A program made the position numbers and the translations under genes. Under the pieces are notes generated by a model. The model was not told the DNA's origin and ran no database searches. It was given only the letters and a program-made list of their open reading frames with translations. From the human T2T-CHM13v2.0 reference genome, Homo sapiens, in the NCBI RefSeq assembly GCF_009914755.1, contig NC_060940.1: 64,000 nucleotides of DNA. One strand, 5' to 3'. The first letter of the stretch is position 1, and every line of letters starts with the position of its first letter. Shown here one piece after another: positions 1-64,000 of the stretch.

Positions 1-87
1 CAGTAAGAGAGGATATAAAATGGTGCATATCTAACGTGACTAAAGCTATGTTATAAAAAGCTGAAGAGGGAAGATCAGAAAACATTA

Positions 88-459
<372 letters not shown>

Positions 460-1034
460 TCATGGCCAAAACTGCAATTACTTTTGCACTCACCTAATAG
501 TCTATATTTCTCAAGGCAGTGGTTTTATTTTCATCATTAAATCATACTTTAAAACTGCTCCATCCCTTTCATACACACACATAAAATAACAATAGCATCA
601 AAAATTCCCAGGGGGAAGCATGAGACGCAGTGGGGGGAAGGTGGACCAGTATGGAGACTGCAAAAGAGAGAGGCTGTGGCCTCCTGGTCTCCAGGTCTCA
701 TCCCACCCAGTTTCTTGATCCATAACCTTGAATACTTAAAAACTCTGGATTCTCCTAAGAAAAACATAATAGACAGGAGCTAAAAGGACAACTGAATGTA
801 TACAAGAGATATAATAGAATCTTTTAACCGAGTAAGCTTGCTGTATCCTCAGACAAATGCCCTCTGAACTGAGGACTGGAAACAGGTAATCAGATCTTCC
901 CCTGACTCTTATCCTCCATCCCCTCCATCAGGGCTTCTGGGAAGTCATGAAGATACAAGAATGGTCTAGATGGGGCTCACAACTTAATTATTTCAGAATA
1001 ACCTGTGGTGCAGTGAAGCAGTATAGACAGGTCA

Positions 1035-1184
<150 letters not shown>

Positions 1185-1514
1185 CTATATGAGAGAAATG
1201 AAGTGGCAAAGGTCAAGGGAGACCCTAGCAGACGGGTAAAAAACTAAGATGGTTTGAGTATCAGGTGACTTCTGCCCTCTCTTCTGCCTCCCTCAAGAGC
1301 TTGCAGGCAATCAAGAGAATTTCCTTTTGTGTCTAGTTTCCCCCGTATCAAGTGGGAAAAGAAGGAAGAAGGCTTCACTGAACAGCTAATGTATGCCAAT
1401 GCTTTGCCCCCATGATCTCATTTAGTCTAGACATTGACCCTACGAGTTGGGGACTCCTACTATCTTCTTCTTACAGATGAAGAGACTGAGGTTGCCCTGG
1501 TAACAGAAAGGTGA

Positions 1515-1876
<362 letters not shown>

Positions 1877-2361
1877 AGGTCTTACAACTATTGAAGGGCA
1901 CAGTGTGGCTCTAAAGTCACGTCTTCCATACTCCAAAGCCCATGTCCTTTCTTCATATCTCAGGTACATGCTCAGCCATACCCACTTCTCAGAGCTCTGA
2001 GCTGCTTCTAAGAGCTGCCTGGATTCTGTGAGCCCTTCCTTCCCAGGGTTCTAGCTATATTCACTGGGCCAACTCTGTTGATCTTTTCACTGCCTCTGTC
2101 TTCCTCTAAAGACGAATGTAGAATTAGCATTTGTGGCATCTCCTGAGGGTGTCTGTGTTTGAGAGCAGGATTCTGTGATCAACTCACGTCCAGTGCCACC
2201 TCTCCAATGAAGCCTTTCTGACCTCCTTGATAGAATGCACCAGGCCATAGCACTTATTTGTTTGTAGATTTTCTTCTACAGGTCTTTAAGCCCCATGAGG
2301 ACAGAGGTAGTCTTATTTGCACAGAACTGGTACATACCTACTATGACCTACAAGAGGTAGC

Positions 2362-2590
2362 ACTGGGCTTCTCAACCTCGGTACTACTAACATTTGGGCT
2401 GGACAATTCTTTATTGGGGAGGGGCACCAACCTGTGTATTATAGGATGTGCAACAGTATCTCTGGTTTCTATCCATTAGATGTTAGTAGCATTTTCCACC
2501 CCTTCAAGTTGTGGGAACTAAAAACGTCTGCACACTCCTAAATGTCTCTGGAGCAGGTGGCAAACTCATGCTCAGTGGAGAACCACTGGC
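2362..2590. mobile_element. MER20 (hAT-Charlie) DNA transposon
   Basis: cttctcaacctcggtactactaacatttgggctggacaattct...gagaaccactg matches the MER20 consensus pattern. Confidence 0.7.
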
Positions 2591-3080
2591 ATAGAGGAAA
2601 GACATCACTTGGCCCTCGACACCATATGTATTAAATAAAACCCTCTTCTGCCTTTTCTCTATTCCATTTAGTAAACTTTGAGTTCCCTGTGGTCTGTTCT
2701 TTTATAAAATGCTACTCACTGGAATTTTGGAGTATAATATTTAAAAAGTGAAAAGTCTTCTTAACTACTAATTACTAGCAAAACAGCATCTCTGAAATAT
2801 TAGGAATTAATTTTATCTCCTGCAGCTACCGAAGGAGAGATACCATTCTGTGCCATAAAATATAGTTTAACGTCTCTGATTTGAAAAGGTTTCAAAATGA
2901 TAATATCCACAAGACTAGAAATCTTATGTTGCTGTCTGATAAGGATAATTAGATTTTTTTCCTTAATTGTTACCATTTTCTTCTGTTCTCAGTTAATATG
3001 AATCTATTCTTGAAAGTACAGGTGAGCTTCAGAAATTGTTACAGTATCCCATAAAAATAACCTTCAACTTCCTAAACTAA

Positions 3081-3495
<415 letters not shown>

Positions 3496-3944
3496 TAGTG
3501 GCACTTCAATCTTTTCTCCTAAGCATGCAGGTTATTAAGTACACGTATATGAATCTGCTGGGTTTCTCATTTAAAGAGTCTGAAAGTCTGTTTCATTTGC
3601 ATTTGCCAAGGCCTTGCATGGTCTGGCCCTCCTATCTCTAAAGCTGTCTCTCATACCACCATGCCATGTTCCCCTGCACTTCCTGTCTTCCAGCCATACT
3701 GGCTTCCTTGCAGCTTCCCAAGCTCATGTACTTCCTTCAACCACAGGGCCTTTGCATGAATTAATTCCTTGCCATACGATGCTAGGCTGCTTTGTCCCCT
3801 CTCCCCCTCACAAGTAACTGATTATCCTTCAATCTCAGCTCAAATATCCCCTACAGAGACACAGCCACAGGCTAGATCAAGACATACTGCTTTACACTCT
3901 TACAGCACTTGTCAGCGTTGTAGTTTCATATTTATTGGTGTGAA

Positions 3945-4107
3945 TTTTTTTTTTTTTTTTGGAGACTGAGTCTCACTCGTTGTCCAGGCTGGAGTGCAGT
4001 GGTGTGATCTTGGCTCACTGTAACCTCCGCCTCCAGGATTCAAGCAATTCCCTTGCCTCAGCCTCCCAAGTAGCTGGGATTACAGGCACCTGCCACCATG
4101 CCCAGCT

Positions 4108-4141
<34 letters not shown>

Positions 4142-4259
4142 TACAGATGGGGTTTTTCCATGTTGGTCAGGCTGGTCTTGAACTCCTGACCTCAGGTAAT
4201 CTGCCTGCCTCAGCCTCCCAAAGTGCTGGGATTGCAGGCGTGAGCCACTGCGCCCAGCC
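3945..4259 (-). mobile_element. Alu
   Basis: Full dimer with expanded middle T tract. Confidence 0.95.
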
Positions 4260-5874
4260 TATTGATGTGATCTTTGGACTATATCTTGCCTCCCCCACTG
4301 GACCCTGTACTACATGAGGGCAAGTACTGTATCTGGTTTTGCTTACCCCATGCTGAGCGCAGAACCTTGCATTTGGTGGACACTCAAATATTTGTTGAAT
4401 AAATGTATGTTAGTGCTAAACCCTAATATATACTATCACCTTGAGAAAACATATCAGAGGCTTCAATGAAGCTTATGTGAGACCCAAGCACAAAAAATGT
4501 ATTATGTTCATCAGACCCTAGAGCTCCGTATACTTATTCTCCCCAACAAGAGCCCTAAATAGAAGAGAAATGATGGACAAGAAAATATTCTACTCTCAAG
4601 GCAACAAGTAAAATAGACCCTTTGTTCCTTATTGAAACAGTTCATCTGAGCCCCTGGAAATAAAGCTGTGAAGTTTCAGCCTAAACTTTGAAGTGTCTAA
4701 ACTTTGAAGTGTCAACCCAAGGCTTCTTGATTCTTCTGGGAGCACAGATTTTTATTAATGCAACAAAGCAGTGTTATTGCAGGCTGGGTCTACAAAAGTG
4801 TGGTTTCCAGACCTGGTTGATCCTCACTCTGTGATTTTGATTCAGTAGGCATGGGAATTTGAGTTTTTAAAAACTTCCCTAGCTAATGCTGCTGCATAGC
4901 TTGCTTCTGTTGGAAACTTCTTATCTGGGACAAGACCATGTGGCCTCAAAAGGACCCGCAGGAACCTGGTTGTATGACTTCAGGAAACCCAAGTTTCTAT
5001 TCTTTTATGCGTAAAATGAGGCCATTAATACTTTCTCTGCCTTCCTCACAGAAACTCGTAGTCCAGACAAGGGGCTGGAAATGAGTTTGAAAAAGACTAA
5101 AGCTCTTTGCAAATGACAGTAATACAAGATTCATTCTGTTCCCAAATTACCAGCAAACATAGCAAGGAGTCCTTGATTACTTCAGTTGAGTCAGGTCTGG
5201 ATATAACTAAAAACCAGTTCATTGAGGTGGGTGCTGTTGGTCTACTCCCTTCGCATACAATTACCAGATTAATCCTCCCATTCTTCCCTCCCCAGCAGGT
5301 ATCTAGAAAACCTCGACATGCAACCTGAACACCTGGTCTTTGCTGCTGCAACTTTCCCTGGGTTACCACGTTTCCTTTATAATAACTTAGGAAAACCAGT
5401 GTCCCAAGACCTTGTACTTCCACATTTAATGTGAAAGACTCCAGACTCCAATCGTTCCCACAGACACCCTGTTTCCTAAGCCTCATCCTCTTAACTCTAA
5501 CTTTTAAAAATGCTGTTTTTCTTATAGGATGCCTTGACATTGCTTGGGAACATCATCACCCCCATTGCTTACTGTTCCCTCTGCCTGGAGTGCCCCTCCG
5601 TGTTTTTGCATGGTTCGCTAACTCACTGCTTTCAGCTTTGACTCAAATGTCACCTTCTCAGGGAGGCCTTTCTTGGATAATGTAAAATGTGACAGCTTCT
5701 CCAATACTCTCACTTCTGCTTTATCTTCACCTAACATGTTATGTGGCTTTTTGGATTATTGTTGGTTTTATTTTTTAGCAAATTCTAAGCACGCTATTAA
5801 TCATTTATTAATATGTACTAATTATTTAATTACATATTATTTATTACTATTTAACACATTATTAAACTCAACAG

Positions 5875-6198
5875 ATGTTTTTGTTTGTTTTGTTTTGTTT
5901 CCTTTTTGTTTTGTTTTTTAAGACACTCACTCTTTTGCCCAGGCTAGAGTGCAGTGGCTCGATCTGGGCTCATTGCAACCTCTGCCTCCTGAGTTCAAAC
6001 GTTTCTCCTGCCTCACTCTCCCGGGTAGCTGAGATTATAGGCGCCCACCACCACGACCAGCTAATTTTTGTGTTTTTACAAGAGACGAGGTTTCACCATG
6101 TTGACCAGGCTGGTCTCCAACTCCTGAGCTCAAGTGATACGCCTGCCTCAGCCTCCCAAAATGTTGGGATTACAGGCGTGAGCCACTGTACCCAGCCT
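5875..6198 (-). mobile_element. Alu
   Basis: Full dimer with (TTTTG)n tail. Confidence 0.95.
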
Positions 6199-6823
6199 GT
6201 GTTTTCCTTTTTATTGGTATTGTCTACCTCCCCTGTGTGTGCCCCTCTGTTTTTCTCACTGCCATTTCCCTAACATTTAGAACAGTGCCTGACACATGAT
6301 AGAAGCCCAGTCAATACTTGTCGAATGAATACAGGGATCTGGCTTGGATATGTTCAGTTCACTCAGCCTCTTGTGTAGTACTAGCTTTGGTCTATGGGAC
6401 AATTATACTGTCTTACCAGGGGCAATGTGGTACAGGGACAAGAAGCCAGTCCTGGAAGCCAGAGAGGTCAAGTATTAAATTCTTACTCTAGCACTTATTA
6501 GCTGTGTGATCCTGGGCAATTCACAGAAGCTCTCTGAGCCATATTCCTTGACCTGGAAGGTGGAGAGAATTTCTCATTTCGATTCTTCAAGACTGATGGG
6601 AAGATTGAGAATTATGCACATAAGGTACTTGAAATCTGGTCATGCACACTAATTGGTAGCTAATAATTTCGTGAATTACTGATATATCTGACATCTGGAG
6701 TTCCAGCTATGTCCAACAGGAAACCAAAATAAGTTCCCCACTTCTCCTTTAGTCTCTCAAGATTGAGACACCAGACCCCACTTGACAGCTCACCTTAATG
6801 GTACAGCCAGCCATTCATCTTAC

Positions 6824-6886
6824 CTTGGTGGCAATGGCAGAAACTGCAGCTGTTCTCTTTGCAGTTATGACATTTCCATCCATGAC
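6824..6886 (-). CDS. CRYM: CRYM coding exon 3 (VMDGNVITAKRTAAVSAIATK)
   Basis: Acceptor tctcttttcctccaag| and donor AAG|GTAAGA, 63 nt. Contains the family motif T-x-x-R-T-A-A. Confidence 0.96.
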
Positions 6887-8674
6887 CTTGGAGGAAAAGA
6901 GAGACAGTGAGCAAGGGGAACCCCTGTCCACTGCATAAATTAGAAGAAACAGTTCTAAAATATTAGCTTAGGAAGTTTTATAGCATCCTACAAACAGCAT
7001 GGGTTTGGCGTCAGACCTGGATCCGATTCCTCCACTTACGAGATATGCAACTTTGAACAAACACTTTAATCTTTAAGCACTGGTTTCCTCACCTGTAAAA
7101 AAGATAATGCCAGCCATTCAGAGGGTTATTGTGAGGATTAAATGCACTGGCATATCTGGAAACATCTAGCACATGGTGAGCCCTCAAGAACTGCCCATTT
7201 TCTTTTCTTGCCCTAGGATTCTCAAAACACCAAATTAAGAAGGAACTAGAGAGAGAAGGTTGCCAATTGACATCTGGACAACGGCCATGAAACTCTTAGT
7301 GGCTCTCCGTTCCTGCTGCACATGTGGAAAGCTTCGTGAAGATGCTCAGATACCACCCTTAGATTAACCCAGTCTGTATCTCTTCCAGGAGTGAGACCCA
7401 GACAGCCCAGGTGATTCCGATACACAGCGAAGGTTGAAAATTATGCCTCGCTAGTAAAAACCATCCTCTGCACTCCTCTCCCTGTTATTCATCTCAGCTG
7501 ATCATCAAAAAATAGGCATCATCAACCTCATTTTACAGATGAGGAAGTGAATCACGAAGTCACTGAGCAGATTCAGCTGTCATCTAGTTTCAAAGCCTTG
7601 GGTTCTACCCCCCTAGGGAACCGCTGTTGGCAGGTAGTATGAATGCCATCTCGGTTGGATGAGTGTAAGTTGGGGAAAGCTAGATATTCTCAAAGGAGTG
7701 TTAAACGGCCAGATTATTTGGCGATCCAGAAATTCAGGGGAAAAGGAGGGACATTGTAAGACCCAGCTTGGAGCGCACAGACCTTAAGAGTTAACTGTCA
7801 CACCTGGGAGTGATTCTTGAGTCTTTCACTAACCAGATGTGTGACCTCAAGCAAAGTGACTCTACTAACCTGAGCCTCAAGGACCTCAACAGAAATTGGG
7901 GGGAAGGGGAGTTAATAAAAACACCCATAGAGGAATTTTGCAGAATTGAATGTGATCAGCGTCTCCTTCTTGGCACATAAGTGCCCAATATGTAGCAGTT
8001 AAAATGGCGGTGGTCTTAGAAGAGTCTGGACCTATGGACCGTGGACTTAGACTGAGCAGCTCTGAAGTCCAACCATGCTAATTGTTGGTTACATAAACCT
8101 CGGTAAGTTGAACATAGTTGCTCTGACTCGGTTTCCTCATCTATAAAGTGGGAGTAATCATATTACCCATATCATAGAATAGTTTTAAGTATTAAGAGGA
8201 TTAATAAATGTGAAATGTTTAGAAAAGTGCCTGATGCATTATAAAAAGTACTCCATAAACACAAGCTACTGCTACCTTTTGAAACTATGATTAGATATTA
8301 AAACAGGTCACACCGTATACCCCTCTGAAGACTCCCAGGGATTATAGAACACCCCTTCTTTTCCATGTCGACAAGGATTCAGTAAGTAAGTCTTCCCTTG
8401 GCTAATGGGTTCATTCAAGCTGCGTATTTGGGGCAACTGAGTATAGGACAAGGACATATGCAAGAATGACAACAAGATTATTATTTCCACACTGTCACAT
8501 GCTTGAGGCAGCAGTGGGCGCTGGTGCCGTGTTATGCATCCTCAGGCAGTCCTAGAAATAGATACATGGACACAGATAACCTTCACTGTTGCTGGTATCC
8601 AGTCACTTGCAGAGGGGCACGCGTAGTCACAATCAAGACTCCCCCTGCTGCGGAGAACTTACTTTTGAGCTTCA

Positions 8675-8899
<225 letters not shown>

Positions 8900-9372
8900 T
8901 CAGCCCCTTCCCATCAATGCTGGGGTCTCTTAGAAAGTATCCATATACTTTCCTTTTTCTTTCCTTCCTCACCACCCCACTGGCCCTCTTCCAGCCCCCG
9001 CATCCCTCTGCCCTTCCCTTAGACACTATGCACAGTATGTTCAGAAGTCTGGCTCTGGATCAGAAAACCTTTCCAGCTCTGCCACTTAGTAGCTGTGTAA
9101 GCTTAGGTAAGTCACTTAACCTCTCTGAGTCTCAGTTTTCCACCAATCAAATGGTGGTATCAATACCTCCCTAGGTGGAGAGTGTGCTGAAATAAACAAG
9201 GTAACACCTGTAAAACGCCCACTTAGCACACCGGGTAGCGCCTATTAAAAGTGGCAGCTGTTAGCAACGGTTAGGCAAGCCGTCTCTTCCCTTCTCCCAC
9301 CCCTCCTCTTCCTGCTCCTCCTTTCCCCGCTTTCCAGTTTCTCCTGCCCCTGACCCCGACCCTCCTCACTCA

Positions 9373-9800
<428 letters not shown>

Positions 9801-11352
9801 CAATATTGTTTGGTCCACTTTCTCAGTTCCTGTAATCAGCTGTAGCCACATTCCTTGACTTTTGCTTCCTACATAACCCCTCCCTATTAACTCGCTTTTT
9901 GCTGCTGTCTAGGTCACCGTGCCTGGGAAAGAATGGACAGGGAAAACGCTAACGGGGCTCCTTTATTTATTAAATTACTGCCTACTGCTAGGAGATAAAA
10001 GGAGACGGAGGCTTATTTAATTTTTTTTTCCTTTTAATTCTGTCCCCGTCTAGAGTCTCTTATCCTAGTCTTCCTCCCCCCTGTACCCCCAGATGTCTGG
10101 CCTTTGATTGCTAAGAACGCACAGTTTTCTCACAGGCTAACTAACCTAACAAACCTTCGCCTTTAAAGGGGGGAAGTTTGCAGGGCAAGGTGTAATCTTT
10201 TCCATCTCACAAAAAGCCAAATTGCAGGATCTTTTCTTCCAGGAGTTTTTACCTGAGATGGGGAAATAAAATCGGAAAGGAATGATGTAAAGCTTAAGGC
10301 AATAAATCCTAGTCATCAAATCAGTGATAGGAAAAGTAAGTTAATTCAAAGAAAAGAGAGATGATTTTGACCTGGAGTGGTTAGATAAGGGCTTCATGAA
10401 AGAGTGGGGAGAAACCAAGGTCTGAAATAATAATAGTGACGACAACAATGATAACATCAGGTTATTGATCTTTACTATGTACCAGATACTGCACCATGCA
10501 CTTTATGTATATTATCTCATTTAATTATACAACAACCTCTAAGGTAGGGAGGTGTTGTTATTAGTTTTACTGTCCATTGGAGGCTCTGAGAAGGGAAGAA
10601 ATTTAGTTCAAGGTCATCCACCAAGTCAGCAGAGGAGCTGGCTTTGCCCATGGTTGGACTTCAGAATTATATTCCTAATCATTAAGCTACTTTGGCAGAA
10701 AGAGAGGAAGAGGGCATTACAGGCCAAGTAAAGCCCTGAGGTGGAAGGCATGTTGAATAGCTCTGGGAACAGTGAGTTGCCAGATGTGTTAGGCTGGAAT
10801 AAGGTGCTGAGGTCTAGGAGCATCAGAAGATAAAACTGAGAACGATTCTTGGAGTCAGGCAGCTGAGAATGGTGATTCCTAGGAAAGAAATTACATGCTC
10901 CAAGAGAGTAAGCATTTAGAAAGATGGGTCTTCTGCCAATGCAAAGGATGGAACAGATGAGCGAGAGCAGAGCCTGGGAGAAGGTCAAGAGGCAGGACTG
11001 CTGAAGTTGTGCTTTGTGGTATTTTGGTTGGAAGCTACATAGGGCATTTTGTAGGAAATGGTCACATCATGATAAAAGACAGTGGATGAGTAAGTGTCAA
11101 AATCAGTACCAATGAAATGAGAAATTGTACATAATGTGTTTAGCAACAGTGCTTGGCACAGAGTAGCCATGTAATAAGTGAACACTGAGAGAGAAAGAGA
11201 GAGAGAGAGAAGACACTGGTGGTTGGGAAAAGCTGATTTCAATGACACAATTTTGTTTCTTCGGTTCACCATCCCTAGAAATTTATGCCCAGAGCCGCTG
11301 GGCTTATAGAAATGTTTCTGGCCCATCACGTGTGCTGTTAGCATTAATATTA

Positions 11353-11694
<342 letters not shown>

Positions 11695-12002
11695 CTAAAA
11701 ATAAAATCCTATGCCCCCCACCTACTGAATGAACCCCCTCTGGGCCAAGCAGACCCCAGAAAAACCTTAAAGACTTAGTTTCCAGCCATGATGGGATGGC
11801 AAATCAGATATGCCTCATTACATCCTCTCCCTTTTAGAGTTTAGACACAACTGAGCAGCCTTAATGTTAATACAGAGATCACAAGACTGACAGAACAGAC
11901 TCTTTGTGGCAATACGATAACAAATTATAAACAGGATCTAAGGCCATGCCAGGAAGGGTTAAGTCACGCACCCTTACACTTAAAGAAAAAAGCTATGTTC
12001 TA

Positions 12003-12822
<820 letters not shown>

Positions 12823-13271
12823 GAAGATATGCAATATTAAAACAATTACAACTCATCCAAATCACAGATATTGACTAACCGACCCCTTGTTCCACCAGCC
12901 ATAACTACAGCTTGATTGGACAAGAGACTGATTTCAGTAACTTTCTCCTGATAAGACTACCGACTATAGGATGGTTCTGGCTGACTTACAGAGGTTGCAC
13001 ACTTGCATGCCTTCATGTCCTGAAAAGACCTTTTGACGTATCAGGCTGAATTGTAATACATTTAAATGCTGCAACCACCCCAAAATGAACATGAGTTGTA
13101 TGTAACATGCATGTTTGTTAAATACACATGCATCAGGACCACTTTCATGAATATTCATAGCTTCTTCTCTCACCTGTTGAATATGTATATTTAGCCAACC
13201 TGTTGAGCATAAAGCTCCTACCCCAACCCTCCTCCTTCAAAGTGCCTGTCTCTGATCTTGGCCAAGGCATG

Positions 13272-13636
13272 TGATATGGTTTGGCTCCATGTCCACACCC
13301 AAATCTCTTCTTATAGCTCCCATAATTCCCACATCTTGTGGGAGGGACCCAGTGGGAGATGACTGAATCATGGAGGCGGGTCTTTCCCCTGCGGTTCTGA
13401 TGATAGTGAATGAGTCTCACGAGATCTGATGGTTTTAAAAATGGGAGTTGCCCTGCACAAGCTCTCTCTTTGCTATTGCCCTCCATGTAAGATGTGACTT
13501 GTTCCTCCTTGCCTTCCACTATGATTGTGAGGCCTCCCCAGCCATGTGGAACTGTAAATCCAATAAGCCTCTTTCTTCTGTAAATTGCCCAGTCTCAGGC
13601 ATGTGTTTATAGACAGCATGAAAACGGAATAATACA
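13272..13636 (+). mobile_element. THE1 (ERVL-MaLR) solo LTR
   Basis: TGATATGGTTTGG...AATAATACA termini. TSD GCATG/GCGTG. Confidence 0.9.
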
Positions 13637-14869
13637 GCGTGCTTCCCAGCATAGGATCCCACCTTGCAGGCTGTAACCTCGTATAAGAAAGTCTCTTCTT
13701 GTCTAAATTTATAAATTGTGTGGTTTTTTTTTTAAAGTTAACAAGGAGAAAAAAAGCAAAACCAAATACTCATCAACTAAAAGAGATATGAAATAAGAAA
13801 GCCAGATATTTATTTGCTTCCATAGTAAATTCAGGAATTTAGCCCCGATTAAATAGAAATCTTATTTCTGACTCCCACATTACTAGAAAGTTTATTAATC
13901 TTCTTTAAGTCATGATTATAATAGTAATTTCATTATTTTAACAATGACAAAATAAGAAACCTCAATAATAGGAATTCACTCCAGTGAATCCTGTAGAAAC
14001 AGGACAACTCTGCAAATCATCTCAAATCATCTTCCTGATAAAGCTTTGGTTCACATCACCCAGGTCCTCAGTAAAGTAGCACTGAGAAAACTAGTCTTGG
14101 TTGCATCACTTCTTTTGAGACCAGAGGCACAGAGAACTAATTGTCCCAAGCCTCCAATAATAAGTATTATTAATAAGTAGCATATTAAATATTAGGTGTT
14201 ATTGAGGTTTATTTTATTATTATTAAAATAATGAAATTATTATTATAATTATGACTTAACAGAAAGAAGATTAATAAACTTTTTAGTAATGCAGGGGTCA
14301 GTATTGAGAAAGCTGGTGTAAATCTCTTTTCCCCGCCCTTCCCTGAGACCTTGTCCTGGGACAAGCCTGGGGGCCATGTAAGCTCCTGTGCCTGAGCCTC
14401 TGGAAGTTCCCTGCTAACCCCTAACAGACCCTGCGGAGGAGGTGGTTACTTACATCCCCCTAGACTTCTGCCACTACCACAGTGAAGATGGCAGCAGGGT
14501 AGAGCTGTACCATAGTGAGGTACTCACCTATGGCACAAAATGTACGGGATTCACTCAGTAGTCATGATAAATATTAAACTAAAACATCTAAATGCAATAT
14601 TTAAAATAAAAATCAATGCCAAAAAATCCACAGTGAACAGAGTACAAAAATTTTCAACAAAGACGGCTCAGGATTACTGACTTTTCCTTTTGCTGTAGAT
14701 GCCAATACAGCTCCTCACGAAATTTTATCTTTACATTTTATTTTAAAATGTAAAAATATTGTATAAAAGTCTTTATTTTGACTATTGAGTTGGCTTCACC
14801 TTGAATGCTGCAGCCAAGGCGCGTGTCTCATTCCCCTTATCCCTAACCTCTGTCGTCCTAGAGTTGGGG

Positions 14870-15420
14870 GACTGAGCGGTGGGCCAGGACAAGCAACGGA
14901 TGAAGTATCTCGGAAGCCGGAGAAGGGTGGTCTGGGGCTCTTGGGAGCATGCGCGGGGTGGGGCGGTGGGGGGACTGAGGTGGCGCTCCCGGCTCCTCCG
15001 CGCGCCCCCGGCACCTTCCGCGCGTCCCCGGCTCCCCACACTCCGTCCCCGGCTCCCCACACTCCCACCCCGGTCTGCCCCGGGCGCCCCCGGTTCCCCA
15101 CCTCCTGGTGTGCCTCTGGCGGGTCCGCGCAGGATCAGGCTACAGACTCGCCCGCGGGCGGCTGCGCGGCGGGCCGTTGGGGAGGGTGTTGGGATGAGGA
15201 GCCCCAACCAGATGGACGCGCACCCCGCAGCGGCGGAGGCGGCGGCGAGGCTTGAGCAGTGAGTGCTCGGGAGCCCCGGCCAGCCCTTCCTCCTTCTGCC
15301 TGCGTCCTCTGCGCTGGCCGCTGCTCCAGACGCCAGGGGGCCCACCCGCTGCCCGTGGTCGGCGCGCGGAGCTCGAAAGCGCGCGCCTCTAACAAATGAA
15401 AACCCATAGGGACTTAGGGT
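14870..15420 (+). promoter_or_regulatory. CpG island: promoter and non-coding first exon of a vestigial ABCA gene (Abca14-like), donor GCA|GTGAGT at 15258/15259
   Basis: Dense CpG, GC box and GGC repeats. Co-linear homology with the 32.9-33.3 kb island, including the splice donor position. Confidence 0.7.
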
Positions 15421-15589
15421 TGAATTTTAACTTTTTTTTTTTTTTGGCTTATTGTTTAGTGCTAGATAGAAGGGTTTGAGCGGTGTAGTCAATTTTGGTG
15501 CTAGTCTGACTTGAGGCAACGTGACGTGACCTACGCGTCTCATCAGTAATGCAGAAATAACATTTTATCCACTTCATCGGGCTTTTCTT

Positions 15590-16489
15590 TTTCTTTTTCA
15601 GAAAATTGAGGTAAAATTCAAATAACATAAATTTCACCTTTTTTACCCTTCAAAGTGCACAGTTCCCTGACTTTTAGTATATTCACGATGTTGTGCGACC
15701 AACACTACCATCTAATCCCATTTTCATCACCCCCCAAATAAACCCTGTACTCATTCAGTTACATCCCATTCTCCTCTCCCCACTGCCTCTCCCAATTGCC
15801 AATCTACTTTTTTGTTTGTGGATTTGTAGGTTCTAGACATTTCTTTCTTTCTTTCTTTCTTTTTGTCTCCAGCTGCATCTACATTGCTGCAGAGGACATA
15901 ATTCCATTCATTTTTATGGCTGTATAGTATTCCATAGTGTATATGTACCACGTTTTCTTTATCCAATCCACCATTGATAGGCACCTAGGTTGATTCTATG
16001 TCTTTGCTATTGTGAATGATGCTGCAATGAACATACAGACGCATGTATCTTTTAGTAGAATGATTTATTTTCCTTTGCGTATATACCTAGTAATGGGAAT
16101 GCCGGGTCAAATGGTAGTTCTAAGTTCTTTGAGAAATCCCCAAACTGCTTTCCACAGTTTCTGAACAAATTTACATTCCCACCAACAGTGTATAAGTGTT
16201 CTCTTTTCTCCACAGCCTCACCAGCATCTGTTTTTTGACTTTTTAATAATTGCCATTCTGACTGATGTGAGATGATATTCCATTGTGGTTTTTATTTGCA
16301 TTTCCCTGATGACTGGTGATATTGAGCATTTTTTCATATATTTTTTGGTTACTCGTATGTCTTCTTTTGAGAAATGTTTGTTCCTTTTGCCCATGTTTTA
16401 TTTGGGTTATTTGTTTTTGGCTTGTTGAATTGTTTCAGTTCCTTGTAGTTTTGTATATTAGACCCTTGTCAGATGCATAGTTGCAAAAT

Positions 16490-16490
<1 letters not shown>
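15590..16490 (-). mobile_element. L1 (L1PB/L1MA 3' end nested in an older L1M)
   Basis: Antisense L1 3' sequence: tttttatggctgtatagtattccatagtgtatatgtaccac. Confidence 0.8.
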
Positions 16491-18600
<2,110 letters not shown>

Positions 18601-18624
18601 CCTATTTTTTGGTAGAGTTTGAGA

Positions 18625-19460
18625 AGGTATGATATAACAGAAATATGTATTTGGTCTTCATCCCTTGTTCCTGGCACAGAGCTCCCACAGTCCTTGGAAT
18701 TTCTGGAATGAATGGAATATCTTTTCTTATTCAAAACTTGACCATACGTGAGTTTATGCTAATAAAGTGACCCCAGGAAGGCCCTTAGATAGCTTGAGGA
18801 TAGGTGCTGGTTGCCAGAGGAATCAACCATGTGATGAGGATTGAAACTTTCAGCCCACATCCTCACCCCTGATCTCCAGGAGGGAAGGAGACAGGAGATT
18901 GAGTTCAGTCACCAAAGGCCATTGCTTTAACCAATCATGATTACATAATGAAGTCTTGATACAAACTCTTGAACAATGAGATCTGGAGAGCTTCTGGGTT
19001 GGTGAACCCATCGGTGTGCTGGGAGGGTGGCACACTGGAGAGGGCACAGAAGCTCTGTGTCCCATGCCCCTTGCCCTGTGCACTTCTTCATTTGCCTGTT
19101 CTTTTGTAATAAACTGTAATTGTAAATGTAGCACTTTCCTTAGTTCTGTGAGTTGTTTTTAGCACATTATCAAACCAGAGGAACAATTGTGGGAGTCCTA
19201 ACATTTGTAGTTATCCAGGCAGAAGTGCAGGTACCCTGTATTCCCTATTTGTGGCTGTGTCTAAAGCGGGTGCAATCTTGTGGGATTGGTTCTTTAACCC
19301 ATGGAGTCTGTGCTAACTTATAAGCTTAAGCAACAAATGAGTCAAATAAAAAATCACAAGGGAAATTCGAAAATACTTTGTAGTGCTAGAATTGAATTCA
19401 ATTGTAGGACACCCAGTTGGGGTGTCAGAGAATAGGACAATTGGTTGTTTATTTAAAAAC
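18625..19460. mobile_element. MER21-like ERVL LTR
   Basis: Contains characteristic text: ctggcacagagctcc, ggttgccagaggaatcaaccatgtga, gagagcttctgggttggtgaa. Confidence 0.7.
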
Positions 19461-19469
19461 CAAACAGGA

Positions 19470-20930
19470 GGACCAATGTAAATTATTCTTTAGATGTTTG
19501 GTGGAATTCACCATTGAAGCCATCTTATCCCAACCTTTTCTTTGCTGAGAGGTTTTTAGTTACTAATTAAATATCTTATTATAGGTCTATTCAGATATTT
19601 TACTTGTTCTTGAGTTAGTTTTGTAGTTTGTGTGTTTCTAGAAATGTGTCCTTTTCATCTAGGTTATGAATTGTGTCCTTTTCATCTAGGTTATCAATTG
19701 CCCTACATTTGTTCATAGTATTCTCTTGTAATGTTTTTTAATTTTTGTAAGATTGGTAGTAATGTCTTCTCTTAGTTTCCTGATTTTAATAATTTGAGGC
19801 TTCTTTCTTATTTTGGTCAGTCAATATAAAGGTCTTTGATTTGTGTTGATTCTTTAAAGGGATTGTATATTTTCCCTGGCCTGTTGTTTTTACATTCTCT
19901 ATTTATCTCTGTTTTAGTCTTTATTATTTCCTGCCTTCCACCGGCTTTGGGTTTGGTTTGCTCTTCTTTTTCCAGTTTTTAAGGTGGAAGACTAGATTAT
20001 TTATTTGAAATAGTTTTAAATGTAAGAATAAATGTGAAAAAACTAAACTGCTTTTCTTATAAGTTTTGGTATACCATATTTTTGTTTTCATTCATGTCAA
20101 AGTATTTTCTAATTTCCCTTATGATTTTTTATCTGACTCATTTGTTGCTTAAGTTTGTATTGTCTAATTTACACATATTTGTGTATTTTCAGATTTCCTT
20201 CTGTTACTGATTTCTAATTTTGTTCCATTGCAGTCATAATAAGATGCTTCATATTATTTCAGTTTTTTATAATTTATTAAGACTTGTTTTGTGGCCTAAT
20301 TAATGGTCTGTCCTGGATAATTTTTTTATGTACACTTGAGAAAAAAATGTGTATTTTGTTATTGTTGGGTAGAGTATTTTATATATACCTTTAGGTCAGG
20401 TGGTTTATTTTGTTGTTCATATCTTATATTTGTTTGATCAATGTAGTTGTTCTATAATTATTTAAAGTGGGGTATTGACATCTCCAACTACTATTGTTGA
20501 AAGCCCTTAAATCTGTCAGTTTTTGCTTCATATATTTTAGGGCTGTGTTGTTAGGACCATATATGTTTGTTACTGTTGTATCTTCTTCATGAATTAACCC
20601 ATTTAATAGTATATAATGTCCTTCATCTCTTATAACCGTTTTTATCTTAAAGCCTATTTTGTCTGACATTAGTAGAATCATTCCAGCTCTCTTTTGGTTA
20701 CCGTTTGCATTGAATATATTTTTCTGTCTTTTAAACTTTTATTTGTGCCTTTAAATTTAAATTGAATCTGTTGTAGGTAGCATATGGTTGGATCATGCTT
20801 GTTAAAATCCATTCTGCCAATCTCTATCCTTTAATTGGAGCAGTAATCTATTTATATTTAATGTAATCACTGATAGGGAAAGACATACTTCTACCATTTT
20901 GTCATAAGAATGTCATAAGAATTTACATAT
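19470..20930 (-). mobile_element. Old L1M ORF2 (endonuclease region) fragment
   Basis: Minus ORF 20424-20681 (ILLMSDKIGFK..GHYILLNG.IHEED..NIYGPN) is L1 endonuclease-like. Confidence 0.8.
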
Positions 20931-20988
20931 TAGGTGCAAACTTACCCTCTACCTCCTCACTCAGGTGACACCCTCTCTTCTGTCAAAG

Positions 20989-21861
20989 TGAGAGTTGAAG
21001 CCAGCTGGGCTGCTGGCACAGGTGCCCGGCTTTTATTCCCTTATTTGGCCCTGCCCACATCCTGCTGATTGGCCCATTTTACAGAGCGCTGATTGGCCCA
21101 TTTACAGAGTGCCGATTGGTCCATTTTACAGAGTACTGATTGCCAGCTGGGCTTCTGGGTGGAGTGGGGACTTGGAGAACTTTTGTGTCTAGCTAAAGGA
21201 TTGTAAACACACCAATCAGCACTCTGTAAAATTGCACCAATCAGCACTCTGTGTCTAGCTAAAGGATTGTAAATGGACCAATCAGCACTCTGTAAAATGG
21301 ACCAATCAGCACTCTGTAAAATGGACCAATCAGCACTCTGTAAAATGGACCAATCAGTGTTCTGTAAAATGGACCAATCAGCAGGATGTGGGTGGGGCCA
21401 AATAAGGGAATAAAAGCTGGCCACCAGAGCCAGCAGTGGCAATGTCGGATCCCCTTCCATGCTGTGGGAACTTTTTTCTTTTGCTGTTCACAATAAGTCT
21501 TGCTGCTGCTCACTGTTTGGGTCCACACTACCTTTGTGAACTGTAACACTAACCACGAAGGTTGTAGGCTTCATTCCTTAAGTCAGTGAGACCACGAACC
21601 CACCGGGAGGGACAAACAACCTGGATGTGCCACCTTTAAGAGCTGTAACACTCACTACAAAGGTCTGCAGCTTCTCTCCTGAGGTCAGCAAGACCACAAA
21701 CCCACTGGAAGGAAGAAACTCGGGACACATCTGAACATCTGAAGGAACAACTCTGGACACACCATCTTTAAGAATTGTAACACTCACCGCAAGGGTCCGT
21801 GGCTTCTTTCTTGAAGTCAGCGAGACCAAGAACCCACGGGAGGGAACCAATTCTGGCCACA
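20989..21861 (+). mobile_element. LTR12 (ERV9) solo LTR with an internal inverted segment
   Basis: TGAGAG..GAAGCCAGCTGG start, tandem CCAATCAGCACTCTGTAAAA repeats, and U5 repeats. 4-bp TSD AAAG. Confidence 0.9.
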
Positions 21862-22469
21862 AAAGCATCTTACAAATATGCTTTTTGCTCAGACTTATAA
21901 TTTCATCTTTTTTTCCAGTAATTTGAACTCAGTCTTGAAGTCTTACAGTGACAGTTCAGAGCCTTACCTCTTAAACATGTTTCTTATTTACTCATATATA
22001 TTCATAAACTGTTATACATATTTAATTTAGTATTTAGAGGAATCTCAGCATCAAGTTTGTTTCTCTGAGGATGTATGTCCTTTCAACTGATGATATATTC
22101 CTTATCCTCTTTCCACTGTTGAGTCCTAGGCTACATTTCCTATCACATCTTTGCTTTTTCATTGGTTATATAAAATAAACGGTATGAGAAATAATCAGCA
22201 TTGGTTTCTTGTTCGCATGAGATGACAGGAAGACAGATGATATGGACATCAGCTTTCCCAAAAGGATTTTCCAAAGCTGTAATTATCAACACAAACTATG
22301 TTTCAAGAAATCAGGGGTAGTATACTTTATGCTAAAAACGGAGGGTTTGTGAGAATAATGTTACAGCTTTTAATTTTCTCTGTTTAATTTTATCAACTTG
22401 GGAGACTTTTGTTATCCTGGGACAGTTCATTTCATATAAAGCATGCTAACATTATCTTTTTCATTGCAG

Positions 22470-22630
22470 ATTGGAATAATACTTTTAAAAACTTTCTGCT
22501 TGATTCATTCCTGCTGGTACCCATTTATAACCTTGGGATGAGCATCAGCAAATACTATGATATCCAAGAGGTGAATATGTTGTGTTCCTGTTGAAAAGTA
22601 TTCCTAACTCCATAAATTACAGTACAGAAA
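22470..22630 (+). pseudogene. ABCA-subfamily pseudo-exon from the second transmembrane domain (Abca14-like remnant), frameshifted
   Basis: Bounded by ctttttcattgcag| and AAA|GTGAGT. Reads WNNTFKNFLLDSFLLVPIYNLGMSISKYYDIQEVNMLCS, which resembles ABCA3 [31 protein letters not shown]. Length 161 nt (not 3n), with TGA at 22592-22594. Confidence 0.8.
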
Positions 22631-22899
22631 GTGAGTATCTGAGGCTCTACAAATCTCATCAGAGCTACTGGTAGTCAATTACTTATTACATGTGAATAAT
22701 TCTACCTACATTACTGTGAATCTTGACAATAACTCAAGTTATATGTTATCCTCATTTTGAAAAAACTAAACCTTACACAATGTAAAAACTTGCTCAACAC
22801 CACAAAATTTGTACAAGATAGCACTAAGATTCAAAGCTTATGTGCATAATGCATTTTCTCTGTGGGAAAGAATCTCTGTGATTAGTATCTATATTGTAT

Positions 22900-24319
22900 T
22901 ATACATTAATCTCAATAGAGGGGAAAGCACTTGAAAAAATTTAACACCCTTTTATGATGAAACTTCTCAACATCTTTGCATGTGCTTATTTGCCACATGT
23001 GTATCATCTTTGGTGAAGTGACCGGTGAACTTTTCTTTCATTTATTGTTGAATTGGTCTTTTTTCTTACTATTGGGTTTTGAGAATTCTTTGTACGTTCT
23101 GAATATCAGCCCTTTGTGTAGTAAGCCATTTGCAAATATTTTGTCCCAGACTATGGCCTTTTATTTTTTTCAAAGCATCTTTTAAGAACCAAACGTTTTT
23201 AATTGTGGTGAAGTTAAATTTATCATTTTTTAGTGAATTGTGCTTTTAGTGCTATATCTAAAAAACTTTGCCCAATACAGAGTCACAAAAGCTTGATTGG
23301 ATGTCTTCTTCTAGAAGTTTTACTTAAGAGAAATGAAAGCATATGAACATAGAAACACTTGTATGCAAACATTCATAAATAGCTTTAATTATAAAGGCCA
23401 AAAATTGAAAATAACCCAATGTCCATCAACATGTGAATGGGTAATCAAACTGTGAATTATTCATACAATGGAATACCCTCAGCAATAAAAATGAATGATC
23501 TACCAAAAAAGAGACTTTTCAGCAAAGGAGGACTAGAATGAAACATCTTCACTTTGAGTAAGGAAATCTAGAAATATCTATTGCTAATATCATTTTCAAG
23601 GCAATACCATTGTGGTAGCATGAAATACATAAAACATTTAGGGAAAATTTTAAAAAAGATGTGCAGTACCTGTACACTGAAGACTGAAAACATTGCTGAG
23701 AAAAATTAAAGATGACTTGAGATAATGGAGAAATATACCTTATTCATGGATCAGAAGACTCAATATTTTTAAATTGTCAATTGTCCCCAAATTGATTTAT
23801 ACGCTCAAAACAATCTCAATCAACATCCTAGAGGCTTTTTATTTTTGGTAGAAATTTAGCTGATTCTAAAATTTATATGGAAATTCAAAAGAACTTCATT
23901 ATCCAAAAATATATATTTTCTTAATTGCAAGATTTTGTGACAACTCATTTTAAAACTTATTATAAAACTACAGTAATTAAGACAATGTGGTATTAACATA
24001 AGTAGAGACATAGATGACAGATGGATGGATGGATAGATAGATAGATAGAATAAGATACAGAGTTCAAAAATAGATTCACACATGTATGGCCAATTGATTT
24101 TGGATTCAAAAGAACTTTATTATCCCAAACTATACTTTTTTAATTGCAAGACTTTGCACCAACTTATTTGAAACCTTATTATAAAACTACGATAATTAAG
24201 ACAGTGTGGTATTAGCATGAGTAGAGACAGAGAAGATAAATGCATGGATGGATGGATGGATGGATTGATGGATGAACGGATGGATGGATGAATGAATAGA
24301 TGGATAGGTAAGTAGATAG

Positions 24320-24351
<32 letters not shown>

Positions 24352-24455
24352 ATAAGATACAGAGTCCAAAAATAGATTCATACATGTATAGTCAGTTGAT
24401 TTCAGATGAGGTGCCAAAGTAATTCAAATGAGAAAGGATAGTCATTTCAATTAGT
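22900..24455. mobile_element. Mosaic of old L1M fragments with internal tandem duplication and (GGAT)n/(AGAT)n repeats
   Basis: Degenerate L1 ORF2/3' motifs on both strands. Confidence 0.65.
24243..24352. repeat. (GGAT)n-(AGAT)n tetranucleotide repeat
   Basis: Direct reading. Confidence 0.9.
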
Positions 24456-25623
24456 GGTCATGGCCCTAACCTGTAAAAGCTTGTGATTATTTGATACCTA
24501 GCAAACAGACAAATAAAATCCCTATAACCTCTTAACTCTATCCCAGTAGGAAGAAGGTTGTGAAAACTGTGCATTCTAAAAGACAGCGTAGATTGAAACA
24601 CCCACTTTGGATGCACCAAGGGAAAAGCAAATCTGAGTGCTACAGGAGACAGTGAACAAGGGAATCTCTCATAGAGAGCAGGTGAGGATTCTGCAGAAAA
24701 GAGAATACGGAACACAGTGGCAACAGCGGTAGATCCATCATGAGCTGGGAAATACTGAAAAAAATCTCTGAGAACTAGACCTAGTCAATCAAAATCCTGG
24801 TTATAGGGGGAAATAAATAAAGAGGCTTGAAAATGTGCAAAGCTATAAATGTTAATCTTGAGAGATATTAATTTGGAGGTTAGAGAGAAGCAACTTAGAA
24901 AATAGAAGTGCCCTTTAGAATTAGGGTAGCAAAGAGAAATAAGGACATGTCCAGCATAATTTAACTTCATACAGATATTAGCAAGAATCACAGAATTGAG
25001 TCGCTTCATTCCCTTAGAAAAAGTTCTATTTGTTAAAGAAACTGCACTTCACTGTATTAATAGAAGAAGATGAATATGTACTAAGAAGCTTACAAACTAA
25101 TCAAAATATTACCATTCATCCATTAAATCACTTGTTATTGTTGGTTCAGATAATCAATTTAATATGCCATAAGAAGGAAACAGAAGAATATCAAAATACT
25201 TCAATTGATGAAAATTCCTGTCCCTCACCTGCCAAAGGAAACTAACCACAAAGCAGAGGGAAATAGTAACTAAGTATCAATATACGGGAAACTGGAGAAC
25301 AATTTGTCAGCAAAAAGGTAGAATACGCATAACTTCTCATTACCATCTCACAAAAGCTTCAAAAATTAGCAGAAACTGTCTGAACCAATTTTGTCAGGAC
25401 TATGGAAAACAATCAAAAGTTTATAGCAACCAAATGAATACTGAACCAATAAAAAAGTCACTTCAAAACAGTGGATAGTTTTGTGATGATTTTACACGCC
25501 CTTGCCCCTCTCCCTCCCTGGCACAGGAGTGGTCGTGGTCTTGAAGCAGGAGTAGTCTGCAGTCCCAGTTTTGGACCGTTTTCCCTGGCTCTGGAGGGTG
25601 CGGAGCAGAATTTATTCGCAAAT

Positions 25624-26812
<1,189 letters not shown>

Positions 26813-26942
26813 GGAATAGGTAGTTCTTTTTATGTCAGTTTTGTATGTTGTGCTTTTCAAGGAATTCGTCCATTTCACTTAAATTGTTAACTATAGTAAT
26901 ACAATGGTATAAAGTTATTTGTAATATCAAAAAAGAAAATTA

Positions 26943-30070
<3,128 letters not shown>

Positions 30071-30587
30071 ATTAAGCTCGATGTTTGAAATATCTCATAT
30101 TTATTTGTGTGATCATGAAGGCAATACATGCTTTAAGACTAACATTAAGAAAAATCCCACACTGTTACAAACATGTGTTTTTTCAAACATTTTTAATCCC
30201 AGTTAATTTCATTTGCTATAATCTACAAATATGCAATAAAAGTGTAAATACAAATGTTTATTCTAAATTAGGAATAGACACCACCCTCTTTCCTCCTACT
30301 CCACCAGTGGATCATTACTCACCTGTATAAGAAACTAGAACAAGTGGCCTGACTTTGGTGATTTATATGTGATTTCCTGTTTCACACGTGAGGCTATTCT
30401 TACTATGATTATTCTTATTATGATTAATCCTTATTGTTATTAATCTTGTTCTTATTGTGATTATTCCTGTTGTCCTCCCCACCAAACACACTGTACCTGC
30501 CCACACACTGCCGGGAGGAAAACATCCTGGTTCAGATTCTCAGCACTGCGTTTAGGAATAAAGTCTCGTAGCAACATTAGGCTTTTA

Positions 30588-30901
<314 letters not shown>

Positions 30902-31201
30902 ACATTAGACTTTTAGAAGGCTCAGGTGTTTTACATTGGGCAGGTGAACTGGCTAATATTTGTACCCTCAATCATTGCTATGAACTCCACATAATAAGAC
31001 TAGTTCATGAGGAATAAATCTGCCGAAACCATTAACTATATCATGGATACCAAAGAGATTGGGTTAGCAGGTCATATTGCCTTTTGTATTAACCTCCTCT
31101 ATCCACCCCTTCAAGTATATAGTTAAGTAAATGTAGCAATATTTTGGTGATTTCAAATTAAGTGTGTAAGATTATTCACCGGTCCTATTATCCTTTCTTG
31201 A

Positions 31202-31269
31202 GTAGTGTCTTAAAACACAAGAACCAAGGGATCCTTAACTGCTACATTCCCAGCAAGGACTGGGGAAAG
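31202..31269 (+). pseudogene. ABCA penultimate pseudo-exon (Abca14-like remnant)
   Basis: Reads (G)SVLKHKNQGILNCYIPSKDWGK|gtgatg versus ABCA3 [25 protein letters not shown]. Two codons shorter, and the expected acceptor reads GA instead of AG. Confidence 0.85.
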
Positions 31270-31656
31270 GTGATGGTAGAAATCTTGCCCTTGTAACATT
31301 GCATGTTAAGTAAGAGAGCACTAATGGTGGGGAGTATTTGGGATTCGGGCATTTGGAATGGGAGCCTGGCATTGTTGGGAGGAGCAGCAGCGTTAGGTTA
31401 CTTTCCAAACACCCCTAGAGTTTAATTGCCTTGATTTCTTCCCCTAAATCCGACTATTAGTCCATGTCCATCAAGAGATGGCCTCCTCTCACTTTCTCAA
31501 TTCTCTGTTCTTCCGCCTTCTCACCTCACCCTTCTGTGCCTTTTGTCCTCCAACATACACTTGATAGGAGTGGGGGAGTGGAGGAGAGGCTCATCTGAGT
31601 TGGGGGCTGAAGGGGAGATTGCAATGGTAACTGTGTTTTTATTGCTGTTGTTAAAG

Positions 31657-31793
31657 GTGTTTGGCATTTTGGAGCAAGCTAAAGAGCAATTTGATTTAGA
31701 AGACTATTCTGTCAGATCACACTGGAACAAGTCTTCCTGACCTTTGCTAACCCAGAGAAATCATCCAGTGATGATGAAAACGAGGTGCCATGA
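31657..31793 (+). pseudogene. ABCA terminal pseudo-exon (Abca14-like remnant) with frameshift
   Basis: After ttaaag| it reads VFGILEQAKEQFDLEDYSV, then in a shifted frame QITLEQVFLTFANPEKSSSDDENEVP* (TGA 31791-31793). This matches the hallmark ABCA C-terminal motif DYSVSQ.sLEQVF. Confidence 0.92.
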
Positions 31794-31862
31794 GATTCCC
31801 TCTTAAAAAAAAAAAAAAAACAGAAAAAGAAAAAAAAAAGAAATGCCCTACACGTGAGTCCC

Positions 31863-31868
31863 AATAAA
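31863..31868 (+). terminator. AATAAA polyadenylation signal of the vestigial ABCA gene
   Basis: Canonical hexamer 70 nt after the ancestral stop codon, followed by T/GT-rich sequence (ttctttggtctgttgg). Confidence 0.6.
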
Positions 31869-32139
31869 CTCATCTACTCATCAAGCTGGACTGGTCTGAG
31901 TCATTCTTTGGTCTGTTGGCTCCTTTCCCAGTTTGGGGCGGAGGATGTTCTATACAGTCCTGGATTTTTCCCCAACCAGGAAGAGAACTCCTTGTCCTGC
32001 AGTGTTCCTCTTGCGCCCTCTCCTGACAAAGCTTAACTTCGGAGCTGGAGCAAGTCGTATCCGGCATTGCAGGGAAGAGTGAATTTGGCCTGTGATCCAA
32101 TCAGAAGCTGCGATTCTAAACAGGAAGCCACACTGGATG

Positions 32140-33330
32140 CGAGAATTGGGGTGGGGCGCGCCAAGAGGAGCAAGCATTATAGAACGTGGGGAGCATGAGA
32201 AATACACGGAGGTGGAAACGCCGGAGTGGCTGGCGGGTAAAGGCAGCGGGCGCAGATGAAGCGGGCTGGGCGTCCCACGCGCAGAACCGTCCCGGACAGA
32301 AGCCGCAGGGGCTGCGCTGGCTGGAAAAAGGAACGCGAGTACAGCGCGCGTGGCGCGGGGTCTGCTCCAGGACGGAATCTTTTGGGTGGCCCGCATGAGG
32401 GGTTTGCAGGACCCCGGGCCTTTGGGAAGTTATCTGCTAAACTCCAGTAGACCCTGAGGAGCAGCGGCTCATGAATCTTCTTAAACTTCTGTCATCAGCG
32501 GCTGGGCCAGCTGAAGGTGACCATGGCACACGAGGGAGAGAGAAGCCCGCGAGAGGCGGAGAAATGTGGGGTCGTCCAGGAGGGTCGACAAGGCAAAGAA
32601 CCTGAAGACGACCCAAAAGGGTACCTAGGTGGGGCCCTTTCAGGGACTTGGGGCATAGGGTAGGGCGCATGGGACGAGGTGGGTGAGCGCAAGGGACGAG
32701 ATGGGTGTGCGCATGGGACGAGGTGGGTGGGAGCATGAGACGAGGTGGGTGGGGCGGTGGGTGAGGTCTCCGCCCCCAGACGGGCTGGCGAGGAAGCAGG
32801 GAAGAAGTAACGTTGGGCTGGTGAGGCAACAGGTGGGGCGCACTGGAGCTGCGGGATAATAGGTGGAACAAACTGGGGACTACACTCGTGGGCGCACGTG
32901 CGGAAGAGGGACTGAGGAGGTTCTTGCGTGCTCCCCTCGAGCACCGCCGACAGCTTCACCCGCACCTCCTGCCTTCCGCACCGCTGACTCCTACCGCTCC
33001 GCGCACTGCGCGCCCCCAGCCCTAGTGCAGCCAGCTCCCGGCCGGGTCCGCGCGAGGGCCAGGCTGCCAACCTGCCCGCGGGCGGCTGGTGGTTGGGGAG
33101 GGCGTTGGGAGGAGGAGTCCCGCCGGGTGGACGCGCGCCCTTCAGCGGCGGAGGCGGAGGCGGCAGCGGCGAGGCCTGAGGGTGCGTGCTAGGGAGTCCT
33201 GGCGCGTCCTTCTTCTGCCGGCGTCCCCCTGCGCTTGCAGCTGCTCCCCGACGCCCGGGAGGCCCACCCGCTAGCCGCGATGGGCGCGCAGAGCCCAAAA
33301 GGGCGACCCCCAAACAAAACTCACGCATAT
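32140..33330 (+). promoter_or_regulatory. CpG island: promoter/first exon of ABCA15P (CRYM-AS1), donor AGG|GTGCGT at 33181/33182
   Basis: About 1.2 kb CpG-rich island, paralogous to the 15 kb island. Lies upstream of the ABCA ATG exon on the same strand. Confidence 0.75.
32665..32766. repeat. G-rich tandem repeat, about 4 copies of GCGCATGGGACGAGGTGGGTG (about 21-23 nt)
   Basis: Direct reading. Confidence 0.8.
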
Positions 33331-34187
33331 AAATCCTCCAGAGACTTCCTCATCCCCCCGCCAACACACACACACCCACACACACATACACACAATCAAA
33401 TCAAATAGAAGCACTGTTAGGAATTTTATATTGGCTATGCAAAGTGCTTGAACGCACTGACTTTGGAGGCAAATGCCTTGTCCCTAGTCCTGACTAGTCC
33501 AGAATTTATTTGCTGTGACCTATGGCAAATTGCTTGGTTTCTCTAAGCCTCCATTTCCTAAGGCTTATATCTGAAAATAACTATAAGAGGAAAGGATGCT
33601 ATTGTATCCAACTCAGAGGGCAGTCCTGATACTTACATTGCGAGAACATGTTAAGTGTTCCATAAATGGCAGAAGGGGCTGTGGAAGTTCAGTGATTATA
33701 GGTAGTTTAATTTGTCTTAGTTTTCCTTTGTGAAAGCATAAATTACACCAGAGAAAGTCACATATGTAAGGAATACTTTATGCAAAGCTGTTGTCCTAGG
33801 GAAGAGAGACCAGAACTCAGTCTAAACTAACTCTGCTGAAACAAAGTGGGGCAGGGTTTTTAAGCTCTAGGATGAGAGTAGAAAGGTGCTGGAGGGCTGT
33901 CGGAAGCATACTGAGTTGTTTGCTGAGTTTACAAGTGTTTCCTCCGTGATTAGGCCAGCTGTGTTTGCTAATTGGCTCTCAGGGAAGTTAGGCTCCTACC
34001 CTCCCACAGAAACTGGGAGATAGGGGGACCGTCTTCCTTGATGATTGCATTTCAAAGGAATGGCTCCCAGGTCCTTGACAAAGATGATTCTGGTTTGTAA
34101 AACTAGTAAGAGGCTATTAAAAAGAGTTACAGATATCTCAAGACAGAGAAAGAATTTACAGTGAAAAGCTTTCTAAAGAAAATGCTC

Positions 34188-34538
34188 TGTATTAATCTGT
34201 TTTCACACTGCTGATAAAGACATACCCAAGACTGGGCAATTTACAAAAGAAAGAGGTTTATTGGACTTACAGTTCCACGTGGCTGAGGAGGCCTCACAAT
34301 CACGGCAGAAGGTGAAAGGTATATCTCACATAGTGGCAGACAAGAAAGCTTGTGCAGGGAAACTCCCCATTTGAAAACCATCAGTTCTTATGAGACTTAC
34401 TCACTATCATGAGAAGAGCACGGGAACAACCCATCCCCATGATTCAGTCATCACTCACAGGGTCCCTCCCATAACACGTGGGAATTATGGGAGCTACAAG
34501 ATGAGATTTGGGTGTGGACACAGAGTCAAACCATATCA
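34188..34538 (-). mobile_element. THE1 (ERVL-MaLR) solo LTR, inserted in an older ERV1-type LTR
   Basis: Minus strand begins TGATATGGTTTG and ends ATTAATACA. 5-bp TSD TGCTC at 34183-34187 and 34539-34543. Confidence 0.9.
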
Positions 34539-36067
34539 TGCTCTAAGAAAAGAAAGTTTTGGGCCTAGAGTCAGGAAAAAGCCTTTTCAAGTCAAGCTGA
34601 GAACTTTAAGGTGGTCTTGGCTACCTCATTTTATGCAAAGTAGGCAGAAAATTTAAAAGAAAAGAAACATATTTAAGTACAATTAAGAAAATTACAGTGT
34701 TTCAGTTAAAGCAGTTCAGTGCTTTTTAGAAAAGGAGCTGAAATTAAATAGTAAGTATAAATTTAATTCTAATAATTCAGGGCTATGAACCATGTAATTG
34801 CTTAATTTCCAATAACTATTTGTTCTTTTGCGACTACAGTTTGGCAGGTTGCCCTAATAATTTTCAGGCATTTTAGGTTCATGCTCCTTCCAACCCTCCT
34901 TTTCCCTTACAAGGGTTGCATCCAAGTTATGAGGGATAAGGGTGGGGGGTGTTTCATATTTAGGACCAGGATGTTGATGTGTACTTATTCCTGGCCAGGC
35001 TGTTTTGGAGTCAGGACTCTTGCGCTATAAGATCCCCCAAATCTATTTTGGGAATAGTGAAAGGGATGGGATGATGCTGAGGAGCCGGGCTTCGGCATTT
35101 CCTTATTGTGCATTATTTCCAATCCGTTGTTTTACCCTGGAAAGGGTCAACTGAAAGAACTGGCCATTGTCTTTGTAGGTATTAAGTATTGCTCTGTCTT
35201 CCCCGAGACCAAAAAATAAAAGATTGAATGAGGGATGGTACTGAATTGAAAACTTATGGTTAATATTCCAAAACATTACCCACTAAAAGAGCAAGAGAAA
35301 AAAGTTAGTGGGAGAGTGTTTCAGATGATTCCTTCTTCACAGGTTTACCTGTTCCCCCACCTGAAGAGTTAATTAGAAAAACAATACAGGTACATTACAT
35401 AAAATTCAAACTCTATAGACATACAATTTGTAAAATGTGTAAGTCCCCCATTTTCCACCTCCTGAGGACATACTATCAACAGATCTTCTACCATTTTTCT
35501 TTTCTGTACATGTACTTCTTTTCTCTACATATATATTTTTCCAAACAATGTGTTTATATCATGTATAATATTTTGCAGTTTACTTTTTCTACCTTAGTAG
35601 TATATTATCCTCTCATGACAGTGTATCTATATCTATCCCTTCTTTGTAACAGAGGAACAGGATTTTATTGAAGGTATTGGCATGATTTATGTAATCATTC
35701 TTTCTGTTTTCATTTGATCTTACTGTTTTCCAGTGTTATCATGAACATCTTTCTGCCTGAATCTTTGTTTTGCTATGGTTTTGCTTTATGAACTTTGTTT
35801 CTAGGTTTGTTTGCTTTTTTTTTAAATAGCCTTTAAGACTTGGATCTGCTGCATAAATTCCTTTAAAGTTTGCAGACATGTATTGAGTGTATTGATCAGC
35901 TGCACTAAGGAGTAAGCACCTGATGTGAAGCCCCCTTCCATGAAAAATCCTTTAAGAATGGCATAGTTGTGAAGTTGGAAGGCTGTATGAATCACAAATT
36001 GATTTTACCCCATCACCACATCAGCCAAACACCTGCTCTGCCATTTTGATTAAGATTCGTCATGTAT

Positions 36068-37025
<958 letters not shown>

Positions 37026-37869
37026 ATCAGATATGTATTGTGAATAAATACCTATTGTGAATAAAATTCTTTATTAGATATGTATTATGAATATTTTCTT
37101 TCTCCACTTGCATTTCTGTTTCCTTAGCAGTATCTTTACAAGAGTACATTTTTTTTTTTGTATTTTAATGGAGTTTAATTTACCAATTTTTCCTTTATGG
37201 CTCATACCTTGGGTATGCAAAGTAAGAAATCCCTACCCCCTTGAAGGTAACAGAGATTTTCTCCTAAGTTTCTTCATTTTATTCATTCCTCCTGTTTTCT
37301 TTTAAATTTGTACTTTTAGCTTCCTTCATTTAGGTCTGTGACCCATCTCGAGTTAATTTCTTGTTCCTAGTATGAGGTAAAGTTGGTGCTATTGTTTTTC
37401 CCCCATAAGGATATTCAGTTATTCCAGCACTGTTTTTTTTAAAGACTTCTCTTTGTTCCCTTGGTACTTTTGTGGGAAAAAAAAATTGACCATCTTAGTG
37501 TGGGTCTATTTCTGGACTCCGTTCAGTTTCATTGATGTATGTATCTGTGTCTTCACCAATACCACACAGTTTTAATTACAGTAATTTTATATATCTTGAA
37601 ATCAGATAGTATAAGACCTCTAGTTTTGTTCTTTTCTAAAGTTGTTTTTGACTATTCCAGCACTAGAATTTCTACACAGTTGCTTATTGGAACTTTGATG
37701 GGATTGTATTTATTTTCATAAAGGCTCACCTACAATGTGTTGTAAAGCTTCTGAAAGTAAGTAATGACTTGTCAGTTTTAATAGACACTATGGTTATGAG
37801 TGAATATGAGGATCTTTTGTTATGTTTGAGGACTATTTTTCTTTGAACTGTTTTTTTTTTTCATTTTTC

Positions 37870-38775
37870 AAATTTTTTTTATTATACTTTGAGTTCTGGG
37901 GTACATGTACAGAACGTGCAGTTTTGTTACATAGGTATACACGTGCCATGGTGGTTTGCTGCACCCATCAACCCATCACCTACATTAGGTATTTCTCCTA
38001 ATGCTGTCCCTCCCCTAGCCCTCCACCCACCGACAGGCTCCAGTGTGTGATGCTGCCCTCCCTGCGTCCATGTGTTCTCACTGTTCAACTCCCATTTATG
38101 AGTGAGAACATGGGGTGTTTGGTTTTCTGTTCTTGTGTTAGTTTGCTTAGAATGATGGCTTCCAGCTTCATCCATGTCCCTGCAAAGAACATGAACTCAT
38201 CCTTTTTATGGCTGCATAGTATTCCATGGTGCATATATGCCACACTTTCTTTATCCAGTCTGTCATTGGTGTACACTTAGGTTGGTTCCAAGTCTTTGCT
38301 ATTGTGAATAGTGCAATTCACGTACGTGTGCACGTATCTTTATAGTAGAATGATTTATAATCCTTTGGGTATACACCCAGTAATGGGATTGCTGGGTCAA
38401 ATGGTATTTCTAGTTCTAGATCCTTCAGGAATCACCACACTGTCTTCTACAATGGTTGAACTAATTTATACTTCCACCAACAGTGTAAAAGCATTCCTAT
38501 TTCTCCACATCCTCTCCAGCATCTGTTGTTTCCTGGCTTTTTAATGATCACCATTCTAACTGGCATAAGATGGTATCTCATTGTGGCTTTGATTTGCATT
38601 TCTCTAATGACCAGTGATGATGAGCTTTTTTCCATATGTTTGTTGGCTGCATAAATGTCTTCTTTTGAGAAGTGTCTGTTCATATCTATCACCCACTTTT
38701 TGATGGGGAGAACATTTTTGCAATCCATCTGACAAAGGGCTAATATCCAGAATCTACAAATAAATTAAACAAATT
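37870..38775 (-). mobile_element. 5'-truncated L1PA with inverted 5' segment
   Basis: L1PA 3' end on the minus strand to about 38708, then about 65 nt of plus-strand L1. Flanked by TTTTTTTCATTTTTC duplication. Confidence 0.88.
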
Positions 38776-38828
38776 TTTTTTTCATTTTTCTAATGGTTAT
38801 CCCTCCCCCTTCAATTTATAGACCTCTT

Positions 38829-38992
38829 CATATATATATATGTATATATATGTGTGTATATATACATATATGTGTATATATGTGTGTATATATACATATA
38901 TGTGTATATATATACGTATATATATATGTGTATATATATACGTATATATATGTGTATATATATGTATATATATATGTGTATATATATATATG
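38829..38992. repeat. (TA)n/(TG) compound microsatellite
   Basis: Direct reading. Confidence 0.95.
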
Positions 38993-39399
38993 AGAGATTA
39001 GCCCTTTATCTGTGATACAAGTTATTTTCTCCCAGTTTGTTATTTATCTTTTGGCTTTGTGTTGACATTTACTTCATAAAACATATTTGTAAGTACTATG
39101 TTATCAGACTTATCTTGATACTAGATTTTGATTCATGGAGACTTTTCCCACTCCCACATTTTATATTTTTCCAAATGACTATCCATTTGTTACAACACCA
39201 TTTACTATAAAGTAGAATTTTTTCCCAGTTAGTTGGGATGTTACCTATATAATAAACTAAATTTCTATATGTATTTTGGTTTATTTCTAGACTTTCTATT
39301 CTGTTCCATTTGGCTGTCTTTCAATTTACGTACCAGTACAACACATTTTTAACTACAGAGACTTTATAGTATGTTTTAATATTTGGTAGAGCTAGTTGC

Positions 39400-42736
<3,337 letters not shown>

Positions 42737-43005
42737 ACAATTGACCCCCCCATATCTGTGTGTTCTACATCCACAGATTCAACTCTGGGCCAAAAATAGT
42801 AAAAAAATAATAATATGATAATAATGCAAATAAAAAGCAATACAGTGTAACAAATATTTATATAGATTTTATATTAGGTACTATGAGTATCTAGAGAAAA
42901 TCTGAGGCATAAGGAGTATGTGTGTAGATTATATGCAAATACTACACCATTTTATATAAGACATTGAGCATCCATGGATTTTGCTATCCTCAGGGGTCTA
43001 GAACT
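42737..43005. mobile_element. MER2-like TcMar-Tigger fragment
   Basis: caattgacccccca tatctgtgtgttctacatccacagattcaac; ttgagcatccatggatttt. Confidence 0.65.
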
Positions 43006-43136
43006 AGGCATTAGCATTGTGCCTAGTTGGGGCTTACCTGTAGCCTGTGTCCACTGGTGCCAGCCTGGAGGCTGGGTGTATGGTTGCTAGTCCAGAAGCT
43101 AGGTCTGTGAAGAACTGAGTCCTGGAGCCATGGTAG

Positions 43137-44635
43137 TGTCCCCAGAATTGGTGGGTTCTTGGTCTCACTGACTTCAAGAATGAACCCACAGACCCTCGCG
43201 GTGAGTGTTACAGCTCTTAAGGTGGCGCGTCTGGAGTCTGTCCTTTCTGATGTTCAGATGTGTTCGGAGTTTCTTCCTTCTGGTGGGTTCGTGGTCTCGC
43301 TGGCTCAGGAGTGAAGCTGCAGACCTTCGCAGTGAGTGTTACAGCTCTTAAGGCAGCGCGTCTGGAGTTGTTCGTTCCTCCCGGTGGGTTCGTGGTCTCG
43401 CTGGGCTCAGGAGTGAACCTGCAGATCTTCGCGGTGAGTGTTACGGCTCATAAAAGCAGCGTGGACCCAACGAGTGAGCAGTAGCAAGATTTATTGCAAA
43501 GAGCGAAAGAACAAAGCTTTCACAGTGTGGAAGGGGACCCGGGCGGGTTGCCAATGCTGGCTAGGGCAGCCTGCTTTTATTCTCTTATCTGGCCCCACCT
43601 ACATCCTGCTGATTGGTAGAGCTGAGTGGCCTGTTTTGTCAGGGCGCTGATTGGTGCGTTTACAATCCCTGAGCTAGATACAAAGGTTCTCCACGTCCCC
43701 ATCAGATTAGTTAGATACAGAGTTTCGATTGGTGCACTCACAAACCTTGAGCTAAACACAGGGTGCTGATTGGTGTGTTTACAAACCTTGAGCTAGATAC
43801 AGAGTGCTGATTGGTGTATTTACAATCCTTGAGCTAGACATAAAGGTTCTCCAAGGCCCCACCAGAGCAGCTAGATACAGAGTGTTGATTGGTGCACTCA
43901 CAAACCTTGAGCTAAACACAGGGTGCTGATTGGTGTATTTACAATCCCTGAGCTAGATATAAAGACTCTCCACATCCCCACCAGACTCAGGAGCCCAGCT
44001 GGCTTCACCTAGTGGATCCCGCACCAGGGCTGCAGGTGGAGCTGCCTGCCAGTCCCGCGCCGTGTGCTCGCATTCCTCAGCCCTTGGGTGGTCGATGGGA
44101 CTGGGTGCCATGGAGCAGGGGGTGATGCTCGTGGGGGAGGCTCGGGCTGCACAGGAGCCCATGGAGTGGGTGGGAGGCTCAGGCATGGCGGGCTGCAGGT
44201 CCCAAGCCCTGCCCCGCGGTAAGGCAGCTAAGGCTCGGTGAGAAATGGAGTGCAGCACCGGTGGGCTGGCACTGCCGGGGGACCCAGTACATCCTCTGCA
44301 GCCACTGGCCTGGGTGCTAAGTCCCTCACTGCCCGGGGCCAGCAGGGCTGGCTGGCTGCTCCGAGTGCGGGGCCCGCCAAGTCCACGCCCACCCGGAACT
44401 CCAGCTGGCCCACAAGCGCCGCAGGCAGCCTCGGTTCCCGCTCGCGCCTCTCCCTCCACACCTCCCTGCAAGCTGAGGGAGTGGGCTCCAGCCTTGGCCA
44501 GCCCAGAAATGGGCTACCACAGTGCAGCGGCGGGCCAAAGGGCTCCTCAAGTGCCGCCAAAGTGGGAGCCCAGGCAGAGGAGGCGCCGAGAGCGAGTGAG
44601 GGCTGTGAGGACTGCCAGCACGCTGTCACCTCTCA
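43137..44635 (-). mobile_element. LTR12C (ERV9) full-length solo LTR
   Basis: Minus strand begins TGAGAGGTGACAGCGTGCTGGCAGTCC. Contains multiple CTGATTGG NF-Y repeats and a CpG-rich U3, about 1.5 kb. Confidence 0.92.
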
Positions 44636-45745
44636 TTAGGACCTGGGTTCACAAGGCTTGGCACAGGGAAGGCCTGGGCCCTGTGTTTGCAGGTGCCTGC
44701 CAGGTGTTTGAGCCCAGGTGTGCCATCCTTGTTCTAGGATGGGGCTGAAGCCCAGGGCCACTGGGGCCTGCCTAGTGCTTGGGTCAGCCTACTGCAGGGG
44801 CAGGACCAGAGACCAAGTCCACCAGGCTGGGCTGGAACCTGGGACTGCAGAATCTGGCCTGACATTAGTATGGGCTTGGAGGCTCAGTTTGCTGATACTA
44901 GCCTGGCAATGGGTAAGCCTGGAGCCTGTATCCATAGGGGCCAGCCTGGCAGCTGGGTCTACCAGGTAGGCCCAGAACCTGGAGCTGTGAGATCTAGCCT
45001 GGTGCTAGGGCAGACGTGAAGGCTCAGTCCCCGACTTATTTTCTTGATGTTAGGTTAGATTTTGATGGGCAGAAATTTTAGATTTTGATAAAGCCCCTTT
45101 TTTATGGTTTGTGTCCTTAGTATCCATTTTAAGAAATCGCTGCCTACCCCAAGGTCAGAAAGATATTCTGTAGTAATAGTAGAGATTTTAAAGTATCTTA
45201 TGTTCATCTTATGTCATATTCAGAAAAATTGCTTGTAGGAGTAGTTGACTATAGCATTTTGTTATTTTTTTCCAGAGAGGATTCATTTTTTATACTAGGC
45301 AGCTGTCAGTACTTGCAATCTTGGGAGCGCCCTCATCCAGTATCAAGGATTGAGATAATTTGAAGCCGGGATTTGTAGAAGCTAAAAGGATTGAGATTAT
45401 TTGCAGTCCCAGGGAAGGTCAATCTCCTTTAGGTTTCTCCTTACTTATAAAGTCAAGTCCTAATCTAATCCCTTCCATTCTTGGCTCTGAATTCCAGCTC
45501 TCTTTCTCGTAGCCCCAAGAATTTAAGTCAGATATTCATGGTCACATAGTTGTGAAATCCCACATGGTAGTGGTACGATTTCAACCTAGGCAGTCTAACT
45601 TCAGATCCTGGGTTATTAAAAGGAACCTTCCACGTCACCCCTACCATGAGGGATGAGTTTCATTTGTTTTGTTTCCCATTGTACACCCACACCTCACATG
45701 ACATGTAGTAGGTATTCAGAAAATATTCAATATAAGAATGAACCT

Positions 45746-46443
<698 letters not shown>

Positions 46444-46741
46444 AATCTGTTCCCCTTAGCAATACTATTAATGGTAGTTACTTCCAATCTGATAGATTAT
46501 TGAATAGCATTTTGGGCTTATAGTTGTGCTGTGATTTTCTATACTGTTTTGTTGCTTTGCCATTGGTGGTGACTTACTTGTTTTTTGTTGTTTTTAAATT
46601 AGTATTTCCATGGGGATTGGGAAAGCTACTGGCAAGATTTACCTGGAAACTTGCATCAACAACTTACTGATCTTTGTTTTGTGGTTGGTATTTTATTCAT
46701 ATTAGAAGCTCCATAAATGTTGACTAAATTAAAAATGTAGG

Positions 46742-46992
46742 TTGGGAGGCTGAGGCGGGCGGATCACTTGAGGTCAGCAGTTCGAGACCAGCCAGGCAAA
46801 CGTGGTGAAACCCCATCTCTACTAAAAATACAACAATTAGCCGGGCATGGTGGCAGACGCCTGTAATCCCAGCTATTCAGGCGGCTGAGGCAGAAGAATC
46901 ACTTGAACCCGGGAGGAAGAGGTTGCAGCGAGCTGAGACTGCACCACTGCAGCGTGGGTGACAGAGTGAGACTCTGTCTCAAAAAAAAAAAT
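46742..46992 (+). mobile_element. 5'-truncated Alu
   Basis: Alu consensus from ttgggaggctgagg to the A tail. Confidence 0.9.
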
Positions 46993-47198
46993 AGGGATAA
47001 ACAACTGCTCAAATATTTTAAATCTGTATATTTCTTATTTTAAATATTAAATATTTCTTGTCTTTAAAGCTTGATTATAAAATTAAGTAATTTAAATTTA
47101 AGTGATGTGCTTGTCTAAAATTTACACATCATTAGATAATCTTTTCTTTTTAAAAAATATTTACTCCCTCCATAGAGTTGAACTTCCTCTCTTTTTAG

Positions 47199-47262
47199 AA
47201 GAATGGATTTCTCGGAGTCTGAAAAATTTATGGTTCTTCTCTGGAAGAATTTTATTTTAAAG
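47199..47262 (+). pseudogene. ABCA15P: First coding exon of ABCA15P / CRYM-AS1 (ATG 47203; MDFSESEKFMVLLWKNFILK)
   Basis: Acceptor cttcctctctttttag| and perfect donor AAG|GTAAGT. LLWKN is the universal ABCA N-terminal motif. The gene symbol is from memory of the locus. Confidence 0.88.
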
Positions 47263-47564
47263 GTAAGTTGAACTACCTATAGGGTTATTACAACAGCTCA
47301 GTGGCCACAGGGGGAAATTCTGACAGCTTGATCCTTGAATTTCAATTTTTACTGTTTTACTTTTCTCAGTATGAAGGCTAGGTTATCTCTTCCAAATATA
47401 GAGTTCACACAGAGAGAGATTAATAGCAGGATGTTATGTAGAAAGGAGAAAAAAGTCTAGGAAACTGCTGCTATTATAGAGTAAAGCTGTGTTTTTGGCA
47501 ATCTATATATTCTTTTATGAAGTATCTTTTATCTTAATATAAAAGAATTACAGTTATACACAAT

Positions 47565-48090
47565 ACAGGACTATTCAGCCATGAAAAAGAATGAGATCCT
47601 CTCATTTGCAACAACATAGGTGGAACTGGAGGTCATCATGTAAAGTGAGATAAGCCAGGCACAGAAAGACAAACTTTGCATGTTCTCACTTATTGGTAGA
47701 AACTAAAAATTAAAACAATTGAACTCATGGAGATGGAGAGTAGAAGGATGGTTAACAGAGGCTGGGAAGGGGTAGCTTGGGGTAGGTAAGGGGGAAGTGG
47801 AGATGTTTAATGGGTACAAAAAAAACTTGAAAGCATGGATAAGGCAGTATTTGCTAGCACAACAGAATGACTAGAGTCAAAAATAATTTGATTGCACATT
47901 TAAAAATATCTAAAAGAGTGTAATTGGATTGTTTGTAACACAAGGGATAAATGCTTGAGGGAATGGATACCCAATTTACCTTGATGTGATTATTATGCAT
48001 TGTGTGCCTGTATCAAAATATCTCACGTAACCCATAAATATGTATACCTGCTATGTACCCACGAAAATTAAAAATTAAAAAATTCAAAAA
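47565..48090 (+). mobile_element. L1MA 3' end in the intron between the two ABCA15P coding exons
   Basis: L1MA 3' UTR: tcagccatgaaaaagaatgagatcc...ctatgtacccacgaaaattaaaaatt. Confidence 0.85.
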
Positions 48091-48153
48091 TGAACTTGCA
48101 AAGTTAATAACCTCTTAGGGCAATTAACATAATCTTTTTTCTTCTTCTTCTAG

Positions 48154-48423
48154 AGGCGGCGATGTATTGCTTTAGTTGTGGAAATGGTCCTCACATTTCT
48201 GTTTAGTGCTGCGCTTTTGGCAACACGCTCTGTTATTACTATAAATAAGAACGGACCTTTCGATTTTGCTGCTCAGCCTGTCGATGAAGTGCCTTTCTAC
48301 ATCACAGCTTCCTTAATTTCTCCTTCTCCTTTGGAATTGGCTTACGTGCCTTCCAGAAGTACTGTGGTTCAGGGTATTATTGAAAGAGTGAAAATGGATT
48401 TAAACCCTCAAATGAAAGGTTAG
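48154..48423 (+). pseudogene. ABCA15P: Second coding exon of ABCA15P / CRYM-AS1 (TM1 and start of extracellular domain 1); read-through of the old donor gives a stop at 48421-48423
   Basis: Acceptor ttcttcttcttctag|. RRRCIALVVEMVLTFLFSAALLATR...LELAYVPSRSTVVQGIIERVKMDLNPQMK aligns without gaps to ABCA3 [25 protein letters not shown]...[29 protein letters not shown]. Ancestral phase-1 donor G|GTTAGA at 48418/48419. Confidence 0.88.
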
Positions 48424-48955
48424 AAATTAACATTTTCTGAAAAAACATACAGAATTACTAAATCGATTTAGTGAAGACATACTTACAACCTTATTAACTG
48501 GTTCTTAACCTCCCAAGTAAAACATCGTTGGAATCCTCATACTAAGTATAAATATTATGGACTTTGTTAAACTTGAAAGTTAAATTTATATAAAATATTT
48601 TGTTCATAGAGCCCAGAACAAATAGTAATATTTCAAAATGAGATGACCAATTATTATTATTATTCTAAGTTGTTATCCAGTTTTGTGATACTGTTTTTTC
48701 TATCTGGTTGTGCTTCTTGAACCTGGGTAAGTATACCTCCAGGGGTGTGTGATTTTGTGCCACAGGTCAGTGGTCAGTTATTTAAAATAATGTTTTATAT
48801 TAAAATGTGGTGTGAGTAATATAGGAAGGCTTTAGAAAACACTTAAGCTATGTAGAATTATTTTAAAAGCCCTCAGTCTCTCACTTACCTTCATATTCCC
48901 GGATCAGTTTCTTACCTCTTTCTCTTAGAGGTAAATACTGTGAGAAGTTTAGGTC

Positions 48956-51591
<2,636 letters not shown>

Positions 51592-52067
51592 TCAGCTGGG
51601 GTTCAGCTCTGCCCCATCACCCCAGGCTGAGGCATTGCTTTCTTATGCATGACCATTATGGAAAGAACAACTATCCCCAGTCTAGGCTTTCAGGACATGG
51701 TTACATGTTTATGTGTGTTTAATGCTCTCCTTATTGGGGCTAAGCAAGTTGGGTATATATTGGAATGAAAAAAGTTGAAAGTTAGATTCTTTTAGGGTTG
51801 GGTTTTTTGTTTGTTTTGTTTTGGCCAGGTCACTAGGATTGAAGGTGGGAGAGACAAATGAATTGAAGAATTGGAAGAGTTATTGAAGACATAGGTCCTG
51901 GAATCTAAATTGGAAAGGAAACGAAGTTAGGAAAAGAATGATTTTAGATGTCAAGTGATGGGAATGTAAAATGGCTCTTGATCAAAGACCTCTGAAGCTT
52001 CACATCATATAACCAGTGCATCACCAGCTCCATACATCAATATCGCTCTACAGCAGTTTCTCTAGGA

Positions 52068-52592
52068 CAATGGTCCCCAACCTTTTTGGCACCAAGGACC
52101 AGTTGCATAGAAGACAATTTTTCCACAGACCAGTGGCAGAGGGATGGTTTCAGGGTGATTCAAGCACATCACATTTATTGTGTACTTTATTTCTATTATT
52201 ACATAGTAATATATAATGAAATAATTATACAACTCACCATAATGTAAAATCAGCAGGAGGCCTGAACTTGTGTTCCTGAAACTAGGCAATCCTATCTGGG
52301 GATGATGGGAGACAGTGACAGATCATCAGGCATTAGATTCTCAAAAGGAGCTTGCAGCCTAGATCCCTTACATACGTAGTTCACAATAGGGTTTGCGCTT
52401 CTATGAGAATCGAATGCCTCCGCTGATCTGATGGGAGGCAAAGCTCAGCTGGCAATGCAAGTGATGGGGAGCAGCTGTAAATACAGATGAAGCTTTGCTC
52501 GCTCACCGGCCGCTCACCTCCTGCTGTGTGATATGGTTCCTAACAGGCCATGGACCGGTACCAGTCCATGGCCTGGGGTTTGGGGGCCCCTG
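52068..52592. mobile_element. MER1A (hAT-Charlie) DNA transposon
   Basis: ggtccccaacctttttggcacca...ggtttgggggcccctg termini. Flanked by ctctagga duplication. Confidence 0.8.
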
Positions 52593-52744
52593 CTCTAGGA
52601 CAAACCAAAATAAACTATACTTCCTCACTTGGAAAATGAAAATAATAATAGTGTCTTATTTATAGGGTAGTTGTGTATATGTGAAGTATTTAGAGCAGTT
52701 CTCAGCACATGGTAAGTACTCAGTAAAGACTAGATTTATTGGCC

Positions 52745-54337
<1,593 letters not shown>

Positions 54338-54687
54338 TACCTTTTTTATTCTTAAGAGTGGACTTAGTTTTACCAACTTTGATGATTTGAATTCTCTGAG
54401 GCCCATGTCTCCTCCTGCTCCTGACCAGCTCTTGTAGGTTCCCCCCTGATTCCAGCCCCCAAGAAGCTACTTTCAGCTTTGAAATTTATGTGCCAGCTTT
54501 GCCTACCCCCTGAGAAAGGGAGATTAGATCAGGTGCTTTGCATCTGGTATTTTGCAGTTTTACCAAAAGTGATGATTATGACCCCTCAGCGTAATTTCAT
54601 AGCCACCAACAATGTTCTTAGGTTTGGATAGCAATCCAAATATACTTTAAGCTACCATCAGATTAAACTGTCTTAAGAAAGTAGAAT

Positions 54688-55658
<971 letters not shown>

Positions 55659-56089
55659 GATGGTGTCCAGGATGGGAACATAACATGTACAGCATCAGCA
55701 CTTTCATATGAAAGTCTCCCAACAGCACAGGTGCAGCTGTACGTTCCACCAGTACACAGGGCACATTCAGTTCAAGAGCTGAGGTCGATACGGTGTAGAC
55801 TCTGTAATTATATGGAAGCCTCCACTTTTGTTTGCCAGAATTTGTGCAAAGTCCTACTTACTTTCTTCTCAAGTCAAGTGTAGTCTCTAGACGAGATATA
55901 TGGCAGCAAACAATGTTGATGATGAGTTCCAGGCACTGCTAACATTCTGTATTTTTAAACTCAGCACATACCTAGGCACAGTGCTGCCAGAGAGTAAACT
56001 CATAGTTATCTTAGTGGGTACACCTGGGTCCAGGAAAATAGGATTTATGTTTGCTATTTACCCTTTCCTCACAATAATAAATCTGCAGG

Positions 56090-56462
<373 letters not shown>

Positions 56463-56939
56463 TGACACCATAGTTGTATCACAATATATCACAACTGTTA
56501 GCATTATGGACTAGAAAAGCAGTACATTTACTGTTTTTTCAAAACTAATTGGACTATCCTTGATACCTACCATCCCCAGCCTGTTTGAGATGCAGTAAGG
56601 GGCTCAGGTTGGTGCCAAAATATTGGGCACACCCTCAGCCATGAGTTACCATGATTAGCGGCAAGCGCAGATGAAGCCTTGTCCTGGTGTGTGCCCTTGG
56701 GTTCTTTGAAGCTGATGAGTGATTTAGAACATTGGCAGCCAAGTATAAGCTGGTCATATGGAGTCACACATGAAGCTGAGAGATGTCTGATTCATCTCAT
56801 CATGAAAGCTGTTACTCTTATCAAAATTTCATCAACTTTGGGGAATGATTATGTTGCTGACTAGAGATCAACATGGAAATCTGGGTATAAAAAGCAGTCA
56901 GGGAGGCTGGATCCTTTCTTTCAGTGGCTGCCTCAAATC

Positions 56940-57879
56940 CAGCAGGCCCTTGAATAATGTCATTTTGTCCAACGTCATTTTGTTATAATTTTGATGGGAA
57001 AAAAGAAATTGATTCCCAGCCCGGGCTGTTGTCAGTGTGGAGCTTGCATGTTCTCTCCGTATCTGTGTGGGTTTTCTCTGGGCATTCCAATTTTCTCCTG
57101 CATCCCAAAGATGTGCACTTTAGGGGAATTGACGTGTTGACATTGTCCCAGTCTAAGTGAGTGTGAGGTGTGCGTGACTGTGCCCCGTGATGGCATTCAT
57201 CCAGTCTAGGGTTGGTTCTTGCCTTGTGCCCTAAGCTGCAGGGACAGGCTCTGGCCCCCTGCGACCCTGAACTGGAATAACTATCTAAATCATTATTTTA
57301 CTTGTGTTTGTTAATCTGTCTTAAATGTATATATGGCTCACATTATTTATTTCAGTGTTTAATATTAGAAGTGTTTTGGTATTTATTTAGATGTTTGGTG
57401 ATGTTTTTCTGACCCCCGAAAAAAGAAAACAGTAATATACAATAAAAACTTAACTCTTTTTTTTTTTTTAATTTTTTTCAGAGACAAGGTCTTGCTCTGC
57501 TACCCAGGCTGGGGTGCAGTGGTGCAATCATAGCTCACTGTAATCTCAAACTCCTGGGCTCAAGTGTTCCTCCCACCTGAAGCTCCCAAGTAACCGGGAT
57601 GACAGATGTGGGCCACTACTCCTGGGCTAATTTTTTTTTAATTTTGTAGAAATAGAGTCTCACCATGTTGGTCAGGCTGGTCTCAAACTCCTGGCCTCAA
57701 GCAGTCCCCCTGCCTCAGCCTCCCAAGTTCTGGGATTACAGACATGAGCCACCATGCTGGCCCTTAACTCTTGTTTATATCAATTAGATTATGGCAAAGT
57801 TAGTTTCGTTATACATCATTTCACTTAAAGTTACAGTTTCCAAGAACCTATTGATGATGATAAGTGAGGGCTTACAGTA
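56940..57879. mobile_element. MER6 (TcMar-Tigger) with embedded Alu (about 57457-57762)
   Basis: cagcaggcccttgaataatgtcatttt...gatgataagtgagggcttacag. Confidence 0.7.
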
Positions 57880-58875
57880 CATGTCTTGGAGATAAATCAT
57901 TGTGAATGCACAGTCACCTCTCAGGCTAAATAAATATTAACTCAGGAACACCAGAATCCAGGTCAGTTCCAGAATCTGACCTCATTCTTCCCTCTTCCCT
58001 TTGGATAAAGGTGTTTCTTTGTTTATGAGAACTATAGGAATGCCTCATTTTTATGCAAATATAAAGCAAGTGCCCAACCACCGCATTCACCTAAATGCAG
58101 ATGTTTTGGAGGCTCAAAACTCAAGGGTCTCCACCCAGGATCCCTACATACAGAAAAGACACTTGTCCAGGATGGGGGCTAAATCTTTGGAGTTGAGTGT
58201 TATGTTTTTATTTTGCTTTGTTTTTCATAGTTTTTTGTGCAAAAAATGAGTGGAGCAAAGTAGCTGAGGGAACTGACTGTATGCTAGTCTTTTTGAGATT
58301 CAGAACTAGTGATACGTTGGAGTCCAGGTGACAAGTGTGGCAGGGAGTGGAAACCCTGTTGAGAGACGGGGACTTGAGAAGCATGGAATAGTACCTTTGG
58401 TGAGGATGTTGATGTTCTCTCAAGCTATTCCATCTACATTGGCAATGATGAGGCTCCCGATGGAAGCTTTTGAGAATCAGACTATTGGGGATTTGCTGCA
58501 GGAAGAGTTGTGACAATCAAGCCATTTAAATCTGAGTAATAAAACCGCATGATATTTCATTTTCCCCTGCAGGCTTTTGAAGCCTTTGATATCCTGTTTA
58601 CATCAAACACATTTACTCCTAAGAAAATCTTTAGTGTATACAATTCCACATACAGATATTTTAAATGACTAACTACTTTGGCTTAGAAGAGTACAAATGA
58701 CACCCCAGTCTTTTAAAATTTCAATTAGATTAAGTTTAATCTAGGCTAAATTCATTGATTGATCACCTCAAATATTGAAACATAATTGCCTCAAATATTG
58801 AAACAATAAAGTAGTATTGTTCCTTAATTTCTTAGTATTTTCTCTACTAGAGATTCTCTTATTGTAGGATTTTGA

Positions 58876-60265
<1,390 letters not shown>

Positions 60266-60303
60266 AGATCTGTTTTTTATTTCCCTTTAAGATGGAACTT
60301 CCC

Positions 60304-64000
<3,697 letters not shown>

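What the first reader, a model, noticed from the sequence alone, without database searches (positions are those of the whole stretch)
47199..48423. The 'antisense lncRNA' keeps an intact spliced 109-aa ORF: ABCA N-terminus with LLWKN sorting motif and one TM helix
Seen: two exons with strong splice sites give an uninterrupted 20+89 codon frame (MDFSESEKFMVLLWKNFILK|RRRCIALVVEMVLTFLFSAALLATRS...PQMKG*). Exon 2 up to the old donor is 265 nt and gap-free against the equivalent ABCA3 segment. The weak donor G|GTTAGA, when unused, supplies Gly plus TAG, so the stop would lie in a terminal exon and escape NMD. I found no next ABCA exon (GFxSExxFExY-like) in the remaining 15 kb. Known: xLxxKN is an ABCA targeting motif for post-Golgi vesicles. 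Inference: possibly a type II membrane microprotein salvaged from a dead transporter. By contrast, all three coding remnants of the neighbouring gene carry lesions.
Basis: partly seen in the sequence, partly recalled or inferred. Interest (0 to 1): 0.75.

Follow-up and report, generated by a model that had tools for sequence, protein, structure and literature searches.

The report
Intact leftover start of dead ABCA15
The 109-codon open frame is real, but it is the first two coding exons of a recently dead lipid-transporter gene (ABCA15P, also called CRYM-AS1), it is already named in databases, and nothing tested here shows it is kept by selection.

Summary
ATG at 47203, 20 codons to a consensus donor at 47262/3, then 89 codons from 48154 to TAG at 48421-48423, which arises by reading through the old donor AAG|GTTAGA.

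It is the N-terminus of the ABCA15 orthologue (tree). The gene is modelled full-length in Old World monkeys at 1641 and 1522 aa, 91-93% identical over exon 2. In human T2T the rest is missing or scattered and broken.

- **Already named.** The 106-109 aa orthologues in orang-utan, capuchin and tarsier are called 'putative uncharacterized protein CRYM-AS1'. RefSeq calls the locus ABCA15P, a transcribed pseudogene.
- **An intact frame is expected by chance.** P = 0.19-0.83, depending on when the gene died.
- **No extra constraint.** Human-lineage amino-acid changes are 3 of 105 in the ORF and 14 of 299 in other ABCA15 pieces, one of which carries a stop (Fisher p = 0.58).
- **Poor leader.** The RefSeq transcript has a 515-nt leader with 6 upstream ATGs.
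- **The Gly-TAG ending is old.** It recurs in 6 of 6 short primate-type records.

Verdict: ordinary, already known. Translation could not be tested.

The parts
32141..32628 (+). Non-coding first exon of NR_026675.1 (ABCA15P / CRYM-AS1). It supplies most of the 515-nt leader and all 6 upstream ATGs.
   Evidence: Hub annotation. In one search, uATGs are at transcript positions 55, 116, 255, 331, 383 and 424, with uORFs of 67, 64, 20, 44, 42 and 13 codons. The uORF from 383 (gtgaccATGG) ends at 511; the main ATG is at 516.
47176..47262 (+). Transcript exon 2, the ancestral first coding exon of ABCA15. It has an in-frame TGA at 47179-47181, an ATG at 47203, and 20 codons holding the xLxxKN motif (LLWKN).
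   Evidence: 18 of 20 residues match the langur and mangabey full-length models.
47263..48153 (+). Intron, 891 nt, with a GTAAGT donor and a pyrimidine-rich acceptor.
48154..48418 (+). Ancestral second coding exon, 265 nt, phase 1 at its 3' end. It holds the basic stretch RRR, TM1 (ORF residues 24-42) and the first ~63 residues of the first extracellular domain.
   Evidence: Over its alignable residues it is 96% identical to the chimpanzee model, 93% to langur and 91% to mangabey.
48419..48423 (+). Old donor GTTAG. When unspliced it completes a Gly codon (48418-48420) and gives TAG (48421-48423).
   Evidence: The same ...KG-stop ending occurs in orang-utan, capuchin, tarsier and three unnamed short records.
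48424..49871 (+). Retained former intron serving as 3' UTR of the RefSeq transcript. It contains an Alu-like repeat. There is no AATAAA or ATTAAA in the 90 nt before the annotated end; only TATAAA at 49840.
   Evidence: Hub annotation.

Best explanation
The frame is a relic. ABCA15 is one of a cluster of ABCA3-like full transporters next to CRYM. It is a working gene in rodents and is modelled full-length in Old World monkeys.

In the lineage to humans the body of the gene was lost or scattered by deletions and rearrangement. The promoter-proximal part survived as a spliced transcript: a non-coding exon plus coding exons 1 and 2. With nothing close by to splice to, the transcript runs through the old exon-2 donor into the former intron.

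That donor, G|GTTAG, happens to spell Gly-stop, so the leftover frame closes at 109 codons. The frame is still open because too little time has passed for a stop or frameshift to be likely, not because a protein is maintained.

Any translation product would be an N-in, single-pass fragment: motif, TM1 and about 63 residues of a domain that cannot fold without the rest. It would most probably be made at a low level and be unstable.

- **Shown:** anatomy, orthology, loss of the rest of the gene, lack of excess constraint, the upstream ATGs.
- **Inferred:** no protein-level function.
For: 1. **Orthology.** In a tree of the first 112 residues of 29 rows, the human ORF sits in a clade of 25 rows (support 100/99). 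That clade holds the protein named Abca15 in Apodemus. It is separate from the clade holding two proteins named Abca14 (100/99). Exon 2 is 50.6% identical to that Abca15 and 36-39% to the Abca14s.
2. **Intact elsewhere.** Langur has a 1641-aa model (a cluster of 44 members) and mangabey a 1522-aa model, 93% and 91% identical over exon 2.
3. **Dead in human T2T.**
   - The orang-utan model's residues 108-232 find only a 54% match at chr16:2.35 Mb.
   - The chimpanzee model's residues 109-584 find nothing above 61% identity. A search with residues 109-434 alone gave a best hit of 54%.
   - Pieces for residues 287-312 and 324-366 lie about 21 kb downstream, outside the window. The second carries a stop.
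   - The NBD2 and terminal exons lie about 1 Mb away on the minus strand.
4. **Chance survival.** P(intact) is 0.72-0.83, 0.44-0.63 and 0.19-0.40 if the frame has been neutral since the chimpanzee, orang-utan or monkey split. The divergence and indel rates used are assumed from general knowledge.
5. **Rate.** Human-derived changes are 3 of 105 in the ORF and 14 of 299 in the other ABCA15 pieces (p = 0.58). Counting ambiguous sites, 6 of 105 against 20 of 299 (p = 0.82).
6. **Leader.** It has 6 uATGs.
7. **Fold.** A single-sequence AlphaFold2 model was made of the orang-utan 109-aa orthologue, which is 94% identical to the human exon 2. It gives one long helix (3-52), no confident structure at 53-87 (pLDDT below 50 at 60-67 and 70-78), and pTM 0.31.
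8. **Prior knowledge.** Passages of PMC2329642 list ABCA14P, ABCA15P1 and ABCA15P2 as pseudogenes of rodent-only genes at 16p12. RefSeq types the locus as a transcribed pseudogene (hub annotation).
Against: - The frame, both splice sites, the start codon and its good Kozak context are all intact, and the transcript exists.
- No surveyed primate model shows a disrupted exon 1-2 frame. This is weak, because gene models are built to be open and many of these species have the whole gene.
- Observed human-lineage replacements (3 residues, at least 4 nucleotide changes) are below the fully neutral expectation of 6.9 since the monkey split. My own Poisson estimate, from no call, gives roughly P = 0.18, which is not significant and is explained if the gene worked for part of that time.
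- No synonymous-site data, ribosome profiling, proteomics or population data could be examined, so translation is untested rather than excluded.
Confidence: 0.85

Rival explanations
1. Salvaged microprotein. The 109-aa product would be translated and inserted N-in through TM1. Its xLxxKN motif would sort it to post-Golgi compartments. There it would act on its own or interfere with ABCA3-type transporters.
For: There is an intact frame, a strong Kozak context and a stop in the terminal exon. There is a hydrophobic helix at residues 24-42, with 6 K/R against 3 D/E in residues 1-23 ahead of it, which fits N-in topology. The motif is present. Databases carry the ORF as a putative protein. Replacements are somewhat fewer than the fully neutral expectation.
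Against: Intactness is expected by chance. Its replacement rate is not lower than that of the other ABCA15 pieces. There are 6 uATGs. The luminal tail is not predicted to fold alone. No Pfam family reaches E<=1. That is weak, because I did not check what those files list or whether they were cut when stored.
Confidence: 0.08
2. The transcript matters as RNA and the ORF is irrelevant. It would be an antisense regulator of CRYM, made from the shared region around the alternative CRYM first exon.
For: Exon 1 (32141-32628, + strand) lies inside the intron of the CRYM isoform that starts at 34355 on the minus strand, and RefSeq marks a silencer and an enhancer at 32979-34269 (hub annotation). 18 papers hold the term CRYM-AS1, mostly cancer lncRNA studies. 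I saw only the search listing.
Against: This reading is compatible with the best explanation rather than opposed to it.
Confidence: 0.25
3. The short form is a minor product. The donor at 48418 would mainly splice to the downstream remnants at about window-equivalent 69733 and 70191, giving other products that are targets of nonsense-mediated decay.
For: The donor is conserved and is used in species with the full gene. Two ABCA15 exon remnants lie 21-22 kb downstream on the same strand. The annotated 3' end at 49871 lacks a canonical polyadenylation hexamer.
Against: RefSeq lists one transcript, which reads through the donor (hub annotation). The donor has the rare T at +3.
Confidence: 0.1

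Closest known systems
ABCA15P / CRYM-AS1 (RefSeq NR_026675.1), with the database protein name 'putative uncharacterized protein CRYM-AS1'
   Same: It is this very locus. Exons 47176-47262 and 48154-49871 are the annotated exons. Orthologous models of 109, 108 and 106 aa in orang-utan, capuchin and tarsier carry that protein name.
   Different: Nothing differs. I did not see the human protein record itself; its existence is inferred from the orthologue names.
Rodent Abca15 and the Old World monkey full-length ABCA3-like models
   Same: The first 108 residues are orthologous: start codon, xLxxKN, TM1, the start of ECD1, and the same phase-1 exon boundary.
   Different: The human locus lacks ECD1 beyond about 63 residues, both membrane domains and both nucleotide-binding domains in any usable arrangement.
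ABCA3 (solved structures 7w01 and 7w02)
   Same: The N-terminal architecture is the same. Exon 2 aligns to chain residues 41-122.
   Different: It is only a distant paralogue (E 0.015). ABCA3 is an intact 1704-aa-class transporter (size recalled). The trafficking experiments on the motif are recalled from memory, not read here.
Other transcribed ABC pseudogenes (ABCA17P, ABCC6P1/P2) in PMC2329642
   Same: They are transcribed, spliced remnants of ABC transporters at 16p (passages).
   Different: That paper lists ABCA14P, ABCA15P1 and ABCA15P2. By my own coordinate conversion from hg18, none of the three covers the exon pair at 47176-48423.

Membership tests
ABCA subfamily full transporter | N-terminal xLxxKN motif | tested here: met
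   VLLWKN is at residues 11-16. The motif definition comes from a passage of PMC3724490.
ABCA subfamily full transporter | TM1 followed by a large extracellular domain before TM2 | tested here: not met
   TM1 is present at residues 24-42. The domain stops after about 63 residues, and the following exons are absent from the window and from T2T.
ABCA subfamily full transporter | Two membrane domains and two nucleotide-binding domains in one reading frame | tested here: not met
   Pfam finds no family at E<=1 for exon 2 or for the orang-utan 109-aa orthologue. The NBD2 exons lie about 1 Mb away on the opposite strand. The genome search marks stops inside two of those matches; its matches can run past exon ends.
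ABCA15 orthology group | Groups with named Abca15 rather than Abca14 in a tree | tested here: met
   One search gives a clade of 25 rows with support 100/99. Pairwise identity is 50.6% against 36-39%. No Abca16, Abca17 or Abca3 sequence was in the tree.
Unitary (non-processed) pseudogene | Orthologue intact in related species; essential exons lost or broken here; introns retained | tested here: met
   Full-length monkey models exist. Exons are missing and a stop lies in a downstream remnant. An 891-nt intron is retained.
Functional microprotein | Purifying selection on the short ORF itself | tested here: inconclusive
   There is no excess constraint compared with the other ABCA15 pieces, and intactness is compatible with chance. 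No DNA of other primates was available, so dN/dS was not computed.
Functional microprotein | Evidence of translation (ribosome footprints, peptides) | not testable with these tools
   The only check was a text search of the supplements of PMC10032668, with 0 occurrences.

The most novel reading that the evidence does not exclude
The N-terminal stub of dead ABCA15 is translated in testis as a 109-residue, N-in, single-pass membrane protein. It keeps the ABCA xLxxKN sorting signal. The read-through-donor form seen as gene models in orang-utan, capuchin and tarsier would then be an old, regulated short isoform that outlived the transporter. It might act as a decoy for the machinery that sorts ABCA3-type transporters.
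Probability: 0.06. Interest if true: 0.45.

Novelty: already known. Interest (0 to 1): 0.12.

Why it matters
If the ORF were a maintained protein, it would be a clean example of a transporter's sorting signal and first helix surviving as a microprotein after the gene died.

As it stands, it is a textbook case of how an open frame in a young unitary pseudogene can look meaningful. The parent gene is still modelled whole in Old World monkeys, so an intact 109-codon leftover carries almost no information. The useful outcome is a map of where the pieces of human ABCA15 lie, and a clear statement of which data would settle translation.

Tried and rejected
- **dN/dS across primates.** Not possible. 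No primate DNA could be fetched here, only protein models. I substituted a protein-level relative-rate test.
- **Pfam** on exon 2 and on the orang-utan 109-aa orthologue: no family at E<=1.
- **PDB sequence search.** It returned only a weak ABCA3 match plus a chance match to NADH dehydrogenase chain 3.
- **Exhaustive representative search.** 16 proteins had E<=0.001.
- **Literature on translation.**
  - One search covered an accession recalled from memory, an old gene alias and the phrases 'uncharacterized protein CRYM-AS1' and 'CRYM antisense'. It found 2 papers, both through the alias, and neither was opened.
  - The supplements held for PMC10032668 had 0 occurrences.
  - The supplements of PMC13275300 could not be opened and may bear on peptide evidence.
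- **Earlier findings of this scan.** Closed.
- **Recent duplication of the ORF.** Rejected: exon 2 occurs once in T2T.
- **The weak hits at 12461-12580** (E 0.58-0.86). Treated as chance.
- **Polyadenylation signal at the annotated 3' end.** No AATAAA or ATTAAA in 49780-49900; only the variant TATAAA at 49840.

Full report
**1. The observation**

- The ATG is at 47203, in context AGAAGAATGG. An in-frame TGA lies at 47179-47181, so the frame cannot start earlier.
- Twenty codons run to a consensus donor, AAG|GTAAGT, at 47262/47263.
- After an 891-nt intron and a strong pyrimidine-rich acceptor, 89 more codons run from 48154 to TAG at 48421-48423.
- The old exon end is at 48418 (AAG|GTTAGA, phase 1, exon length 265 nt). 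Read through, it gives Gly then TAG.
- These edges are those of exons 2 and 3 of RefSeq NR_026675.1 (hub annotation). That transcript's last exon continues to 49871, so the stop is in the terminal exon.
- 'Gap-free against ABCA3' is approximate. phmmer aligns 82 residues to 82 residues with two compensating one-residue gaps, at E 0.015.
- No further ABCA-like exon lies between 48424 and 64000. tblastn found none with 12 relatives at E<=1 or with 10 relatives at E<=0.1.

**2. What it is**

A word-indexed protein search with exon 2 returned 12 longer proteins at E<=0.01 among 106 candidates:

| Species | Model length | Identity over exon 2 |
|---|---|---|
| Chimpanzee | 584 aa | 99% |
| Bornean orang-utan | 232 aa | 94% |
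| Colobus, snub-nosed monkey, macaque | 193-210 aa | 90-94% |
| Langur (cluster of 44 members) | 1641 aa | 93% |
| Sooty mangabey | 1522 aa | 91% |
| Tree shrew, lemurs, squirrel | full length | 55-64% |

The near-length search returned 6 proteins among 9 candidates. They include 109-, 108- and 106-aa models in Sumatran orang-utan, capuchin and tarsier. All three are named 'putative uncharacterized protein CRYM-AS1'. So the ORF already has a database name, taken from the human locus's older name. I did not see the human record itself.

A third search, seeded with the squirrel N-terminus, brought in rodent proteins named Abca15 and Abca14. In a maximum-likelihood tree of the first 112 residues of 29 rows, the human ORF falls in a clade of 25 rows with the named Abca15 (support 100/99). 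The named Abca14 proteins are in a separate clade (100/99). No Abca16, Abca17 or Abca3 row was included. This agrees with the RefSeq name ABCA15P.

**3. The rest of the gene in the human genome**

- **Orang-utan model.** In T2T it matches only exon 2 and a 54% match at chr16:2.35 Mb, which I take to be ABCA3 by position (recalled).
- **Chimpanzee model.** It joins exon 2 directly to a part that equals residues 685-1165 of the langur protein. That part has no close match in T2T. Nothing beyond exon 2 exceeds 61% identity, and a search with residues 109-434 alone gave a best hit of 54%. The genome tool warned that a stricter first look was used.
- **Mangabey model**. It finds:
  - a remnant at chr16:21274128-21274322 (+);
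  - NBD2 exons at chr16:22.27-22.28 Mb (-).
- **Fetched stretches.**
  - Two exon remnants lie just outside the window, at window-equivalent 69733-69810 (26 aa) and 70191-70319 (43 aa). Both are 88% identical to langur, and the second carries an in-frame stop.
  - Four exons for residues 1391-1641 lie on the minus strand at 22272204-22278339, 86-96.5% identical to langur.
- **Earlier literature.** By my own conversion of hg18 coordinates, these correspond to ABCA15P1 and ABCA15P2 of PMC2329642 (passages read). That paper's list does not cover the exon pair studied here.

The human gene is thus dismembered. Different apes keep different amounts of it, which points to stepwise and fairly recent decay.

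**4. Is the open frame more than chance?**

From the codon content, stop-creating and start-destroying changes plus four splice-site bases amount to 16.3 site-equivalents. I assumed per-lineage divergences of 0.0062, 0.0155 and 0.031, and an indel-to-substitution ratio of 0.05-0.14. These values come from general knowledge, not from a call.

| Neutral since the split from | P(frame intact) | Expected replacement substitutions |
|---|---|---|
| Chimpanzee | 0.72-0.83 | 1.4 |
| Orang-utan | 0.44-0.63 | 3.5 |
| Old World monkeys | 0.19-0.40 | 6.9 |

- By parsimony on the alignment, the human lineage has three replacements: K7E and V49T, both shared with chimpanzee, and K51N. That is at least four nucleotide changes.
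- The chimpanzee model lacks one residue at the K51N position.
- The monkey lineage, where the gene is whole, shows at least as many changes in this segment. This part of the protein is therefore poorly constrained in any case.

As a within-gene control I polarised differences against two monkey and eight outgroup proteins.

- Human-derived changes are 3 of 105 aligned ORF residues and 14 of 299 residues of the other ABCA15 pieces (Fisher p = 0.58).
- With ambiguous sites included, 6 of 105 against 20 of 299 (p = 0.82).
- Two sets of rows were left out of the tally: matches below 80% identity, and the upstream remnants at 31654-31790.
- Two of the 14 changes sit at an exon edge and may be intronic.

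There is no sign that the ORF is better kept than the other pieces, one of which carries a stop.

**5. The Gly-TAG ending**

All six short records that read through the donor end in KG-stop: orang-utan, capuchin, tarsier and three unnamed records. Species with longer models splice the same phase-1 site to an exon starting VLGF/VVGF. The donor sequence is therefore ancestral, and the stop is a by-product of it.

**6. Would it be translated?**

- The start context is good.
- In the only annotated transcript the ATG is at position 516 of 2293, behind six upstream ATGs with ORFs of 13-67 codons. One has A at -3 and G at +4 and ends 5 nt before the main ATG.
- The four upstream ORFs that start at positions 55, 116, 255 and 331 end more than 100 nt before the last exon junction. 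If translated, they could expose the RNA to nonsense-mediated decay.
- The product would have a hydrophobic helix at residues 24-42, with more basic residues on the N side. This fits the N-in topology of the parent.
- A single-sequence AlphaFold2 model was made of the orang-utan 109-aa orthologue. It shows one long helix (3-52) and a short one (88-103), with pLDDT below 50 at 60-67 and 70-78 and pTM 0.31. A single-sequence model is weak evidence.
- Pfam recognises nothing.
- The five supplementary files held for PMC10032668 hold no occurrence of CRYM-AS1, ABCA15P or the first nine residues. I did not check what those files list, or whether they were cut when stored, so this is a weak negative.

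**7. Verdict**

This is an already annotated transcribed unitary pseudogene. Its first two coding exons have not yet been hit by a disabling mutation. The microprotein reading is not excluded, but it has no positive support beyond the open frame itself. I give it about 6-8%.

- Papers seen as passages: PMC2329642 and PMC3724490.
- Papers seen only as search listings: the 18 CRYM-AS1 papers and the ncORF papers.
- The experiments on the xLxxKN motif in ABCA3 trafficking are recalled from memory, not read here.

Noticed in passing
window 22451-22597 (+): An ABCA exon remnant lies here. It is 48-52% identical to proteins named Abca14 and 36-49% to Abca15-type proteins. It coincides with exon 2 (22470-22630) of the predicted lncRNA LOC105371125, so that lncRNA appears to reuse an old ABCA14-type exon and its splice sites.
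   Followed up: partly
window 31195-31275 and 31654-31790 (+): These are the last two exons of an ABCA gene. The second ends at the ancestral stop, and a frameshift at about 31713 splits it into two frames. It is 96-100% identical to the C-terminus of the langur ABCA15-type model. It lies about 350 nt upstream of exon 1 of ABCA15P.
   Followed up: partly
window 30902-31798 against chr16:22272196-22272804 (-): The terminal-exon region in the window is 90.9% identical over 373 nt, intron flank included, to the terminal exon of the ABCA15 pieces at 22.27 Mb. A neighbouring stretch is 81% identical over 245 nt. The 22.27 Mb copy keeps an open 47-codon frame. DNA this similar suggests a primate-age duplication or gene conversion rather than the old Abca14/Abca15 split. 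It is unresolved which copy belongs to which gene.
   Followed up: partly
chr16:22270169-22270363 (-), outside the window: A second copy of the NBD2 exon for residues 1388-1452 lies here, 78% identical to the monkey proteins. The copy 8 kb away is 93.5% identical. It may be a remnant of another paralogue of the cluster.
   Followed up: no
Chimpanzee model P0001, residues 109-584: The chimpanzee model splices exon 2 in frame to exons for the R1 domain and second membrane domain (Pfam ABC2_membrane_3, E 1.9e-25). These exons have no close counterpart in human T2T. That suggests a deletion on the human side, or a structural difference in this duplication-rich part of 16p12.
   Followed up: partly
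window 48226-48237 (ORF residues 49-52): Human reads T-I-N-K. The chimpanzee model and two unnamed short records lack one residue here. Orang-utan and the monkeys read V-I-K-K. So this A-rich stretch has an in-frame one-codon length difference between human and chimpanzee.
   Followed up: no
window 49871: The annotated transcript end has no AATAAA or ATTAAA within 90 nt upstream, only TATAAA at 49840. It is followed by GT, then a T-run about 30 nt downstream. The true 3' end of the RNA may differ from the annotation.
   Followed up: no
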